A DNA stretch of 64,000 nucleotides, taken from NCBI GenBank assembly GCA_031082185.1, contig JAVHLI010000011.1:35735-99734 (forward strand). Reading direction: 5' to 3'. The translations under genes were made by a program, and so were the position numbers. Below, piece by piece: positions 1 through 64,000 of this stretch. Source of the stretch: a bacterium. GTDB taxonomy: Bacteria; Sysuimicrobiota; Sysuimicrobiia; Sysuimicrobiales; Humicultoraceae. The notes beneath the pieces are model-generated. The model had not been told where the DNA came from and ran no database searches. It was given only the letters and a program-made list of their open reading frames with translations. Within the stretch, counting starts at the first letter, position 1, and every line of letters starts with the position of its first letter.

Positions 1-241
1 CAGTCGGCAGCCACTGGTCGTCGATCTCGGCGAACCGGGCTTCGGTCGGCAGGTACTGGTCGTCGATCTCGGCGAACCTAGCTTCGGTCGGCAGGTACTG
101 GTCGTCGATCTCGGCGAACCTGGCCTCGGTGGGCAGGTACTGGTCGTCGGTCTGGGCGAAGCGAGCTTCTGTCGGCAGCCAGTACGCGGATCCCGCGATG
201 AGCGCAACTCCCGTTACCAGGGCAATCAGGGTCTTCTTCAT
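1..241 (-). CDS. Exported tandem-repeat protein (N-terminal part; gene runs off window start)
   Basis: Absent from the ORF track because it has no stop in the window. ATG at 241-239 is preceded by AAGGAGGAAACGAAA. It translates as MKKTLIALVTGVALIAGSAYWLPTEARFAQTDDQYLPTEARFAEIDDQYLPTEARFAEIDDQ..., i.e. a hydrophobic signal-like N-terminus followed by 14-aa repeats. Confidence 0.7.
   Translation of the reverse strand, partial: MKKTLIALVTGVALIAGSAYWLPTEARFAQTDDQYLPTEARFAEIDDQYLPTEARFAEIDDQYLPTEARFAEIDDQWLPT
3..170. repeat. 42-bp tandem repeat, at least 4 copies, in frame with the CDS at 1..241
   Basis: Copies of gtcggcaggtactggtcgtcgatctcggcgaacc-n-gcttcg start at 3, 45, 87 and 129, exactly 42 bp apart, with only a few substitutions per copy. 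The array may continue beyond the window edge. Confidence 0.9.
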
Positions 242-479
242 TTTCGTTTCCTCCTTGAGTTTGTGGTTCTGAATTTCTTCCTGACCCCATTACACTGCTT
301 CCACGCTTTCCGCACATCACACCAATGGCCGGTTGGCGGCTCCGACCTTCGGCGGATGGTATCGGTCGGCAGTAAGATGGGGCTGTGCCGGCGGTGGGGC
401 GGCTTAGCGTCATCGGGTCAGGCCTGTTTCCCCGTGCAGCGAACCGCCGGTTTTGGGCATAGGTGGAGCAGGAGAAGTC

Positions 480-1136
480 ATGGCCCGCATCTTCATCATC
501 GAGGACGACCCCACCATCGCGGACCTGCTGAAGGTCGCCCTGCAGCACGAGGGGCACGAAGTACGCCTGGAGCCACGCGGCGATCTCGCGCCCCTCGATG
601 AAGGGTACGACCTGGTCCTTCTCGACCTGACGCTGCCGGATGTCGACGGGCTCGATCTGGCGCGCCGGATCCGTGGGGCCTACGATCTGCCCATCATCAT
701 GGTGACGGCGCGGGGGGAGGTCCAGGACAAGGTTGCCGGGTTTTCCGTCGGTGCCGACGACTACGTAACGAAGCCCTTCAACTTTGCCGAACTGGCCGCG
801 CGCGTCCGCGCCGTCCTCAAGCGCGCGGGTAGTGTCGTCGGCCGGCTGCAGGTCGGTCCCCTAGTCCTGGATGCGGAGACGCGCCAGGCCTGGTGGCATG
901 AGCGCGCCTTTGACCTGTCGCCTAGGGAGTTCGACCTGCTTACGGCGCTGATGCGTAGGCCGGGGCGCGTCTTCACTCGCGAAGAGCTGCTGGACCGCGT
1001 CTGGGGCTTTGACTTCGAGGGCGAGAGCAACGTTCTGGAAGCAACCATCCGCCGCCTGCGGGAACGGCTCGGCGACAAGGAGCACCGTATCATCGCCACG
1101 GTGCGGGGTGTGGGCTACACGCTGAGGCTGCCATGA
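480..1136 (+). CDS. OmpR/PhoB-family response regulator
   Basis: ORF 453..1136 trimmed to ATG 480, which has GGAGCAGGAG upstream. Receiver motifs IFIIEDD, LVLLDLTLPDVDG and KPF are present, followed by a C-terminal winged helix ending ATVRGVGYTL. Confidence 0.9.
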   Translation: MARIFIIEDDPTIADLLKVALQHEGHEVRLEPRGDLAPLDEGYDLVLLDLTLPDVDGLDLARRIRGAYDLPIIMVTARGEVQDKVAGFSVGADDYVTKPFNFAELAARVRAVLKRAGSVVGRLQVGPLVLDAETRQAWWHERAFDLSPREFDLLTALMRRPGRVFTREELLDRVWGFDFEGESNVLEATIRRLRERLGDKEHRIIATVRGVGYTLRLP

Positions 1137-2515
1137 CGCTACGCTGGAAGATTATGGCAACCTTCGTCCTCATCCTCGGCGTCATCGTGGTAGTGCTGAG
1201 CGCCGCGTATCATAGAGATCTGAACCGGTTCCTGCTCGACCACGCCCAGCGCACGCTGCGTGTCGAGGTCCAGCCCACGCTGGACGCCTATGCCAGCCGT
1301 CTGGCAGCCACGGGTCTGCCACTGGGTCTCCTGGTCCGCGAACTGGCCCGAGACCTGACCACGCCTGCGGCAACCGCGGTCGTGCTCGACGCCGCCGGGC
1401 GTGTCCTGGCGTCCGGCAACATCCTTTCCGAAAACCCTGACCCGTTGCCTCCAGACCCGGATGTGGTTGCGAAGGCAACACAGAGCGGCCGCGCCGTCTC
1501 GGTCGTCCAGCCCACCGGCAACGGGCGTCAGATGACCCTCTACATACCGCTGGCAGTTGCCGTGTCGGCGCCGCAGCGCGTCGCCGGTGTCGTGCAGCTC
1601 AACCGCCCGCTCGCAGACATAGACCGCTCTCTTGTTCTGGTGCGCCGGATTGTTATAGGCGCCGTCGCCGCGGCCCTGCTGGCCGGCAGCGTCCTGGCGC
1701 TCATGCTGGCCCGATACCTATCCGCGCCCCTGGAACGATTGGCAGCCACCTGCCGGGCGATTGCCGCCGGCGAGTGGGGGCGGCGCTCGGAGCTATCCCA
1801 TGGTCGCGACGAGGTAGGACGGTTGGCGGCGTCCTTCGATGAGATGGTCCAGCGCCTGGAGGGGGCGTTTGCCATGCAGCATCGCTTCGCCGCCGACGCC
1901 GCTCACCAGATTAGGACGCCGCTAACCGCTTTGAGCGGCCATCTGGAGCTGCTGGAGCGAGGCGTCATTGCAGATCCTGAACGGGTCCGAGCCTCCTACC
2001 AGACCATGCGGCAGCAGATGGAGCGGCTTGACCTCTTGGTGCGAAAGCTCGTGACACTGGCCGTTTTGGACGCAGGTGTCCCGATGCGGCGGCTCCGCAT
2101 CGATCTGGGGGCGCTGGCCCGAGCGGTCGCGGGCGACTTCGGTTCCGTTGCCGGCCAGCGGCTGCGGGTCGTGCACCACGGTGCGGCGTGGGCAGAGGCC
2201 GACCAAGATCAGCTCCGCGAGGCGCTGAGCAACCTGGTGGACAACGCCATCAAGCACGCGGGTCCCGAGGCCACCGTCACCATCGAGGCCTGCCCCGGGC
2301 GTCTCTCAGTGCGGGACGACGGGCCCGGGATCCCGCCGGAGCGGCTGGAGCGCATCTTCGACCGATTCTACCGACATTCGCGCACGTGGGAGGGATCCGG
2401 GTTAGGTCTGGCCATCGTGCGTAGCATCGTGGATGCGCACGGCGGAAGGGTCTGGGCGGAGAGCGCGCCCGGCCGAGGGACTGCGTTTCACGTCGAACTG
2501 CCCGTTGAACCGTAA
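1133..2515 (+). CDS. Sensor histidine kinase (TM-HAMP-HisKA-HATPase_c)
   Basis: ATGA overlap with the regulator. Motifs seen: H-box AHQIRTPLTAL, N-box NLVDNAIKH, G-boxes RDDGPGIP and GSGLGLAIV. Confidence 0.9.
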   Translation: MTLRWKIMATFVLILGVIVVVLSAAYHRDLNRFLLDHAQRTLRVEVQPTLDAYASRLAATGLPLGLLVRELARDLTTPAATAVVLDAAGRVLASGNILSENPDPLPPDPDVVAKATQSGRAVSVVQPTGNGRQMTLYIPLAVAVSAPQRVAGVVQLNRPLADIDRSLVLVRRIVIGAVAAALLAGSVLALMLARYLSAPLERLAATCRAIAAGEWGRRSELSHGRDEVGRLAASFDEMVQRLEGAFAMQHRFAADAAHQIRTPLTALSGHLELLERGVIADPERVRASYQTMRQQMERLDLLVRKLVTLAVLDAGVPMRRLRIDLGALARAVAGDFGSVAGQRLRVVHHGAAWAEADQDQLREALSNLVDNAIKHAGPEATVTIEACPGRLSVRDDGPGIPPERLERIFDRFYRHSRTWEGSGLGLAIVRSIVDAHGGRVWAESAPGRGTAFHVELPVEP

Positions 2516-2584
2516 TCTTCCCGTCATCTTTCGTCATGCCGTGGTCAGCACGGCATGTTACCGTCCTGATCGGAGGGTTAGGTC

Positions 2585-3016
2585 ATGCATCGGATTGTAA
2601 TCGGGTTATGCATTGTTGCGATTGCCCTGGCAGGCCTAGGGGCCGCCGGCGTAGGGGCATCCTACGCGTCGCAGGGCGGGTCGCCTTCGGATGGAGCCGT
2701 AATCAACACCTCACAGGGCCCATCCGGCCCACAAGGACCTTCTGGCCCGCAGGGTCCGTCCAGGGCTGAGCAGGACGGGCAGCGGGCGGAGAGGGAGCTG
2801 CGCCAGGCGAAGGAGCGGTTACCCGACATGGCGACCTTAGCCCGCACCAACGAGGACACCCGGGTGCTGTTCACCATGGCGCGCCGCAACCTCGCGGTGG
2901 CCGAGGCGCACTTTGAGGCCGGCCGGTATTACCAGGCCGCGGAAGTTGCCGTTGCGGTGGTCAAGATGTCCGAAGCCATCCGTCACCTATATTGGGCTCA
3001 GGCACGACCCAACTAG
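2585..3016 (+). CDS. Membrane-anchored or exported hypothetical protein with a short GPSGPQ triplet repeat
   Basis: GGAGGG lies 7 nt upstream of the ATG. The N-terminus is hydrophobic (IVIGLCIVAIALAGLGAAGVGA), followed by GPSGPQGPSGPQGPS and a helical C-terminal half. No family recognised. Confidence 0.55.
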   Translation: MHRIVIGLCIVAIALAGLGAAGVGASYASQGGSPSDGAVINTSQGPSGPQGPSGPQGPSRAEQDGQRAERELRQAKERLPDMATLARTNEDTRVLFTMARRNLAVAEAHFEAGRYYQAAEVAVAVVKMSEAIRHLYWAQARPN

Positions 3017-3071
3017 GCAGTCCATGCAGCACAGCAGTCTGTACAATCTGCACAAAGGGAGGAATGGAACG

Positions 3072-3569
3072 ATGTTCCGAATAGGCACAATCGCAGGCGT
3101 GCTGGCAGTTGCGTTCATTGCGGTACTCCCAGGCCAGATCATGGCGAACCAGATGACTGACCCTGGGGTAGCGTTGCAGAACCAGCTCCAGCAGGCCGAC
3201 GGGCTAATCGCGCTTATCCGAACCGCCGTTCAGAGCGGTGATCCGGCGCTCGTGCGCATGCGCGTCCAGCAGTACGTAGCTGCGATGCACCAGATAATGA
3301 ACCAGGTGCGCGCCATGCAGCGATCCGAGAATGAAGACAACGCGGTCAGGACCGTCTACCGGGCGACACACAGGCACATGGAGGCCCTGGGGATTGTCAG
3401 GAGAGAGGCGGCCGGTGAGGCTCACGGCGCCCTCGAGAGGGCGATGGAGATGTTGAGGATTTGTCAAAGGATCACAGCGGAGGCCATGAAGAGAGTTGGC
3501 GAGGGCAACCCGGACAAACCCTCCGGTGCGCCGGGCGGCCCTTCGGAAGGGGCGCCTCGAGGCAGGTAG
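3072..3569 (+). CDS. Exported alpha-helical hypothetical protein
   Basis: ORF 2913..3569 trimmed to ATG 3072, which has GGGAGG upstream. The N-terminus MFRIGTIAGVLAVAFIAVLPG is signal-like. No family recognised. Confidence 0.55.
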   Translation: MFRIGTIAGVLAVAFIAVLPGQIMANQMTDPGVALQNQLQQADGLIALIRTAVQSGDPALVRMRVQQYVAAMHQIMNQVRAMQRSENEDNAVRTVYRATHRHMEALGIVRREAAGEAHGALERAMEMLRICQRITAEAMKRVGEGNPDKPSGAPGGPSEGAPRGR

Positions 3570-3603
3570 TAGCGTTAGCCAGCATTATTGCATAGGCGCA
3601 CAA

Positions 3604-3634
3604 GAGGGGCGCGGGGGTTGAGCCTGCGCCCCTC
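3604..3634 (+). terminator. Candidate terminator hairpin
   Basis: A perfect 9-bp stem, GAGGGGCGC (3604-3612) pairing with GCGCCCCTC (3626-3634), with a 13-nt loop, lies 35 nt after the stop at 3569. The trailing T-tract is weak (ctgctgctt). Confidence 0.3.
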
Positions 3635-3796
3635 CTGCTGCTTACCGGAGCATTGCTTGGACCGCCCAAACTCCTCACCTAAGCTTCACATTCGCCTTAC
3701 GCGCTCTTCATCCACCGGTTCTACTCTTATCCTTGAACAACACGCCCGCCGGGCCCGACCAGAGGGCCCGGAACGGGCAACGAGGAGGGAAGAGCG

Positions 3797-4282
3797 ATGA
3801 GAACGATGTTGACAGCCGCCGGGGTCGTCCTGGCGCTGCTGGTTGTGTCGGTAGCCCCTGCCATCGCCGCTGGGCCCAGGTGGGGGACCGGTCCGGGTGC
3901 CGGCGTAGCGACGACGATTCCCGCCGACGTCCACAAGGCAATTGAGACGGCCACGCAAGCGGCCGCGGCCAGGGTTCTGAAGATGACCCAGGCCGACCTT
4001 GCCAAGGAACGGGCCGCCGGCAAGACCTTGGCGTATCTGGCAGGGGCCAAGAACGTGCCGCTGCAGACCGTACAGACGGCCGTGGTCAACGCCCGAAAGT
4101 TCGCGGTCAACCAGGCGCTGGCCTCGGGCAAGATCACCAAGGCCCAGGCAGACGCGCTACTACAGGCCGGTCCCCGCTTTGGGATGGGCAACCGGTCAGG
4201 CGCAAGCCAGCAGCACGACGATTGTTCGCAAGGCGGCCAGATGCGGGACGGCAGGGGGCACCGGTCCGGCACGGGGCGCTGA
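3797..4282 (+). CDS. Exported hypothetical protein
   Basis: GAGGAGGG upstream. Signal-like MRTMLTAAGVVLALLVVSVAPAIAA. Helical body with the ITKAQ and MTQAD motifs, and a Gly/Arg-rich tail. Confidence 0.55.
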   Translation: MRTMLTAAGVVLALLVVSVAPAIAAGPRWGTGPGAGVATTIPADVHKAIETATQAAAARVLKMTQADLAKERAAGKTLAYLAGAKNVPLQTVQTAVVNARKFAVNQALASGKITKAQADALLQAGPRFGMGNRSGASQQHDDCSQGGQMRDGRGHRSGTGR

Positions 4283-4378
4283 CCCCGAGCCGCACCGCCC
4301 GGCGGGGCGGACCGCCTCTGTCCCGCCGGGGCAATCCTTGCAGCAAACATACCGAGACTTACTGAAAGCAGAGGAGGC

Positions 4379-4888
4379 ATGATCGTGAGCACAACTCGTG
4401 CAAGGACCCGATGGCAGCAGCGGTTGGGTGGATTTGTACTGGCTCTGGCGCTGATTGCAGGCATCGCGGCCGCCGCAACGGCCGCCGCTGCACCCATAAG
4501 CGCCGTGGCCCGCCAGGTCCTCACCGACGCCGCAACATCCGAGTACAAAGCGCTGGCAATCTACCAGGCGATTGTCAAGAAGGTCGCCAACAAGAAGCCG
4601 TTCTCCAGCTGGGTGCGCTGCGTCCCTGAGTACATTGACGCGAATCTGAAGCCCCTCTTCGACAATTACGGTTTGGTCATGCCCCCGGTGCCTGACCCAG
4701 CCAAGGTTGCGGCCCCCGCATCGTTCAGGGATGCCTGCCGCCTGGCAAGTAAGATCGAGAACGAGAAGGTGGCGATGTACGAGCAACTCCTCAAGACCGT
4801 CAAGGAGGCCGACATCGTCGCGGCCTTGACCGTGATGCGAGATGAGGCCAAGCAGCGGTTGGATGGTGTGCTCGAGCACTGCAAGTAG
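4379..4888 (+). CDS. Exported ferritin-like protein (DUF2202-like, assigned from memory of the family pattern)
   Basis: GAGGAGG upstream and a TM/signal segment. The pattern SEYKALAIYQAI...KPFSSW...PEYIDANLKPLFDNYGL...IENEKVAMYEQLL...MRDEAKQRL resembles the DUF2202 four-helix layout, but the usual His ligands are not evident. Confidence 0.45.
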   Translation: MIVSTTRARTRWQQRLGGFVLALALIAGIAAAATAAAAPISAVARQVLTDAATSEYKALAIYQAIVKKVANKKPFSSWVRCVPEYIDANLKPLFDNYGLVMPPVPDPAKVAAPASFRDACRLASKIENEKVAMYEQLLKTVKEADIVAALTVMRDEAKQRLDGVLEHCK

Positions 4889-4937
4889 CAGCCGCACACG
4901 GGGCGGACGGTCATCCCGGCTGGAAGGGAGCACCGAG

Positions 4938-5843
4938 ATGGGAGTGCAACTCGGAGCAGTCAAGCGCAGGCCCAAGGGTCCCGCCGCCTACTGGAATGTT
5001 CAAAACGCCCGGCATCTCGTGCAGGCGGGGTTCCTGGCGACGGTCGTCAACATGGCGGTCCAGCGAGCGCTGGCAGCAGGGGGCGCCTTCGCCTCCACAC
5101 CTCCGCCCGAAGCCTACTGCCCCTTCGGCGGGATCGAGACACTCTACAGGTGGGTGACCACAGGCAAGTACATCAATCATGCCGCCCCATCCAACCTGAT
5201 CGTACTGGGCGCCGTGCTGCTTGGATCTCTGGCCCTCAAGTCCTCGTTTTGTGGCTGGATCTGTCCCTTCGGGACGCTCCAGGAGGCGCTGACCGGCATA
5301 ACACGGTTCTTCGAGCGTCGTTTCAGGCCGGTGGCCAGACTTGCGAAGACCCTCAAGGCGCATACCAGGGGCCTTGAGGCGGTTGACCGCTATCTTCGGT
5401 GGGGCAAGTACCTGGTGCTCGCCTACTTCCTCTACGGCACGATCGTGGCTGCGCGCATGGTCTTCCGGCCGTACGATCCCTACATCACGGCCCTGAACAT
5501 CAACGAAGCAACCCTCGGCCCCGGCCTGATCATCCTGATCTCCACTGTGGTCCTTTCGTTCTTCATGGAGCGGCCTTGGTGCAAGTACCTGTGCCCGCTC
5601 TCCCCGATCGTCGGGCTGGTGGGCAAACTGGCGCCGGTGAAGATCGAGCGCACCGGCACTTACTGCAAGGATTGTTCCATCTGTGGTGTCACGTGCCCGA
5701 TGAACCTGCCCTTGGCGACGGCGACCCGGGTTACGGCCGTGGACTGCAACGACTGCCTGAAGTGCGTGGGCGCCTGTCCGCGTGCTGGCGCGCTGGACCT
5801 CGTCCTGCGCTGGCCGTGGGCAAAGCCGGCGGTCTTGCAGTAG
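4938..5843 (+). CDS. Membrane-bound 4Fe-4S polyferredoxin (NapH/MauN-like)
   Basis: ORF 4842..5843 trimmed to ATG 4938, which has GGAAGGGAG upstream. It has TM segments plus CGWICPFGTLQE, CKYLCPLSP, CKDCSICGVTCP and CNDCLKCVGACP. Confidence 0.75.
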   Translation: MGVQLGAVKRRPKGPAAYWNVQNARHLVQAGFLATVVNMAVQRALAAGGAFASTPPPEAYCPFGGIETLYRWVTTGKYINHAAPSNLIVLGAVLLGSLALKSSFCGWICPFGTLQEALTGITRFFERRFRPVARLAKTLKAHTRGLEAVDRYLRWGKYLVLAYFLYGTIVAARMVFRPYDPYITALNINEATLGPGLIILISTVVLSFFMERPWCKYLCPLSPIVGLVGKLAPVKIERTGTYCKDCSICGVTCPMNLPLATATRVTAVDCNDCLKCVGACPRAGALDLVLRWPWAKPAVLQ

Positions 5844-5868
5844 TGACGAGGAAGGGAGCGAGGATACT

Positions 5869-6219
5869 ATGCGTCTGAACCCGTACATTTACGGAATCCT
5901 GGCGGTGGTTCTGTTCCTGGGGGTCATCTACGGCGCCAAGGCGGGCGGGTTGTGGAGCACCAGCCGCAGGGCCGCCGGCCCCAGCAGGCAGATCGCGGTA
6001 GAAGTGAATTCAATGAACGCAGACGACGTCAGGGGGTCGATGACATTTGCCGAGGTCTCGAGGGCCTTTCGTATCCCGGTCGCCGATATCTATGCCGCGT
6101 TCAATCTGCCCGCTGACACGCCGCCATCCAAGCAGCTCAAGGACGTATTGCGCGCCAACAAGATAGAGGTTGACGAACTGCGCGACTGGCTGAAGAAGCG
6201 GGGGACCGGCGCGAAGTAG
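5869..6219 (+). CDS. Small single-pass membrane protein, unknown function
   Basis: ORF 5782..6219 trimmed to ATG 5869, which has GAAGGGAG upstream. N-terminal TM segment YIYGILAVVLFLGVIYGA. It sits directly downstream of the polyferredoxin. Confidence 0.5.
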   Translation: MRLNPYIYGILAVVLFLGVIYGAKAGGLWSTSRRAAGPSRQIAVEVNSMNADDVRGSMTFAEVSRAFRIPVADIYAAFNLPADTPPSKQLKDVLRANKIEVDELRDWLKKRGTGAK

Positions 6220-6274
6220 CGCAGGGGCAAGCCGCAAGACAGAACGCACCGTGTAGGAGGGCGGGGGAGCCGCG

Positions 6275-7066
6275 TCAGTCTGGAATCAGCAGCCGGCGCA
6301 GCTCGTCCAGATCCCGCACGTGCAGGTCCGGATGGACGCCCGGCTGTGGGCCGCCGACGCCTGTCCCGACGAGCACCGTGCGCAGGCCGACACGCATCCC
6401 TCCGGCCACGTCGGAATCGAGCGAGTCGCCCACCATCACGGTCTCCGAGGCGTGGATCCCGAAGTGCCTGATGGCTTCCGTGAAGAAGAACGCCGACGGC
6501 TTACCCACGACCTCAGGCTGCGTTCCCGATGCGGCCGTGAGCGCCGCGACGATGGCTCCCACGCCGGGCACGAAGACCCCGTTCGTCGAGGGCACCCGGC
6601 GGTCGAGATTCAAGGCCAGGAGCGCCGCGCCTTGATCGAGTGCCCGGACCGCCGTCGCCAGGTCGCCGTAGGTCATGCGTGGGTCGCGCCCGACGATCAC
6701 GACGCGTGCCGCCATGGGATCTTTGACCACAGGCACGTTCGCCTGTTTGAGCACCGCACGCACGGCGTCGGTGCCGAGAACCAGCACCGGCGGCCGGTCG
6801 CGGAGGCGCGGATGCCTGGGAAGGACGCTGAGCGGCCCCATGACCGCCTCCGGGTTGGTCTTGATCCCGGCCTCGCTCAGCCTGACGGACAGGGCAGACG
6901 CCGTCGCGCCGGAGACGTTCGAGAGGAAGAATACGCCGCGGCCCGCCGTCCGCAGCGCGGAGATGAGCGCGACCGCTCCTGGAGCCGGCAACCCGCCGTA
7001 CCAGATGCATCCGTCGAGGTCGAACATGAACTGCCGGACCCCGTCAAGCGCGACGGTGCTCACCAT
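6275..7066 (-). CDS. HAD-superfamily hydrolase, subfamily IIA (NagD-like phosphatase)
   Basis: Motif I FMFDLDGCIW and the C-terminal motif VGDSLDSDV are present. The start overlaps the stop of the ABC ATPase gene. Confidence 0.8.
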   Translation of the reverse strand: MVSTVALDGVRQFMFDLDGCIWYGGLPAPGAVALISALRTAGRGVFFLSNVSGATASALSVRLSEAGIKTNPEAVMGPLSVLPRHPRLRDRPPVLVLGTDAVRAVLKQANVPVVKDPMAARVVIVGRDPRMTYGDLATAVRALDQGAALLALNLDRRVPSTNGVFVPGVGAIVAALTAASGTQPEVVGKPSAFFFTEAIRHFGIHASETVMVGDSLDSDVAGGMRVGLRTVLVGTGVGGPQPGVHPDLHVRDLDELRRLLIPD

Positions 7067-8142
7067 GCCATCCTCTCGCCGGTGCCCGCATCAAAGAAGT
7101 GGAAGTGCTCGCCGACAAACGCGATGTGGACTTCCTGGTCCGAGCTCACCCGGATGCGCCGCTCGGTCCGCACGGTCAACTGGACACCGTTGGAACGCAC
7201 CTGCAGGAACTGATCCGGCCCGGCCGAGAGATCGGCGTACACGCGGAAGGGCACCGCCCCCGGCATCGCGTTCTCAAAGACCCGGCAATCCTCGGGACGG
7301 ACGGCGAGCAGATAGCGCCCAGGCCGCTGTATCGGGCCGTTCGAGGAAAGGGCAAAGGCGCCCGGTACGGTCACGGTCCCCTGCTCGGTCACCTCCACGT
7401 CGAGGAAGTTCATCACTGGGTTGGCCGTGAACTCGGCGACGAACCGCGTCGCCGGCGAGCGGTACACGACATCGGGCTCGTCGTACTGCAGGACGTGGCC
7501 GTGGTCCATGACGGCGACCTTCGTGGACAGCGTGAGCGCCTCGATCTGGTCGTGCGTCACGTAGACGACGGTCATGCCCAGGTCGTGGTGCAGGCGCTTG
7601 AGCTCGGCGCGCATCTCCAGCCGGAGTTTGGCGTCGAGGTTGGAGAGCGGCTCGTCGAGCAGCAGGATGGCAGGTTCCACGGCGATCATGCGGGCGATTG
7701 CCACGCGCTGCTGCTGCCCGCCCGACAGCTCAGAGGGGTAGCGTCCCTCCATCCCGTGGAGGCGGACGCGCTCAAGGGCCTCTCGGACGCGCCGCGCGAG
7801 ATCGTTCCCGCGCGCTCCGCGATGGGCAAGGCCCAGCGCGATGTTCTGGAAGACCGTCATATGGGGCCACAGCGCGTAAGACTGGAAGACGAGCCCCAGG
7901 CTTCGCCCCCCGGGCGGCACGTTGATCATCTCGGCGGACGAGAACACAGGGCGATCGTCCATCCGGATCTCACCGGCGTTGGCTTCCTCGAGCCCGGCGA
8001 TCATGCGCAGCATGGTTGTCTTGCCGCAACCCGACGGGCCCAGGAGGGTGGTGAACCCTCCGGAGTCAAACTCCAGCGTCACGTCGTCAACCGCGGTGAC
8101 GGATCCCCAGCGCTTGGTCAGGTTTCGAACCGCGATCCTCAT
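7060..8142 (-). CDS. ABC importer ATP-binding protein (MalK/PotA/FbpC-like, with a C-terminal regulatory domain)
   Basis: Walker A GPSGCGKTT, signature LSGGQQQRVAIARM, Walker B LLLDEPLSNLD. Confidence 0.9.
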   Translation of the reverse strand: MRIAVRNLTKRWGSVTAVDDVTLEFDSGGFTTLLGPSGCGKTTMLRMIAGLEEANAGEIRMDDRPVFSSAEMINVPPGGRSLGLVFQSYALWPHMTVFQNIALGLAHRGARGNDLARRVREALERVRLHGMEGRYPSELSGGQQQRVAIARMIAVEPAILLLDEPLSNLDAKLRLEMRAELKRLHHDLGMTVVYVTHDQIEALTLSTKVAVMDHGHVLQYDEPDVVYRSPATRFVAEFTANPVMNFLDVEVTEQGTVTVPGAFALSSNGPIQRPGRYLLAVRPEDCRVFENAMPGAVPFRVYADLSAGPDQFLQVRSNGVQLTVRTERRIRVSSDQEVHIAFVGEHFHFFDAGTGERMAW

Positions 8143-9968
8143 GACACGCTCCTAACCCTTCCGCCGGACAGCCGGTTCAGCAGGTTCACGAGTCCCGTCA
8201 CCACGAGGATGACCACGACCAGCATGACCGTGAAGGCGTCGGCAAGCTGCCGGAAGCCAACCTCGGTGTACCAGAAGGCCTGGGTGGCCATCAGGCGGAT
8301 CCGGGGCGTGACCAGCATGATGTACAGGGAGAGTTCCCGCATGGTGGTTATGAACACGATCAGAGCACCCGCCAGGAATGCCGGCCGGGTGAGCGGGAAC
8401 AGGATCCGCGCGAACCGCATGTGCCAGGGTATGCTCAGGACGCTTGCCGCCTCTTCAAGTTCCTTGGAAACCTGCATCTGGGCACTGATCCCGGCGCGGG
8501 CGGCGTACGGGAGCTGCTTCCCCACGGTGACGAGCAGCAGTAGAGCGAACGTCCCATAGAGCGCGGGCGCCAGGAGGCCGCCCCGCGCGAACAGCGAGAG
8601 GTAGATGGCCCCGAATGCGATTGAGGGAATCAACATCGGCACAAACGATACCTGTTCGATCAGGCGCACAACGAGACTGCCGCGCACCCTTGCCACGAGA
8701 TAGCCGATCAGCAGGCCGAGGATACCGCAGACCACCCCGCCGAGCAGTCCCAGCCGGATGCTGTTCCACATCGCGGTCAGATTCAGTGGGTTTCGCAGCA
8801 CGCCTGGCTCGCCATCGTTGATGCCAGGTGTGCCGGCGCCGATCCAGTGTCGCAGCGACAGGTTGCCCAGACTGTAGTCGCCCTGGTTCGCCATCAGGCT
8901 CGACCAGAACAGCAGCAGGAGCGGAAACAGGGCCACCGCGATCAGGAACAGCAGTACGGCCGCCCCGGTCGGGATGCGCCACCGCCCCAAGGATACGATG
9001 CGGGAGCGTCCGCCCTTGCCCGAGACCAGGTCGAACGATTTGCGGGTGCCAAGAACCTTGAAGTTGATGTAGAGGCCGACCGCTGCGATGGCCATTAGCG
9101 CGAGCGCCACGACGTAGGCCTGGCTTGCGCGCCCTGTCAGGTTCAGAGAGTAGATCTGTGTGGCAACCACATAGTAACGGGCCGGCAGGCCGAGGATCGC
9201 GGGCGTCCCAAACGTCCCGATGCTGCGGGCGAAGGCCAGCAGGAGCACCGAGAGGATCGCCGGCATGACTATGGGGAACGTGATCCTGGTGAGGGTCTGC
9301 CAGCGGCTCAGGCCCAGCACGTCCGCCGATTCCTCAAGCTCGGTGTTGAGGTTCTTCAGGGCGCCCGAGAGGAACAGGTACCCAAAGGGGAAGTAGTGGA
9401 TGCCCAGAGCGATGACAATGGGCACGCCGCCGTACACCAGCCACTCCGGCGCCTGCCATCCCAGCGCGTACTCCAGGAATCCCCTGGGCGCCCCCACGCC
9501 CTGGTTCCGGAAGAGCGTCAACCACGCCAGCGCGATGGTCCATGATGGCAGGACATAGGGCAGCACGGCAAGCGTGGCGATGGCGCCCTTGAACGCAACA
9601 TCGGTGCGGACCACCAGCCAGGCGAGAGCCCCGCCGACCACTGTTACGATCACCATGACGCCCAGGGCCACGGTCAACGTCCGCATCATGGGCAGGACAA
9701 TCAGATTACGGGTGAGCTCGCTGTTCAGCACGCGCTGCCAGTGGAAGAGCGTGAAGCGCCCCACCTCGATGTCGGGGCCGGCGAACCGGGTGTCTCCGCT
9801 CTGCCAGGTCAGTGAGGTCGTCACGACCGCGAAGAGCGGCGCGACAACCAGGTAGGCCAGGACGACGAGCAGGAGGGCCGCGAGCAAGGACTGCGGAGAC
9901 ACAAACCGCCGCCCAGCCCACCGCGCGGCCCTCACCGCTGCAAGGGCTACCGGACGTTCGCGATCCAC
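8139..9968 (-). CDS. ABC importer permease, duplicated MetI-type domain (FbpB/ThiP-like architecture)
   Basis: 609 aa with about 12 hydrophobic segments in two similar halves. ATGA overlap with the ATPase gene. The exact start is uncertain. Confidence 0.8.
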   Translation of the reverse strand: MDRERPVALAAVRAARWAGRRFVSPQSLLAALLLVVLAYLVVAPLFAVVTTSLTWQSGDTRFAGPDIEVGRFTLFHWQRVLNSELTRNLIVLPMMRTLTVALGVMVIVTVVGGALAWLVVRTDVAFKGAIATLAVLPYVLPSWTIALAWLTLFRNQGVGAPRGFLEYALGWQAPEWLVYGGVPIVIALGIHYFPFGYLFLSGALKNLNTELEESADVLGLSRWQTLTRITFPIVMPAILSVLLLAFARSIGTFGTPAILGLPARYYVVATQIYSLNLTGRASQAYVVALALMAIAAVGLYINFKVLGTRKSFDLVSGKGGRSRIVSLGRWRIPTGAAVLLFLIAVALFPLLLLFWSSLMANQGDYSLGNLSLRHWIGAGTPGINDGEPGVLRNPLNLTAMWNSIRLGLLGGVVCGILGLLIGYLVARVRGSLVVRLIEQVSFVPMLIPSIAFGAIYLSLFARGGLLAPALYGTFALLLLVTVGKQLPYAARAGISAQMQVSKELEEAASVLSIPWHMRFARILFPLTRPAFLAGALIVFITTMRELSLYIMLVTPRIRLMATQAFWYTEVGFRQLADAFTVMLVVVILVVTGLVNLLNRLSGGRVRSVS

Positions 9969-11134
9969 CAGTCCTGAACCTCGGTCTGGACTCTCCAGAT
10001 CGCCTCAGGATCCATGATCTTGAAGTTGATCTTCTCGTATGGGATCCAGTGGGGATCGTCCGACGGGCGCACGTCAATACGCGCCGGCCAGTTGCCGGGC
10101 ACCAAGAACGGCGCCATTCCCTGGCCGCCTTTCGCATCGCCGAAGAAGTACCGGATCAGCAGCTTGGCCGCGTTCGGGTGCGGCGCCCGATTGGCGATGT
10201 TCATGAGACTCGGGTAGGACATGCCGGCGTACGGTGTAAGCTGGGTCACCGCCCAGGCCTGCAGGTTGCCGCGCTCCGGGTCCTTCACGTCGCGGAGCTG
10301 AGAGAACACCATCGAGATGCCTATGCGGGGCTCCGTGGCATTGGGATCGCCGACCACCGGGAGTGCATCCCCGTGGCGCCGGAAGAACCGAGGCCGGTTG
10401 GCCAGGATGCCCTTCAGGAGTTCATAGCCGGCGTTCGGAGTTGTCAGGCGGAGCCGCTGCCCGAACACTCGCTCGTAGTCCTTTGCCATCGGCAGGGCGC
10501 TACCGACGAGCTGCGTGATGAAGTCCAGTGATGAGGCGTCCACCATCGGGTCAACCATCGAGAGGCGTCCGCGCCACTCGGGCCGGGTGAGGTCCCACCA
10601 CGATTTGATAGGCGAGTCGGGCGATACCTTGGTGTTGTAGAAGATTCCCCGCGCCTCCAGCCGCTGCGCGACGAGCGGCTCGCGGAACTCCCGTGGAATC
10701 ACCTTCACGAGCTCCGGCGGCACGAAAGCGAAGATCATGTGGCGTCTGAAGAGCCGGTGGTACTGCGCCGCGTAGCCCGACGCGTGGATTACGTCGGCGT
10801 TATAGATGCCCGCGCGCTGCTCGCGCTCAAGGCGGTCTATCGACGCCGCGGTCCCCAGTTGGAACGCCTCGAACTCGACCCCGGGGAACATTGTCTCGAA
10901 CTCCTTCTTCAGCGGGGGCACCCGGGACGAACTCGTGTACACCGTCACCTTCCCCTCGCGCCGGGCGGCCAGATAGACCGCCCTCCAGTCCTCCTTGGAC
11001 GGCGCGTAGGGCCCAAGGTTCGCCTGCTTCAGCCAGGCATCCACTTCGGCGGGGACGCGCGGCTGCGCGCCCGAGGGCATCACCAGCAGCACCGCCAGTA
11101 CGGCGGCGATGAACAGGGGCAGGACTCTATGCAT
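9947..11134 (-). CDS. ABC transporter periplasmic substrate-binding protein (family 1, Fe3+/AEP-like)
   Basis: GAGAGGAGGAA upstream and a signal peptide MHRVLPLFIAAVLAVLLVMPSGAQP. It lies in an operon with the permease and ATPase. The substrate cannot be read from the sequence. Confidence 0.75.
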   Translation of the reverse strand: MHRVLPLFIAAVLAVLLVMPSGAQPRVPAEVDAWLKQANLGPYAPSKEDWRAVYLAARREGKVTVYTSSSRVPPLKKEFETMFPGVEFEAFQLGTAASIDRLEREQRAGIYNADVIHASGYAAQYHRLFRRHMIFAFVPPELVKVIPREFREPLVAQRLEARGIFYNTKVSPDSPIKSWWDLTRPEWRGRLSMVDPMVDASSLDFITQLVGSALPMAKDYERVFGQRLRLTTPNAGYELLKGILANRPRFFRRHGDALPVVGDPNATEPRIGISMVFSQLRDVKDPERGNLQAWAVTQLTPYAGMSYPSLMNIANRAPHPNAAKLLIRYFFGDAKGGQGMAPFLVPGNWPARIDVRPSDDPHWIPYEKINFKIMDPEAIWRVQTEVQDWWIANVR

Positions 11135-11151
11135 GGGTTCCTCCTCTCAAC

Positions 11152-11874
11152 TCAACGCTCAATCCTGAGCGCTATGAAGTACCGATCTCCCCGGTAGTGA
11201 CTGCGCGTCAACCCCAGCAGCCGGCCATCGCTGAGGTAGGTGACCCGCTGGACTCTCAACAGCGCGCTCCCATCGGCGACACTGAGCAGCGCCGCCTGAT
11301 TCCGGTTGGCCGTTACGGCTTCCACGCGCTGATCCGCGTACGCAACGGACTGCCCCAGGGCCTCCGCCGCCAGGGCGTAGAGGGACCGCCCGAAGTCCAG
11401 GTGTTCCAGCAGACGGCCGACGACGGGAGGAAGGAGGATAGTGTTGAGGGCTATTGGCTCTCCGTCCGTCCGGCGTAGGCGGTCGATGCGGAAGACCTGG
11501 GCGTCAGGGCTCAGCCCGAGGGTCTCGGCCTCGTCAGGCGTCGCATCCGCCCAGTTCCTGGCCAATACCTCGGTGGACGGCGCCACGCCGTGGGCCCGGG
11601 CGTCCTCCTCGAAGCCCAACAGCCGATTGCCGGCGCGCTCGATCTTCGGGGCGGCCACGAACGTGCCGATGCCCCTGCGCCGAATGAGGACCCCGCTGGC
11701 GACCAGTCTGCTGAGCCCCTGCCGCACGGTCATCTTGGCTACACCGTACCTGTTGCACAGCTCGTCCTCAGTAGGGATTTGATCCCCGGAGCGGAAGGCC
11801 CCCGAGTCTATGAGCATCCTGATGTCTTGTTCGATGCGGAGGTATGCGGCGATCAGATGGGTCGAGGTAGCCAT
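11152..11874 (-). CDS. GntR-family transcriptional regulator, HutC subfamily (wHTH + UTRA)
   Basis: ORF trimmed to ATG 11874. N-terminal motif IPTEDELCNRYGVAKMTVRQGLSRLVASGVLIRRRGIGTFV, followed by a UTRA-like C-terminal half. Confidence 0.85.
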   Translation of the reverse strand: MATSTHLIAAYLRIEQDIRMLIDSGAFRSGDQIPTEDELCNRYGVAKMTVRQGLSRLVASGVLIRRRGIGTFVAAPKIERAGNRLLGFEEDARAHGVAPSTEVLARNWADATPDEAETLGLSPDAQVFRIDRLRRTDGEPIALNTILLPPVVGRLLEHLDFGRSLYALAAEALGQSVAYADQRVEAVTANRNQAALLSVADGSALLRVQRVTYLSDGRLLGLTRSHYRGDRYFIALRIER

Positions 11875-11903
11875 TGCCGTTCCAGCCCACCCTCGTGGTT
11901 CAT

Positions 11904-11925
11904 ATATACTTCTATACAACTATAC
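11904..11925. promoter_or_regulatory. Three 8-bp-phased direct repeats in an AT-rich patch upstream of the GntR gene (candidate promoter/operator)
   Basis: The minus strand reads cGTATAGttGTATAGaaGTATATat. On the plus strand the ctatac/atatac units start at 11904, 11912 and 11920, 30-50 nt upstream of ATG 11874. Confidence 0.4.
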
Positions 11926-11981
11926 GAAGCTAGGGAGCAACGGTCAACCGGAAACTGCAACCGCTGTGACTCAGGCCAGGA

Positions 11982-12503
11982 TCAGGTCTGGTTCCCGAAG
12001 GACTCGTGATGCACCCTGCTCTCGTCGTACCGGGTGCGAGGGGGCTTCGTTTCGGCCGGATGGCCGACCGGCACCACGCACAGCACCCGCAGTCGGTCAG
12101 GAATGCCCAGTTCATCGCGCACATAGGCCTCGCGCTGCTCGCGAGGGTAGACCGCTACCCACACCGTCCCCAGACCGAGCCCAACGGCCGCCAGGAGCAG
12201 GTTCTCAGTGGCCGCGCTGCAGTCTTCGACCCAGTGGTCGGACGCGGCGGGATCGCCGAGTACCACGATGACCACCGGTGAGCCGTCACACATGGAGGCC
12301 CACCGATGAGTCTGGGCCAGCGCGCGGCGCCGTTCCGGGTCGCGGACCACGATGAATGCCCATGGGCGGACATCGTTGGCCGACGGCGCGGCCATGGCGG
12401 CCTGGAGCAGAGCCCTGACCTGGTCCTCGGTCACGGGGGCATCGGTGTAAGCCCGGATGCTCCGCCGCTTCAGGATCAGTTCTGGTACCGCGGTTGGTTT
12501 CAT
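11982..12503 (-). CDS. Nitroreductase-family protein
   Basis: ORF trimmed to ATG 12503. LKRRSIRAYT motif; size and layout are typical of the family. Confidence 0.8.
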   Translation of the reverse strand: MKPTAVPELILKRRSIRAYTDAPVTEDQVRALLQAAMAAPSANDVRPWAFIVVRDPERRRALAQTHRWASMCDGSPVVIVVLGDPAASDHWVEDCSAATENLLLAAVGLGLGTVWVAVYPREQREAYVRDELGIPDRLRVLCVVPVGHPAETKPPRTRYDESRVHHESFGNQT

Positions 12504-12771
12504 AGTCACCACTTCCTCCGGCATCTTCTTGCGCTGGAGTTGCGTCCGAGGAACCCCGTTCGCGGCAGGTCTCTCCAGGTCCTGTTATCCGCGGTCTCTG
12601 GGAGACGCTTGGGGAGGTGCCGGGGCGCCACGAGATGCCCGAAGCCTGCTGGGAATCAGTCCTGGCAGGCCCGCAGTGCACACCCCTCGATCGTCCCATC
12701 CGCAACAGCAGGATCACACCCTCGACCGGGAGAACCTAAGCCCTCGGATAGTTGACCATAGCTAGATCCGT

Positions 12772-13997
12772 GTGAATCGGGCCGCTTTCACGGGGGTGTC
12801 TGAAGAGATGAACGGGCGCACCGCAGTTGTGGCTACGGCACTGTTCATTGTTGGGATACTTCTTGTGCTGCCTCTGCCTGAACTCCGGGCCCAGTATGAG
12901 GAGATTGTCGCTCGTGCTAGGCCGGCCGTAGTCTTCATCATGGTCGAAACAGACCGGGGAAGGTTCTCTGGGAGCGGCTTCTTCATCGACCCGAGTGGGT
13001 ATATCGTTACCAACCGACATGTCATCGAGGACGCTAGTCGCATATCTATTCAGATTCCGGACGGAAGGGTTCTCCCCGCCATCATCGTTCGATTCAGCGC
13101 GCTCTTTGACGTGGCGATACTGAAGGTTGATGGAAGTGGCTTCCCGGTACTGACATTCGGAGACTCTGACGGCGTCCAGCAGGGGCAGGAAGTGATCGTG
13201 ATTGGCTATCCCAGGGCCAGTGCCCTGGGATAGGAAACGGCCACGGTGACCCGAGGCATCGTTAGCGCGTTGCGCCCAGCCCAGGGCTACATTCAACTCG
13301 ACGCAGCGATGAACCCAGGGAATAGCGGCGGCCCTGTTTTGAATCGACGGGGCGAGGTGGTTGGCGTCGCTGTGTCCTCTCTGAGAGAAGCCGCCCTGGT
13401 GAATTTCGCGGTGGCGTCGAATCTCGCGCGCACCCTCTTGACCCAATTGACCGCTGTAGCCATCCCGGCGCCTAGGAGTTCCCCGAGCGCGCAGCCCCCC
13501 CCGGCCCTCAGCCAACACCTCCGCCGGCACCACAGCCGTCTCCTCCGTCCGTCCGGCCCGCCGGTACGATGTCCCCTACGTTGATTCGCCCCGGCGCAAG
13601 CATAGGGATGATTGCCCTGGATATGACGATTGACCAAGCCGTGCAGAATGCCGGGAGGTGGACGCGAAGCGGTGCCGCGACGCCGAGCGGAGTTTTCTGG
13701 TCTTGGGATGTGCATGGAAACACGTTCCGTCTGAGCCCCCGAGTCTCCGCATTCGCAAAGGACGAAAGGAGTCCGATCAACGAGATACAGACCACGAGTC
13801 CTAATTTCGCCACCCCTGGGGGCGTTCGGGTGGGCGACCCGCTGGACAGGCTCAAGGCGGAACTCGGGAGCAACTACCGGGTGAGCATGACTCTCCTGTA
13901 TGATCTTCCGAATCTATCATGGGCCGGAGTATACGCAGGCTATGACCCGGCCGTAAACATGTCGGACAGGCGGGTGGTGTACTTCGGCGTAAGGTAG
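12772..13997 (+). pseudogene. Trypsin-like S1C (HtrA/DegP-type) serine protease interrupted by an in-frame TAG and a probable frameshift
   Basis: His (TNRHVI) and Asp (DVAILKV) lie in ORF 12772..13233. TAG at 13231-13233 is in the same frame as ORF 13246..13584, which carries [10 protein letters not shown] and the catalytic GNSGGP. At the C8 run (13495-13502) the reading frame becomes R-rich nonsense, while the other frame, open from 13476, reads a Pro-rich linker [17 protein letters not shown] that runs into ORF 13569..13997. Confidence 0.7.
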
Positions 13998-14094
13998 TGA
14001 TTCCCTGAGGCCGGCGCAGTCCTGCGCCTCGGCCTCGTCGCAGACGTCAGTGCTCATTGCTGCTGGAGACGGCAGTTTGTCTATGGGGGAGGAA

Positions 14095-14715
14095 ATGAAG
14101 ATGGTCCGGTTGCTGGCAGCGCTATGTTTGGTCGGTCTCGTTCTGGGACTGGCGGCCCCACTAAGTCAGGCACAGGCGCCCCGGAGAACCATTGTGGTGG
14201 TGGACTTCGGTGACCGAGTTGGAGGTTGGTCGAGCACCCGAGAGGTCGTCACTACCCGGGTAATCTCCAAACTCCGTGACGATCAGGTGCTTCGAGTGCT
14301 TCCTCGTGATCGGGTCCGGGAGGCGTTGCAGGCGGCCAAGGTGGAGACGGTGGGATTCATCGACTGGGAAGAGGCGCAGAAGGTGGCAAAGAGCCTTGAG
14401 GCCGACTATGTGATCATGGGGGAAGTGACGGCCTTTGATCAGCAACACCAGGGCGGCTGCCTTCCGATTGTCGGCTGCGCTTACACGATCACCGCGGCTG
14501 TCACCCTACGGGGCAAGGTGCTGAACGTGGCTACGGGGCAGTTCGTGGGCGAGCCCAAGGCCGAGGTGAAGAAGCAGCAGTCCAGCGTGTCGATTTGGGT
14601 CGGGCCGTGGTGGGGATCCATCAGCGTGGATAACTTCGACGGGCAGTTGATCGGCAAGGTCACTCTTGAGGCTGTAGACAAGTTCATCACCGAGGCAAAG
14701 CCACAGCTGAAGTAG
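14095..14715 (+). CDS. Periplasmic CsgG/LpoB-like protein
   Basis: ORF trimmed to ATG 14095, which has GGGGAGG upstream. A signal peptide is followed by TIVVVDFGDRVGG...VISKLRDDQVLRVLPRDRV...AKSLEADYVIMGEVTAF, a pattern typical of CsgG-like domains. Confidence 0.5.
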   Translation: MKMVRLLAALCLVGLVLGLAAPLSQAQAPRRTIVVVDFGDRVGGWSSTREVVTTRVISKLRDDQVLRVLPRDRVREALQAAKVETVGFIDWEEAQKVAKSLEADYVIMGEVTAFDQQHQGGCLPIVGCAYTITAAVTLRGKVLNVATGQFVGEPKAEVKKQQSSVSIWVGPWWGSISVDNFDGQLIGKVTLEAVDKFITEAKPQLK

Positions 14716-14759
14716 AAAGGCGCGGGGCTTCGCTGAGGAAACCCTTACTGTGCTTGCTT

Positions 14760-14835
14760 TGGCGGGCCCGGAGGGAATCGAACCCCCGACCAGAGGCTTA
14801 GGAGTCCCCTGCTCTATCCACTGAGCTACGGGCCC
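14760..14835 (-). tRNA. tRNA-Arg (anticodon CCT)
   Basis: Hand fold of 76 nt: acceptor GGGCCCG/CGGGCCC, D-arm GCTC-AGTGGATA-GAGC, anticodon loop CTCCTAA, T-arm GGGGG-TTCGATT-CCCTC, G73, encoded CCA. Confidence 0.85.
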
Positions 14836-14896
14836 GCGTCAGCATTGTAGCAGATGGCCCGCTACTTACCGTAGTCCTTCTTCGGACTCGAGGCTG

Positions 14897-16153
14897 TCAC
14901 TCCAACAGGTGACCCAGCCGGCGGTTGACCGCCAGCAGCGTCGCCCGTACGACGCCCTGCCCGAGGTCGCTTTCCGCCGCCGCGCAGCCGATGAGGCGCT
15001 CGGTGGGCTGGCCCGGCCCGCCCAGCAGGGCGGTCACAGCCAGTGCCGTGCCAGCGGGGATGTGGAGAGCGTGGACCTCCTCCACAGCCGTCCGCCACCC
15101 GCCGCGCAGCGCCTGGTTCACCGCCGCCAGCGTGGATTCCGCCAGCAGCCGCAGCGGGACCGAGCCCATGTCCGGCCCTGTGGTCTCGCCGATATAGCGA
15201 TCGGATCCCAGACCCAACTCGACGATGACCGTTGCGTTGCCGTCCCCGGCGGACAGGTTGACCCGCCGGAGTTGCAGGCGCGGTTCTGGCAACACTCGCC
15301 CCCCGGCAGATTCGCCCGCAGCCAGGATCTTCTCACTCTTGGCCTGCGTGGACTGCCGGCTCGCGATGGTGATGAGATCGTCCACCGTCGCCGCGAAGTG
15401 GACGTCCTGCCGCTCCGTCGTCCGCTTCCCACCGGCGATGCCCATGCTTGCCCCCAGGGTGAATCCCGGCGGTACCCCGGGCAATTGCAGCCCACAGATG
15501 GCCTCAAGGGCCCTGAGGCCCAGCGCCTGCGCCTCTTCCTGCGGTCGTGTGGTCAGGATGGCGAACTCGTCGCCGCCGTACCGGCAGAGCAGGTCGCGAT
15601 CGGAGTCCACTGTGGCGAGCAGCGCCTCGGCGACCGTCCGGATGCAACGATCACCCACCGCGTGTCCGAACCGCCTGTTGACCGACCGGAAGTCGTCGAG
15701 ATCGAGGAAGAGGATGGTGATCTCGAGTCCGTCCCGCAGGTACTCGATTGCCCTATCGCGGACGGTGGTCCCCCATGGAAGCTCCGTCAGCGGGTCCACC
15801 GGGCGCCCCAGCGCCTTGAGGATGTCCTCCCGCGTGATGAGACCGACCAGACGGTCGTCGTCCAGGACCGGAAGGTAGCCGATCTGCCGTTTGTCCATCA
15901 GGTCGAAAGCGGCGGCCAGGTTCGTTCCGGGGCGTGCGGCAGGAGGTTCTCGGGACATCACCTCGCTGACCAGCCGGTAGGGCGGGGCGCGGAGGAGATC
16001 CCGCATCGCGACGACGCCGACTAAGCGCTCCTTGCTGACCACGGGGAGGACGCTCACGTCGCGGTCAAGCATGAGTGTAACAGCCTCGCCGACAGCGCGG
16101 TCCTGCCCGATGGTGACCACGTTCGTGGTCATTGCCTGCTCGACGGTGCGCAA
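14897..16153 (-). CDS. CBS-pair + GGDEF diguanylate cyclase with an uncharacterised C-terminal domain of about 130 aa
   Basis: Two CBS repeats come first, then a GGDEF domain (RYGGDEFAILT, RFGHAVGDRCI). The C-terminal segment VNLSAGDGNATVIVELGLGSDRYIGETTG... is unassigned. The start is TTG 16153 (GAGGG upstream) or ATG 16132. Confidence 0.8.
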   Translation of the reverse strand: MRTVEQAMTTNVVTIGQDRAVGEAVTLMLDRDVSVLPVVSKERLVGVVAMRDLLRAPPYRLVSEVMSREPPAARPGTNLAAAFDLMDKRQIGYLPVLDDDRLVGLITREDILKALGRPVDPLTELPWGTTVRDRAIEYLRDGLEITILFLDLDDFRSVNRRFGHAVGDRCIRTVAEALLATVDSDRDLLCRYGGDEFAILTTRPQEEAQALGLRALEAICGLQLPGVPPGFTLGASMGIAGGKRTTERQDVHFAATVDDLITIASRQSTQAKSEKILAAGESAGGRVLPEPRLQLRRVNLSAGDGNATVIVELGLGSDRYIGETTGPDMGSVPLRLLAESTLAAVNQALRGGWRTAVEEVHALHIPAGTALAVTALLGGPGQPTERLIGCAAAESDLGQGVVRATLLAVNRRLGHLLE

Positions 16154-16220
16154 GGGATGGCCCTCGGCAGGGACGATTCACGGTCCCGGCCCAATTTGCC
16201 TGCTGGCGGCGGAGCGAAAG

Positions 16221-16229
16221 TGATATAAT
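16221..16229 (+). promoter_or_regulatory. Extended -10 promoter element TGaTATAAT
   Basis: A perfect TGnTATAAT at 16221-16229 in an otherwise GC-rich context. It overlaps the first ATG (16228) and lies 14 nt before the second ATG (16243) of the downstream ORF. Confidence 0.35.
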
Positions 16230-17094
16230 GTTCCCAGTGAGAATGTTCCCGAGACCACGCCCCAGGTACGATCCCAAGACGATCTACCGCATTCACGCCG
16301 ATCGCGAGGCCGGCACGAGTGCCGCGGACATAGCGGTGAAGCACGACCTGCCCGCGGTTACCGTCCAGGGATTCCTGCGCTCCAGCGGGAAGACCTGCGC
16401 GCTGCTGAGTCCCTTCGAGTTGCGGGGGGCCGAGCTGCCGCCGAATGCCGCCGTGCAGGTCTACTGGCTGGGCTACATCGCCGCCAGCGGCCGGGTCTTC
16501 GGCCAGAACAACCTGTCAACTTTGATCCTGGCGATTCACCCGGACGACGTGGCCCACATCCAGACGCTTATGGCAGATCTGGTCATCGGCCATCCCCGGT
16601 GTGAGTTTGCCGAGAGCAGCCTCGACGGGCGCCAGGCATACGTTCGCGACCGCTCGCTCGCCGAGGTGCTCCTCCAGTGGGGGATCGGCACCTCAACCGA
16701 AGACGGCTCGATTCCCATCGAGTTCATCCCGTCGGCGCTATGGCCGGATTTCGTCAGAGGGTATCTCGAGGGAAGCCGGCGCTGCCCGCCGTTCGGCGGC
16801 AAAGGGGCGCGGGCGCCGCGGGTGCCGGGGGTGCCGCGCACCCTCACGCTGGTGGGCACCCAGCCGCTTGTTGAGGGGCTCAGCCGCGAGCTCCAAGCGG
16901 CGTGCGGGATCACCGGGGGGACCGTCGCTCCGTCCGGCGGCGGAGGGCTTTCTCAGATTACCTTCTCGCCCTCGGACACCAGCAGGATTCTCCAAGCAGC
17001 CTATCGCAGCCCGACGCGGACCTCACCGCGCGCGGCGAAGTTCGTCAAGCAGTTTTCGCAGCCCAAGGGTCGCCGCCGGAATCCTTCCAAGTAG
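16228..17094 (+). CDS. HTH + degenerate double LAGLIDADG-like protein (homing-endonuclease-derived fold, probably inactive)
   Basis: N-terminal HTH-like AADIAVKHDLPAVTVQGFL. Two LAGLIDADG-position motifs, VYWLGYIAASGRV and FVRGYLEGSRRC, both lack the acidic residue. The tail is basic. The start may be 16243. Confidence 0.4.
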   Translation: MFPVRMFPRPRPRYDPKTIYRIHADREAGTSAADIAVKHDLPAVTVQGFLRSSGKTCALLSPFELRGAELPPNAAVQVYWLGYIAASGRVFGQNNLSTLILAIHPDDVAHIQTLMADLVIGHPRCEFAESSLDGRQAYVRDRSLAEVLLQWGIGTSTEDGSIPIEFIPSALWPDFVRGYLEGSRRCPPFGGKGARAPRVPGVPRTLTLVGTQPLVEGLSRELQAACGITGGTVAPSGGGGLSQITFSPSDTSRILQAAYRSPTRTSPRAAKFVKQFSQPKGRRRNPSK

Positions 17095-18460
17095 GCAGCC
17101 GCAACGTCGCCCGCGTGCCCTGCTTGGGCGTGCTGGAGATCTGTACCGTCCCCCCGTGAGCCGCAGCGATCCCAAACGCAATCGCAAGGCCGAGACCTGC
17201 GCCACCCGCATCCCGGGAGCGGGCAGGGTCCACACGATAGAAGCGATCTCCCAGGCGTGGGAGGTGCTCCTTGCTGATTCCGATGCCGGTGTCCTCGACG
17301 ATGAGGCTGACCAGGCCGTCACCCGCGCCGGTTCGGAGGGTGACCGTCCCTCTCGGCGGCGTGAACTTGATGGCATTCTCTAGCAGGATTACGGCCGCCT
17401 GCTCCAGGGCCTGCCGGTCGCCGAGGAGGCGCGTCCCTGTACCGTAGTCTTCGCGGACGGCGACGTCCTTCTCCCGCGCCAGCGGTGCGAGCCGGCGCAC
17501 GACGCTTTCGGCCACCTCTCTGAGGTCTACCGGCTCGCGCTCAAGATGGAACTGTCCGGCGTCGAGCCGGGCGAGTGTCAGCAAGTTGGTGGTCAGACGT
17601 TCCATGTGCTCGGTCTCGGCCACGATGTCCTCAACTAGTCCCGAGTCGCCCGGGTCGGGCCGGTCCCGATGCCGGAGCAGTACTTCGGCATTTGCTCGGA
17701 TGAGAGTCAAGGGGGTGCGCAGCTCGTGCGACGCGTCCGATATGAAGGTCTGCTGGCGGGCAAGCGCGATCTGAGCCGGTGCTAGGGCCCGGTTGGCAAG
17801 GAGCACCCCGCCAATCGTGGCGATCAGCACGGCCAGCACGCCGAGGGCAAACAGCAGGTCGCGCAGGAGCCGCAGCGCGCTCGTCTGCTGGGCAATGGAA
17901 CGACCCACCTGCACAACGCCCAGCACCCCGCCTGAGGTGGGGTTCGAGACGGTGATGGCGACGCGATAGATCGGTCCGGCCTCCTCACCTCCGTCCACCA
18001 CGTCACTGGCCTTCCCATTGGCCAATGCGTCCCCCAGGAGCGACGGGTTGAGGAAGGCCTGGGGCAGAGGATCGGTCTCACTTCCTGGGAAGCTCATCGA
18101 GCCGAGGATGCTCCCCTGCCGGTCCATGCAGGCAATGTAGATCGGCGGCCGTCCGGGCAGGCGAGGAGGAGGAGGCGGTGTGCCTGGAGACGCGCGCGGG
18201 TAGCCGCTTCTGCCGAATGCCGGCGGTGCGCAGGCCTCTGCCGGCGACTGCTGCCACCGGTGGGCGGTGAAGTCGGCGCTGGCGCTCAGCTGTTCTGCGA
18301 CCGGCCTCATGAGCTGATCCCGCAGTCCGAGGTACAGAACCAGACCTGAGACGACCAGCGTTGCGACCAGCACCGCGCTGTACCACGCGGTCAGCCCTCG
18401 GCGCAGGCCCCGCAGGAACGCGGCTCCGGGTTCGGGAGGGCGGACGGCACGCATGGGCAA
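17045..18460 (-). CDS. Sensor histidine kinase (TM-periplasmic-TM-HAMP-HisKA-HATPase_c)
   Basis: H-box SHELRTPLTLI, N-box LLENAIKFTP, G-boxes EDTGIGI and GAGLGLAIA. Confidence 0.9.
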   Translation of the reverse strand: MPMRAVRPPEPGAAFLRGLRRGLTAWYSAVLVATLVVSGLVLYLGLRDQLMRPVAEQLSASADFTAHRWQQSPAEACAPPAFGRSGYPRASPGTPPPPPRLPGRPPIYIACMDRQGSILGSMSFPGSETDPLPQAFLNPSLLGDALANGKASDVVDGGEEAGPIYRVAITVSNPTSGGVLGVVQVGRSIAQQTSALRLLRDLLFALGVLAVLIATIGGVLLANRALAPAQIALARQQTFISDASHELRTPLTLIRANAEVLLRHRDRPDPGDSGLVEDIVAETEHMERLTTNLLTLARLDAGQFHLEREPVDLREVAESVVRRLAPLAREKDVAVREDYGTGTRLLGDRQALEQAAVILLENAIKFTPPRGTVTLRTGAGDGLVSLIVEDTGIGISKEHLPRLGDRFYRVDPARSRDAGGAGLGLAIAFGIAAAHGGTVQISSTPKQGTRATLRLPTWKDSGGDPWAAKTA

Positions 18461-18462
18461 CG

Positions 18463-19137
18463 CTACGCTCCGATCTTGTACCCGACGCCGCGCACGGTCT
18501 TGATCAACGGGCGCTTTGAGTTCCGATCTATCTTGCCCCGCAGATAGTGGATGTAGATGTCAACCACATTAGAGACCGCGTCCATGTCGTATCGCCAGAC
18601 ATGGTCTATGATCTGGGTCCGGGAGAGTGCCGTTCCTGAGTTCCGCATCAGGTACTCAAGGAGGGCGAACTCTTTCGGGGTCAGCTCGATCACCCTACCG
18701 TCCCGGCGCACCTCGCGGCGCAGGAGATCGAGGGTGAGGTCGGCTACCTCGATCACGGTGGGGATCTCGGCCGGGCGGTCGCGACGGCGCAGGAGGGCGT
18801 TGACCCGCGCCAGCAGCTCCGCCATCGCGAAAGGTTTGACAAGGTAGTCGTCTGCCCCGGCGTTCAGCCCGGCGACCCGATCCTCCACCGTCCCGCGCGC
18901 CGTCAGCATCAGAACGGGCGTCCCGATTCCCTCTGCCCGCAGGCGCCGGCACACCTCGACGCCGTCGAGGTCCGGTAGCATCAGGTCGAGGACGACCAGG
19001 TCATACCCGCCGCTCAGCGCGAGATCCAGTCCGCGTTCGCCCGAGTGCGCCAGGTCAACCGCGTGGCGCTCCTCTGTCAGCACGCGCTGGAGCAGGCGCC
19101 CCAACCGCTGGTCGTCCTCTACGATCAGGATGTGCAT
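18463..19137 (-). CDS. OmpR/PhoB-family response regulator
   Basis: ORF trimmed to ATG 19137 (MHILIVEDD). LVVLDLMLPDLDG and KPF motifs, with a winged helix ending KTVRGVGYKI. Confidence 0.9.
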   Translation of the reverse strand: MHILIVEDDQRLGRLLQRVLTEERHAVDLAHSGERGLDLALSGGYDLVVLDLMLPDLDGVEVCRRLRAEGIGTPVLMLTARGTVEDRVAGLNAGADDYLVKPFAMAELLARVNALLRRRDRPAEIPTVIEVADLTLDLLRREVRRDGRVIELTPKEFALLEYLMRNSGTALSRTQIIDHVWRYDMDAVSNVVDIYIHYLRGKIDRNSKRPLIKTVRGVGYKIGA

Positions 19138-19178
19138 CGTGTCACGCCACCGTCCCAATCATAAATCTAGCCCCGGAA

Positions 19179-19197
19179 GATTGGAATATGATTGGAA
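19179..19197. promoter_or_regulatory. Direct repeat GATTGGAA-N3-GATTGGAA (11-bp phase), candidate response-regulator box
   Basis: Copies at 19179-19186 and 19190-19197 in the divergent intergenic region between the regulator (ATG 19137) and macA (ATG 19290). Inverted CCAATC half-sites lie at 19155-19160 and 19239-19244. Confidence 0.45.
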
Positions 19198-19289
19198 GAG
19201 CCATGCCGGCGTGATTCTTAGAGAATCCCCATCTATCTCCAATCGTATTCCCATGCTGGCTTCCTACGATGGCTCTGGAGGTGTCCATC

Positions 19290-20789
19290 ATGCTGCGCAA
19301 GCGAGTTGTCGTCGCGACACTAATCATTGCCACGGTGGCAGCCGGTGTCTGGTTCCAGCGCTCACGGAGTACTGCCCAACCGGCCACCGAAACAATGCGG
19401 ACTGCCCGCGTGGCGCGCGGGACGCTGACCGCCAGTGTCACCGCCAGCGGCACGCTTCGGCCCTACGCGCAGGTTGAGGTCCGCTCGCGCGCTACAGGTA
19501 CGGTTACAGACATCAGGGTGCAGGAAGGCGACAGCGTCACCAAGGGACAGTTGCTGGCGGCAATTGACGACTCCGACGCCCGGGCGGGCTACGAGACCGC
19601 GCTGGCGCAACTGGCCGCGTCCCAGGCGAAGCTCAATCAGGCGCGGCAGCAGCTGGATGCCACGCGCGCGCAGGACATCGCCCGCGTTGCGCAGGCCGAG
19701 GCCGCGCTTGGGACCGCCCGTGCACGTCTGGCGCTCGTGATGGCGGGATCGCGGCCCGAGGGGATCGAGCAGGCGAAGGCGACCCTGACGCAGGCGCAGT
19801 TGGCCGCCGACCTGGCCCAACGCAACCTGGAGCGCACCCGCGATCTCCACAGCCAGGGGTTGGTGGCCCGCCAGAACATTGACCAGGCTCAGAACCAGCA
19901 CGAAGTGGCGCTCGCGCAGGTCCGGTCGGCACAGGCGAGGCTGAACGAGGTGCAGGCCGGCAGCACTCCTCAAGACATTGCGGTGGTGCAGGCCCAGGTG
20001 AGGGAGGCCGAATCCGCACTGGCCAGCGCCCGCGCCGCTCGGGCGCAGGAAGGCGTGCTGGCCGCCGCCGTGGTCGCTGCGGAGGCCGACTCCCGCAGCA
20101 GGGGGGCCGACGTCGCCCAGGCCCTCGAGCGGTCCGGTGAGATGCGGGTGACGGCCCCCATTGACGGCATCGTCGCCCGTCTGGAAGTCCAGGTCGGCCA
20201 GACCGTCATAGGTGGCGTGTCGAGCGGGGGCACCCTGCTGATGACCCTCGCCGACACCAGGGTAATACAGGCAGAGATCGCCGTGGACGAGTCGGACATC
20301 GCCCAGATCCGCACCGGCATACCGGTACGGATCACCGTTGACGCGCTGCCCGAGCGTACTTTCAACGGCAGGGTGACCCGGATTGCACCCCAGGCCTCGG
20401 TCATCCAGAACGTTACGCAGTTCTACGTGATCGTGACTGTTGAGAATCCCGGTCAGTTGCTTCGGCTTGGGATGTCCGCGGATGGCGAGTTCATAATTAC
20501 CGAGCGCCGGGATGTCCTACTGGTGCCCGGGGAGGCGGTCCGCGGGAAGGACGCCGAGATCGTTCAGCTCGTGCAGGGCGAGACCCTGGTGCCCGTGGTC
20601 GTCGAGACGGGCGCGACCGACGGTCGTAAGGTGGAGATCGTCAAGGGCCTCCAGGAGGGCCAGACCATCTACCTGGGGCAGGCGAGCGGGACGTCAGGCC
20701 AGACGCCTGCACAGCAGCCGGTCAATCCGTTCCAGCCCCAGATCCGGCCGGGCAGCGGGCCGGGCGGTGGGCCGGGCAGTGCAAGGTAG
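19290..20789 (+). CDS. macA: Efflux periplasmic adaptor (HlyD/MacA family)
   Basis: ORF trimmed to ATG 19290, which has GGAGG upstream. N-terminal TM segment, long coiled-coil hairpin (AQAKLNQARQQL...), and barrel/lipoyl motifs. Confidence 0.85.
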   Translation: MLRKRVVVATLIIATVAAGVWFQRSRSTAQPATETMRTARVARGTLTASVTASGTLRPYAQVEVRSRATGTVTDIRVQEGDSVTKGQLLAAIDDSDARAGYETALAQLAASQAKLNQARQQLDATRAQDIARVAQAEAALGTARARLALVMAGSRPEGIEQAKATLTQAQLAADLAQRNLERTRDLHSQGLVARQNIDQAQNQHEVALAQVRSAQARLNEVQAGSTPQDIAVVQAQVREAESALASARAARAQEGVLAAAVVAAEADSRSRGADVAQALERSGEMRVTAPIDGIVARLEVQVGQTVIGGVSSGGTLLMTLADTRVIQAEIAVDESDIAQIRTGIPVRITVDALPERTFNGRVTRIAPQASVIQNVTQFYVIVTVENPGQLLRLGMSADGEFIITERRDVLLVPGEAVRGKDAEIVQLVQGETLVPVVVETGATDGRKVEIVKGLQEGQTIYLGQASGTSGQTPAQQPVNPFQPQIRPGSGPGGGPGSAR

Positions 20790-20799
20790 GAGGCCGACC

Positions 20800-21510
20800 A
20801 TGGCGCTCATTCAGATGCGCGACGTTGATAAGACTTATCACATGGATGGGGTCGAAGTGCGCGCCCTGCGCGGCGTTTCCATCACCATCGAATCGGGCGA
20901 GTTCGTGGCGATCATGGGCCCCAGCGGCTCAGGTAAGTCCACGTGCATGAACATCCTGGGCTGCCTGGACCGGCCGACCTCAGGGACCTACTCCCTGGAC
21001 GGGGCCGATGTGACCACCCTCGACGACACCGCCCTGGCCAGGTTGCGCAACCGGCGATTGGGGTTTGTCTTTCAGTCTTACAACCTGCTGTCCCGGACGC
21101 CCGCGATCGAGAACGTCGAGCTGCCGTTGGTCTACGCCGGCGTGCCCAACCGCCGCGAAAAGGCCCTGGCGGCGCTGGATGCCGTAGGGCTGCGCGATAG
21201 GGCCGAACACCTGCCCACGCAACTGTCGGGTGGTGAGCAGCAGCGCGTGGCCATTGCCCGCGCCTTGGTGACGGAGGCGCCGATCATCCTAGCCGACGAG
21301 CCGACCGGAAACCTCGACTCGGCGACGGCGGGCGAGGTCATGGCGATACTCGAACGCCTCTCGCGCCAGGGGAAGACGATCGTGCTGGTTACGCACGAGG
21401 CCGATATCGCCGCCCGCGCAGGGAGATTCGTGCAGTTCCGCGACGGCCGGATCATCAGCGACGAGCCGGTGCGTGGGCGGGCAGTCGCTCTTGGAGGAGT
21501 TCGATCATGA
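20800..21510 (+). CDS. macB: MacB-type ABC ATP-binding protein
   Basis: ORF trimmed to ATG 20800, which has GGTAGGAGG upstream. Walker A GPSGSGKST, signature LSGGEQQRVAIARAL, Walker B ILADEPTGNLD. Confidence 0.9.
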   Translation: MALIQMRDVDKTYHMDGVEVRALRGVSITIESGEFVAIMGPSGSGKSTCMNILGCLDRPTSGTYSLDGADVTTLDDTALARLRNRRLGFVFQSYNLLSRTPAIENVELPLVYAGVPNRREKALAALDAVGLRDRAEHLPTQLSGGEQQRVAIARALVTEAPIILADEPTGNLDSATAGEVMAILERLSRQGKTIVLVTHEADIAARAGRFVQFRDGRIISDEPVRGRAVALGGVRS

Positions 21511-22718
21511 GCCTCTCGGCGAGCTTCCGAATCGCGGTGCGCGCGATCAGGGGCAACCCCCTGCGCTCCCTGCTCACCATGCTCGGGGTGATCATCGGCG
21601 TCGCCTCCGTGATCGCTATGGTCTCCATCGGGCAGGGCGCCCGCCAGGCCACTACGCAGCAGATCCAGGCGCTGGGCAGTAACCTGCTTACGGTCATGGC
21701 GTCTTTTGCCCAGCAGGGCGGAGTGGCTGCCACCGGCCAGGTGCAGACGCTGACCCTCGATGACGCCGACGCGATTGCCCGGGACGTGCCGGGCGTGACG
21801 GGTGTGAGCGCCGAGATCTCCAGGCAGGCGCAGGTCGTCTTCGGGAACCAGAACACCTACACGCAGGTCCAAGGCGTCACGCCCGCGTTTCCCGAGGTCC
21901 GCAACTTCCGGCCGGCCCAGGGGGAGTTCTTCACCGACGATGATGTGCGGCGGCGATCGAAGGTCGCCCTGCTGGGCAAGACCGTGGCCACCACGCTCTT
22001 TTCCGAGTCGGACCCCATAGGTCAGAGGATTAGGATCCGCGGCGTAACGTTCACCGTCATCGGCGTTATGGAGTCCAAGGGTGCCAGTCCCTTCGGCGAC
22101 CGCGACGATGCGGTTTACGTCCCGGTGACGACCGCGCAATACCGGCTCTTTGGGGTTACGAATGTCCGAGCGATCCAGGTGCAGGCGCGCACCGCCGACG
22201 ATATGCCCGCCGTCCAGCAGGCCGCCACCGACCTGCTGCGGACACGTCACAGGATTCCATCCGGCCGCGACAACGATTTCACCATTCGCAGCCAGGCAGA
22301 CATCCTCCAGGCCTTCGCCGGCGTCACCCGGACGATGACGCTGTTGCTCGGGGGCGTCGCGGCTGTGGCGCTGATTGTCGGCGGGATCGGCATTATGAAC
22401 ATCATGCTGGTGTCGGTGACAGAGCGCACGCGCGAGATCGGCATCCGCAAGGCGGTGGGCGCGCGGCGGGCCGACATCCTGCTGCAGTTTCTCGTTGAGT
22501 CGGTGACCGTCGGCGTAACCGGAGGCCTGATCGGGATCGCGTTCGGCATCCTAGGCTCGAAACTCATCACGCAACTCGCGGGATGGGCGACGCTGATCTC
22601 GACGCAGGCCATCGTGCTGGCGTTCTCATTCGCCGTGGCGGTGGGAGTCTTCTTCGGGCTCTATCCGGCGCGGCGGGCGGCGATGCTGGATCCGATTGAG
22701 GCGCTCCGTCACCAGTAG
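21507..22718 (+). CDS. MacB-type ABC permease (MacB periplasmic domain + FtsX)
   Basis: ATGA overlap with the ATPase gene. Four TM segments, a large periplasmic loop, and the FtsX-like REIGIRKAVGARR motif. Confidence 0.9.
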   Translation: MSLSASFRIAVRAIRGNPLRSLLTMLGVIIGVASVIAMVSIGQGARQATTQQIQALGSNLLTVMASFAQQGGVAATGQVQTLTLDDADAIARDVPGVTGVSAEISRQAQVVFGNQNTYTQVQGVTPAFPEVRNFRPAQGEFFTDDDVRRRSKVALLGKTVATTLFSESDPIGQRIRIRGVTFTVIGVMESKGASPFGDRDDAVYVPVTTAQYRLFGVTNVRAIQVQARTADDMPAVQQAATDLLRTRHRIPSGRDNDFTIRSQADILQAFAGVTRTMTLLLGGVAAVALIVGGIGIMNIMLVSVTERTREIGIRKAVGARRADILLQFLVESVTVGVTGGLIGIAFGILGSKLITQLAGWATLISTQAIVLAFSFAVAVGVFFGLYPARRAAMLDPIEALRHQ

Positions 22719-22766
22719 GATCGGAACTCGGGAAGAGGATTGGAGTTCGAGAAAAGGAGGCATGAC

Positions 22767-23255
22767 ATGAAGATGCGTTGGGTATGGATAGCGGTGGCCG
22801 CAGCCATTGTTCTGGCGGGGGGAGGGTTCTACTACGCGCGCACGCGGGCCCAGGCGCCGCCGCAGGGACGCGACCCGGCCGTCGGGCTGCTGGCGGGCAT
22901 CCGGATGCTGGAGCGCGATCCCGCAACCCAGCTCACGAAGGAGCAGATCGCGGCGGTCCTGCCGTTAATCAAAGCCCTAAAGGACATCCCGGTCTCCGAC
23001 ACCGAGCAGGTCAGGGCCGTCGTGCGCACCGTCAGCGAGGCATTCACGCCCGCGCAGCGGGCGGCCCTCGATGAGATGCGCCGGCGCATTCAGGCCGGCC
23101 GGCGCCCCGGCGGTCCGGCCGCCGGACCCGGTGGGGGCCCAGGCACCGGACCCGGTGGGGGGTTCGGAGGAGCGCAGGGCCAGGGTTTCGACCCACAGCA
23201 GGCCCGGGCGCGTCTATTCGAGGCGACGATCCGCATGCTGGAGCAGCGAAGATGA
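22767..23255 (+). CDS. Membrane-anchored periplasmic protein with LTxxQ-type motifs (Spy/CpxP/ZraP-like) and a Gly/Pro-rich tract
   Basis: AAGGAGG upstream and a TM segment WVWIAVAAAIVLAGGGFYY. Motifs QLTKEQIAAV and AFTPAQRAAL, then GGPAAGPGGGPGTGPGGGFGGAQGQG. The stop overlaps the tolC start (ATGA). Confidence 0.5.
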   Translation: MKMRWVWIAVAAAIVLAGGGFYYARTRAQAPPQGRDPAVGLLAGIRMLERDPATQLTKEQIAAVLPLIKALKDIPVSDTEQVRAVVRTVSEAFTPAQRAALDEMRRRIQAGRRPGGPAAGPGGGPGTGPGGGFGGAQGQGFDPQQARARLFEATIRMLEQRR

Positions 23256-24550
23256 AGATGCGCATTCCTGTGTTGGTGGTTGTGCTCGTGATGCTTGCCG
23301 CGGCGGCCGGGCCCGCGGTCGCGCAGACCCACGCACCGCAGACACCACAGACGCCGCGCGCTTATTCGCTGGCTGAACTCGTTGCAGCCGCCGAAGAGCG
23401 GAATCCCACACTTGCCGTAGCGCGACAGGCCGTGGCAGCGGCGGAAGCCGCCGTGGCCCTGGCCCGCGCAGGATTGGGTGTTACGGTGACGGCCCGCGGT
23501 TCTGCGGCAACCGCGGGGGGCGGCACGACGACAACCACTTCCTTTTCCAGTTCGGCTTCCCTCGTTGCTTCCTACACCCTTTACGACAGCGGCCAGACCG
23601 CCTACGCCGTGCAACAGGCGGAGGCCAACCTGCGATCGTCCCGGGCGGCGCTGGAAGCCACCCGCCAGGACACGGCCCTTGCCGTGGGCCAGGCGTACGT
23701 TGCAGTGCTGCGCGCCGAGCGAACTGTCGTGCTCCAGCAGCAGCAGGTGGTCCGTAATCAGGAACTGGTACGCATCGCCCAAGGGCAGTTTGACGCCGGG
23801 GTCGTGGCGAGATCAGACGTGGTGCGTGCGCAGGCCGGGCTCGCCGCGGCGCAGAGCGACCTGATCGCCGCCCAGAACGTGGTGGATCAAAGTAAAGCCA
23901 CGCTCAACGTTGCGATCGGTGCGAGTCCGATGATACCGATAGCCGTCGCCCCGCCGCCGTCGGTCCCGCCGGTAACCGTGACCTATGCGGATCTCTCGCG
24001 CCTGGCTGAGGAACGGCCGGAACTCCGCAAGGCGCGCTCCGACGCCGAGGGCGCCGAGGCCGCCGTACGCCTGGCCCAGGCCGGTGGTGGATTGAAGGTG
24101 ACCCTCGACGGCACCGCCACACAGGTGCTCTCGCCCACTGCCCAGACCACGTACTCGACCGGCGTCGGCATGAGCTTCCCGATCTCCGACGCAGGACGCG
24201 CGTCGGCCGCGGTCGCGCAGGCCACGGCCAATCTGCAGGCGGCCCGCGCCCGCATTGACAGCGTCCGATTGACAACCGTTCAGGATGGGGTCGGCGCCCT
24301 GCTCAACCTGAGCAGCGCCGCGGCCCGCGTTGAGAGCGCACGCGCAGGCCTGGCCTTCGCCGAGGAGTCATTGCGTCTTGCCCGGGCTCGATACGCCGCC
24401 GGCGCCGCGCCGATCTTCGAGGTAACCGACGCGCAGACAACGCTGCTGGCGGCCGAGGTTGCGCTGGCCAACGCGATTTTCGATCAGTTGGCCGGTTCCC
24501 TGCAACTGCGCCGAGCCCTGGGCCGATCGGTTGTGGATGGGGCGATCTGA
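23252..24550 (+). CDS. tolC: TolC-family outer-membrane efflux protein
   Basis: A signal peptide followed by two repeats of the TolC helical/beta pattern (NPTLAVARQAV..., ERPELRKARSD...). This implies a diderm envelope. Confidence 0.85.
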   Translation: MKMRIPVLVVVLVMLAAAAGPAVAQTHAPQTPQTPRAYSLAELVAAAEERNPTLAVARQAVAAAEAAVALARAGLGVTVTARGSAATAGGGTTTTTSFSSSASLVASYTLYDSGQTAYAVQQAEANLRSSRAALEATRQDTALAVGQAYVAVLRAERTVVLQQQQVVRNQELVRIAQGQFDAGVVARSDVVRAQAGLAAAQSDLIAAQNVVDQSKATLNVAIGASPMIPIAVAPPPSVPPVTVTYADLSRLAEERPELRKARSDAEGAEAAVRLAQAGGGLKVTLDGTATQVLSPTAQTTYSTGVGMSFPISDAGRASAAVAQATANLQAARARIDSVRLTTVQDGVGALLNLSSAAARVESARAGLAFAEESLRLARARYAAGAAPIFEVTDAQTTLLAAEVALANAIFDQLAGSLQLRRALGRSVVDGAI

Positions 24551-25341
24551 GCGTGTTTCGCGTACAGCTCGCCGGCCAGAGCCACCAACCCTTCACTGGC
24601 CTTTCTCCCTCCGATGTTGGTGGCCGTAACGATCCCAAGGTCGCGGTTCTTGTCAATCCAGATGCGTAGCGCCTTTCTTCTCCGGCATCGAGATGACAGG
24701 AGTGGCGAAGTCGAGGATCGACATGTGCGCGATGCCGGCCGGACCGATTATGGACGGGCCGTCGCCGTTTGGACCTGCCAGGAAAGCCTTTACCTTACCA
24801 TCAATGACGGAGTGCCCGAGAGGCGCGTCTATCTTGCCGAGCGACGCCTGGGGGCCGAGACCGGCTGTTTTCAGGTTCAGGGGCGTGAATACGCGAACTT
24901 CGTGCCCGGCACGGAAGCCAGAGGGAGGCGGCTCAACTCACGAACCAGCCAATAACGCAACTCGTCGAGGTTCCCGTCCTGAAGAATCGCCTCTCGGAGG
25001 AGCTTCATGAAGTCTTCATTGTCACTCGGAATCCCGCTCGTGTGCGAGAGAAGATGCTCGAGTGTCACGCGCTTCAGCCCGGGATCCATATTCTCTACAA
25101 GCTCCGGGAAGAGATCGGCGACCGTCGAGTCCCACTTAAGCTTTCCCTCTTCGACCAGTATGGCCGCCAGGAGGGCGGTCATGGCCTTCGTGTCTGAGCC
25201 CAGGTGGAATCGGTCGTCTATCGTCACAGGAATCTTCTCGCCTATCTTGCGCGTTCCGACGGCGCCGGACGAGACGACTTCTCCGTTCCTCACGACCGCC
25301 GCCAGAACTCGCAAGAGGTTCTTCATGGGGTCTGCTCGCAT
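24547..25341 (-). pseudogene. Beta-lactamase-family serine hydrolase, fragmented (internal deletion plus frame changes)
   Basis: Fragment A is ORF 24877..25341, with SxxK as LGSDTKAMTA, ending prematurely at ...GTKFAYSRP*. Fragment B, in another frame (about 24653..24898), reads FTPLNLKTAGLGPQ...GPAGIAHMSILDFA. Fragment C, in a third frame (about 24547..24660), reads WIDKNRDLGIVTATNIGG...LYAKHAQ. The YSNxGYxLLG segment expected after FAYS is missing. Confidence 0.65.
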
Positions 25342-25382
25342 GCCCCCTGATCAGCACAAGGTCCGCGCGGAGTCTGGAATCC

Positions 25383-25733
25383 TCAGACGGTCAAGACCAG
25401 GTCGGCCTCCATCAACATGGCCACGATCTCGTTCATCCCGATAACCTCACCGACCGCGACCTGATCCCGGAGGCCGAAGTAATCCAGGCATGTGCCGCAC
25501 GCGGCCACGCGCACGCCCATCCCCTCAAGGAGCTTGAGGCTCTCGACTACCGACGAACCCTGGCAGACGAGCTTCACGCCCTCGGTGTAGAAGCAGACGG
25601 CTTGGGGTTTGACCGGGCGGGCTTCCAGCGAGTGCAGGAACCGGTCGAGCATCTCAGTGCCGAACTGCGCATCGGCAGGAGCCACGTGCCCCAGCCCAGC
25701 CTGACGCACGAGGACGACGATCCGCCGGTTCAT
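25383..25733 (-). CDS. DsrE-like protein resembling the C-terminal domain of YedF-type selenium/sulfur metabolism proteins (no TusA domain)
   Basis: The pattern IVVLVRQAGLGH...FLHSL...AVCFYTEGVKLVCQGS...LEGMGVRVAACGTCLDYFGL...VGEVIGMNEIV matches my memory of the YedF C-terminal family. Confidence 0.55.
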   Translation of the reverse strand: MNRRIVVLVRQAGLGHVAPADAQFGTEMLDRFLHSLEARPVKPQAVCFYTEGVKLVCQGSSVVESLKLLEGMGVRVAACGTCLDYFGLRDQVAVGEVIGMNEIVAMLMEADLVLTV

Positions 25734-25797
25734 TCACTTCCTCCTGTGGGGATGCGGTTGGTCTTGTGTGGCGGGAGTGCCTTTGGAGGGCTGGCAT

Positions 25798-25873
25798 TGG
25801 CGCGCCCGGAGGGACTTGAACCCACGACCTTTGGCTCCGCAGGCCAACGCTCTATCCACTGAGCTACGGGCGC
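25798..25873 (-). tRNA. tRNA-Arg (anticodon GCG)
   Basis: Hand fold of 76 nt: acceptor GCGCCCG/CGGGCGC, D-arm GCTC-AGTGGATA-GAGC, anticodon stem TTGGC/GCCAA, loop CTGCGGA, T-arm GTGGG-TTCAAGT-CCCTC (one U-U mismatch), G73, encoded CCA. Confidence 0.8.
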
Positions 25874-25993
25874 GCGCGGTATACCGGCCGACCGGGGATG
25901 CCGGCGGCCACCATCCTATTCTATCAAGTTGACCGGCCACCCGCCAGCACCGGCCTTCGCCGTCTGCCGGCGCGCGATTCTGAGAACGCTGGC

Positions 25994-26386
25994 CTACTGC
26001 GCCGCCGTGTCGTCCTGCCAGAGAGCGAACACGTTCATCTCTGGGTCGAACAGAATGGCGAACCAGCCGGCGCCTGGAATCGGCGCCTTGGGCTTGACCA
26101 CCGTCCCGCCCATCTTCAGCGTCTGTGCGACCGTGTCGTCCACCGACTCCACCGCGATGTAGTTCAGCCAGTTGCGGACCTCCGGACCTGGGCGCTTCAT
26201 CAACCCCCCGTTGACCCCTGGAGCGGTCGGGCGGCCATCAGCGTCTGTCGGCACGGTGTTCACACGCCAATACTCGTTCGGACCAGGGGCTCTCTCGAAC
26301 TTCCATCCGAACAGGCCCTCGTAGAAGGCGGCCAGCTTTGGCGGATCGTCACCGTAGATCTCGAAGTAAGCGATGGTCTTGTGCAT
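25994..26386 (-). CDS. VOC-family (glyoxalase/bleomycin-resistance fold) protein
   Basis: N-terminal IAYFEIYGDDPPKLAAFYEGLFGWKF and C-terminal GAGWFAILFDPEMNVFALWQ are typical of the family. Confidence 0.8.
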   Translation of the reverse strand: MHKTIAYFEIYGDDPPKLAAFYEGLFGWKFERAPGPNEYWRVNTVPTDADGRPTAPGVNGGLMKRPGPEVRNWLNYIAVESVDDTVAQTLKMGGTVVKPKAPIPGAGWFAILFDPEMNVFALWQDDTAAQ

Positions 26387-26492
26387 GATGCCTCCTTGTT
26401 CGCGGACTTACCGCCAGGCCGCCAGAAGAGCGCCCATGACGATCAGTGATACGAGCGGATAGCCGGTGTTGATCGCGTACAGATAGAACTAC

Positions 26493-26587
26493 TGGCGGAG
26501 GAGGTGGGATTCGAACCCACGAGGCGGGCTCAACACCCGCCCACCCGCTTAGCAGGCGGGCCGGTTACCTGGCTACCGTACTCCTCC
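26493..26587 (-). tRNA. tRNA-Ser (anticodon GCT)
   Basis: Hand fold of 95 nt: acceptor GGAGGAG/CTCCTCC, anticodon stem CCCGC/GCGGG with loop CTGCTAA, long variable arm GGGCGGG...CCCGCC, T-arm GTGGG-TTCGAAT-CCCAC, G73, encoded CCA. Confidence 0.85.
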
Positions 26588-26653
26588 GGAATGCCACTCT
26601 AATCCCGCCTGACAGTATAGCACTCCTGCGCCATTCCGCGGATCGCAGGAGGG

Positions 26654-28003
26654 TCAGCCGAACCGTTCCAGGATCAGCGCGATGTGCTTGATCCCCTGGA
26701 TATAGTCGGTGAGCCGGATGTTCTCGTTCGGCCCGTGGCTGTTCCCCTTGGCGTGGCCGATGCCCGTGCCCACCGCCGGCATGCCGAACTGCCCGCACAC
26801 GGCGTGCATCGGCCCGGTCGCCGCCATGGTCGGGAGGATGATAGGAGCGTGGCCGTAGACCTCCTCGGCGGCCTCGGCGACCACGTCCACGATCGGCGCG
26901 TCAAACGGTGTCTTGTAGGGGTCTTCGAGCCCGAACGCCCGTACCGTGATGTCTCCGTAGGCCTCGCGGCGCAGGTGCTCGCGCAGTTTGGCCACGATCT
27001 CCTCTGCCCTCTGGTTGGGCACGAGCCGGAAATCAACCTTCGCGCTGGCCCGGCGCGGCAGCACCGTCTTCGAGCCCGGGCCGGAGTAGCCCGCGGTGAG
27101 GCCGCAGATCGTGCAGGTGGGCCGGAACAGGTGATGCTTGACGAGTTCGGCGCCGGTCAGGCCCTTGAGGAACACCCGGAGTCCCAGGTCGCGGCGGATC
27201 GCCTCGTCGTCACGCTGCGCGGCTATGCGCTCCAACTGGGCCATCTCGGCCGGGCTGGGCTCGGCCACGCCGTCGTAGAACCCGGGGATGCGGACCTGCT
27301 CGTCAGGACCCTTTAGAGTGGCCAGCGCCCACACCAGCCGCCAGGCCGGGTTGGGGATGGTCGCGCCCGCCGATGAATGAAGATCCCGGTTCGCGCCCGC
27401 CACCTCCAGCTCGACGTAGCATATGCCCTTGACGCCCAGGTAGATGTTCAGGATGTCACGATGGTCCTTCGCGCCCGACTCCCAGATGCAGGCGTCGGCC
27501 CGTGCCAGATCAGGCCGCTCGCGCAGGGCTTCACCGAGGTGCGGGCTGCCGATCTCTTCCTCTCCTTCGATGAGGAACTTGACGCCGACCGGCAGCCGGC
27601 CGCGCACGCGCAGCCAGGCCTCCACCGCAGCCAGGCGCGCCATGATGTTGCCCTTGGTATCCTGGGCGCCGCGTGCATAGATACGGCCATCGCGGATCTC
27701 CGCTGCGAACGGGTCGGAAGTCCACTCGTCGAGCGGGTCGGGCGGCTGGACGTCGTAGTGGTCGTAGATCAACAGCGTGCGCGGGCCATCTCCGGGGATC
27801 TCGGCCACCACGAGCGGCGGGCCGCCCCGGACCTGCTCCGTCCGCGCAGGGATGCCCTTGGCCTGCATCTGCGCCACAAGCAGCGAGGCGCACTCTTCCA
27901 TGCCCACACCCTGCGCCGAGATGGACGGCTGGCGGCAGAGGCGCTGCAGGTCGTGGATGAACGCCTCGCCGTGCGAGTCAATGTAGCGGAAGAGGTCGTC
28001 CAT
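26654..28003 (-). CDS. M20-family metallopeptidase (dipeptidase/ArgE-DapE-like)
   Basis: 449 aa. LLIYDHYDVQP, ARGAQDTKG and FLIEGEEEIGS match M20 metal-binding and catalytic motifs. Confidence 0.85.
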   Translation of the reverse strand: MDDLFRYIDSHGEAFIHDLQRLCRQPSISAQGVGMEECASLLVAQMQAKGIPARTEQVRGGPPLVVAEIPGDGPRTLLIYDHYDVQPPDPLDEWTSDPFAAEIRDGRIYARGAQDTKGNIMARLAAVEAWLRVRGRLPVGVKFLIEGEEEIGSPHLGEALRERPDLARADACIWESGAKDHRDILNIYLGVKGICYVELEVAGANRDLHSSAGATIPNPAWRLVWALATLKGPDEQVRIPGFYDGVAEPSPAEMAQLERIAAQRDDEAIRRDLGLRVFLKGLTGAELVKHHLFRPTCTICGLTAGYSGPGSKTVLPRRASAKVDFRLVPNQRAEEIVAKLREHLRREAYGDITVRAFGLEDPYKTPFDAPIVDVVAEAAEEVYGHAPIILPTMAATGPMHAVCGQFGMPAVGTGIGHAKGNSHGPNENIRLTDYIQGIKHIALILERFG

Positions 28004-28013
28004 TCGGCGCCCC

Positions 28014-28358
28014 CTACGGCGCCTTGCTCTTCTGCTCGACGAAGTTCAGCCGCAGGTTCGTAATCAGCGCCTCGATCTCGCGGCGCTCGCGCTCCCCCAC
28101 GCGCGGGCGGATGACGTCGGCCAGGGCCGCTGCGGCGTCAATCGCGATCTGCGCGTCGTCGAGCTTCCGCTCTACCTGCTTCGTTGCGGGATCCGGCACG
28201 AGCCCCATGGCCTGCCAGGCCCTCGCGGCCAGCAGGCTGAGGAACGTGCCCACCAGGGTCATGGCATCCGGCAGGGGTTCGGCTTCTGCGCCGGCAGTGG
28301 GCGCCGCGCCTTCCCCCCGTGCTTCCTCTTCCATCGCGTCTTCACTCATCTCGATCAC
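28014..28358 (-). CDS. DUF1844-domain protein
   Basis: An acidic N-terminus followed by FLSLLAARAWQAMGLVPDP...LDDAQIAIDAAAAL...LITNLRLNFVEQ, the pattern typical of DUF1844. Confidence 0.6.
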   Translation of the reverse strand: MIEMSEDAMEEEARGEGAAPTAGAEAEPLPDAMTLVGTFLSLLAARAWQAMGLVPDPATKQVERKLDDAQIAIDAAAALADVIRPRVGERERREIEALITNLRLNFVEQKSKAP

Positions 28359-28490
28359 CTGTCAGGCGGACCGGATATGCTCGGAGAGTGCCCTATATTG
28401 CCGCCTTCTCCCTATCGCAGGGGCATTCCTTTCTACCCCGTCTGCCGCAGGACTGCTTGACCGACAGGGCTGCGATGGCCTAGGGTAAGA

Positions 28491-28508
28491 TGTACATAAA
28501 GTGGTACA
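28491..28508. promoter_or_regulatory. Candidate antitoxin operator: TGTACA and GGTACA cores 12 bp apart centre to centre
   Basis: aTGTACAt (palindrome, core 28491-28496) and gGTACAt (core 28503-28508) sit between a candidate promoter (TTGACC 28457-28462, 18-nt spacer, TAGGGT 28481-28486) and the GTG start at 28521. Confidence 0.45.
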
Positions 28509-28520
28509 TGAGGTGAGGTC

Positions 28521-28778
28521 GTGAAGAGCCTGACGGCGACTGAGGCGCGCAAGAGGTTGTTTGCCCTGTTGAAGGGTTCAGTCCGCGGGCACCGGCAGTT
28601 CCGGATCACGCACAGGGAAGGTGACGCCGTCCTGCTCTCGCACGAGGACTACGAGTCCCTCCTCGAGACGCTCGAACTCCTTTCCACGCCCGGCTTCTTG
28701 CGGAGCGTCCGCCAGGCACGTCGCGAGATCGCCAGGGGAGAGACCTACACTCTTGAGGAAGTGCTGGGCGCGCGATGA
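28521..28778 (+). CDS. Type II antitoxin, Phd/YefM family
   Basis: GTG start with GAGGTGAGG upstream. LTATEARKRLFALL...AVLLSHEDYESLLETLELLSTPGF is the classic Phd/YefM pattern. Confidence 0.85.
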   Translation: MKSLTATEARKRLFALLKGSVRGHRQFRITHREGDAVLLSHEDYESLLETLELLSTPGFLRSVRQARREIARGETYTLEEVLGAR

Positions 28779-29035
28779 GCGCCCGGTGGGAGATGCGATT
28801 CCCCGGGCAGGCCGTGAGGGATGTGGAGCGACTCTCTCCGAGACTTAGGACGAAGCTTCGGGACATCCTCCTTGAAGTGCTTGCCCAGAACCCGTACGAA
28901 GGCAAGAAGCTGTTCGGCGACCTGGCCGGCAGCTTCTCATACCGGCTGACCTACAGAGATCGCATCGTCTACAGCCTGGACGAGGATCGCCGGATCCTCT
29001 ATGTGGAGCGGGCTCGGACGCACTACGGCGACTGA
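28775..29035 (+). CDS. Type II toxin, RelE/ParE superfamily
   Basis: ATGA overlap with the antitoxin gene. 86 aa; ...KKLFGDLAGSFSYRLTYRDRIVYSLDEDRRILYVERARTHYGD fits the RelE/ParE fold pattern. Confidence 0.8.
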   Translation: MSARWEMRFPGQAVRDVERLSPRLRTKLRDILLEVLAQNPYEGKKLFGDLAGSFSYRLTYRDRIVYSLDEDRRILYVERARTHYGD

Positions 29036-30010
29036 TTACCCTTCGACCGCCTGGCGCACCGCCCGCACGTTCTCCTCGGGCGCATCTATGGGGATCACAC
29101 ATCCCGCGGTGACGACGAACCGCTTGCCCTGGGTCTGAGCGATTGCGTCCCGGACCTCCGCGGCCACCTGCTCGGGCGTAGCCTTTCCGATCGTGTCCAT
29201 GGAGTCCACGCCGCCTGCGATCGTGCCCGAGAACTGCTCGCGCGCCTCCTTGAGCGTCGGTGAGGTGCGCCGATCGTGCCAGTTGACCATCTGGACAGGG
29301 TAGTCCATGAGCTGCTCGAACATGATTCGCTCGCCGTGGATGTGCAGCAGTACAATCTCGGCCTTCCGTGCCGCGTCGAGCACGCGCAGGTCGTAGGGCC
29401 GTCCAAACTCCTCGTACTCCTCAATGGCCATGTAGCCGGTGGAGGCACACTGGGTGGCCAGGAAGAGGCCGTCGGCTCCCGACGCGACGCACTCGGCCGC
29501 GAACTGGCCGGTGGCCTCGGTGATGATGTCGAGTCCCTCGTGCGTCTCGTCCACCGAGTCCCGCAAGTACCGGAGCAGCGCGGTCTCGCCGGCCAGGCCG
29601 CGGGCGATCGAGAGCGGGCTGAAGACCGTGGCCAGGATGATCGCGTCCGGCAGCGCCTTCCGGAGCAATCGGATTGCCTTCAACTCGCGCCCGTGGGCCC
29701 CGGTGCTGATGTCCAGCCGCTTGAGCTTGGGCCAGTCGGTCTCCTTCTTGATCGGCCGCTCGGTGTAGTGCCGGACGCCCTCCCGGTTGGGCCTGTAGGT
29801 CGAGCGCAGGCCCCAGTCGTCACCGTAGAAGGCGCTGGCCGGCGTGACCTTCAGGAAATCCCAGTCGAAGGTTTTGTAGAACGCCGCGTGGGCTTGGGCT
29901 AGCGTCTCGGCCCGCTGGTCCTCTTGCGGGAAGTGCCGCCACAGCGCGACCGGCGGGCGGTCCACCGGATTGCCGTCAACTGAGGCATAGATCCGTTCGT
30001 GCTTCGTCAC
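29036..30010 (-). CDS. Uroporphyrinogen decarboxylase (URO-D)-family protein (MtaA/CmuA-like fold; function unknown)
   Basis: 324 aa. N-terminal GNPVDRPPVALWRHFP and overall TIM-barrel-like length. The assignment is pattern-based only. Confidence 0.55.
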   Translation of the reverse strand: MTKHERIYASVDGNPVDRPPVALWRHFPQEDQRAETLAQAHAAFYKTFDWDFLKVTPASAFYGDDWGLRSTYRPNREGVRHYTERPIKKETDWPKLKRLDISTGAHGRELKAIRLLRKALPDAIILATVFSPLSIARGLAGETALLRYLRDSVDETHEGLDIITEATGQFAAECVASGADGLFLATQCASTGYMAIEEYEEFGRPYDLRVLDAARKAEIVLLHIHGERIMFEQLMDYPVQMVNWHDRRTSPTLKEAREQFSGTIAGGVDSMDTIGKATPEQVAAEVRDAIAQTQGKRFVVTAGCVIPIDAPEENVRAVRQAVEG

Positions 30011-31023
30011 CTCTCACCGCTCCCTTCGTCCTTGGCCTGGGTGCGACCGGTCCCTTGTTGAGACAGGATCGCGCGTAGCGCTTCCAGGGTTATGTTCCCA
30101 CCGCTCAGAATCAATCCGACCTTGCGACCGGCGATGCGCTCCCCCAGGCGTCGTGCCGCGGCCACCGGAGCCGCGCCGGCGTGCTCGGCGACCTGGCGGG
30201 TTGTATCCAGTAGGATTCGGATTCCGTCCTCCATCTCCTCGTCGCTGACCAGGACCATCTCGTCGAGCCCATCCCACAACATGGCCAGGGTGAGGGAGAA
30301 CGGGGAGCGGGTGGCCAGCCCCTCGGCCCTGGTGGTCATCGTGTCCGTGCTGACGATCCGTCGCTCCCGCCACGAGCGCGTCACGGCAGGAGCGCCCTCG
30401 GCCTGCACGCCGACTAACTTGATCCCCGGGCTGACCGCCTTGGCCGCGATGGAGTGTCCGCTGGCTCCTGAACCGCCACCGACCGGCACGATGACAACTT
30501 CCAGGTCGGGCACCTCCTCGATCAGCTCGAGACTTGCCGTTCCGACCCCAGCGATGAGCAGTGGCTCGTTGCCCGAGTGCACGTACCGGTACCCCTCGAC
30601 CGCTGCCGTTCGCTCCACCCACTCACGGGCCTCGTCGAAGTCGCGGCCCACCTCGATGACCTCGGCGCCGAACTCGCGCATCGCCGCCACCTTGTCGGGG
30701 TTCGCCCGTTCCGGCACCCCAATGATCGCTCGGACCCCGAAGATCTGCGCCGCCAGCGCGACGGACTGTCCGTGGTTTCCCGTGGAAGCCGCGATGACGC
30801 CGCGCCGCCGCTCGTCCGCGGTCAGCCGCGAGACCAGGTTGATGCCGCCGCGGATCTTGAACGCCCGGGTGGGGTTGGCGTTCTCGCACTTCACGAATGT
30901 GCGGCAGCCCAGGAGGCGGTCCAGCGCAGGCGAGGTAACCACCGGCGTAGGGCGCAGGAACGCGGCGATCGCACGCCTGGCGGCAAGCACATCCGCGAAT
31001 CCAGGGCGCCCGTCTCGTGCCAT
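30007..31023 (-). CDS. PLP-dependent threonine/serine dehydratase (threonine ammonia-lyase family)
   Basis: PLP-lysine motif CENANPTRAFKIRGG, glycine loop VPVGGGSGASG, and ASTGNHGQSVA. Confidence 0.85.
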   Translation of the reverse strand: MARDGRPGFADVLAARRAIAAFLRPTPVVTSPALDRLLGCRTFVKCENANPTRAFKIRGGINLVSRLTADERRRGVIAASTGNHGQSVALAAQIFGVRAIIGVPERANPDKVAAMREFGAEVIEVGRDFDEAREWVERTAAVEGYRYVHSGNEPLLIAGVGTASLELIEEVPDLEVVIVPVGGGSGASGHSIAAKAVSPGIKLVGVQAEGAPAVTRSWRERRIVSTDTMTTRAEGLATRSPFSLTLAMLWDGLDEMVLVSDEEMEDGIRILLDTTRQVAEHAGAAPVAAARRLGERIAGRKVGLILSGGNITLEALRAILSQQGTGRTQAKDEGSGER

Positions 31024-31030
31024 GAACCGC

Positions 31031-31618
31031 CTATCTCCTCACCGGGAAGTCCTCGACCAGGTAGAATCGTCCTTCCAGGTAGTCCACTATTGCCAGGCCT
31101 AGGTCGGGGAGGCCGTCCACCTGGTCGCGCATCACCGCGGTTTGGGCGATGTGCGCCCGGAAAGCCAGCAGGATGATGGGATGGCTGACCACCAGGGTGG
31201 TGCGGCCGTACCCAAGGTCGCCTATCGTGCGCAGCTCAGCGGTGATGCGCTGGGTGCCGTCGGCGAGGGACTCGCCATCCATCGAGGTCCGGTAGCTCTC
31301 GAAGAGCCGGTCCGCCCAGTCCGCCCATGCCTGGGCGTCGGTGAGCGGGGCCGCGGTCATGATCTCGTTCAACCCTTCGCGCCAGGCGACCGGTATACCC
31401 CGGGCCTGGCTGATGATCTCCGCCGTTTCCCGTGCGGCACTCTGAGGGCTGGCCGTGATTGCGTTGAAGTGCGGAAGGGTGGCCGCCATGATCTCCACGT
31501 CGCGCAGGCCCTCTGCCGCCAGCGGTGGCTCGCCCTCTGCCGCCCGCGTCCAGTCCACGGCACCGTGCCTGAGCAGCAGCAGGCGCGTCCTCACAGGTTC
31601 CAGGGTCAGGGGTTCCAC
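31031..31618 (-). CDS. Histidine phosphatase family protein (phosphoglycerate-mutase-like)
   Basis: ORF trimmed to GTG 31618, 5 nt after the upstream stop. RHG motif LLLLRHGAVDW and a later VVSHPII (His) motif. Confidence 0.75.
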   Translation of the reverse strand: MEPLTLEPVRTRLLLLRHGAVDWTRAAEGEPPLAAEGLRDVEIMAATLPHFNAITASPQSAARETAEIISQARGIPVAWREGLNEIMTAAPLTDAQAWADWADRLFESYRTSMDGESLADGTQRITAELRTIGDLGYGRTTLVVSHPIILLAFRAHIAQTAVMRDQVDGLPDLGLAIVDYLEGRFYLVEDFPVRR

Positions 31619-31623
31619 GGCGG

Positions 31624-32784
31624 TCAGCTGCGGGTTGTAAGCTCCTCGAGATGGCGGGGGTGGAGGGTGAGGACCTCGCACCCTTCGCCTGTGACCACGA
31701 CCGTATCGGAGTGGCGGAATACGTCCCCGCCCTCGACGCATATCTCCGGCCCAACCGAAATCGCCATGCCCGGGACGAGGATGGTATCATCGCCTTCTGC
31801 CAGGGATGGAAGCTCATGGCGCTCTATTCCCAGTCCGTGCCCGGTCATGTGGGTGTACCGCGGTCCATACCCGGCTTCTACGACGACCGCCTTGGCCGCC
31901 CGGTCCACCTCCAGGCAGGGCACTCCGGGCAGTATCGCTGCGCGGGCCGCGGAGGCGGCACGCAGCATGACATCGTACAGGCGGCGCTGATCGTCGGAGG
32001 CGGTCTCGATCAGAACCGTCCGTTCCGCCTCGGCATGATACCCGTCCACCGCGCAGACCGTGGAGCAGACCAAGGCGTCGCCCGCGGCCAACGCGCGGCC
32101 CGCATCCGTCGCGTACGGCCGCGCAGCATCTCGTCCGAATGTAACGCGCGATGCCGCGTCCACATGACGCTCTGGGTGCCGCGCGGCGCCTGCGCGCATC
32201 ATCGCGGCGGCGGCCTCGGCGCCGATCTCCGGCCTGGTGCTTCCGGGGCGGCAGGCCGCGATGCCCGCGGCAATCCCGTGATCCGCCAATTCGGCGGCGG
32301 CGCGGATGAGCTCCAGCTCACCCGCGTCCTTCACCATTCGCATCTCTTCGACGATCCCGCGAGTAGGCACGACTTGGGCCGGGATGCGACTGCGCAGCGT
32401 GAAGAACCCCTCTGCCGAGAGCCCTTCCGCCTCGAACCCGATCGGCCCCAACACACCGGACTCATTCCCCAACACGCCAGACTCATTGAGCGCCTCGAGG
32501 GCGACGGCAAGTGCCAGGTGCAGGTGCGTGAAGCCTCTCTGCCTGCCGTACTGCCGGTCGGAGTAGGTGAGGATATCCCCGATCACCGAGGTGCTGCGGG
32601 CGCGCGCCTCCTCGAGTTCCGGGACGACAAGCACCGGGGTCTCGCTGACCACAACCACGACCGGCAAGGTGCAGATCTCTGCCCGGAACCGGCTCAGGTA
32701 GTAGGCGTTGGCCGGCGTGGTGACCAGCAGGGCTGCAAGGCCGTGGTCGCGTATCCGGGTCGTGGCCGATTCCAGCCGGTTCAT
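31624..32784 (-). CDS. M24-family metallopeptidase (Xaa-Pro aminopeptidase/creatinase fold)
   Basis: ORF trimmed to ATG 32784. A creatinase-like N-domain plus a pita-bread domain (VDGYHAEAERT, HMTGHGLGIERHE, SVGPEICVEG). Confidence 0.85.
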   Translation of the reverse strand: MNRLESATTRIRDHGLAALLVTTPANAYYLSRFRAEICTLPVVVVVSETPVLVVPELEEARARSTSVIGDILTYSDRQYGRQRGFTHLHLALAVALEALNESGVLGNESGVLGPIGFEAEGLSAEGFFTLRSRIPAQVVPTRGIVEEMRMVKDAGELELIRAAAELADHGIAAGIAACRPGSTRPEIGAEAAAAMMRAGAARHPERHVDAASRVTFGRDAARPYATDAGRALAAGDALVCSTVCAVDGYHAEAERTVLIETASDDQRRLYDVMLRAASAARAAILPGVPCLEVDRAAKAVVVEAGYGPRYTHMTGHGLGIERHELPSLAEGDDTILVPGMAISVGPEICVEGGDVFRHSDTVVVTGEGCEVLTLHPRHLEELTTRS

Positions 32785-32803
32785 TGAGGACGATCTGCTT
32801 CCA

Positions 32804-33280
32804 TCAGCGCAGCTCGCGCTTGAAGTGGTACATGTATTGGGCAAATCCCAGACGCGTCCAGAAGGCCACCGCTTCCTCGTTCAGAACGGCCACTGTCAGT
32901 TCCACGGTTGGGGCGTCACATTCCTGCATCCACGCCAGCAGCGTTTCAACCAGGCTACGACCGACCCCCCGCCGCCGGTACGGCTCGCGGACGACCACAT
33001 CGTGAAGGTAGCCGCGCCGCCGCCGCTCGAAGAACGCGGGCAGCATCGAGATCCGTCCGACACCGTAGCCGATAACCCGTCCGCCCTCCACGGCCACGAC
33101 GGCACGGGCATCCTCCCGGCCCAGCAGGTCCCGGATGAAGCGCTGGTACTCCTCCTGCCAATGCCGGGACGGCCGGAAGGCTTCGTCGAGCCGGGTATGG
33201 TGCGCCGCCAGTTCGCCCCAAATGGAGACGATCTCGCCCACGTCGCGTGCGGTTGCCTGCCTGACCTGGGTCTGCGTCAT
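32804..33280 (-). CDS. GNAT-family N-acetyltransferase
   Basis: ORF trimmed to ATG 33280. VRQATARDVGEI... and the acetyl-CoA motif VVVREPYRRRGVGRSLV. Confidence 0.8.
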   Translation of the reverse strand: MTQTQVRQATARDVGEIVSIWGELAAHHTRLDEAFRPSRHWQEEYQRFIRDLLGREDARAVVAVEGGRVIGYGVGRISMLPAFFERRRRGYLHDVVVREPYRRRGVGRSLVETLLAWMQECDAPTVELTVAVLNEEAVAFWTRLGFAQYMYHFKRELR

Positions 33281-33370
33281 TGCCTCGATGGTTCGGCTGG
33301 AGTGCCCTGACTCCTCTGGGGGCATGCTATTGTTGAGAGACCACGCGATCGAAGGTGGACGAGGAGCGGC

Positions 33371-34204
33371 ATGAGCACAACTTCCCGATTGGGTCTTTCC
33401 GACACGGCCGCGTTTGCCCTGGAGACTGCGCGCGAGGCCGCGGCGCTGGTGATGAGCATCCTGCCCGAGTCCTCTTCTGAGAAGCAGGTCCGCCTCAAGA
33501 CCGCCACCGACCTGGTCACGCGGGCCGATCACGAAGCCGAGCGGTTGATCGCGACGCGCATCCGCGCGCGGTTTCCAGACCACGGGCTACTGGGCGAGGA
33601 AGGCACCTCGAACGACGGAGCAGGTCCCTGCTGGGTGGTGGACCCAGTGGACGGGACCGCCAATTTTGCGCACGGCATTCCCTGGTTCGCGGTCTCGATC
33701 GCGCTGGAGGACCGCGGGTTGGTACAGTGCGGCGTGATCGCGGTTCCGCCACTCGACGAGTACTTCGTGACAGAGCGCGGCCGAGGCGCCTATCTGCTGG
33801 GCGCCGGCGCCGAGCCCGTCAGGTTGGCGGTCTCCGAAACGGCGGACCTGGGAGCGGCGCTGGTAGCAACCGGACTCCCGCGCGAGCCCGATCGGAGTTG
33901 GCACTTGCCGACCATCGGTTCACTCATCCTGCGCTCTCTGGAGGTACGGATTATGGGCGCGGCGGCGATCCACCTGGCGTACCTGGCGGCAGGTCGCCTC
34001 GACGCCTTCTGGGAGCCCGGGCTCCAGCCGTGGGATGTCGCCGCCGGAGTTCTAATGGTCGAGGAGGCCGGCGGTAGGATCAGCGACTGGTCAGGGCGGC
34101 CGCTGGTTTCGTTGAAGACCGAGATGCTGGCGTCCAACGGCGCACTACATCCTGCCATGGTGCAGATGCTCGCAGGATACTCGCGCGCGCATTCCCCCGG
34201 TTAG
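33371..34204 (+). CDS. suhB: Inositol monophosphatase family protein (SuhB-like)
   Basis: Motifs LLGEEG, WVVDPVDGTANF and QPWDVAAG. Confidence 0.85.
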   Translation: MSTTSRLGLSDTAAFALETAREAAALVMSILPESSSEKQVRLKTATDLVTRADHEAERLIATRIRARFPDHGLLGEEGTSNDGAGPCWVVDPVDGTANFAHGIPWFAVSIALEDRGLVQCGVIAVPPLDEYFVTERGRGAYLLGAGAEPVRLAVSETADLGAALVATGLPREPDRSWHLPTIGSLILRSLEVRIMGAAAIHLAYLAAGRLDAFWEPGLQPWDVAAGVLMVEEAGGRISDWSGRPLVSLKTEMLASNGALHPAMVQMLAGYSRAHSPG

Positions 34205-35412
34205 CCCGCTGCGCCGCGTCCGGTCTTACCCTGCTGCCGCTTCTGCGGCGCGCCCACCAGCCCCCGCGTGACCGCGGGCAGCTGGCCTATGCCCATCAGC
34301 ACGAGCGCCGCGTAGGCGGCTCCGAAAGCAACCGCAGAACCAGGGCTTGGATCTCCCAGTGACGATACGAACAACCCTAGATCCCCCAGCGTCGCGACCG
34401 ATGCGTGGATCGTGATCACCAGGGGTGCGCAGACCAGGATCAGCGCCCACCACGCCCCCGGCGCGCTCCGCGGCCCCACTACCCACGACGGCGCCAGCAG
34501 GTCAAGGTTGACTCCCTCGTGAGCGCGGCGCAGCGCTAGGATGCGCCTGAGTCGGAAGAGCACCAGTAGGGTGAGGACGCCGGAGAGGGCCGGGAAGAGG
34601 CGCGCGAGATCGCCCAGGCCCGGCGGAATGGACCAGGGGTGCGAGTTCACCCCGGCCAGGCGCTCCTTGAGATTGCGCCCTCTGGCGGCCAGTTCGGCGG
34701 CGCGGGCCGCCAGCTCCGGTTGGCGGATCCTGAGTGCGGCCGCCGCGGTCGTGAGCCGGCGTTCAAGCGCCCTCCTGGCCTGCTCGATTTCCTGCAAGAC
34801 CTCTCCCGCGCGTGGTGAGGCCGTGCCGAAGGTCGTTCCTGGGCCGTTCCACCGCTGCCAGAATGCAGGGTCGGCCGCGTACGCCTCGCGCAGCACCTCG
34901 TTGAGGGCCAGGACATGGCGTCCCAGGTTCTGCTCCGCGGCGCGGAGTGCCTCCGCGATCTCAGCCGGAGGATTCTGCAGCGCCCGTAGTGGTCCCAGAG
35001 CGCCGTCCAGCGCGACGCCCAGCGCTTCGACCTGCTTTCCGATCTGCTGCTTGATCGCCTCCTCGATGGTCCCCTGCCCGCCTGCGTCCGCGCGGGCTCG
35101 GGCGACCAGATCTGCGATGGCGCGCCTCAGCGTTGCCGGCCCTGAGTCCAGCGCGTCCCGAAACTCCGCGAGAGCACCCGCGGCCTTTTGCGCCGCTTCT
35201 GCGGCCGTCTCTACCGACTCCGCTTCCTGCTTGATGCGGGCAAGCGCCTCGGCGACCAGCGGTACCGCAGCCCGGGCCTGGAGGAACGGGAAGACCACGG
35301 CCATGTGGAGCACCGCGATCACCACTAGCACGGTGCCGAAGAAGACGTGATAGGCTCGAACCTCGGCGGCGTAGGCTGCAACTGCGCGTTCGCGGTCTGA
35401 CGGTTCGGGCAC
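34201..35412 (-). CDS. Membrane protein with a long Ala/Glu/Arg-rich coiled-coil and C-terminal TM bundle, unknown function
   Basis: ORF trimmed to GTG 35412, which has GGAGG 6 nt upstream. One N-terminal TM segment, about 200 aa of helical repeat-like sequence, and 3-4 C-terminal TM segments. No family recognised. Confidence 0.5.
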   Translation of the reverse strand: MPEPSDRERAVAAYAAEVRAYHVFFGTVLVVIAVLHMAVVFPFLQARAAVPLVAEALARIKQEAESVETAAEAAQKAAGALAEFRDALDSGPATLRRAIADLVARARADAGGQGTIEEAIKQQIGKQVEALGVALDGALGPLRALQNPPAEIAEALRAAEQNLGRHVLALNEVLREAYAADPAFWQRWNGPGTTFGTASPRAGEVLQEIEQARRALERRLTTAAAALRIRQPELAARAAELAARGRNLKERLAGVNSHPWSIPPGLGDLARLFPALSGVLTLLVLFRLRRILALRRAHEGVNLDLLAPSWVVGPRSAPGAWWALILVCAPLVITIHASVATLGDLGLFVSSLGDPSPGSAVAFGAAYAALVLMGIGQLPAVTRGLVGAPQKRQQGKTGRGAAG

Positions 35413-35482
35413 GGCGCGCCTCCAGGCGGTTATCTGTGGTTTTCTATTGGCTGCTCGGTGGGCCGATGCCTTCTGCTGCGGG

Positions 35483-35511
35483 TTGACAGCAGGGTGGGCT
35501 CTGCGTACTCT
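35483..35511 (+). promoter_or_regulatory. Candidate sigma-70-type promoter for the tetR-men operon
   Basis: TTGACA (35483-35488), a 17-nt spacer, then TACTCT (35506-35511). The palindrome begins 2 nt downstream. Confidence 0.45.
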
Positions 35512-35512
35512 C

Positions 35513-35540
35513 GGTGTAGACCGACGCGTCGGTCTACACC
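35513..35540. promoter_or_regulatory. Perfect 28-bp palindrome, candidate TetR operator
   Basis: GGTGTAGACCGACG|CGTCGGTCTACACC with no mismatch. It lies 48 nt upstream of the tetR ATG (35588), in the divergent intergenic region. Confidence 0.6.
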
Positions 35541-35587
35541 GGCGGGCAGGGGATGGCCCGCGATCGCCAAGAGGTCCTGTCTCGACC

Positions 35588-36199
35588 ATGGCCCGCCGCC
35601 CCAACATGGAGTCCGCAACCCGCGACCGCCTGATCCAGGCGGCCATGGATGTGTTCGCCCGGCGTGGGTACCACGGCACCACCGTGGACGACATCGTGGC
35701 CGCTTCCGATTCGTCCAAGGGCTCCTTCTACCACTACTTTCCCAGCAAGCAGGGGATCTTCCTGATACTCCTCGATCAACTCGCCGTCATGGTCGAGGCC
35801 GGAGTGGATCACGCCATTGACAGGGAAGACGGCGCGATGGCCAAGGTCGAGGCCGCGCTGCGGGTCGTGCTGGAGGTCGCCGCCGCGCACCGGGATCTGG
35901 CCAGGATACTGTTGGTCGAGTCGGCGGCGCTTGGACACGAGTTCGAGCAGAGCCGCCTCGGCATCCACAGGAGGTTCGCCGCCCTGATCCAGCGCCATCT
36001 CGATCGCGCAGTCGCCGACGGCGCGATTCCCGCGCAGGACACGCACATCGCCGCCGCCGCGTGGATCGGCGCGATCAATGAGGTGCTGACGCAGCAGATG
36101 GCTTTGGGCGTGGAAGTGCTGGCCGGGCTGCCGTCGCTGCGGATGGTGCTGTTGCGCAGCATCGGCGCGAGGATCAACGGTGAATCCGCAGGCCGTTGA
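35588..36199 (+). CDS. TetR/AcrR-family transcriptional regulator
   Basis: ORF trimmed to ATG 35588. HTH signature TRDRLIQAAMDVFARRGYHGTTVDDIVAASDSSKGSFYHYFPSK. Confidence 0.9.
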   Translation: MARRPNMESATRDRLIQAAMDVFARRGYHGTTVDDIVAASDSSKGSFYHYFPSKQGIFLILLDQLAVMVEAGVDHAIDREDGAMAKVEAALRVVLEVAAAHRDLARILLVESAALGHEFEQSRLGIHRRFAALIQRHLDRAVADGAIPAQDTHIAAAAWIGAINEVLTQQMALGVEVLAGLPSLRMVLLRSIGARINGESAGR

Positions 36200-37598
36200 C
36201 GTCCCGGCGGCGCTCACGGGCCGACTCCGGGCCGCGGTCGACGCCGCCGGTCAGAGGGCGCGTGAGGTCGGACATCCGGTGCTGGCCTGGGCCGGCACGC
36301 GCATCCCCGCCGTCGATCCGATCGCCATCTTTGACGATGCCGCCGGAAAGCACGACCGGTTGCTCTGGATAGCACCGGACCGTGCTATCTGTCTGGTGGG
36401 TATCGGCAGCGCTTGGGCGGTCTCGACCGACGGCGCGGGACGCTTCGCAGAAGCCGGTGCAGCATGGCAGGCGCTCCTGCACGACGCCGTCGGTGACGCG
36501 GGCTTTACTCCTATCGCGATGGGTCATGCTCAACCCGGCCCGGTTCTGATGGGTGGGTTTGCGTTCGCGCCCCAAGGCCCTGTCAGCCCCGAGTGGGAGG
36601 GCTTTCCGGCGGGTTTGCTGACCCTTCCCAGGATCTGCGTGGCGAGCGAGGGGGGCGAGACCCGGCTTGTTCTCTCGCGGGTGGTTACGCCCGATGGTTC
36701 CGTCGAACACCAGGCAGATGAGGCAGCCGACGAACCGGTCGGCGCTGCGCCGTCGGTCCGGAGCCGGCAGACGACTGGGGAACATCCTCCGGGCGCCGCC
36801 TGGAAATCCAGGGTCGCAGCGTCTGCGCAGGCCGTCCGGGATGGGATTCTCCGCAAGGTCGTCCTTGCGAGGTCGGTCCGGGTGCGCGGCGGTCCCTTTG
36901 ATCCCATTGCCGCCCTCCGCATGCTGAGCGATGGCTATCCGGGCTGCACGCTCTTCGCAGTTGCGCGCGGTGCCCGGTGCTTCTTGGGCGCGACGCCGGA
37001 GCGCCTGGTCCGGGTGCGCGGCGGTGAGGTGAGCGCCATGGCCCTGGCCGGGACCGCTCCCAGGGGGCGCGACGATGGGGAGGACCGTCGGCTCGGAGAG
37101 TTGCTGCTGGCCAGCTCCAAGGACCGGATCGAGCACGCCGCCGTGGTGGACCTCCTGCGCGAGGATCTTGCCGGCGCGTGCACGGAGGTCTCGGCAGACG
37201 ATGGGCCGGACCTGCTGAAGGTGGCCAACGTGCAGCATTTGTGTACCCCGCTGACGGCCAAGATTCGTCCCCCTCTGACGTTGCTGGATCTGGTTGCCCG
37301 GCTGCACCCTACCCCGGCCGTGGGAGGGGTCCCGCGCGAGACGGCGCTGGAGTGGATACGCAGGCACGAGGGCCTGGACAGGGGATGGTACGCCGGGCCG
37401 GTCGGCTGGGTGGACCAGAGGGGCGAAGGTGAGTTTGCGGTCGCCATCCGCTCGGCGCTGCTGCACGGCGACGAGGCGGTGCTCTTCGCGGGATGCGGAA
37501 TCGTGGCGGATTCCGATCCCGATCAGGAGTACGCGGAGTCCCGCCTGAAGCTTCGGCCGATGCTCTCGGCTCTTGGAATACGAGAGGAGTCTGCATGA
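36180..37598 (+). CDS. menF: Isochorismate synthase
   Basis: GTG start. Chorismate-binding domain motifs (ERLVRVRGGEVSAMALAGT, LHPTPAVGGVP, GWYAGPVGW). Men-operon context. Confidence 0.85.
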   Translation: MNPQAVDVPAALTGRLRAAVDAAGQRAREVGHPVLAWAGTRIPAVDPIAIFDDAAGKHDRLLWIAPDRAICLVGIGSAWAVSTDGAGRFAEAGAAWQALLHDAVGDAGFTPIAMGHAQPGPVLMGGFAFAPQGPVSPEWEGFPAGLLTLPRICVASEGGETRLVLSRVVTPDGSVEHQADEAADEPVGAAPSVRSRQTTGEHPPGAAWKSRVAASAQAVRDGILRKVVLARSVRVRGGPFDPIAALRMLSDGYPGCTLFAVARGARCFLGATPERLVRVRGGEVSAMALAGTAPRGRDDGEDRRLGELLLASSKDRIEHAAVVDLLREDLAGACTEVSADDGPDLLKVANVQHLCTPLTAKIRPPLTLLDLVARLHPTPAVGGVPRETALEWIRRHEGLDRGWYAGPVGWVDQRGEGEFAVAIRSALLHGDEAVLFAGCGIVADSDPDQEYAESRLKLRPMLSALGIREESA

Positions 37599-39484
37599 AC
37601 GTCCCCGAGAACGCGACCTACGCCTACATAGGCGCCGTGGTAGACGAACTTGTGCGCTCGGGCGTGACCGAACTCTGTCTCTGCCCGGGGTCGCGTTCCA
37701 CGCCCATCGCGGTGTGCGCGGCGCGTCATCCCGGTATCAGGGTGTGGACGTTGATTGACGAACGGTCTGCCGGGTTCTTCGCACTGGGACTGGCCAAGGG
37801 GCTGCGCCGTCCGGCGGCCCTGCTCTCGACCTCCGGCACCGCGGCGGCCAACTTCCTGCCCGCGGTCATCGAGGCGCGATACGGTCGGGTGCCGTTGGTG
37901 GTGCTCACGGCCGATCGTCCGCACGAACTGCGGGAGACCGGGGGGCTGCAGGCGATTGACCAGTTGCGCCTCTACGGGACGCACGCGAAGTGGTTTGCCG
38001 ACATGGCAATACCGGAGGCCACCGACGAGTTGATGCGCTACGCCCGCAGCGTCACCTCGCGCGCGGTGGCGGTGGCCGCGGGCGCGCCTCCGGGCGCGGT
38101 GCACCTGAACTTCCCGTTGAGAGAGCCGCTGGTGCCGGTGCCCGCGCCGGATCAGCTCCCCCCAGAAGAGGCTCGGGCCAATGCGGCCTGGGGCGGCCGC
38201 GATGGCGGGCGGTCCTATGCCTCTTCCCATACCGCGCAGAAGGCGCCGGAGTACGGGCTTGCCTCCGCGCTGGCCTCGGAGCTGGCGCAGCGGAGGCGGG
38301 GCCTGATCGTGTGCGGGCCCTCGGACGATCCGGCGCTGCCGGATGCCGTCTGCCGGATGGCCGCGGCGCTGGGCTATCCGGTGCTGGCAGATCCCCTCTC
38401 GCAGGTGCGCTGCGGACCACACGACCGCGGCCCGGTGGTTGACGGCTACGATGCCCTGCTCAGGATGCCCGGCGCGATCGAGACGCTGACCCCGGAGGTC
38501 GTCCTGAGATTTGGCGCCGTGCCCGCGTCCAAACCGTTGATGCGGTATCTCGAGATGCACGGCGCGGTCCGGCAGATCGTGGTGGACGCCGGCGGCGAGT
38601 GGAACGATCCTGCGCGGGTGGCCACGGAGTTCGTGCACGCCGATCCGGTCTTGTTTTGCCGGGCGGTCCTCGGTGCGCTAGGCGCGCCTGGGGCGGGGCA
38701 GGGCGCGGCTGGGACAGGGCAGAGCGCGCGGGGGACGCATGAGTGGCTGGCGTTGTGGCAGCGTCTGGGAGCGCGGGCCCGGGACGCCATCAGTATCCGG
38801 CTGGGTGCGCTTGCAGAGCCGTTCGAGGGCAAAGTCTTCGCCGAGCTTTCCGATCTGCTGCCTGATGGCGCGGTACTCTATGTGGGCAACAGCATGCCGG
38901 TGCGCGACCTCGACACCTTCCTTCCGGGAACGCAGCGGGCGGTCCGGTTTCTGGGGAACCGCGGCGCCAGCGGGATTGACGGGCTGGTCTCAAGCGCGCT
39001 GGGCGTAGCGGCAGGACTTGGGGCGGAATCCGCCGGCGGTGGCGGGCCGGCCGGCGCAACCCGGGGCACGGTGGTCCTGGTGATCGGGGACCTGGCCTTC
39101 TACCACGACCTCAACGGGCTGCTGGCGGCCAAGCTGTACGGGCTGAATGCCACCGTCGTGCTGATCAACAACGACGGCGGCGGCATCTTCTCGTTCCTGC
39201 CGCAGGCGGGATATCCGGAATACTTCGAGGCGCTCTTCGGAACGCCGCACGGCCTCGACTTCCGCCACGCGGCCGGGCTGTACGGGGCGTCACATGCGCT
39301 CGTTGAGTCCTGGGAGGACTTCAGGGCGCGCGTGCGGGAAGGCATCTCCAGAGAGGGGCTCTCCATCGTTGAGGTGCGCACGGCGCGGGATCGCAACGTC
39401 CTCCTGCACCGCGAGGTCTGGCAGGCGGTCGAGGCCGCCCTGCGCGCCGAGCTGCCGCCCGATGCCCTGGGAGGAACTTCCTGA
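37595..39484 (+). CDS. menD: SEPHCHC synthase (2-succinyl-5-enolpyruvyl-6-hydroxy-3-cyclohexene-1-carboxylate synthase)
   Basis: ATGA overlap with menF. ThDP-enzyme layout with CPGSRSTP near the N-terminus and GDLAFYHDLNGL...INNDGGGIF. Confidence 0.9.
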   Translation: MNVPENATYAYIGAVVDELVRSGVTELCLCPGSRSTPIAVCAARHPGIRVWTLIDERSAGFFALGLAKGLRRPAALLSTSGTAAANFLPAVIEARYGRVPLVVLTADRPHELRETGGLQAIDQLRLYGTHAKWFADMAIPEATDELMRYARSVTSRAVAVAAGAPPGAVHLNFPLREPLVPVPAPDQLPPEEARANAAWGGRDGGRSYASSHTAQKAPEYGLASALASELAQRRRGLIVCGPSDDPALPDAVCRMAAALGYPVLADPLSQVRCGPHDRGPVVDGYDALLRMPGAIETLTPEVVLRFGAVPASKPLMRYLEMHGAVRQIVVDAGGEWNDPARVATEFVHADPVLFCRAVLGALGAPGAGQGAAGTGQSARGTHEWLALWQRLGARARDAISIRLGALAEPFEGKVFAELSDLLPDGAVLYVGNSMPVRDLDTFLPGTQRAVRFLGNRGASGIDGLVSSALGVAAGLGAESAGGGGPAGATRGTVVLVIGDLAFYHDLNGLLAAKLYGLNATVVLINNDGGGIFSFLPQAGYPEYFEALFGTPHGLDFRHAAGLYGASHALVESWEDFRARVREGISREGLSIVEVRTARDRNVLLHREVWQAVEAALRAELPPDALGGTS

Positions 39485-40308
39485 TGCCCAGGCTTCCCGT
39501 GAACGGGGTGAATCTCAACGTCGAGCAGGCCGGCGCAGGCCCTCCGCTCGTGCTGTTGCACGGTTTCACCGGCAGTGCCGCGGGTTGGGCAGAGCACGCC
39601 GAGGCCTTCGCGCAGAGCCACGCCACCGTGGCGGTGGATCTTCTGGGGCACGGCCTGTCCGACGCGCCGGACGATCCTGTACGCTACGGGATCGGCTACG
39701 CCACCGAGGACGTCCTTAGCGTGCTCGACGCCCTGGGGATTCAGCGGGCGGGCCTGCTGGGCTACTCGATGGGCGGCCGCGTCGCGATCTCACTGGCGGT
39801 CGTGGCCCCTGAGCGGTTGTCTGCGCTGTTTTTGGAAAGCGCCTCTCCTGGGATCCGCGATGCCGGCGCCCGCCGCGAGCGCGTCGTGGCGGACGGCGCC
39901 TTGGCGGCGGCGATTGAGCAAGATGGGGTTGAGCCGTTCGTGGATCGCTGGGAGCGCCTGCCGTTGTTTGCGAGCCAGGCCGCGCTGCCTGATGAGGCGC
40001 GCCGGGATCTCCGCGCCCTTCGGTTGCGGAACAATCCCACCGGCCTGGCGAACAGCCTGCGCGGGCTGGGACAGGGCGTGCAGCCGCCCGTGCACGAGTA
40101 CCTCCAGCAGATCTGTGTGCCCACGCTGCTGATAGCGGGCGGGCTCGATCCCGCCTACTGCGCGCTGGGAGAGGAGATGCGCGCCCTGATCCCGCAGGCC
40201 CGGTTAGAGGTTGTACCTGGAGCAGGGCATGCCGTGCACCTGGAGCAGCCCGAGCGGTTCCGCGCGCTCGTGCTGGAGTTCCTTAACCAAGTGAGAGAGC
40301 TGAGGTGA
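39484..40308 (+). CDS. menH: SHCHC synthase (alpha/beta hydrolase)
   Basis: Start/stop overlap with men[11 protein letters not shown], nucleophile elbow GYSMGGRVA, and C-terminal GHAVHLEQP. Confidence 0.8.
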
Positions 40309-40315
40309 GGATCTG

Positions 40316-41134
40316 ATGCCAGTGAAATGGGCGAGGGTCAAGGACTACACCGACATCATCTACGAGCACTCCGATGGGATCGCCAAGATTACCATCAACC
40401 GGCCCGAGGTGCGCAACGCCTTCCGGCCCGAAACGGTCAAGGAGTTGATGGACGCCTTTGCGGATGCGCGGGATGACTCCACCGTCGGGGTGGTGCTCTT
40501 CACCGGAGCCGGCGACAAGGCGTTCTGCTCCGGCGGCGACCAGCGCGTGCGGGGCGACGCGGGCTACGTTGGTGGGGACAAGGTCCCACGGCTGAACGTG
40601 CTCGATCTGCAGCGGCAGATCCGCACCTTGCCCAAGCCGGTGATCGCGGTAGTGGCCGGGTACGCCATCGGCGGCGGGAACGTCCTGGCCACGGTGTGCG
40701 ACCTTACGATCGCGGCCGACAACGCGATCTTCGGGCAGACCGGTCCAAAGGTCGGCAGCTTCGATGCCGGATACGGCTCGACCTACCTGGCGCGGATCGT
40801 GGGCCACAAGAAGGCCCGCGAGATCTGGTACCTGTGCAGGCAGTACAACGCCCAGGAGGCGCTGGCGATGGGACTGGTGAACGTCGTTGTTCCTCTTGAT
40901 CAGCTCGAGAAAGAGGCGGTCCGGTGGGCCAAGGAGCTGCTTGAGAAGAGCCCGCTGGCCCTGCGTTTGCTGAAAGCCGCGTTCAACGCCGACACCGACG
41001 GCCTGGCCGGGTTGCAGCAGCTTGGCGGCGACGCCACGCTGCTGTACTACATGTCGGAGGAGGCGCAGGAGGGCCGGGACGCCTACTTACAGAAGCGCAG
41101 GCCTAACTTCAAGAAGTTCCCAAGGTACCCGTAG
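40316..41134 (+). CDS. menB: 1,4-dihydroxy-2-naphthoyl-CoA synthase (crotonase fold)
   Basis: [34 protein letters not shown] and GSFDAGYGS are typical MenB motifs. Confidence 0.9.
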
Positions 41135-41142
41135 GCACGCGC

Positions 41143-42066
41143 ATGGGCGCCGCGGAGGACGGGATGAATACGCCGGGCGCGGGCAGTCCCTGGAGGGCAT
41201 GGGTGCTCGCCGCGCGCGTGCCCACGCTCACCGCGGCGGTGGCGCCGGTCATGGTCGGCACCGCGGCCGCGGCCGGAGGCGGGATGTTCGCGCCGTTGCC
41301 CGCGTTTGCCGCGCTGATTGCCGCCGTCAGCATCCAGATCGCCACGAACTTGCACAACGACGCGCTCGACTTCCTACAGGGGGCCGACACCGCAGGCCGC
41401 CTGGGGCCCGCACGTGCTACCCAGGCCGGCCTGCTGTCGCCGCGGCAGGTGCTTGTCGGCGCCTACCTGTGTCTTGGTGTCGCAGCGGCCGCCGGCATCT
41501 ACCTCGTGGCGCTGCGGGGATGGCCGCTGCTGGTGGTGGGGATGATGTCCATGGCCGCTGCCCTGGCGTACACCGCGAGCCCCCTGCGTCTGGGCTACCG
41601 CGGATTGGGAGACCTGTTTGTGTTCCTCTTCTTCGGGGTGGTGGCCGTCGTAGGCAGCGACTACGTGCAGAGTGGAGAGATACGCGCAGTGGCGGTGGCC
41701 GCCTCGGTGCCGGTGGGGTTGCTGGCCTCTGCCATCCTGGTACTCAACAACCTGCGCGACATTGACACCGACCGCGCGGCCGGAAAGCGGACGCTCGCAG
41801 TGCGGCTTGGTCCTCGCGCCACGCGCGCGCAGTATCTCTTCTGCCTGGCCGGAGCTATGGCTGCGCCTGCGGTGATGCGCTTGACAGGGCTGCTCGGATC
41901 GTGGTTCTGGCTACCCTGGCTGGCGGCGCCCACAATGATGGGGTTGGTGAGCACCGTGCTGCGGCACGAAGACGCCGCGGCCCTTGTCGAGGCGCTGAAG
42001 AGGACCGCGCGACTGCTCCTGATTTACGGGGCGCTGCTGGCCACGAGCCTCTTGCGGGGTTCATGA
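41143..42066 (+). CDS. menA: 1,4-dihydroxy-2-naphthoate polyprenyltransferase (UbiA family)
   Basis: 8-9 TM segments. Asp-rich motifs NLHNDALDF and NNLRDIDTDRAAGKRT. Confidence 0.85.
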   Translation: MGAAEDGMNTPGAGSPWRAWVLAARVPTLTAAVAPVMVGTAAAAGGGMFAPLPAFAALIAAVSIQIATNLHNDALDFLQGADTAGRLGPARATQAGLLSPRQVLVGAYLCLGVAAAAGIYLVALRGWPLLVVGMMSMAAALAYTASPLRLGYRGLGDLFVFLFFGVVAVVGSDYVQSGEIRAVAVAASVPVGLLASAILVLNNLRDIDTDRAAGKRTLAVRLGPRATRAQYLFCLAGAMAAPAVMRLTGLLGSWFWLPWLAAPTMMGLVSTVLRHEDAAALVEALKRTARLLLIYGALLATSLLRGS

Positions 42067-42092
42067 GGACCGTGAGGCGCTAGGAGACCTTA

Positions 42093-44282
42093 TTGAGATC
42101 GTCGGCTGAGATCCTTCCCGATTGGCTGGGGGCACGGGCGCGGGGCTTTCCCCATCGATTCGCGCTGGCAGCGGGATCCGAGCGCCTGACCTTCAGCGAG
42201 TTGGACCGCCTCGCTGGCCGCGCCGCCCGGCAGCTCGCAGGCCTGGGTGTTGCCCCGGGGGCGCGCGTCGCGCTCGTGCTTGGGGGCGGCGCCCAGTTTG
42301 CCGGGCTCACCCACGCGCTGGCGCGGCTGGGCGCGGTGATGGTGCCGGTCAATACGCGCCTGGCCGCGGCTGAGGTGGCGTGGTGCCTGCAGGACGCTTC
42401 TCCGGCGCTGGTGATCTGCGACGAGGCAAACGCCGCGGCCGCGCACGCCGGGGCCGAGGGAGCAGGCGTCCAGATCCTAACGATTGAGGAACTGGGCGTC
42501 CTGCCCGAGGCAGACGCGTCCCTGCGCGACCGCATCACGCTCTCAGACGTGCAGGGAATCATCTACACCTCGGCCACGACCGGGCGGCCCAAGGGTGTCA
42601 TGCTGACCTTCGGCAACCACTGGTGGAGCGCGGTCGGCTCGGCCTTCAATCTTGGGCTCCGCAACGACGACTGCTGGTTGGCCCCGCTGCCGCTCTATCA
42701 CGTAGGGGGACTGGCGATCCTGTGGCGCAGCGTGATCTACGGCATACCCGCGGTTGTGCATGCGGCCTTCGATCCCGGAGCGGTCAACCGCGAGATTGAT
42801 GCCGGCGGGGTGACCATCGTCTCGGTTGTCAGCACGATGCTGCAGCGCATGCTGGACGAGCGGGGCGATCGGTCTTATCCGCCCACCCTGCGGTGCGTAC
42901 TGCTGGGCGGCGGTCCGGCGCCGCTCGACCTGCTCGAGGAATGCCTGCGGCGCGGGGTGCCGGTGGCTCCGACCTACGGGCTGACCGAGGCGGCCTCCCA
43001 GGTGGCGACGCTACCGCCGGAAGACCTGCCGCGCAAACTCGGATCGGCTGGGAAGGCACTCTTTCCCACTGAGATCAAGACTGAGGACGGCGAGATCTTG
43101 GTCCGCGGTCCCACGGTCATGGCCGGCTACGCCACCCAGCCCGAAGAGACCGCGCGCGTACTGCAGGATGGCTGGCTGCGCACGGGTGATCTGGGCTACC
43201 TGGACGGCGATGGCTACCTTTTCGTCTCGGATCGCAGGGACGATCTTGTGATCTCAGGTGGCGAGAACGTCTATCCTGCCGAGGTGGAGGGAGTCCTGCG
43301 CGGCCATCCTGCCGTGGAGGACGCGGGCGTGTTCGGCCTTCCGGATCCCGAGTGGGGACAGGTCGTAGCGGCGGCGGTCACCTCGCGGCGCGGCGCCTCA
43401 CTCGATGAGGAGGGAGTGCGCGCCTTCTGTGCTGCGCGCCTGGCCCGGTACAAGGTTCCGAAGCGGATATGGTTCGTGGAAGATCTTCCGCGATCTCCCT
43501 CCGGCAAGTTGATCCGCCAGGCGCTGCGCGAGAAGTTCGGGATTGTGGCGGCGTCGCCAACAGAGCGGCGCACCTGGGTCAGGGATGCCTTCCACCGGAT
43601 TGCCGGCCGCTACGATCTGCTGAACCACCTGCTGAGCGGGGGTCTGCACATCCTATGGAAGCGGGCGGCCGTGCAGGCGGCGGGCCTGCGGCCGGGAGGG
43701 GTGGCGCTGGATGTGTGCTGTGGGACCGCGGACCTGGTGCTGCTGGCCTCGCGCGAGGTCGGCCCTGGTGGGCGCGCGATCGGCGTGGACTTCGCGCCGG
43801 GAATGCTCGCGGTGGGTGCCAGGCGCCTGGGCGAGGCAAGCCCGGCGTCATCAGGGTCAGGCGCCAGGGTCTCGCTCGTCTGCGCGGATGCCGAGGCGCT
43901 CCCGCTGGCCGACGGGTCTACCGACGCGGTGACGTTCGCCTTTGGAATCCGCAACGTCGCGTCGCCTCCGGGTGCGCTGCTCGAAGCCCACCGGGTACTA
44001 CGGCCAGGAGGTCGTGTTGTGGTGCTCGAGTTCGGGCGGCCGGAGGCGCGGTGGCTCCGGGCGGCGTACGACCTGTATTCCAGGACGATCATCCCGCTGC
44101 TGGGCGGCCGACTCTCAGGGCGGCGCGACGCGTACCAGTACCTGCACGACTCGGTCCGCCGGTGGATGGACCCCGAGACGCTGGCAGGCCTCATGCGGGA
44201 AGCGGGATTCCAGGAAGTCCGGTACAGGCGCCTCGCCGGCGGGATCGCCGTGCTGCACGCCGGTCTTAAGCTACGGGCGTAG
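42093..44282 (+). CDS. menE-menG: Fusion protein: o-succinylbenzoate-CoA ligase (MenE) + demethylmenaquinone methyltransferase (MenG/UbiE)
   Basis: TTG start with AGGAG 7 nt upstream. Residues about 1-480 form an AMP-binding enzyme (IIYTSATTGRPKGV, TYGLTE, GDLGYLDGDGYLFVSDR, PSGKL). Residues about 490-729 are UbiE-type (FHRIAGRYDLLNHLLSGGLHILWKR, LDVCCGTADL, RVLRPGGRVVVLEF). It is one uninterrupted ORF. Confidence 0.8.
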   Translation: MRSSAEILPDWLGARARGFPHRFALAAGSERLTFSELDRLAGRAARQLAGLGVAPGARVALVLGGGAQFAGLTHALARLGAVMVPVNTRLAAAEVAWCLQDASPALVICDEANAAAAHAGAEGAGVQILTIEELGVLPEADASLRDRITLSDVQGIIYTSATTGRPKGVMLTFGNHWWSAVGSAFNLGLRNDDCWLAPLPLYHVGGLAILWRSVIYGIPAVVHAAFDPGAVNREIDAGGVTIVSVVSTMLQRMLDERGDRSYPPTLRCVLLGGGPAPLDLLEECLRRGVPVAPTYGLTEAASQVATLPPEDLPRKLGSAGKALFPTEIKTEDGEILVRGPTVMAGYATQPEETARVLQDGWLRTGDLGYLDGDGYLFVSDRRDDLVISGGENVYPAEVEGVLRGHPAVEDAGVFGLPDPEWGQVVAAAVTSRRGASLDEEGVRAFCAARLARYKVPKRIWFVEDLPRSPSGKLIRQALREKFGIVAASPTERRTWVRDAFHRIAGRYDLLNHLLSGGLHILWKRAAVQAAGLRPGGVALDVCCGTADLVLLASREVGPGGRAIGVDFAPGMLAVGARRLGEASPASSGSGARVSLVCADAEALPLADGSTDAVTFAFGIRNVASPPGALLEAHRVLRPGGRVVVLEFGRPEARWLRAAYDLYSRTIIPLLGGRLSGRRDAYQYLHDSVRRWMDPETLAGLMREAGFQEVRYRRLAGGIAVLHAGLKLRA

Positions 44283-45482
44283 CGGCCCGACCATCCGGCC
44301 CACAGCCGTGATCAGCGCGTCAACGTCGGCCTGGGTGTTGTACCCCTGGACCGACACACGCAGCAACGGCCGGCCGTTCCAGTTCCACACCGGCACCTCG
44401 ATCCGGAACTCCTCGCGCAGACGCTGCTGGAACGCTTCCGGGTTGCAGGGAGGCAGCAGCGCGCTTGCCATCTGAGCGAACCATGGGCTGCCGTCCGGTC
44501 GCGTCTCAGGGCAGATCGGCGGCAATCCAGTTAGCGCCTCGATCGCCCGACGCGCGTCTTTGGCCGTGGCGTGGCACTCCTGCCGTACCGCGTACCAGTC
44601 GTGCTCCCTAAAGAACTCGATCGCCGAGGGCACGGCCAGGAAGGCCGCCAGATCGCGCGTTCCCTGGTACTCGTGCTCGTCAATGAACCGGGATGGTCCC
44701 GGCTTCTCGGACCTCCATCCCCAGCTCACGACCAGCGGTTCGAGCAGCGGTTGGACCTCGCGCCGCGCGTATAGGAAGGCCGAGCCCTTGGGCGCGCACA
44801 TCCACTTATGGCAGTTGCCGGCGTAGAAGTCTGCGCCGAGCGCTTCCAGGGCAAGCGGGATCTGGCCCGGCGCGTGGGCGCCGTCTATCACTGTGAGAAT
44901 ACCCGCGGCCCGGGCGCGACGGATCAGATCCTCGACCGGGAGAATCAACGCGGTCGGGGGAGTGATGTGACTGACGAACAATACCCGGGTCCTGGGCGTC
45001 ACGCGCGACCAGATCGCCTCCACGACCTCTTCCCGGGAGGTGATCGGCAGCGGCACGGCCGCCCGCACGCAGACCGCTTTCCTCATCTCGCATATGAACT
45101 GCCAGGTGCGGTCCAGCGCCCCGTACTCGTGGTCGGTGGTCAGCACCTCGTCCCCGGGGTTGAGCCGTAGAGAGCGGGCCACGATGTTGAGCCCGGTGGT
45201 CGCGTTCGGCACGTAGACCAGGTCGTCGGGGTCGGTGCCAAGGTACCCTCCAAGCGACGCGCGCGCCCTTCGCATCAGGTCGCCTGCCCGCCGCGCGAAG
45301 AACTCGACCGGCTGGCTTTCCAGCTCGCGCTGCCAGCGCTGGTACGCTTCGAAAACGGGCCCGGGGCATGCGCCGAACGAGCCGTGGTTGAGGAAGACCA
45401 CGTCCCTGCGGAGCAGGAACTGGTCACGGATGGCGACGGCGCGCGCGTCCGGGTTCGATGTGCCGGGATCCGTCATCGGCAA
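44271..45482 (-). CDS. Class-V aminotransferase-fold PLP enzyme (cysteine desulfurase/isopenicillin-N epimerase-like)
   Basis: VFLNHGSFG at the N-terminus and the PLP-lysine region YAGNCHKWMCAPKG. Confidence 0.8.
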   Translation of the reverse strand: MPMTDPGTSNPDARAVAIRDQFLLRRDVVFLNHGSFGACPGPVFEAYQRWQRELESQPVEFFARRAGDLMRRARASLGGYLGTDPDDLVYVPNATTGLNIVARSLRLNPGDEVLTTDHEYGALDRTWQFICEMRKAVCVRAAVPLPITSREEVVEAIWSRVTPRTRVLFVSHITPPTALILPVEDLIRRARAAGILTVIDGAHAPGQIPLALEALGADFYAGNCHKWMCAPKGSAFLYARREVQPLLEPLVVSWGWRSEKPGPSRFIDEHEYQGTRDLAAFLAVPSAIEFFREHDWYAVRQECHATAKDARRAIEALTGLPPICPETRPDGSPWFAQMASALLPPCNPEAFQQRLREEFRIEVPVWNWNGRPLLRVSVQGYNTQADVDALITAVGRMVGPLRP

Positions 45483-45489
45483 CCTCTCC

Positions 45490-46869
45490 CTACTGCCTGG
45501 GTGTCAGAGCCACGTCGAGGGTTACAAGCGGTCCGTCGGCGACCGTCACCCTTCTCGTCTCGGCCTGGTAGCCTTCCTTGGAGATCCGCACCGAGTGCGT
45601 TCCCGTGAGCAGCAGACGGTAGAACCGTCCGAACTCGGGATCGCTTGTGCGGGCCCTGATTGCATCACCGGTGAGACCCTCCACCTCGATGAGCGCTTCG
45701 AGCGGCCGGCCGGTTCTCGCATCGGTCACCCTTCCTGTGATCCCCGGCCCTCGGTAGGTGAAGCCCTCACCCACCTTGCCGTGAAGGAACCGCCGAAGCC
45801 ACTGCTTGATCCCGTCCGAGAGGTTGCGGACGTACTCCTCGGCCTGCTGCAGCGAGTGCGGGTCGTCATCGGCCGGATCGGGGGTATAGAAGTACCGGTC
45901 GTTGTAGAGACGCTCGGCGATCTCGACGATATAGTGGAGTGTTCCCACCGCTGCGTAGTGCCAGTTCGAAGACTGGCCCATGGGAGCCAGCAGGCCCCCC
46001 GCGGGCATGCGGCACACCGCCGGGTCGAAGATTGGCGACCCCATCTGGCAGAACCCCCCGGCCTGCCTGGAGGCCAGGGTCCACCGCGCGATCTCCTGCG
46101 CGGTCTCCAGCAGCCTGGTCTGGTCGGGCGGGGGGAGGACCGTGTCATCAGTACGACCGATTCCCCACGGCCGCATGATCTGGCTCTGCGGGAACGGGGT
46201 GCCGTGGTGGAAGTCAATTCCGAACAGTGGGCGCTGTTCGATGGCCAGGTCGCGCAGTGCCCGGGTCTCGGGCTCGGAGAACGGCGCGGTGCCACGGAAA
46301 TACGAGGAGTTGGGATCGGTGCACTGCGGTTGGTATACGGCGCACCGATCCCAGCGGAAGTCGTAGTTGCGGTTCAGGTCCACGCCGGGCCGGTCGCCGT
46401 TCTTACGCCGGTTCGTTTCGTACCCGTACGCGTTCAGCACCGGCACGAACCAGATTTCGTAGGCGTTGACCCAGTCGGCGATCTCCTGGTCAACGCCGTA
46501 GCCGCGGGTCAGATCTTGGATAAGCCCGAGCGTGATCTTAAGCCCCAGTGGCTCCCGGCCGTGGATGATGCCCAGGAAGAGCCAGGCCGGCTCGTCCTCC
46601 TCCTGTGCCGCGTTGTCCGAAACCTTGACGGCCAGAATCGGCCTGCCGTTGGAGCTGCGTCCTATCTCGCGCACGCGCACGATGTCGGGAAAGCTTCCCT
46701 GCAACCGGATCAGGCCGGCGACTATCTGCTCGTACGACGGGTAGAAAGCCTCCACTGGCTGGGCGCGTGTGCCAACGGAGGCGCTCGTGCCGGTAGGGAT
46801 GCCGGTGGGGATGCCGGCGAGGGTCAGTCCTGCCAGGAGGGTGCCGACGGTCAGGAGGCGCCGGATCAA
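45490..46869 (-). CDS. Secreted M14 zinc carboxypeptidase with a C-terminal carboxypeptidase-regulatory-like beta domain
   Basis: A signal peptide, the Zn motif GIIHGREPLG, and a C-terminal ITGRVTDARTGRPLEALIEVEG...GTHSVRISKEGY. Confidence 0.8.
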   Translation of the reverse strand: MIRRLLTVGTLLAGLTLAGIPTGIPTGTSASVGTRAQPVEAFYPSYEQIVAGLIRLQGSFPDIVRVREIGRSSNGRPILAVKVSDNAAQEEDEPAWLFLGIIHGREPLGLKITLGLIQDLTRGYGVDQEIADWVNAYEIWFVPVLNAYGYETNRRKNGDRPGVDLNRNYDFRWDRCAVYQPQCTDPNSSYFRGTAPFSEPETRALRDLAIEQRPLFGIDFHHGTPFPQSQIMRPWGIGRTDDTVLPPPDQTRLLETAQEIARWTLASRQAGGFCQMGSPIFDPAVCRMPAGGLLAPMGQSSNWHYAAVGTLHYIVEIAERLYNDRYFYTPDPADDDPHSLQQAEEYVRNLSDGIKQWLRRFLHGKVGEGFTYRGPGITGRVTDARTGRPLEALIEVEGLTGDAIRARTSDPEFGRFYRLLLTGTHSVRISKEGYQAETRRVTVADGPLVTLDVALTPRQ

Positions 46870-47957
46870 GCCGGCAGCACCCGCACCTCGCGCGGCAGCA
46901 TGCTCAGCCGCTCCGCGCCCCGCGCAGTTACGACCACGATCTCCTCAAGGCGGACCCCGAACTCGCCTTCGAGGTAGATCCCCGGCTCGATACTGAACAT
47001 CATCCCTTCCTGCATCGGCAAATCGTTGGTGTGCGTGACCGAGGGCGGTTCATGCCCGGTGAGGCCGATGCCGTGGCCTGTGCGATGGGTGAACTGCCTG
47101 CCGTAGCCGGCGTTCTCGATCACGGCGCGCGCGGCCCTGTCAACGGCAGAGAGCGGGGTGCCGGGCCTGACCGCGTCCATGCCCGCGCGCACGGCGTGCT
47201 CGACGATCGCGTGGGCCTCGCGATAGCGCGCCGAGGACTCGCCAATGTATCCCATGCGGGTGATGTCCGACATGTAACCTTCGAGGCGGCCGCCCAGGTC
47301 CACCAGGACCGGTTCGCCCTCCCGCAGACTTCGGCTGCCGGAACGGTGGTGAGGGTAGGCCGAGTTCGGCCCGCTCCCGACGATCGCCGGCCCCGGCTGC
47401 GCCACCGCCTGCTCCGCGAACGCGTTTGCCACCGCGCGGGTAACTGCGAGCTCGGTGACCCCGGGACGGCAGGCCGCGAGGGCCGCATCCACGGCAATGT
47501 CGGCCGTGGCGGCCGAACGGCGCATCAGCGCGATCTCCTCGGATGTCTTGATCATGCGCACCGGCGCCATCACCTCGGCACCGGGAGCGAAGGCGCTCTT
47601 TGTCCACCGCTCCTGGAGCAGCAGCAGGAAGTCGGCCCGCATCGTGTCGCCGATACAGATGCGTACTGGATCTCCCAGCCGGCCGTGCGCCTCGCGCAGC
47701 ACCGCCCCGGGTCCCTCGGCATCGGAATAGGTAAGGAAGGGCAGGTCAACGTGTCCGCGCGCTTCCCCGGCGTTGAGCTCGGGCACGAGGAACACCGCGT
47801 CGTCACCGGTTAGGAACAGGTAGCACGGTCGCTCGTCGGCGTGCGGGGTGAAGCCGAGCAGGTAGTACATGTCATCGCCCGGCGGCAGGCTCAGCAGGTC
47901 CACTCCGGCAGATCTCATCTGGGCGCGCGCGCGGGTGACGCGATCGGTGTTGGGCAT
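46866..47957 (-). CDS. M24-family Xaa-Pro dipeptidase/aminopeptidase
   Basis: ORF trimmed to ATG 47957, which has GAGGAG upstream. Pita-bread motifs VDLGGRLEGYMSDITR, HRTGHGIGLTGHEPP and SIEPGIY. Confidence 0.85.
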   Translation of the reverse strand: MPNTDRVTRARAQMRSAGVDLLSLPPGDDMYYLLGFTPHADERPCYLFLTGDDAVFLVPELNAGEARGHVDLPFLTYSDAEGPGAVLREAHGRLGDPVRICIGDTMRADFLLLLQERWTKSAFAPGAEVMAPVRMIKTSEEIALMRRSAATADIAVDAALAACRPGVTELAVTRAVANAFAEQAVAQPGPAIVGSGPNSAYPHHRSGSRSLREGEPVLVDLGGRLEGYMSDITRMGYIGESSARYREAHAIVEHAVRAGMDAVRPGTPLSAVDRAARAVIENAGYGRQFTHRTGHGIGLTGHEPPSVTHTNDLPMQEGMMFSIEPGIYLEGEFGVRLEEIVVVTARGAERLSMLPREVRVLPA

Positions 47958-48082
47958 CTGGGACTCCTCTCGTGCGGGTGCGTTGCAGCACTCTATACAC
48001 CGCCTGCCTCCAACAGACCTCCCATCAGCAACTCGCCCGGCGGCAGGAACGATCCGATGTGCCGGCGAATCCGCACGCGGCC

Positions 48083-48763
48083 ATGTTACCGCGATCCACA
48101 GCACTGACTGCTCTCCGGCGCCGCGCAGCTAGGATTGCTGCGATCCTGGGCGAGCGCTACCCTGTCACCCGTCTGCCGCTCAAGCACCGCAACCCGCTGC
48201 AGTTGCTGGTGGCCACGATACTGTCGGCGCAATGCACCGACAGCCAGGTGAACAAGGTCACACCGGCGTTGTTCGCCCGCTACAAGACGGCGGTGGAGTT
48301 TGCCTCCGCGGACCCGTCTGAGATGGAAGCGCTCGTCCGCACAACGGGCTTCTACCGGCAGAAGGCGCGGGCGATCGCGCGGACGGCCAGGATGCTGGTT
48401 CAGAAGTTCGGCGGTGTCGTGCCAAGTACTATGGAAGAACTACTGGAACTCCCGGGTGTGGGACGCAAGACGGCCAACGTGGTCCTGGGCGGCATCTTCG
48501 GACTGCCCAGCGTCGTGGTGGACACGCACGTGCGGCGCATCAGCCGGCGCCTGGGGCTCACTGTGCACAACGACCCAACGAAGATCGAGCAGGACCTGAT
48601 GCGGATTCTCAATCGCGACCAGTGGTCGGATTTCTCCCTGCGGGTTATATACCTGGGCCGGGAGATCTGCCGGGCGCGGCATCCGCTGTGCCCGGCCTGC
48701 CCGCTGCGTCGCCTCTGCCCCTATGCTCGTGGAAACCAGTCCAAAGGCCTGTCAAGCCGATAG
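48083..48763 (+). CDS. nth: Endonuclease III
   Basis: ORF trimmed to ATG 48083. HhH motif LPGVGRKTANVVL, catalytic-region VDTHVRR, and an FeS cluster C-x6-C-x2-C-x5-C (CRARHPLCPACPLRRLC). Confidence 0.9.
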   Translation: MLPRSTALTALRRRAARIAAILGERYPVTRLPLKHRNPLQLLVATILSAQCTDSQVNKVTPALFARYKTAVEFASADPSEMEALVRTTGFYRQKARAIARTARMLVQKFGGVVPSTMEELLELPGVGRKTANVVLGGIFGLPSVVVDTHVRRISRRLGLTVHNDPTKIEQDLMRILNRDQWSDFSLRVIYLGREICRARHPLCPACPLRRLCPYARGNQSKGLSSR

Positions 48764-49031
48764 CCAGGTATGCCGCGTCGTATAGGCCGATCGCCTGGGT
48801 GCCCACCACAGGGATCGTCCCCCCCATCAGGAGCGCGCTGAGAAACCCGAGTAGCGCTGCGAGGGTGTAGATCAGGCCCGAGGTCTGCGCCCCCATCCGT
48901 ACCCCCCAACCTGTTGCGCCCAGGCAGAGCAGCAGCGCTCCGCCGGCCAGGTGGAAGAGTCTGGGTCCCGGGGCCAGATACCCCAGCAGTAGGAGAACGA
49001 TTCCGGCTACCAGGCAGTAGAGTCGCGCCAT
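48645..49031 (-). CDS. Small integral membrane protein, unknown function
   Basis: Four hydrophobic segments in the first ~100 aa. The 3' ~118 nt overlap the end of nth and encode a low-complexity tail, so the true stop and the reality of the gene are uncertain. Confidence 0.35.
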   Translation of the reverse strand: MARLYCLVAGIVLLLLGYLAPGPRLFHLAGGALLLCLGATGWGVRMGAQTSGLIYTLAALLGFLSALLMGGTIPVVGTQAIGLYDAAYLAIGLTGLWTGFHEHRGRGDAAGRPGTADAAPGRSPGPGI

Positions 49032-49127
49032 TGCATGCCCAGTTCGTTCTTGCCGCGCCGGCTCCCTGCGCAGGAGTGCCCGGCTGCAGGAGTGCCCGAC
49101 ACCCAGGGGGAATCGCCCGGTGAGGTG

Positions 49128-50702
49128 ATGGTGTCCATGCGTACGGGACGCTCAACCGTGCTCGCGCGACGCGGGATGATCGCCACGGGTCACCCTCTAG
49201 CGACGGCCGCGTGTCTGGAGGTTCTGGCAGACCGGGGCAACGCCGTGGACGCCGCGGTGGCCGCGGCGGCGGTACTGGGCGTGGCACAGCCGATGATGAG
49301 CGGGCTTGGCGGCGACACGTTCATGTTGGTCTACCACAAACCCGAGGGGCGCGTCTGGGGTCTCAACGGCAGCGGGCCCGCGCCCGCGGGCGCGTCGCGA
49401 GAATACTTCGTCGAGCAGGGCCACACGACGATGCCGCTTCGAGGCATGCTGTCGGTTTCGGTGCCCGGAGCGGTTCGAGCGATGGAGGAGGCCCTGGCCC
49501 GATGGGGCAGCGGCCGATTCTCCCTCCGTAAGCTGCTGGAGCCGGCGATCCGCTACGCCGAGGAGGGTGTGCCGGTTGCGAGAAAGATAGCCGGCTGGCT
49601 GCGTGAGGCCGCGCCCGCCATCGCCCAGTACCCTTCCTCGTCGGCGGTGTTCCTGCCGCACGGCAGGCCTTTGGAGGAGGGCGAGATTCTGGTCCAGCGT
49701 GATCTCGGCGCATCGCTGCGGACAGTGGCCGCGGGCGGTTCAGCGGCGTTCTACGAAGGGCCGATCGCCGAGGCAATCGGCGCGTACAGCCGCGCCCACG
49801 GAGGATTGCTCTCCGCCGGCGACTTCGCCGGGTACGCCGTGGATGTGCACGAGCCCCTAAGCACCGCCTTCCGCGACCTGACCGTCTACGCTACGGCGCC
49901 TCCGTCCCAGGGGATCCTGCTGCTCGAGATGTTGAACATCCTCGAAGGTTTTGACCCCGCGCGCTGGGATTCGCCCGACGCCATCCACAGGGCCGTAGAG
50001 GCCAAGAAGATCGCCTATGCCGACCGCCTGGCCTACCTGGGAGACCCGCTGCTCGTCCGCAACCCGGTCGGCGCGCTGCTCGACAAAGGGTACGCGGCCC
50101 GCCGGCGAGAGGGGATGGGAAACACAACCTACTTCTGCGTGGCCGACTGTGAGGGAAACCTCGTCTCGTACATAACCAGTCTATCGGCCGCCTTCGGCTG
50201 CGGCGAGATCGTTGAGGGAACCGGCATCCTGCCAAACAACCGCGCCGGTCGCGGGTTCACCCTGGAAGCCGGGCACCCCAACTGCATCGAGCCCGGTAAG
50301 CGTACGATGCACACTCTGACTCCCTACATGGCGTTTCGCGGCGGAATGCCCTGGCTGGCCTGGGGTACGCCCGGCGGTGATGCGCAGCCGCAGTGGTGCC
50401 TGCAGGTCCTGCTCAACCTGGTCGAGTCCGGGATGAGCCCGCAGCAGGCGGTCGAGGCCCCGCGCTGGCACAGCTTCCCAGGCACCGATCCGGCGACGCT
50501 CGGATCGCAGTTCGAGTTGCGCGTCGAGGAGGGCTTCCCTGCGGAGACCCTTGCCGAACTGGAGCGGAGGGGCCACCGCGTCATGCCCGCGGCCTCGCCG
50601 GAAGGCGGCGGCGGGGCCCAGGCGATTCTGGTAGACCACACGCGCGGGGCATACCTGGGCGCCTCGGATCCGCGCGTGGACGGCTGCGCGATAGGACTCT
50701 AA
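49128..50702 (+). CDS. ggt: Gamma-glutamyltransferase
   Basis: ORF trimmed to ATG 49128. GMIATGHPLATAA, MSGLGGD, an autoprocessing/nucleophile region GNTTYFCVAD, and the C-terminal GTPGGD. Confidence 0.85.
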   Translation: MVSMRTGRSTVLARRGMIATGHPLATAACLEVLADRGNAVDAAVAAAAVLGVAQPMMSGLGGDTFMLVYHKPEGRVWGLNGSGPAPAGASREYFVEQGHTTMPLRGMLSVSVPGAVRAMEEALARWGSGRFSLRKLLEPAIRYAEEGVPVARKIAGWLREAAPAIAQYPSSSAVFLPHGRPLEEGEILVQRDLGASLRTVAAGGSAAFYEGPIAEAIGAYSRAHGGLLSAGDFAGYAVDVHEPLSTAFRDLTVYATAPPSQGILLLEMLNILEGFDPARWDSPDAIHRAVEAKKIAYADRLAYLGDPLLVRNPVGALLDKGYAARRREGMGNTTYFCVADCEGNLVSYITSLSAAFGCGEIVEGTGILPNNRAGRGFTLEAGHPNCIEPGKRTMHTLTPYMAFRGGMPWLAWGTPGGDAQPQWCLQVLLNLVESGMSPQQAVEAPRWHSFPGTDPATLGSQFELRVEEGFPAETLAELERRGHRVMPAASPEGGGGAQAILVDHTRGAYLGASDPRVDGCAIGL

Positions 50703-51523
50703 TGGGCCTCATCCGCGCGACATACCGCAGCTTCCTGGAAGACGACTGTACGTTCGCAGCCGCCTCAATCGCCTACTACGCTCTGCTCTCGATCTTCCCG
50801 TTCCTGCTGGCAGTTGCCGCGGTCTCGACGCACTTCCTGGAGCACGAGCGGGTTCAATCCGCGATCCAGGAAACGCTGCGTGCCTATCTCCCACCGAGGG
50901 CACACGCGGTGATTCTCGAGAACGTGCAGGAGGCCATTCGCCTGCGCGGCCCGGTCGGGGTGGCGGCGGTCATCGCGTATCTCTGGTCCGCATCCGCGGC
51001 GGTCGGCGCGGTGCGCCACACTCTAAACCGGATCTGGGACGTGAAGCGGAGCCGTCCGTTCTGGCAGAGGAAGTTGCTCGAGGCCGGGACGACCCTGGCG
51101 CTTGCCGGAGTCCTGGGCGCTCTGGCCATCATCTCCGTGGGCCTGTCCATCCTGGCGGAGCTGGGGTGGCGGATCCCTCTCTCAGGACGGCTTCACGACC
51201 TCGTGCTGGCCGGCCCGGCCCGGGAGGCCGCCGCGCTCGGGCTTGTGTTCGTGGCGTTCCTGCTCGTCTACGGCATACTCCCCAACCGGCCGCTTCGCCT
51301 CCGGTGGTTGTGGCCCGGCGCGCTCATCGCCGCCGTTCTGTTCGAAGTGGCGAGGCACGCCGCGTTCTGGGGCCTCGCGCTGTTCGCCCAGTACCATCTC
51401 GTGTACGGCTCCATGGCCGGGGTCGTCATCTTCCTACTGTGGACGTACGTCACGGCGACCATCCTGCTGATCGGCGCCGAAATCGCGCGATGCCGGGCGC
51501 CCCTATCTCCCGGAGGTGAATAG
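50702..51523 (+). CDS. YihY/BrkB-family membrane protein
   Basis: TAATG overlap with ggt. FAAASIAYYALLSIFPFLL and six TM segments. Confidence 0.8.
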   Translation: MGLIRATYRSFLEDDCTFAAASIAYYALLSIFPFLLAVAAVSTHFLEHERVQSAIQETLRAYLPPRAHAVILENVQEAIRLRGPVGVAAVIAYLWSASAAVGAVRHTLNRIWDVKRSRPFWQRKLLEAGTTLALAGVLGALAIISVGLSILAELGWRIPLSGRLHDLVLAGPAREAAALGLVFVAFLLVYGILPNRPLRLRWLWPGALIAAVLFEVARHAAFWGLALFAQYHLVYGSMAGVVIFLLWTYVTATILLIGAEIARCRAPLSPGGE

Positions 51524-51527
51524 GGTC

Positions 51528-53831
51528 ATGGTCGAGAGGGCCTCAAGAACCGCTCAGGCCCAACGCGCCATGCCAGAACTGCTGGGCGGGCGGCAACTGA
51601 TCGTTGTCAGCAATCGGGAGCCGTACGCTCACCGCCGGGGCAGGCGGGGCCTCGAGGTGGAAAGCCCGGTCGGGGGGCTCGTGGCCGCGCTCGATCCGGT
51701 CCTGCAGGCCACCGGCGGCGTGTGGATCGCCTGGGGGAGCGGCGAGGCCGACTTCGAGGTTGTTGACGCCCACGACTGCATTCAGGTTCCACCCGAAGCT
51801 CCGCGCTATACCCTGCGGCGAGTGCGCCTGACCGGCGACGAGGTGGAGCAGTTCTACCGCGGCTACGCGAATCAGTCCATTTGGCCGCTCTTCCATCTGG
51901 CCGTGGAGAAGGCCCGGTTCGTCCGCCGGAATTGGACCGCGTATCAGACCGTTAACCGGCGTTTCGCGGACGCGACCTCGAGCATGGTATCCGGTGATGC
52001 CCTGGTCTGGATCCACGACTACCATCTTGCGCTTTGCCCTCTCTACCTGCGCCGGGACCGCCCGGACCTCTTCCTGTCCCACTTCTGGCACATCCCCTGG
52101 CCGGCCTGGGACGTGTTCCGGATCTGCCCTCAGAGCACCGAACTGATCGAGGGCCTGCTCGCCAACGACCTGTTGGGATTCCACCTCCCGCGCCACGCGG
52201 ACAACTTCCTCGACTGTGCCGAGCGCGAGCTGGGTGCCGAGGTAGACCGAGAGGAAGGTCTTGTCGAGTACCACGGGCGTTACACCAAAGTGCAGGCACT
52301 TCCCATCAGCATAGACCAGGACAGATGGGGACGGATGGCGGAATCTCAGGAATGCGAGCGGTGGATGGCCCGGTTGCGCCATCGCTTCCGCCTGGCCGAT
52401 CGGTTCATCGGGGTTGGCGTTGATCGTCTTGACTATACCAAGGGAATCCCCGAACGGCTGCGTGCCATAGAGGTCCTCTTTCAACAGGCACCGGGTGTTC
52501 GCGGCCGGTTCGTCTTCATTCAGAAGTCCGAGCCCAGCCGTACGCGGATCAAGGCCTACCGCGACCTGCAGAGCCACGTTGAGGCTGAGATCGAGCGGAT
52601 CAACTCGCTCTACGGAACAGAGACCTGGCAGCCCATAGTTCACATTCCCCGCCCTCTGCCCGCCGCAGGGATGGCGGCGCTCTACCGGATGGCCGATGTC
52701 TGCATGGTGACCTCCCTCCAGGATGGGATGAACTTGGTCGCCAAGGAGTTCATAGCTTCACAGGTCGATTGCCGGGGGGTGCTGGTTCTAAGCGAACTGG
52801 CCGGAGCCGCGGACGAGGCGCCCTGGTCGCTCACGATCAACCCGTTTGATTCCGAGGGCGTCGCCGAAGCACTGCAACGGGCACTGCGCATGCCGCCGGC
52901 AGAGCGCCAGGAACGCATGCGGCACATGCGGGGCCACCTGCAGCAGCACGACGTCTATCACTGGATGGAGCAGCACTTCCGTGCCGCGGCGCGCCTGCTG
53001 GCCACGAGAGCGGCAACCAGATCCGTGTTCGCGGACATGGAGCAGATCCGGCAGCAAGTCACGGCACGTGATCATCTGGCGGTGCTCGTGGACTTCGATG
53101 GGACCCTTGCCCCGATCTCAGACCGCCCGGATGATGCGAGCCCGCCTCCGCTGGCGCGCGCGGTCCTGGCACGTCTGGCTCAGCGTCCGAGGTGCCTCGT
53201 AGCCGTCATCAGCGATCGTGCCCTGGACGACCTGAGGGAGCGTATGGGCCTGACGGGCATTACTTATGTGGGCAGCCTTGGCTTCGAGATCGCCGGTCCG
53301 GGCTGGAGGTCCGAGCGGCGGCAGACCGCGGAGGTTCGGGCCCTCATCGCGTCCTGCAGTCAGCGACTGAGGATCCGGCTGCGGGTCGTGCAAGGCGCCA
53401 CCGTTGAGGATAGGGGCCTCACCGCCACCGTCTACCACCGTATGGTCCAGCGCGACCAAATCGAGACCATCCGCCAGGCCGTGCTGGAGGAGGTCGGGCG
53501 CGTGCCCCCCGGGAAGCTTGTGCTCCGGCGCGGGAAGATGGCGATAGAGATCCGGCCGGCGGTAGATTGGGACAAGGGACAGGCCGCCCTGTGGCTGCTG
53601 GAGCACGTCCTGGGCAAGGATTGGCGTGCGCGGTGCGCCGTGCTGTACGCGGGGGATGACCGTACGGATGAGGACGCCTTCCTGGTTCTTGCAAACGATG
53701 GCGTCACCATCAAGGTGGGCGCCAGTCCCTATCCTACCGCTGCCAGGCATGCCGTCCGCAACGTGGCCGAGCTACAGGAGCTACTGGAGGCTATCTGGAG
53801 CTGGGTCCAGCCCCCGGTGAGCCCGCACTAG
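51528..53831 (+). CDS. otsA-otsB: Bifunctional trehalose-6-phosphate synthase (GT20) / trehalose-6-phosphate phosphatase (HAD) fusion
   Basis: ATG 51528, 11 nt after GGAGG. The GT20 part has LIVVSNREPY, WIHDYHL and DGMNLVAKEF. The C-terminal HAD part has LVDFDGTLAPI and YAGDDRTDEDAF. Confidence 0.85.
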   Translation: MVERASRTAQAQRAMPELLGGRQLIVVSNREPYAHRRGRRGLEVESPVGGLVAALDPVLQATGGVWIAWGSGEADFEVVDAHDCIQVPPEAPRYTLRRVRLTGDEVEQFYRGYANQSIWPLFHLAVEKARFVRRNWTAYQTVNRRFADATSSMVSGDALVWIHDYHLALCPLYLRRDRPDLFLSHFWHIPWPAWDVFRICPQSTELIEGLLANDLLGFHLPRHADNFLDCAERELGAEVDREEGLVEYHGRYTKVQALPISIDQDRWGRMAESQECERWMARLRHRFRLADRFIGVGVDRLDYTKGIPERLRAIEVLFQQAPGVRGRFVFIQKSEPSRTRIKAYRDLQSHVEAEIERINSLYGTETWQPIVHIPRPLPAAGMAALYRMADVCMVTSLQDGMNLVAKEFIASQVDCRGVLVLSELAGAADEAPWSLTINPFDSEGVAEALQRALRMPPAERQERMRHMRGHLQQHDVYHWMEQHFRAAARLLATRAATRSVFADMEQIRQQVTARDHLAVLVDFDGTLAPISDRPDDASPPPLARAVLARLAQRPRCLVAVISDRALDDLRERMGLTGITYVGSLGFEIAGPGWRSERRQTAEVRALIASCSQRLRIRLRVVQGATVEDRGLTATVYHRMVQRDQIETIRQAVLEEVGRVPPGKLVLRRGKMAIEIRPAVDWDKGQAALWLLEHVLGKDWRARCAVLYAGDDRTDEDAFLVLANDGVTIKVGASPYPTAARHAVRNVAELQELLEAIWSWVQPPVSPH

Positions 53832-54849
53832 CAGCAAAGGGCCGGTCCACCGGAAACAGCTCGATCCACACCGGCCCCCGGGGCAGCACCACGGGACCGC
53901 CGCCTGCGGTCTGAAGCGCCAGCGGCCTGTCCTTGGACCTTCGCCAGGCTCCCTCCACGAGGCGGCCTTCGGTGATGATGGCGAGGCGCCCTGTGCCGAT
54001 CAGGGTGATCTTGCTGCTCGGGGCTCCCTGCTCCATCACGTCTCGCCACTGCACGAACGCGACCAATACCGATGCCGGAGCGATCTGCCTGCCGTCCGCA
54101 TCCAGGTGAGGGCGGCCGTCCTGGTCGCGTAGATACCGGCGCCGCCCGGCATCGTAGCGGTAGCGGACCGCGTAGGGCGGTCCGTAGTCGAGCACGACTA
54201 CATCAGAAGGCGTGGCGTCGGGTAGCACCAACTGAGGCGCAACCTCCATGGAGTAAGGCACACTAACGGGCCGCACGTTCATCGGCTTCTTATGCAATTC
54301 GGCGCGCAGGCGGTCGAGCCGCGTGTAGAGGTTGTGGGGCATCTTGCGCGAGGGATCGCGCCAGAACGGCCCCGATGCCCAGAACTCGTTAATGACGGGG
54401 AACTTCTGCGCCCGGATTGACGCCAGCGCTTCCGCGCTGTGGCCGGCGTGTACCAGGATCGCGCCCAGGTCCGAGGCGATCTCCAGCATGTACTGCCGCG
54501 CGCTGCGTACCGGGCCGATCGACGTGGGGGTGTCCCCGCAGTAGGAGGCAAGGAAGCGCGTGATGCGCGCCTCGGTTGGGAGCGCGTAGACCAGGCACGC
54601 CTCGGCCAGCCCTGACTGCGGCCGGGCTTGCGGGGTATTCTCGATCACGACCAGGAACGGCGTCTCTCCGTCTGCGCCGGGGATGAACACGCGCTCGGCT
54701 TCGGGCAGCGCCGGCGCCTCGGGCGGCGCCACCGCCTCGGGAGCGGAATGCCGTGCCTGGGGGTTCGTGTCACGCCACGCGACTATCCCAGCGGCGAGCA
54801 CCACCGCAACGGTCGCCGACCAGATTGCAGCTCTTTGCTTGTGGCCCAT
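53791..54849 (-). CDS. DUF3048-domain protein (YerB-like, exported)
   Basis: An N-terminal TM/signal segment and PFLVVIENTPQARPQSGLAEACLVYALPTEARITRFLASY, which matches the DUF3048 N-domain pattern. Confidence 0.65.
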   Translation of the reverse strand: MGHKQRAAIWSATVAVVLAAGIVAWRDTNPQARHSAPEAVAPPEAPALPEAERVFIPGADGETPFLVVIENTPQARPQSGLAEACLVYALPTEARITRFLASYCGDTPTSIGPVRSARQYMLEIASDLGAILVHAGHSAEALASIRAQKFPVINEFWASGPFWRDPSRKMPHNLYTRLDRLRAELHKKPMNVRPVSVPYSMEVAPQLVLPDATPSDVVVLDYGPPYAVRYRYDAGRRRYLRDQDGRPHLDADGRQIAPASVLVAFVQWRDVMEQGAPSSKITLIGTGRLAIITEGRLVEGAWRRSKDRPLALQTAGGGPVVLPRGPVWIELFPVDRPFAASAGSPGAGPSSR

Positions 54850-54906
54850 GGGTGAGTAACATTATAGCGGCGGGAACGCCCTGCCGCGACCGCATGGAGG
54901 TGGAGC

Positions 54907-55500
54907 ATGCCAGATGCACGATACGAACGCACCCTAGTCTTCCTGAAGCCGGACGGCGTCCAGCGCGGGCTGATCGGGAAGATCGTGGGGAGGTTTGAGG
55001 GTGCGGGGTTGAAGGTGATCGGCCTGAAGATGATGCGGGCGACGCCCGAGCTGCTGGAGCGCCACTACCCATCGGACGAAGGATTCCTGCGCACCATTGG
55101 CGGCAAGACGCGCGAGGCGTTTGAGGCCGCGGGCCTGGACGTCCGGCGCGAGGCGGGCACCGATGACCCTCTGGCCATCGGGCAGAGGGTGCGGCGGTGG
55201 CTGATTGAGTTCGTGGCGTCCGGGCCGGTGGTCGCGTTTGTACTGCAGGGCACGCACGCCGTCTCGGTTACCCGGAAGATGGTCGGCGACACGCTGCCCT
55301 ATCGGGCCGCGCCGGGAACAATCAGAGGCGACCTGTCCGCCGACTCACCGACCGTCGCCAACCTCCAGAAGCGCCCCGTGCGAAATCTGGTCCACGCCTC
55401 GGGGACGCTCGATGAAGCCGAGGCCGAGATCGGGATGTGGTTCTCTCCCCAGGAGCTGTATGACTACCGCAGGGTGGACGAGGAGATCATCCTAGGGTAG
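54907..55500 (+). CDS. ndk: Nucleoside-diphosphate kinase (long form with an internal insertion)
   Basis: ERTLVFLKPDGVQRGLIGKIVGRFE, GTIRGD, and catalytic His in NLVHASG. It carries about 40 extra residues after ...ERHYPSDEGF compared with the canonical ~140-150 aa Ndk. Confidence 0.85.
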   Translation: MPDARYERTLVFLKPDGVQRGLIGKIVGRFEGAGLKVIGLKMMRATPELLERHYPSDEGFLRTIGGKTREAFEAAGLDVRREAGTDDPLAIGQRVRRWLIEFVASGPVVAFVLQGTHAVSVTRKMVGDTLPYRAAPGTIRGDLSADSPTVANLQKRPVRNLVHASGTLDEAEAEIGMWFSPQELYDYRRVDEEIILG

Positions 55501-56253
55501 CGCTTCTCCAAGCACCCATCCGCTGCCTGAGAGCACCTCGCCGGGCCGGGGATCGGCCGGCAGGACCCCACGGTCGGCCACCAGCGAGAGGGTGGCCCCG
55601 GCCGTGGCGATGCGCATCCACCAGAACCGCTCGCCGGTGGCCACGTTGGTCAGCTCGTGTGACTCGCTGACGTACCCTGTCACCAAGGCCGTCGCGTCGG
55701 CGTCGCCGGAGGGCTCGTCCGCGCCGTGGTGGATGCTCGACGCGAACGACTGCACCGGGGGGCGGTACGAGTGCTCCCTGACCGCCTCGTAGGCGCGCGC
55801 ATCCGCGTACAGCGTGGCCTCGTGCAGGATCACGGCGAGGCGTATCGTGATAACGTTCTCCGGGTGCAGGTGCTGCTTGACGGCAAGGTAATTCACCAGA
55901 TCAACCCGCAGCGGGAAGGCCCCGGAGTACGGCTCGTCCTCCTCGGTGGGATTGAGCCAGCCGTCAATCCAGCCTTCAAATCCGTCGTAGTCGGAAGGGC
56001 CGGCGCCGGTCAGCGCGATGCGGCAACTGTCGTCGCCGGCGAAGAACGGGGTGGCGATCAACGCCTCCCCTGCCTCGTGGGTCTGTACCCAGATCTCGGG
56101 CCCCCCACCCGGAGCCCACCTCACCAGCGTATGCCTGCCTTCACTTGCGATGCGGCTGCCGGCCTGCGCGGCCCGCCGCGCAAGCGCCCAATACTCGCGC
56201 ACCTCGCGCACTGGGAAGCCGATGGCTGTGAAGTGGCTGGACATGGTCGCCAT
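55492..56253 (-). CDS. Hypothetical protein (253 aa), no family recognised
   Basis: An ATG-started ORF with a clean, non-repetitive, acidic composition. It is divergent from nrfA. Confidence 0.45.
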   Translation of the reverse strand: MATMSSHFTAIGFPVREVREYWALARRAAQAGSRIASEGRHTLVRWAPGGGPEIWVQTHEAGEALIATPFFAGDDSCRIALTGAGPSDYDGFEGWIDGWLNPTEEDEPYSGAFPLRVDLVNYLAVKQHLHPENVITIRLAVILHEATLYADARAYEAVREHSYRPPVQSFASSIHHGADEPSGDADATALVTGYVSESHELTNVATGERFWWMRIATAGATLSLVADRGVLPADPRPGEVLSGSGWVLGEALP

Positions 56254-56355
56254 GAAATCCTTTCCCGGAGCGGCGCGGTATTCCTCCAGGGAGGTAATCC
56301 GAGGCCGCGGAAGAACAATGTGTCTGGACCGCCATCCGATGGAAGGGGGCGATCA

Positions 56356-57663
56356 GTGGTGCGCATCCGCTACCTGGTGGTCGTGGCCCTGGGGGTTGTC
56401 CTAGCAGCGGGCATCGCCGCGCTGTTGGTGACGATCGTCGTCCGGCAGCAGGAATCCCGCCTCACCTACTTCAGGGTCGTGGATGTGGCGGAGAACGAGC
56501 CTGACCCCGCGGTCTGGGGCCGCAACTTCCCCGATCAGTACGAGGCGTACCTGAAGACGGTACGGACCTCTGAGCTTGTCAAGTACAGCGCCTACGGGCG
56601 CTACGGTGGATCCGAGGCGTTCTCAAAGCTCGACAAGTACCCTGACCTTGTCAGGATCTTCGCCGGGTACGCGTTCAGCGTTGAGTACCGCGAGGAGCAG
56701 GGACATCTCCAAGCGATGAAGGCCGTGCAGGAGACGAAGCGGCTAGGCGATGCGAAGCCGGGCACCTGCATGACCTGCAAGTCGAGCGATGTGCCCCGGT
56801 TGATGAAGTCGCTCGGCGCGGCCCAGTTCTACGCCACCCCGATGAAGGAGCTGATTGAAAAGAACAACATCAAGCACGCAATCTCCTGCGCCGACTGCCA
56901 CGACGCCAAGACGATGGCCCTTCGCGTGACCCGGCCGGCGTTCATCGAGGCGATGAAGGTCCGGGGGATTGACGTGGGCGCATCTTCCAGGCAGGAGATG
57001 CGGACCTACGTGTGCGCACAGTGCCACGTGGAGTACTACTTCCGGGGCAAGACCGAAAAGTACCTGGTGTTCCCCTGGGCCAAGGGTTTGAAGATCGAAG
57101 ACATTGAGGCCTACTACGACGAGATCAAGTTTTCCGACTGGCAGCACGAGATTACCAGGGCGCCGATGGTCAAGATCCAGCATCCCGAGTTCGAGCTGTG
57201 GTCCAGCGGGAACCACGCCCGCTCCGGCGTGGGCTGCGCGGACTGCCACATGCCCTACAAGAGGGTGGGGTCGGTCAAGATCACCGACCACTGGATCCGC
57301 TCGCCGCTGCTCAACGTGCAGAACGTCTGCACGACCTGCCACCGCCAGTCCGAAGCCGAGATGCGCGCGCGCGTCCTGGAGGCCCAGGACCGGACCTACC
57401 AATTGTTGACGCAGGCGGAACGGGCGATCGTTGACGCCATGGCCGCGATAGAGAAGGCGATGGCCGAGGGCGTCACGGATCAGGACCTGGCCGGAGCCCG
57501 CGGGCTGCACCGCAAGGCGCAGATCCGCTGGGACTTCATCAGCGCGGAGAACAGCATGGGCTTCCACAGCCCGCAGGAGGCCGTCCGGATCCTGGGCGAC
57601 GCGATTGACCACGCCAGGCAGGCCGAGATCGCCGCGCTCAAAGCACCCCGACCGAAACGGTAG
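56356..57663 (+). CDS. nrfA: Pentahaem cytochrome c nitrite reductase, catalytic subunit
   Basis: ORF 55726..57663 trimmed to GTG 56356, which has GGAAGGGGG upstream. An N-terminal TM anchor, one CxxCK (CMTCK) and four CxxCH (CADCH, CAQCH, CADCH, CTTCH). Confidence 0.9.
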   Translation: MVRIRYLVVVALGVVLAAGIAALLVTIVVRQQESRLTYFRVVDVAENEPDPAVWGRNFPDQYEAYLKTVRTSELVKYSAYGRYGGSEAFSKLDKYPDLVRIFAGYAFSVEYREEQGHLQAMKAVQETKRLGDAKPGTCMTCKSSDVPRLMKSLGAAQFYATPMKELIEKNNIKHAISCADCHDAKTMALRVTRPAFIEAMKVRGIDVGASSRQEMRTYVCAQCHVEYYFRGKTEKYLVFPWAKGLKIEDIEAYYDEIKFSDWQHEITRAPMVKIQHPEFELWSSGNHARSGVGCADCHMPYKRVGSVKITDHWIRSPLLNVQNVCTTCHRQSEAEMRARVLEAQDRTYQLLTQAERAIVDAMAAIEKAMAEGVTDQDLAGARGLHRKAQIRWDFISAENSMGFHSPQEAVRILGDAIDHARQAEIAALKAPRPKR

Positions 57664-57672
57664 CGGGAACCC

Positions 57673-58116
57673 GTGCGCCCCTGGGCAGTAACCGGCTTGG
57701 CGCTGGCCTTCCTGGCCGGCAGCGTCCTCGGCTTGGGCGCGTACACGTTCGTGTACGGCAAGGGCTACTCATACCTGCTCGACGACCCCGCCGCCTGCGT
57801 CAACTGCCACATCATGCGCGACAACTACGACGCCTGGGCAGTCGCGACGCACCGGACCGTGACGTGCAACCAGTGTCACGTTCCAAAGGGATTGGCGGCC
57901 AAGTACCTGGCCAAGGCAAGGAACGGCTTCCTGCACTCGTACGCCTTCACGTTCAAGGACGTTCAGGTGATTCGGATCAGGCCGTTGAACCAGCGGGTTC
58001 TCGAGGCGAACTGCCAGGCCTGCCACGCGCGCATGGTCGCGCTCGTCGAGCCGTACGGCCCGCAGCCGTCGAAGCTGTGCTTCGCGTGCCACAGGGGCGT
58101 GGGGCACGGGTTCTAG
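57673..58116 (+). CDS. nrfH: Tetrahaem NapC/NirT-family quinol dehydrogenase
   Basis: A TM anchor and four CxxCH motifs (CVNCH, CNQCH, CQACH, CFACH). It lies immediately downstream of nrfA. Confidence 0.85.
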   Translation: MRPWAVTGLALAFLAGSVLGLGAYTFVYGKGYSYLLDDPAACVNCHIMRDNYDAWAVATHRTVTCNQCHVPKGLAAKYLAKARNGFLHSYAFTFKDVQVIRIRPLNQRVLEANCQACHARMVALVEPYGPQPSKLCFACHRGVGHGF

Positions 58117-58658
58117 CCGCCGGCGGCGAAGTAGTCCTCGTCGAGGATCGCGTACCGGATCGTGTCGTGCCACCGGCCTTCCGCCCAGATGCGCTTGCGA
58201 AAGACGCCTTCGCGCTTGTAGCCTGCCTTCTCCAGTGCCTGCTGGCTGGCCTGGTTCTCGGCGAGCGCCTCGGACTCGAGCCGGTGCAGGTTGAGGGTTT
58301 CGAAGGCGAACTTCGTGCGCACCCGCATCACGTCGGTGGCATAGCCCTGCCCCCAGGCGTCCCTGTCTCCGATCACGATGCCGCTGGTGGCCCGCCGCTG
58401 CCTCCAGTCTATGCCGTGGAGGCCGGTGAAGCCGATGTGCCGGTTGCGCTCGTCGTGGATCGCCCAGGCATAGTCGGTATCCCGCTTCTGCACCTTCTGG
58501 AACCACTCTTCCTCCATCCCCGGGGTCACGCCGGTGGAGAGGTTGAGATACCGCGTGACCTCCGGGTCGTTCATCCAGCGCAGCGCATTGTCGAAGTGCA
58601 TCGAGCGGTCCACAGGAATCAGCCGCACCTTCTCACCACGCAGCCCCACGATCTCCAT
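58113..58658 (-). CDS. GNAT-family N-acetyltransferase (RimJ/RimL-like)
   Basis: ORF trimmed to ATG 58658, which has AAGGAGG upstream. VRLIPVDRSMHFDNALRWMNDPEV, WGQGYATDVM, and LHRLESEALAENQASQQALEKAGYKREG. Confidence 0.8.
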   Translation of the reverse strand: MEIVGLRGEKVRLIPVDRSMHFDNALRWMNDPEVTRYLNLSTGVTPGMEEEWFQKVQKRDTDYAWAIHDERNRHIGFTGLHGIDWRQRRATSGIVIGDRDAWGQGYATDVMRVRTKFAFETLNLHRLESEALAENQASQQALEKAGYKREGVFRKRIWAEGRWHDTIRYAILDEDYFAAGG

Positions 58659-59784
58659 CGTTGATCCTCCTTCCGCCGGCGTGGCGCCGCAGGTACTCCT
58701 GGTAGGCGCCCGGGAAGTGCTTCCGGTAGAGAGCCAGGTTGAATCCCTCGTCCACATCCGAGGTGCGCCACAGTTCGTGGAGCGCCCCATAGTCAAGGTC
58801 GGCGACCACGATCTCCTCCTGATCCCACGACGCCGCCTGCGCCAGGACGCCGGATCCGTCCGGGGTCAGCTCGACCGGAGCCAGGATCGCGCTCCGGCCT
58901 GTGATCGTCATTCCCAGGAAGCGACCCACCATCGCGGCGTGTATCCCGTAGGTGAGACTCTCCTGCACGCGCGGCCACAGCCCGCGCAGCGCCTTCCACT
59001 CGTTGTAGGTGCCCTCCTGCACGTCGCACGCCGGGATCAGGATCACCTCTGCTCCCAGGCCTGCTAGGATGCGCGACGTCTCGAAGTACGTGGCGTCCAT
59101 GCAGATCGGGAACCCCAGGGCGCCCACCGGAGTGCGCACGACGCGCAGATCGTCCCCTGCCTCCAGGCCCCACGATGCCTCCAGCGGCAACAGGTGGCAC
59201 TTCACCTGCTGCCCGAGCAGCGTTCCGTCCGGACCAAAGAGGTAGCCGACATTGCGCACGGCCCCGTGCTCGTCCGGCAGCATCGCGCTCCCGCTGGCGA
59301 CGTAGACACCCAGCCTGCGCGCCACTTCCGAGAAGGTCGTCATGTAGGCGGTCCGGACCGCCGGGCCGATGAAGCGCAGGATATCGGCCAGCCTGACGCC
59401 CGGCCCGGCCACCGCGCCGGTCGCCTGCGCGAGCGAGACATCGTCGGCCAGGCCGTCGAGCCCGGGCAGGAGCCCCACCAGGTGCGTGCCGCTGTCCTCC
59501 GGGAAGACGATCAACTGCGCGTCCAGGGCCGCGGCGTTGCGCGCGCGCGAGGCAATCATCTGCGCGTATTCGGAGGCGTCGCCGATGAGCCGCAGCCGCA
59601 TCTGTACCGCGGCAACCCGCACCCTGGCCGAGGGCGGCGAGGTGCACGGTGGTAGCGATGAGCAGTTGTCCGTGCGTTCGAGCCGCATGCGGTCGAGCGC
59701 AGCACGGATGAGACCGGGCCGGGTGCGCCAGCCGAGCCAGTGTCGAAAGGCAGCTTCGCGCAGCCGCGCGCTAAGGCCCATCAC
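58633..59784 (-). CDS. Carbon-nitrogen hydrolase (nitrilase-superfamily) protein with an intact Glu-Lys-Cys triad
   Basis: Glu in LIVFPEDSG, Lys in GQQVKCHL, Cys in GFPICMDATYFE. The GTG/ATG start overlaps the stop of the upstream paralog (GTGATG). Confidence 0.8.
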   Translation of the reverse strand: MMGLSARLREAAFRHWLGWRTRPGLIRAALDRMRLERTDNCSSLPPCTSPPSARVRVAAVQMRLRLIGDASEYAQMIASRARNAAALDAQLIVFPEDSGTHLVGLLPGLDGLADDVSLAQATGAVAGPGVRLADILRFIGPAVRTAYMTTFSEVARRLGVYVASGSAMLPDEHGAVRNVGYLFGPDGTLLGQQVKCHLLPLEASWGLEAGDDLRVVRTPVGALGFPICMDATYFETSRILAGLGAEVILIPACDVQEGTYNEWKALRGLWPRVQESLTYGIHAAMVGRFLGMTITGRSAILAPVELTPDGSGVLAQAASWDQEEIVVADLDYGALHELWRTSDVDEGFNLALYRKHFPGAYQEYLRRHAGGRRINDGDRGAAW

Positions 59785-60740
59785 TCACCCCGCCACCGTT
59801 CGTAGATCGCCGGCAGATAGCGGGCGTAGAGCACCGGGTTGAGTTGGGAGAAAATGTCGTAGGCGCGCACCACCTCTTGCAGCGCCGCCACGTCGAGATC
59901 CGTGGTGAGCAGACAGTCCCCCTCGCGGTCCAGGACGGCCAGCCAGCCGGTCTCGCCGGCGGTCATCTCCACCGGCGCGACCGCCGCGGTACGGGACTGC
60001 CAGCGCACGCCGGCAGCGGCTCCGCACAGGCCGGCCTCTACCCCGAAGACCTGGTTCTGTTGAACCTGCTGCCATAGGCCGCGCCACTGGTGCCGTTCCC
60101 CGTACGGAGGAGAGACCGCGACAGGACACGCCAGAACCACGGCGTCCTGCAGCGCCAGGATCCGCGCCGCTTCCGGGTACCACAGATCGGTTCCGATGAG
60201 GATGCCGACCCGGCCCGACGGGGTGTCGGCGGGTCGCAACTCATCCCCGGGTACCCATCCCAGGTGCCGCTCGGCCGCGGTGAGGTGCGTCTGGACCTGC
60301 CAGCGCACCACCCTGCCGTCCGGCGTGATGAGGGGCGCCGCGTGGTGCCAGGCGCCGGGTGGCCGGCTGCCGGGTAGCCCGCCGTGCGGCCCGGTGCTGC
60401 CGTTGCCGCCCGGGGCCGGCACGCCGGTCGGCCACACCACCGTGCCTGGGAGCAGCGTCACGTGATACCCCGACGCCAGGCGGCGCGCTGCCCGCAACCA
60501 CTCGCCCGCCGCATCGGCCACCTCTGCCGTGCGTTCCTGGGGCCAGGGCTCCAAGAAGGGACAGTCCATGCCAAGCGAGCCGGCCACATATAACGTGCCT
60601 GTATGGGCCGGGAAGATCACCAGCTGCGAACCAGCACCGGCGGCCGCCTCGACGAACCGGGCGGTGGCGGTCAGCACGGTCCTGGTTGTGCCCAGGCCTC
60701 CGGCGTCCAGTTGCACCGCGGCGCACCGGATGTTGCTCAT
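59781..60740 (-). CDS. Carbon-nitrogen hydrolase paralog lacking all three catalytic residues (probable pseudoenzyme)
   Basis: This is the C-terminal 319 codons of ORF 59781..62108, starting at ATG 60740 (ATGA overlap with the MFS stop). It aligns by eye with the downstream paralog: FPAHTG vs FPEDSG, WQVQTHL vs QQVKCHL, ILIGTDLWYPE vs FPICMDATYFE, and the C-terminal DLDVAALQEV...LYARYLPAIYE vs DLDYGALHEL...LYRKHFPGAYQ. Confidence 0.7.
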   Translation of the reverse strand: MSNIRCAAVQLDAGGLGTTRTVLTATARFVEAAAGAGSQLVIFPAHTGTLYVAGSLGMDCPFLEPWPQERTAEVADAAGEWLRAARRLASGYHVTLLPGTVVWPTGVPAPGGNGSTGPHGGLPGSRPPGAWHHAAPLITPDGRVVRWQVQTHLTAAERHLGWVPGDELRPADTPSGRVGILIGTDLWYPEAARILALQDAVVLACPVAVSPPYGERHQWRGLWQQVQQNQVFGVEAGLCGAAAGVRWQSRTAAVAPVEMTAGETGWLAVLDREGDCLLTTDLDVAALQEVVRAYDIFSQLNPVLYARYLPAIYERWRGE

Positions 60741-61975
60741 CGCGCACCCCGGATCCGCCAGATCAGCCCCGAACCTATCAGCAGGTAGACCGCTCCGGCC
60801 ACCAGCAGCACCACATACCCCAGATTCGGTTCCCGCAGATTGAACTTGTCGAGCAGCGGGCCTCCGAGCAGCGGCGCCAGCACTTGAGGAAGTGTTGTCG
60901 CGATGCCCCATATCCCCATGTCCTTGGCGGCCGCGGTCTCCCGCGACGGCAGCACGTCGGTCGCCAGCGCCCAGTCCACGCTGATGAACGCGCCGTAACC
61001 CAGGCCGAAGACCACGGAGAAGCCCAGCAGCAGTGGGAAGCTCGGCGCGGTGAGGAACAACAGGCAGGGCGCGGCCATCAGCACCGCGGAAGCGCACACG
61101 ATGCCCCGCCTTCCCACACGGTCCGAGAGCCAGCCCGCTAGGAACGCACTGGCCAGCGCGCCGATCACCACGACGGCGCTCACGGTCCCGGTCGCCTCCT
61201 TGAAGCGGGCGATGCCCATGAAGTCCTTGAGGAAGTACTGGAGGAAGTTGAACACGGTATAGAAGCCCATCAGTACGAACAGGCGCGAGACGAACAGCCA
61301 CGCGAAGTCCGGGTGCCGGCGCGGGTCCACCCAGAACCCGCGCAGAAACCTTCCCATATCGAACGGGCCGGCGGGCTGGGGCCGGGCCTCGCGCACGCGC
61401 CAGACCGTGATCGCCAGTGTCACGGCGAGGACCGCCGCGATCAGCCAGTAGACCTGGGCCCGGTAGCCGCGCTCCATTAGTATGCCGGCGGCCACCGCCG
61501 CGGCGATGGTCCCCAGCATGGTCATCAGCCCCATCCATCCCGACGCCACGCCGCGTTGATCGTCTGGGACCAGGTCGGGGATGAGGCCGCTGTAGGCAGA
61601 TCCGCCCAGATTGTTGGAAAACTGCACCAGCCAGTAGGCGGCCACGAATGCCGTAAGCGTTGGGGACGCGCCCATCCACGCGAGGGCGGCCACGTTCAGG
61701 ATTCCGCCCACGAGCATGAACGGCCGCCGACGGCCCATCGCAGCGCGACTGCAGTCGGAGAGTGCGCCGGCGATCGGCATCACGATCATGGCAATGGCCG
61801 CCCCGCCCGCGAACACCAGGGAGAGGGCACGGCCCTTCTCCGCGTCCGGGACGAACCGCAGCACCTCCGCGGGGATCACAATGGCGAGCAACGCGCCCCA
61901 ATGGAAGTTGAGCCCGAACCAATAGAGACTGAGTGAGAGAAGGTTGCCGGTGCTCATGCGCCGTCGCGGTTCCAT
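60737..61975 (-). CDS. MFS-type transporter (12 TM)
   Basis: ORF 60737..62038. The start is probably ATG 61975 or 61957. About 12 hydrophobic segments, with a loop motif GALSDCSRAAMGRRRPF after TM2/3. Confidence 0.75.
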   Translation of the reverse strand: MEPRRRMSTGNLLSLSLYWFGLNFHWGALLAIVIPAEVLRFVPDAEKGRALSLVFAGGAAIAMIVMPIAGALSDCSRAAMGRRRPFMLVGGILNVAALAWMGASPTLTAFVAAYWLVQFSNNLGGSAYSGLIPDLVPDDQRGVASGWMGLMTMLGTIAAAVAAGILMERGYRAQVYWLIAAVLAVTLAITVWRVREARPQPAGPFDMGRFLRGFWVDPRRHPDFAWLFVSRLFVLMGFYTVFNFLQYFLKDFMGIARFKEATGTVSAVVVIGALASAFLAGWLSDRVGRRGIVCASAVLMAAPCLLFLTAPSFPLLLGFSVVFGLGYGAFISVDWALATDVLPSRETAAAKDMGIWGIATTLPQVLAPLLGGPLLDKFNLREPNLGYVVLLVAGAVYLLIGSGLIWRIRGAR

Positions 61976-62070
61976 CCACCACCCCCGGCAGGAAGCAGTG
62001 CGGCTCTTCAGGAAGCGACCGTAGGGCCGGAGTTCCACACGCGGAGTTCCACACTCGGAGGAGGACCCCT

Positions 62071-63357
62071 TTGCGCACGCGGTTTCCAGATGGGTTCCGG
62101 TGGGGCACCGCGGCCAGCGCCTACCAGTTCGAGGGCGACAGCCGCGCCAGCGATTGGTGGTCCTGGGAGCAGCAGCCCGGACGCATACTGAACGGCGACC
62201 GGTCGGGCCTGGCCTGCGACTGGTGGCACCACGCCGAGCGTGACTTCGATCTGATGGTCGGGCTGCACCAAAGCGCCCTGCGGCTGTCGGTCGAGTGGGC
62301 CCGGCTCGAGCCCCAGGAAGGGCGCTGGGACCACGCCGCCGAGGAGCGCTACATAGAGATGCTGCGCGGCCTGCGCGATCGGGGGATCGAGCCCCTGGTC
62401 ACGCTCAACCACTTCACGCTGCCGAAGTGGGTCGCCGAGCGAGGCGGGTGGCTTTGGGATGGGATCGTGCCGGCGTTCGGCGCGTTCGCCGGCAGGTTCG
62501 TCAGGGCGGTGGTGGGTGCGGCCGGCGGTGGCGCGCCGCTGGTGGACTTCTGGATAACGATCAACGAGCCGGTCGCCCACCTGATCAGCGCCTATGTGCT
62601 GGGGCGGTTCGCGCCGGGGCAGACCAGGGTCGTCGCGTTCACCCGGGCGCTGGTGCGCTCGATAACGGCCCATGCCGCGGCCTACAACGCAATTCACGAA
62701 GCGCAGCCGGATGCCAGGGTGAGCGTAGCCGCGTACCTGCGGCCGGCCGTACCCGCCCGCCCGCGCTCTCCGCTTGACCAGTGGATAGCGGGGCGGCTCG
62801 ACCACATCGTCAACTGGATGTATCTGGACGCGCTCGCTACAGGAGTGCTGGCAGGTCCGTTCGGAGTGCGTGCCAGGGTGCCGCAGGCGGCCGGCACCCT
62901 GGATTTCCTGGGCGTCAACTACTACACCCGAAGCCGCGTGGCGTTCGATCTGCGTCGGCCGGGCCACCTGTTCGTGCGGGATGAGCCGGCGCCCGGCGCT
63001 ACGATCACCGACGGCGGATACAGCGAGATCTATCCCGACGGCCTGCTGGACGTGCTCAGGCGCGTGCGTGGTTACGGTCTTCCGGTATACGTCACCGAAA
63101 ACGGCCTGCCCGATGCCGACGACGACCTCCGGCCCCGTTTCATCGTCGAGCACCTGCGCCGCGTGGCCCAGGCGATAGACGAAGGGTGCCCGGTGCGCGG
63201 CTACTATCACTGGTCGCTGGTGGACAACTTCGAGTGGGCGGACGGCTGGAGCCTGCGCTTTGGGCTCTACTCACTGGACCCCGCGACGCAGGTGCGAACG
63301 ACGCGCCCCAGCGCGGCGCTTTACGGGGAGATCAGCAGGAGGAACGCGCTGCCGTGA
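62071..63357 (+). CDS. GH1-family beta-glucosidase/beta-galactosidase
   Basis: ORF trimmed to TTG 62071, which has GGAGGAGG 7 nt upstream. FPDGFRWGTAASAYQFEG, acid/base ITINEP, and nucleophile YVTENG. Confidence 0.9.
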   Translation: MRTRFPDGFRWGTAASAYQFEGDSRASDWWSWEQQPGRILNGDRSGLACDWWHHAERDFDLMVGLHQSALRLSVEWARLEPQEGRWDHAAEERYIEMLRGLRDRGIEPLVTLNHFTLPKWVAERGGWLWDGIVPAFGAFAGRFVRAVVGAAGGGAPLVDFWITINEPVAHLISAYVLGRFAPGQTRVVAFTRALVRSITAHAAAYNAIHEAQPDARVSVAAYLRPAVPARPRSPLDQWIAGRLDHIVNWMYLDALATGVLAGPFGVRARVPQAAGTLDFLGVNYYTRSRVAFDLRRPGHLFVRDEPAPGATITDGGYSEIYPDGLLDVLRRVRGYGLPVYVTENGLPDADDDLRPRFIVEHLRRVAQAIDEGCPVRGYYHWSLVDNFEWADGWSLRFGLYSLDPATQVRTTRPSAALYGEISRRNALP

Positions 63358-63400
63358 TTGCGAGGGCATCGCGGGCGCGCGATAATCGGGGCAAAGGCCG

Positions 63401-63585
63401 GTAGGCGTGTGGGGGCTGCCGCGGGTTGATGTAGGACGGACTGGGCAGGTCTGCCTATCACGGCGGCGGGTGACGCGTTGCGGCCATGGACTACTAAGGA
63501 AGCAGGTGCTATCAGGTTGGAAACGGTGGTAGGTGTTAGACTGCAGGGCTTGCTGTGTTGGAGGTCTTAGGCAGGTCTGTCTATT
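63401..63585. repeat. Degenerate two-copy direct repeat (about 126-128 bp) in the intergenic region, each copy carrying GGTAGGyGT and GGCAGGTCTGyCTAT
   Basis: GGTAGGCGT starts at 63401 and GGTAGGTGT at 63529. GGCAGGTCTGCCTAT occupies 63445-63459 and GGCAGGTCTGTCTAT occupies 63571-63585. GGCAGGTCTGCC is itself a 5-2-5 palindrome. Confidence 0.5.
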
Positions 63586-63603
63586 TCTTGTTGGGAGTAG
63601 AAG

Positions 63604-64000
63604 ATGATGAACCAGAACCCAGGATTGCGCGACTTCTTCGCCAGCGGGTTCTATGAGGAGTACTGGCCAGAAGCCGACGACCCTGGCAGCGTGAAGGCGC
63701 ATGCCGCCCAAGTGTTGTCATTACTGAATGCCTCCCAAGGCCACATTCTGGACTGGCGAGGCGGGCACGGCAGGTACGCGATCTGGTTCGCACGCGCAGG
63801 ACTGCAGGTGACCTTGCTCGACTTCATGCGTGAGTACCTGGACGCAGCCAAATCCCTGTTCGATGAGGCGGCACTGCCTGTCCGGTTGATCGAAGTCGAC
63901 TCCCGCAACACTCCGCGGGATATTGAGGCGGACTTTGCCGTATGCCTCAATAGTTCCGTTGGTTTCATGTCGGAAGACGAAGAGGTCAAGGCGTTTGCGA
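63604..64000 (+). CDS. Class I SAM-dependent methyltransferase-like protein (N-terminal part; runs off window end)
   Basis: Absent from the ORF track because it has no stop in the window. ATGATG at 63604 with GGAG upstream. It translates as MMNQNPGLRDFFASGFYEEYW...ILDWRGGHGRYAIWFARAGLQVTLLDF...FAVCLNSSVGF, a motif I-like/post-I pattern. Confidence 0.5.
   Translation, partial: MMNQNPGLRDFFASGFYEEYWPEADDPGSVKAHAAQVLSLLNASQGHILDWRGGHGRYAIWFARAGLQVTLLDFMREYLDAAKSLFDEAALPVRLIEVDSRNTPRDIEADFAVCLNSSVGFMSEDEEVKAFA

Follow-up and report, generated by a model that had tools for sequence, protein, structure and literature searches.

The locus described here raises the question of why a bacterium should keep, directly ahead of an intact carbon-nitrogen hydrolase gene and overlapping its start, a full-length paralog that has lost the whole catalytic triad. 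The window, i.e. the entire stretch of DNA that was analysed, comprises 64,000 nt (positions 35,735 to 99,734 of the forward strand of contig JAVHLI010000011.1, assembly GCA_031082185.1) and comes from a bacterium with the GTDB lineage Sysuimicrobiota; Sysuimicrobiia; Sysuimicrobiales; Humicultoraceae. Four genes follow each other on its minus strand in the order MFS, CNH-2, CNH-1, GNAT, and all of their junctions overlap. The coordinates and the ATGA, GTGATG and 26-nt overlaps given in the initial annotation match the sequence:

60737..61975, minus strand: MFS transporter, 412 aa from the ATG at 61975, in a reading frame open to 62038 (MFS_1 E 3e-34, MFS_2 E 9e-27)
60737-60740, minus strand: ATGA overlap of the MFS stop (TGA) and the CNH-2 start (ATG), read from the sequence
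59781..60740, minus strand: CNH-2, triad-less ("dead") nitrilase-superfamily paralog, 319 aa (PF00795, 40.1 bits)
60354..60425, minus strand: Gly/Pro-rich loop insert of CNH-2, residues 106-129 (ortholog alignment and AlphaFold2)
59779..59784, minus strand: GTGATG overlap that couples the CNH-2 stop to the CNH-1 start, read from the sequence
58633..59784, minus strand: CNH-1, intact ("live") nitrilase-superfamily subunit, 383 aa (PF00795, 79.4 bits)
58113..58658, minus strand: GNAT acetyltransferase, 181 aa (Acetyltransf_3 E 2e-29)

CNH-2 ends with the TGA at 59783-59781, and CNH-1 starts with either the GTG at 59784 or the ATG at 59781. Both starts are supported by the fact that the N-terminal extension of CNH-1 (about 50 aa) is conserved among its homologs. 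The CNH-1 stop (58633) lies 26 nt within the GNAT gene, whose ATG at 58658 is preceded by the Shine-Dalgarno sequence GGAAGGAGG (58674-58666, minus strand).

Pairwise alignment of CNH-2 with CNH-1 gave 31% identity over about 326 columns with an E value of 8e-31. This likeness is beyond chance, and the view that the two genes are paralogs is thus upheld. Both proteins exceed the Pfam cut-off for PF00795 CN_hydrolase (23.2 bits). In CNH-2 the catalytic Glu is replaced by Ala45 (60606-60608; FPE to FPA), the catalytic Lys by Gln150 (60291-60293; VKCHL to VQTHL) and the catalytic Cys by Gly183 (60192-60194; ICMD to IGTD), while the second catalytic Glu (Glu157) is retained. When the proteins were aligned by profile to solved structures, the motifs LVVLPE, RKIHL and MICFD of PH0642 fell at the substituted sites. 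The replacement of the triad that had been proposed for CNH-2 therefore holds in the pairwise alignment as well as in the profile alignment to CN hydrolases in the PDB, and the triad positions of both paralogs are confirmed. Glu, Lys or Cys residues at shifted positions, which would have spoken against such a loss, were looked for in the structure profile alignment and among 119 representatives of the dead-type family, and none were found. At the triad sites of these 119 proteins the first Glu and the Lys never occur and the Cys occurs three times; the residues found instead are Ala (113/119), Gln (119/119) and Gly (110/119). The dead family also has invariant motifs of its own and a polar pocket set consisting of Gln148, Gln150, Thr151, His152 and Glu157, the last three of which are nearly invariant.

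An AlphaFold2 model of CNH-2 (pLDDT 92.5, pTM 0.91) confidently predicts the alpha-beta-beta-alpha sandwich of CN hydrolases, to which it was matched by Foldseek with TM scores of 0.72-0.80. Judged by sequence and model, CNH-2 is thus a member of the nitrilase superfamily by fold and descent, not by catalysis. The Gly/Pro-rich insert noted earlier is real, but it is a lineage-specific loop: its length varies among close orthologs, it is absent from the proteins P0011 and P0012 and from the Bacillota homologs, and it is modelled with a pLDDT of 57-76 and without secondary structure.

CNH-1 carries the complete catalytic set Glu96 (59497-59499), Lys195 (59200-59202), Glu202 and Cys228 (59101-59103), and its E/K/C residues do not vary among 14 homologs or among the live domains of all 83 related loci considered below. 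A C-terminal tail with the pattern LNPxLYxxYxPxxY is common to dead and live subunits. A hydrophobicity scan found no transmembrane-like segments in CNH-1 and one borderline hydrophobic stretch (KD19 1.73) in CNH-2, versus 12 segments in the MFS protein, which rules out Lnt, where the CN-hydrolase domain is part of a polytopic membrane protein. N-carbamoylputrescine amidase (AguB, TIGR03381; 39.6 and 46.8 bits at a cut-off of 410) and branch-1 nitrilases (NF040852, 57.5 bits at a cut-off of 500; TIGR04048, 25.9 bits at a cut-off of 502.6) were also rejected, and no NCBIfam equivalog came near its cut-off.

A search for relatives of CNH-1 in 185,579 species genomes yielded 249 loci, and 83 related loci were examined for the arrangement of the pair. 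The dead gene lies directly upstream of the live one in 70 of them, with a 4-nt overlap in 32 of these 70 unfused pairs, and six more loci encode a fused dead+live protein. Five loci are cut by contig ends, three of which still show the C-terminal end of the dead gene. A solo live gene was found in only two loci (L037 and L038), with no dead partner nearby, so that the partner may not be needed or may be encoded at another site. Intact dead orthologs are present in 76 of the 83 loci, across Armatimonadota and many Bacillota; frameshifted or missing upstream copies had been sought as a sign of decay, and the orthologous copies proved intact. In a representative library clustered at 50% identity, 295 clusters scored below E 1e-30, and 125 of the 142 newly returned top matches were single-domain dead-type proteins. 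The dead gene is under purifying selection (dN/dS 0.22-0.27), and the live gene has a dN/dS of 0.17-0.26; the pairwise identities of the two partners are correlated (Pearson 0.90). What is conserved is the dead-then-live pair and not the four-gene operon, and this pair is present in a few hundred bacterial species. Genome records show the same arrangement in Metallumcola ferriviriculae, Zhaonella formicivorans and Ca. Contubernalis alkaliaceticus. The partnership is far more general than the single locus in the window.

All fusions have the dead half at the N-terminus and the live half at the C-terminus, and according to a neighbour-joining tree of the live domains they occur in at least three separate clades. 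P0025, a fused homolog of the window proteins, was modelled by AlphaFold2 as one compact body (pLDDT 89.4, pTM 0.89) in which both halves are confidently predicted and disorder is limited to the linker (270-296); Foldseek matched this model to the same CN-hydrolase structures as the CNH-2 model.

The neighbouring genes are far less constant. A tblastn search with the GNAT of the window found it, apart from the window genome, only in loci L005-L007, the three closest relatives. In L004, the next relative, it is missing and the pair adjoins nrfH; another Armatimonadota genome (L088) lacks it too, and no GNAT was seen among the annotated recurrent neighbour clusters or in any other locus examined; the nearest GNAT genes of L085 lie 4-6 kb downstream, outside the operon. 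The overlap between CNH-1 and GNAT stems from a clade-specific C-terminal tail of CNH-1. The proposed four-gene block is thus not kept, and GNAT is a recent, genus-level add-on to the operon. In the Pace and Brenner classification of 2001, branches of the nitrilase superfamily are reportedly fused to GNAT, and it was this genetic linkage that had made the proximity of the two activities in the window seem meaningful. However, those branches form one polypeptide, whereas the window has separate genes whose linkage is confined to four very close genomes. The assignment of the MFS transporter to the unit stands in part: an ortholog adjoins the pair in 13 loci and likewise in L088, and MFS_2-type transporter genes lie within 5 kb in 25 loci, but many loci contain the pair alone. 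In the window genome the pair is accompanied by MFS and GH1, the latter confined to the closest relatives; more widely, an MFS/GPH-type transporter and a GH125-like glycosidase recur beside it. A riboswitch search of 18 loci found none.

Our preferred answer, to which we assign a good though not overwhelming probability, is that CNH-2 and CNH-1 form an asymmetric, pseudo-heterodimeric amidase of the nitrilase superfamily in which a "prozyme"-like dead partner is required by the live one. CNH-1, with its full Glu-Lys-Glu-Cys set, would hydrolyse an amide, carbamoyl or nitrile C-N bond via a thiol acyl-enzyme. CNH-2, presumably an ancient paralog that kept the whole fold while losing the first Glu and the Lys and, with few exceptions, the Cys, would serve as the second protomer of the two-fold dimer on which the superfamily is built, leaving a single active site per dimer. 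We infer that the two proteins associate physically and that CNH-2 activates CNH-1; the dead subunit may be needed for the live one to fold, to become active or to acquire its specificity. Because the genes are translationally coupled, dead before live, we expect a 1:1 ratio of the subunits; in several lineages they are joined as one dead-N/live-C polypeptide. As far as the neighbouring genes, a weak guide, point to its class, the substrate is probably an imported small molecule and possibly a glycoside-linked amide, since the pair recurs beside the MFS/GPH-type transporter and the GH125-like glycosidase.

Several other explanations have to be weighed against this proposal. The loss of all three triad residues and the low-complexity insert might suggest that CNH-2 is a duplicate on its way to becoming a pseudogene, with a reading frame that happens to be open still. 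We give this practically no chance, as it is refuted by the comparative data: most orthologs are not frameshifted, single-domain dead-type proteins dominate the top library matches, the dead gene has a low dN/dS and the family its own invariant motifs, and fusion to the live gene has happened repeatedly. These observations, together with the constant gene order, bear out the suggestion of the initial annotation that the triad-less paralog is a maintained partner. It is also improbable that the four genes, MFS included, form one functional cassette in which the pair de-acylates an imported amine or amide, which GNAT then re-acylates. The GNAT start within the 3' end of CNH-1, its strong Shine-Dalgarno sequence (in the window genome and L005-L007) and purifying selection on GNAT (dN/dS 0.16-0.19) agree with such a cassette, but the restricted occurrence of GNAT and the clade-specific origin of the overlap argue against it. 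It may be a local elaboration in the genus of the window, and the pair itself would be left unexplained by it.

Dead paralogs that poison oligomers are a known general mechanism, and by analogy CNH-2 could be an inhibitor (anti-enzyme) that holds the hydrolase off in mixed oligomers. This seems very improbable to us, as it would make little sense to translate an inhibitor in 1:1 coupling, ahead of its target, and to fuse it permanently to that target in at least three clades, and live genes without a dead partner are rare. More weight, although we still consider it unlikely, is due to the idea that the vestigial pocket (Gln-Thr-His...Glu) of CNH-2 has been repurposed for ligand or substrate recognition, as an allosteric sensor or for other chemistry, be it in a two-function complex or in separate, co-operating proteins. 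The constancy of the pocket, with Gln in place of Lys in every representative, leaves room for ligand binding or another function, since a mere scaffold would be expected to vary more, and the Cys is kept in one subclade (AQC type). On the other hand, the live paralog also conserves His152, Glu157, Asp185 and the YPE motif, and solved CN hydrolases have matching HL and D..FPE/D..YPE motifs where they align, so that these residues may be structural. The first Glu and the Lys, both of which known CN-hydrolase chemistry needs, are absent family-wide, and the fusions and the compact P0025 model favour a tight complex. Possible, though we regard it as doubtful, is a bolder version of the prozyme-like dimer, in which the pair is the first obligate enzyme/pseudoenzyme heterodimer of the nitrilase superfamily (a bacterial "prozyme"): the dead subunit would be indispensable and its invariant pocket repurposed for part of the substrate (e.g. 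the sugar part of a glycoside-amide taken up by the cell) or for a regulatory ligand. If true, this would give a specificity unlike that of any homodimeric CN hydrolase.

We found no published description of a dead+live CN-hydrolase pair. The grass nitrilases NIT4A and NIT4B both retain their catalytic residues, whereas the CNH-2 family lacks the Glu/Lys/Cys set throughout. They belong to the eukaryotic branch-1 nitrilases and assemble into helical filaments, while the pair in the window is bacterial and, in its family, operonic or fused. The likeness lies in the proposed heterocomplex of nitrilase-superfamily paralogs: NIT4A and NIT4B of Poaceae are described as active only as heterocomplexes, whose active site is shaped where unlike subunits meet (Jenrich et al. 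2007, as cited in PMC5154151 and PMC6214922). In trypanosomatids, dead paralogs activate AdoMetDC and deoxyhypusine synthase (DHS) (PMC5201418, PMC3663545). By analogy, CNH-2 may likewise be an ancient duplicate that lost catalysis and was retained as the obligate hetero-oligomeric partner of a live paralog, and selection was indeed found to conserve the dead paralog, which is genetically linked to its live counterpart. However, these prozymes have unrelated folds and chemistry, are eukaryotic and are encoded by unlinked genes, and their activation was shown by experiment, whereas for the window pair we infer it. The same fold as that predicted for both subunits is found in homodimeric or homo-oligomeric small amidases such as mouse Nit2 (2w1v), Medicago N-carbamoylputrescine amidase (5h8i), an H. 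pylori CN hydrolase (6mg6), Pyrococcus PH0642 (1j31/6ypa) and the Nesterenkonia amidase (Foldseek E about 1e-18 to 1e-19, TM 0.7-0.8). CNH-1 shares their E-K-E-C tetrad, but identities are as low as 15-26%, the amidases are built of identical active subunits, and the N-terminal extension of the live subunit and the C-terminal tail are extras of the dead/live family.

As far as we could establish, the literature presents nitrilase-superfamily enzymes as assemblies of identical, active subunits (homo-oligomers), and the grass NIT4 heterocomplexes are the sole published exception that we found. In a widespread bacterial family (249 species-level loci, 295 clusters), the second protomer appears instead to be a paralog that is permanently dead. 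This family would offer a clean, genetically tractable model of why the dimer is needed and how pseudoenzymes arise from homodimers, and the independent fusions provide ready single-chain versions for structural work. Database labels of the dead subunits ("nitrilase-related carbon-nitrogen hydrolase" or "predicted amidohydrolase") over-predict enzyme activity. Finally, the recurrent MFS and GH125-like neighbours suggest a catabolic route, so far unrecognised, in Armatimonadota and in subsurface and anaerobic Bacillota.

On the minus strand at 58113-62038 the window carries four tightly packed open reading frames:

within 58113-62038, minus strand: MFS transporter (Pfam MFS_1, E 3e-34; MFS_2, E 9e-27)
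59781-60740, minus strand: CNH-2, CN_hydrolase (PF00795), 319 aa, 40.1 bits
58633-59784, minus strand: CNH-1, CN_hydrolase (PF00795), 383 aa, 79.4 bits
stop 58113, ATG 58658, minus strand: GNAT (Pfam Acetyltransf_3, E 2e-29)

The gathering cut-off of PF00795 is 23.2 bits. The overlapping junctions are exactly as the initial annotation had described them, with ATGA at 60740-60737, GTGATG at 59784-59779 and the GNAT start codon (ATG at 58658, preceded by GGAAGGAGG) 26 nt upstream of the CNH-1 stop. Scanning the operon region for promoters and terminators gave no matches, a result that is uninformative at the genome GC content of about 67%.

By sequence the two CN-hydrolases are clear paralogs, with 31% identity over about 326 columns (E 8e-31) in a pairwise alignment. 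CNH-1 has Glu96, Lys195, Glu202 and Cys228, and the homologous positions in CNH-2 are Ala45, Gln150, Glu157 and Gly183, so that only the second Glu is kept. When the profile of the dead family was aligned with solved structures, these substitutions aligned with the Glu, Lys and Cys that form the catalytic triad of PH0642. Pairwise, family and PDB-profile alignments thus rule out shifted catalytic residues in CNH-2, and the proposed loss of the triad in the upstream copy is borne out. The same pattern holds across the family: among 119 dead-type cluster representatives, position 45 is Ala in 113 and never Glu, Gln replaces the catalytic Lys in all, and the Cys position is Gly in 110, with Cys kept in only three. 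Every live domain in the 83 related loci analyzed has E, K and C. The AlphaFold2 model of CNH-2 (pLDDT 92.5, pTM 0.91) is a confident CN-hydrolase fold, matching CN hydrolases at Foldseek TM scores of 0.72-0.80, outside the Gly/Pro-rich segment (residues 106-129), which is a lineage-specific loop of variable length with low model confidence and no secondary structure. By sequence and fold both proteins belong to the nitrilase superfamily, and CNH-2 lacks its catalytic triad.

The initial search with CNH-2 returned only 13 relatives, none of which had the triad. On three of their contigs the dead gene immediately preceded a live CN-hydrolase gene, the two overlapping by 4 nt; upstream of the dead gene an MFS gene was present on two of the three, and a GNAT was found on none. 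A search with CNH-1 gave more matches (323), some of which (616-664 aa) proved to join a dead N-terminal domain to a live C-terminal one in a single chain. Scanning 185,579 species, each represented by one genome, gave 249 loci that encode CNH-1 relatives. The best 80 of these 249 were retrieved and came mostly from uncultured Bacillota (Dethiobacter, Thermaerobacter, Syntrophomonadaceae, Desulfitispora, Halanaerobiales), the closest genome among them being Candidatus Nitrosymbiomonas (Armatimonadota). All open reading frames in 83 loci were scored with dead-type and live-type HMMs, giving the following arrangements:

70 of 83 loci: dead gene immediately upstream of live gene (spacing -4 nt in 32 of the 70)
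6 of 83 loci: single dead-N/live-C fusion
5 of 83 loci: pair cut by the contig end (C-terminal end of the dead gene still visible in 3 of the 5)
2 of 83 loci: live gene alone (L037, L038)

The two solitary live genes (L037 962-2002, L038 1344-2468) are on Syntrophomonadaceae MAG contigs, where the genes beside them, on the opposite strand, encode a rubrerythrin and a response regulator; in this lineage either the dead partner is unlinked or no partner is needed. An exhaustive HMMER search over 1.84 billion representatives yielded 295 proteins at E ≤ 1e-30. The best 150 of these matches included 142 newly returned proteins, of which 125 were single-domain dead-type proteins, eight were clear dead-live fusions and two had two or three domains with a weakly classified N-terminal domain; none of the 142 was a clear case of the live-N/dead-C order. 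The pair is present in the genome records of the named species Metallumcola ferriviriculae, Zhaonella formicivorans and Ca. Contubernalis alkaliaceticus, and in a second Armatimonadota genome (L088). In public databases the dead subunits are annotated as “nitrilase-related carbon-nitrogen hydrolase” or “predicted amidohydrolase”.

A dead paralog could also be a duplicate in the course of decay. Against the orthologs in the closely related loci L004-L006, dN/dS was 0.22-0.27 for CNH-2 and 0.17-0.26 for CNH-1 (MFS 0.11-0.14, GNAT 0.16-0.19). The dead family has invariant residues of its own (Gln148, Gln150, Asp185, Pro189-Glu190, Trp223, Gln227-Gln-Asn-Gln230 and Glu235) and a nearly invariant CEMT motif. 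Pairwise identities of dead and live partners co-vary (Pearson 0.90, 75 pairs), the dead partner evolving somewhat faster than the live one (mean identity 36% vs 46%). In a neighbor-joining tree of the live domains fusions occur in at least three clades with unfused pairs between them, the number of events being approximate. Together, the dN/dS values, the family's own invariant residues, the co-variation and the recurrent fusions argue that the dead copy is maintained, and the orthologous loci do not show the decay considered in the initial annotation.

That annotation had read the four genes as an operon and suggested a heteromeric enzyme in which the pseudoenzyme serves as scaffold or substrate-binding subunit. 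The idea of a pseudoenzyme partner is strongly supported and extends well beyond one locus, but conservation does not reach the MFS/dead/live/GNAT quartet. Only L005-L007 carry the GNAT gene, and there CNH-1 is 86-88% and GNAT 92-94% identical to the window proteins; the gene is absent in L088 and in L004, where the pair directly abuts nrfH. The last ~20 residues of CNH-1 (…RRHAGGRRINDGDRGAAW; 58633-58690) form a clade-specific tail that most homologs do not have. Since the ribosome-binding site and start of GNAT sit within this tail, the 26-nt overlap is probably a by-product of a recent GNAT insertion. The GNAT-fused branches of the nitrilase superfamily, mentioned in the initial annotation, are not relevant to the dead/live pair. 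A GH1 beta-glucosidase-like gene (61933-63357, plus strand; TIGR03356 E 1e-80, below the cut-off of that model) diverges from the MFS gene and accompanies the operon in L005 and L006 only. On the other side, the genes at 56350-58116 (plus strand) look like nrfA/nrfH, encoding a pentahaem cytochrome c nitrite reductase and a NapC/NirT-type partner, as judged from Pfam Cytochrom_C552 and Cytochrom_NNT matches of the L004 orthologs. They are convergent with GNAT, and the 3' ends of nrfH (stop 58116) and GNAT (stop 58113) overlap by 4 nt. Between ndk and nrfA lies a conserved 253-aa protein (55492-56253, minus strand), kept at 74-92% identity in L004-L007, whose L004 ortholog has no recorded Pfam match; the order NDK/253-aa protein/nrfA/nrfH is kept in L004-L007.

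In 13 loci the pair has an MFS ortholog (45-92% identity) beside it. When all genes within 5 kb of the pair were clustered, only two neighbors recurred in differing arrangements. One is an MFS_2/GPH-type transporter, seen in 25 loci; the other, seen in 22 loci and often sharing an operon with the pair, is an uncharacterized protein of ~620-670 aa that has a GH125-like domain. Examples of the latter are:

L024 3832-5706: GH125-like protein
L011 5162-7045: GH125-like protein
L085 4408-6273: GH125-like protein
L087 9518-11524: GH125-like protein

Its similarity to GH125, an alpha-1,6-mannosidase family, is distant and lies in the C-terminal region; no NCBIfam model matched, and PDB matches reach only ~1e-10. 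The order GH125-like, dead, live with overlapping stops and starts is found in L011, L041 and L085; L024 has GH125-like, MFS, dead, live, and in L087 an MFS_2 plus GH125-like operon is convergent. The window GH1 gene may stand in for the GH125-like gene of other lineages. Clusters of RuvABC, a beta-eliminating lyase, a PP-loop ATPase and a 4HBT thioesterase look like clade-level synteny and were rejected as partners. The recurrent transporter and glycosidase-type neighbors suggest that the pair may take part in breaking down an imported compound, perhaps an amide-bearing glycoside. In many loci the pair stands alone.

PIG-L deacetylases, an amino-acid permease-like membrane protein and a phosphohexomutase-like protein (the latter two judged by eye) occur near the pair in a few loci. 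In one clade (L072, L082, L083; L083 3002-3727) the live gene is followed by a PIG-L/LmbE-type de-N-acetylase gene, another sugar-amide-related neighbor, whose start overlaps or abuts the live-gene stop. In L001 (10114-11562), L021 (9092-10537), L025 and L009 (9126-10523) the gene just behind the pair encodes a protein of ~450-480 aa that begins like a signal peptide, ends in an aromatic residue (...SWTQAF, ...SWKWPF, ...GVCYSF) and has no Pfam or NCBIfam match. These proteins might be outer-membrane beta-barrels of diderm lineages, in which case this would be an uptake operon. A lysine-2,3-aminomutase-type gene (Radical_SAM + LAM_C), seen once only, is convergent to the pair in Zhaonella formicivorans (L086 8495-9802); as the window has a GNAT, it is a possible lead to beta-lysine-type amide solutes. 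No riboswitch or leader RNA naming a ligand was found in the window or 18 related loci, no NCBIfam equivalog came near its cut-off for CNH-1 or CNH-2, and all PDB sequence and fold matches were distant generic amidases, none close enough to transfer specificity.

Neither CNH-1 nor CNH-2 belongs to the branch-1 nitrilases, to AguB, to Lnt or to another curated equivalog; the absence of transmembrane segments rules out an Lnt-like membrane acyltransferase. The closest precedent inside the nitrilase superfamily is the Poaceae NIT4A/B heteromers, a eukaryotic, filamentous system in which both isoforms keep their catalytic residues. A full-text literature search for a pseudoenzyme, heterodimer or tandem domain in this superfamily found no account of a dead/live CN-hydrolase pair or tandem; one in a subscription journal may exist. 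For function, the closest parallel is the “prozyme” principle of trypanosomatids, a dead paralog activating its live partner, as outlined in PMC5201418 and PMC3663545.

Given the universal coupling of the dead/live pair and its repeated fusion, the simplest reading is that the dead subunit would replace the second protomer of the two-fold dimer typical of the superfamily, so that the enzyme would be asymmetric and have a single active site. For the fusion protein P0025, the AlphaFold2 model (pLDDT 89.4, pTM 0.89), disordered only in the linker 270-296, supports a tight two-domain body. That CNH-2, beyond scaffolding or activating, also binds substrate or ligand in its conserved vestigial pocket seems to us rather unlikely. 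The idea that the N-terminal extension of CNH-1 is a docking helix no longer needed after fusion found no support, as the extension is kept in several fusion clades and lost in others. The dead/live pair is thus a well-defined, widespread and uncharacterized enzyme architecture with a predicted complex, of which natural single-chain versions exist.
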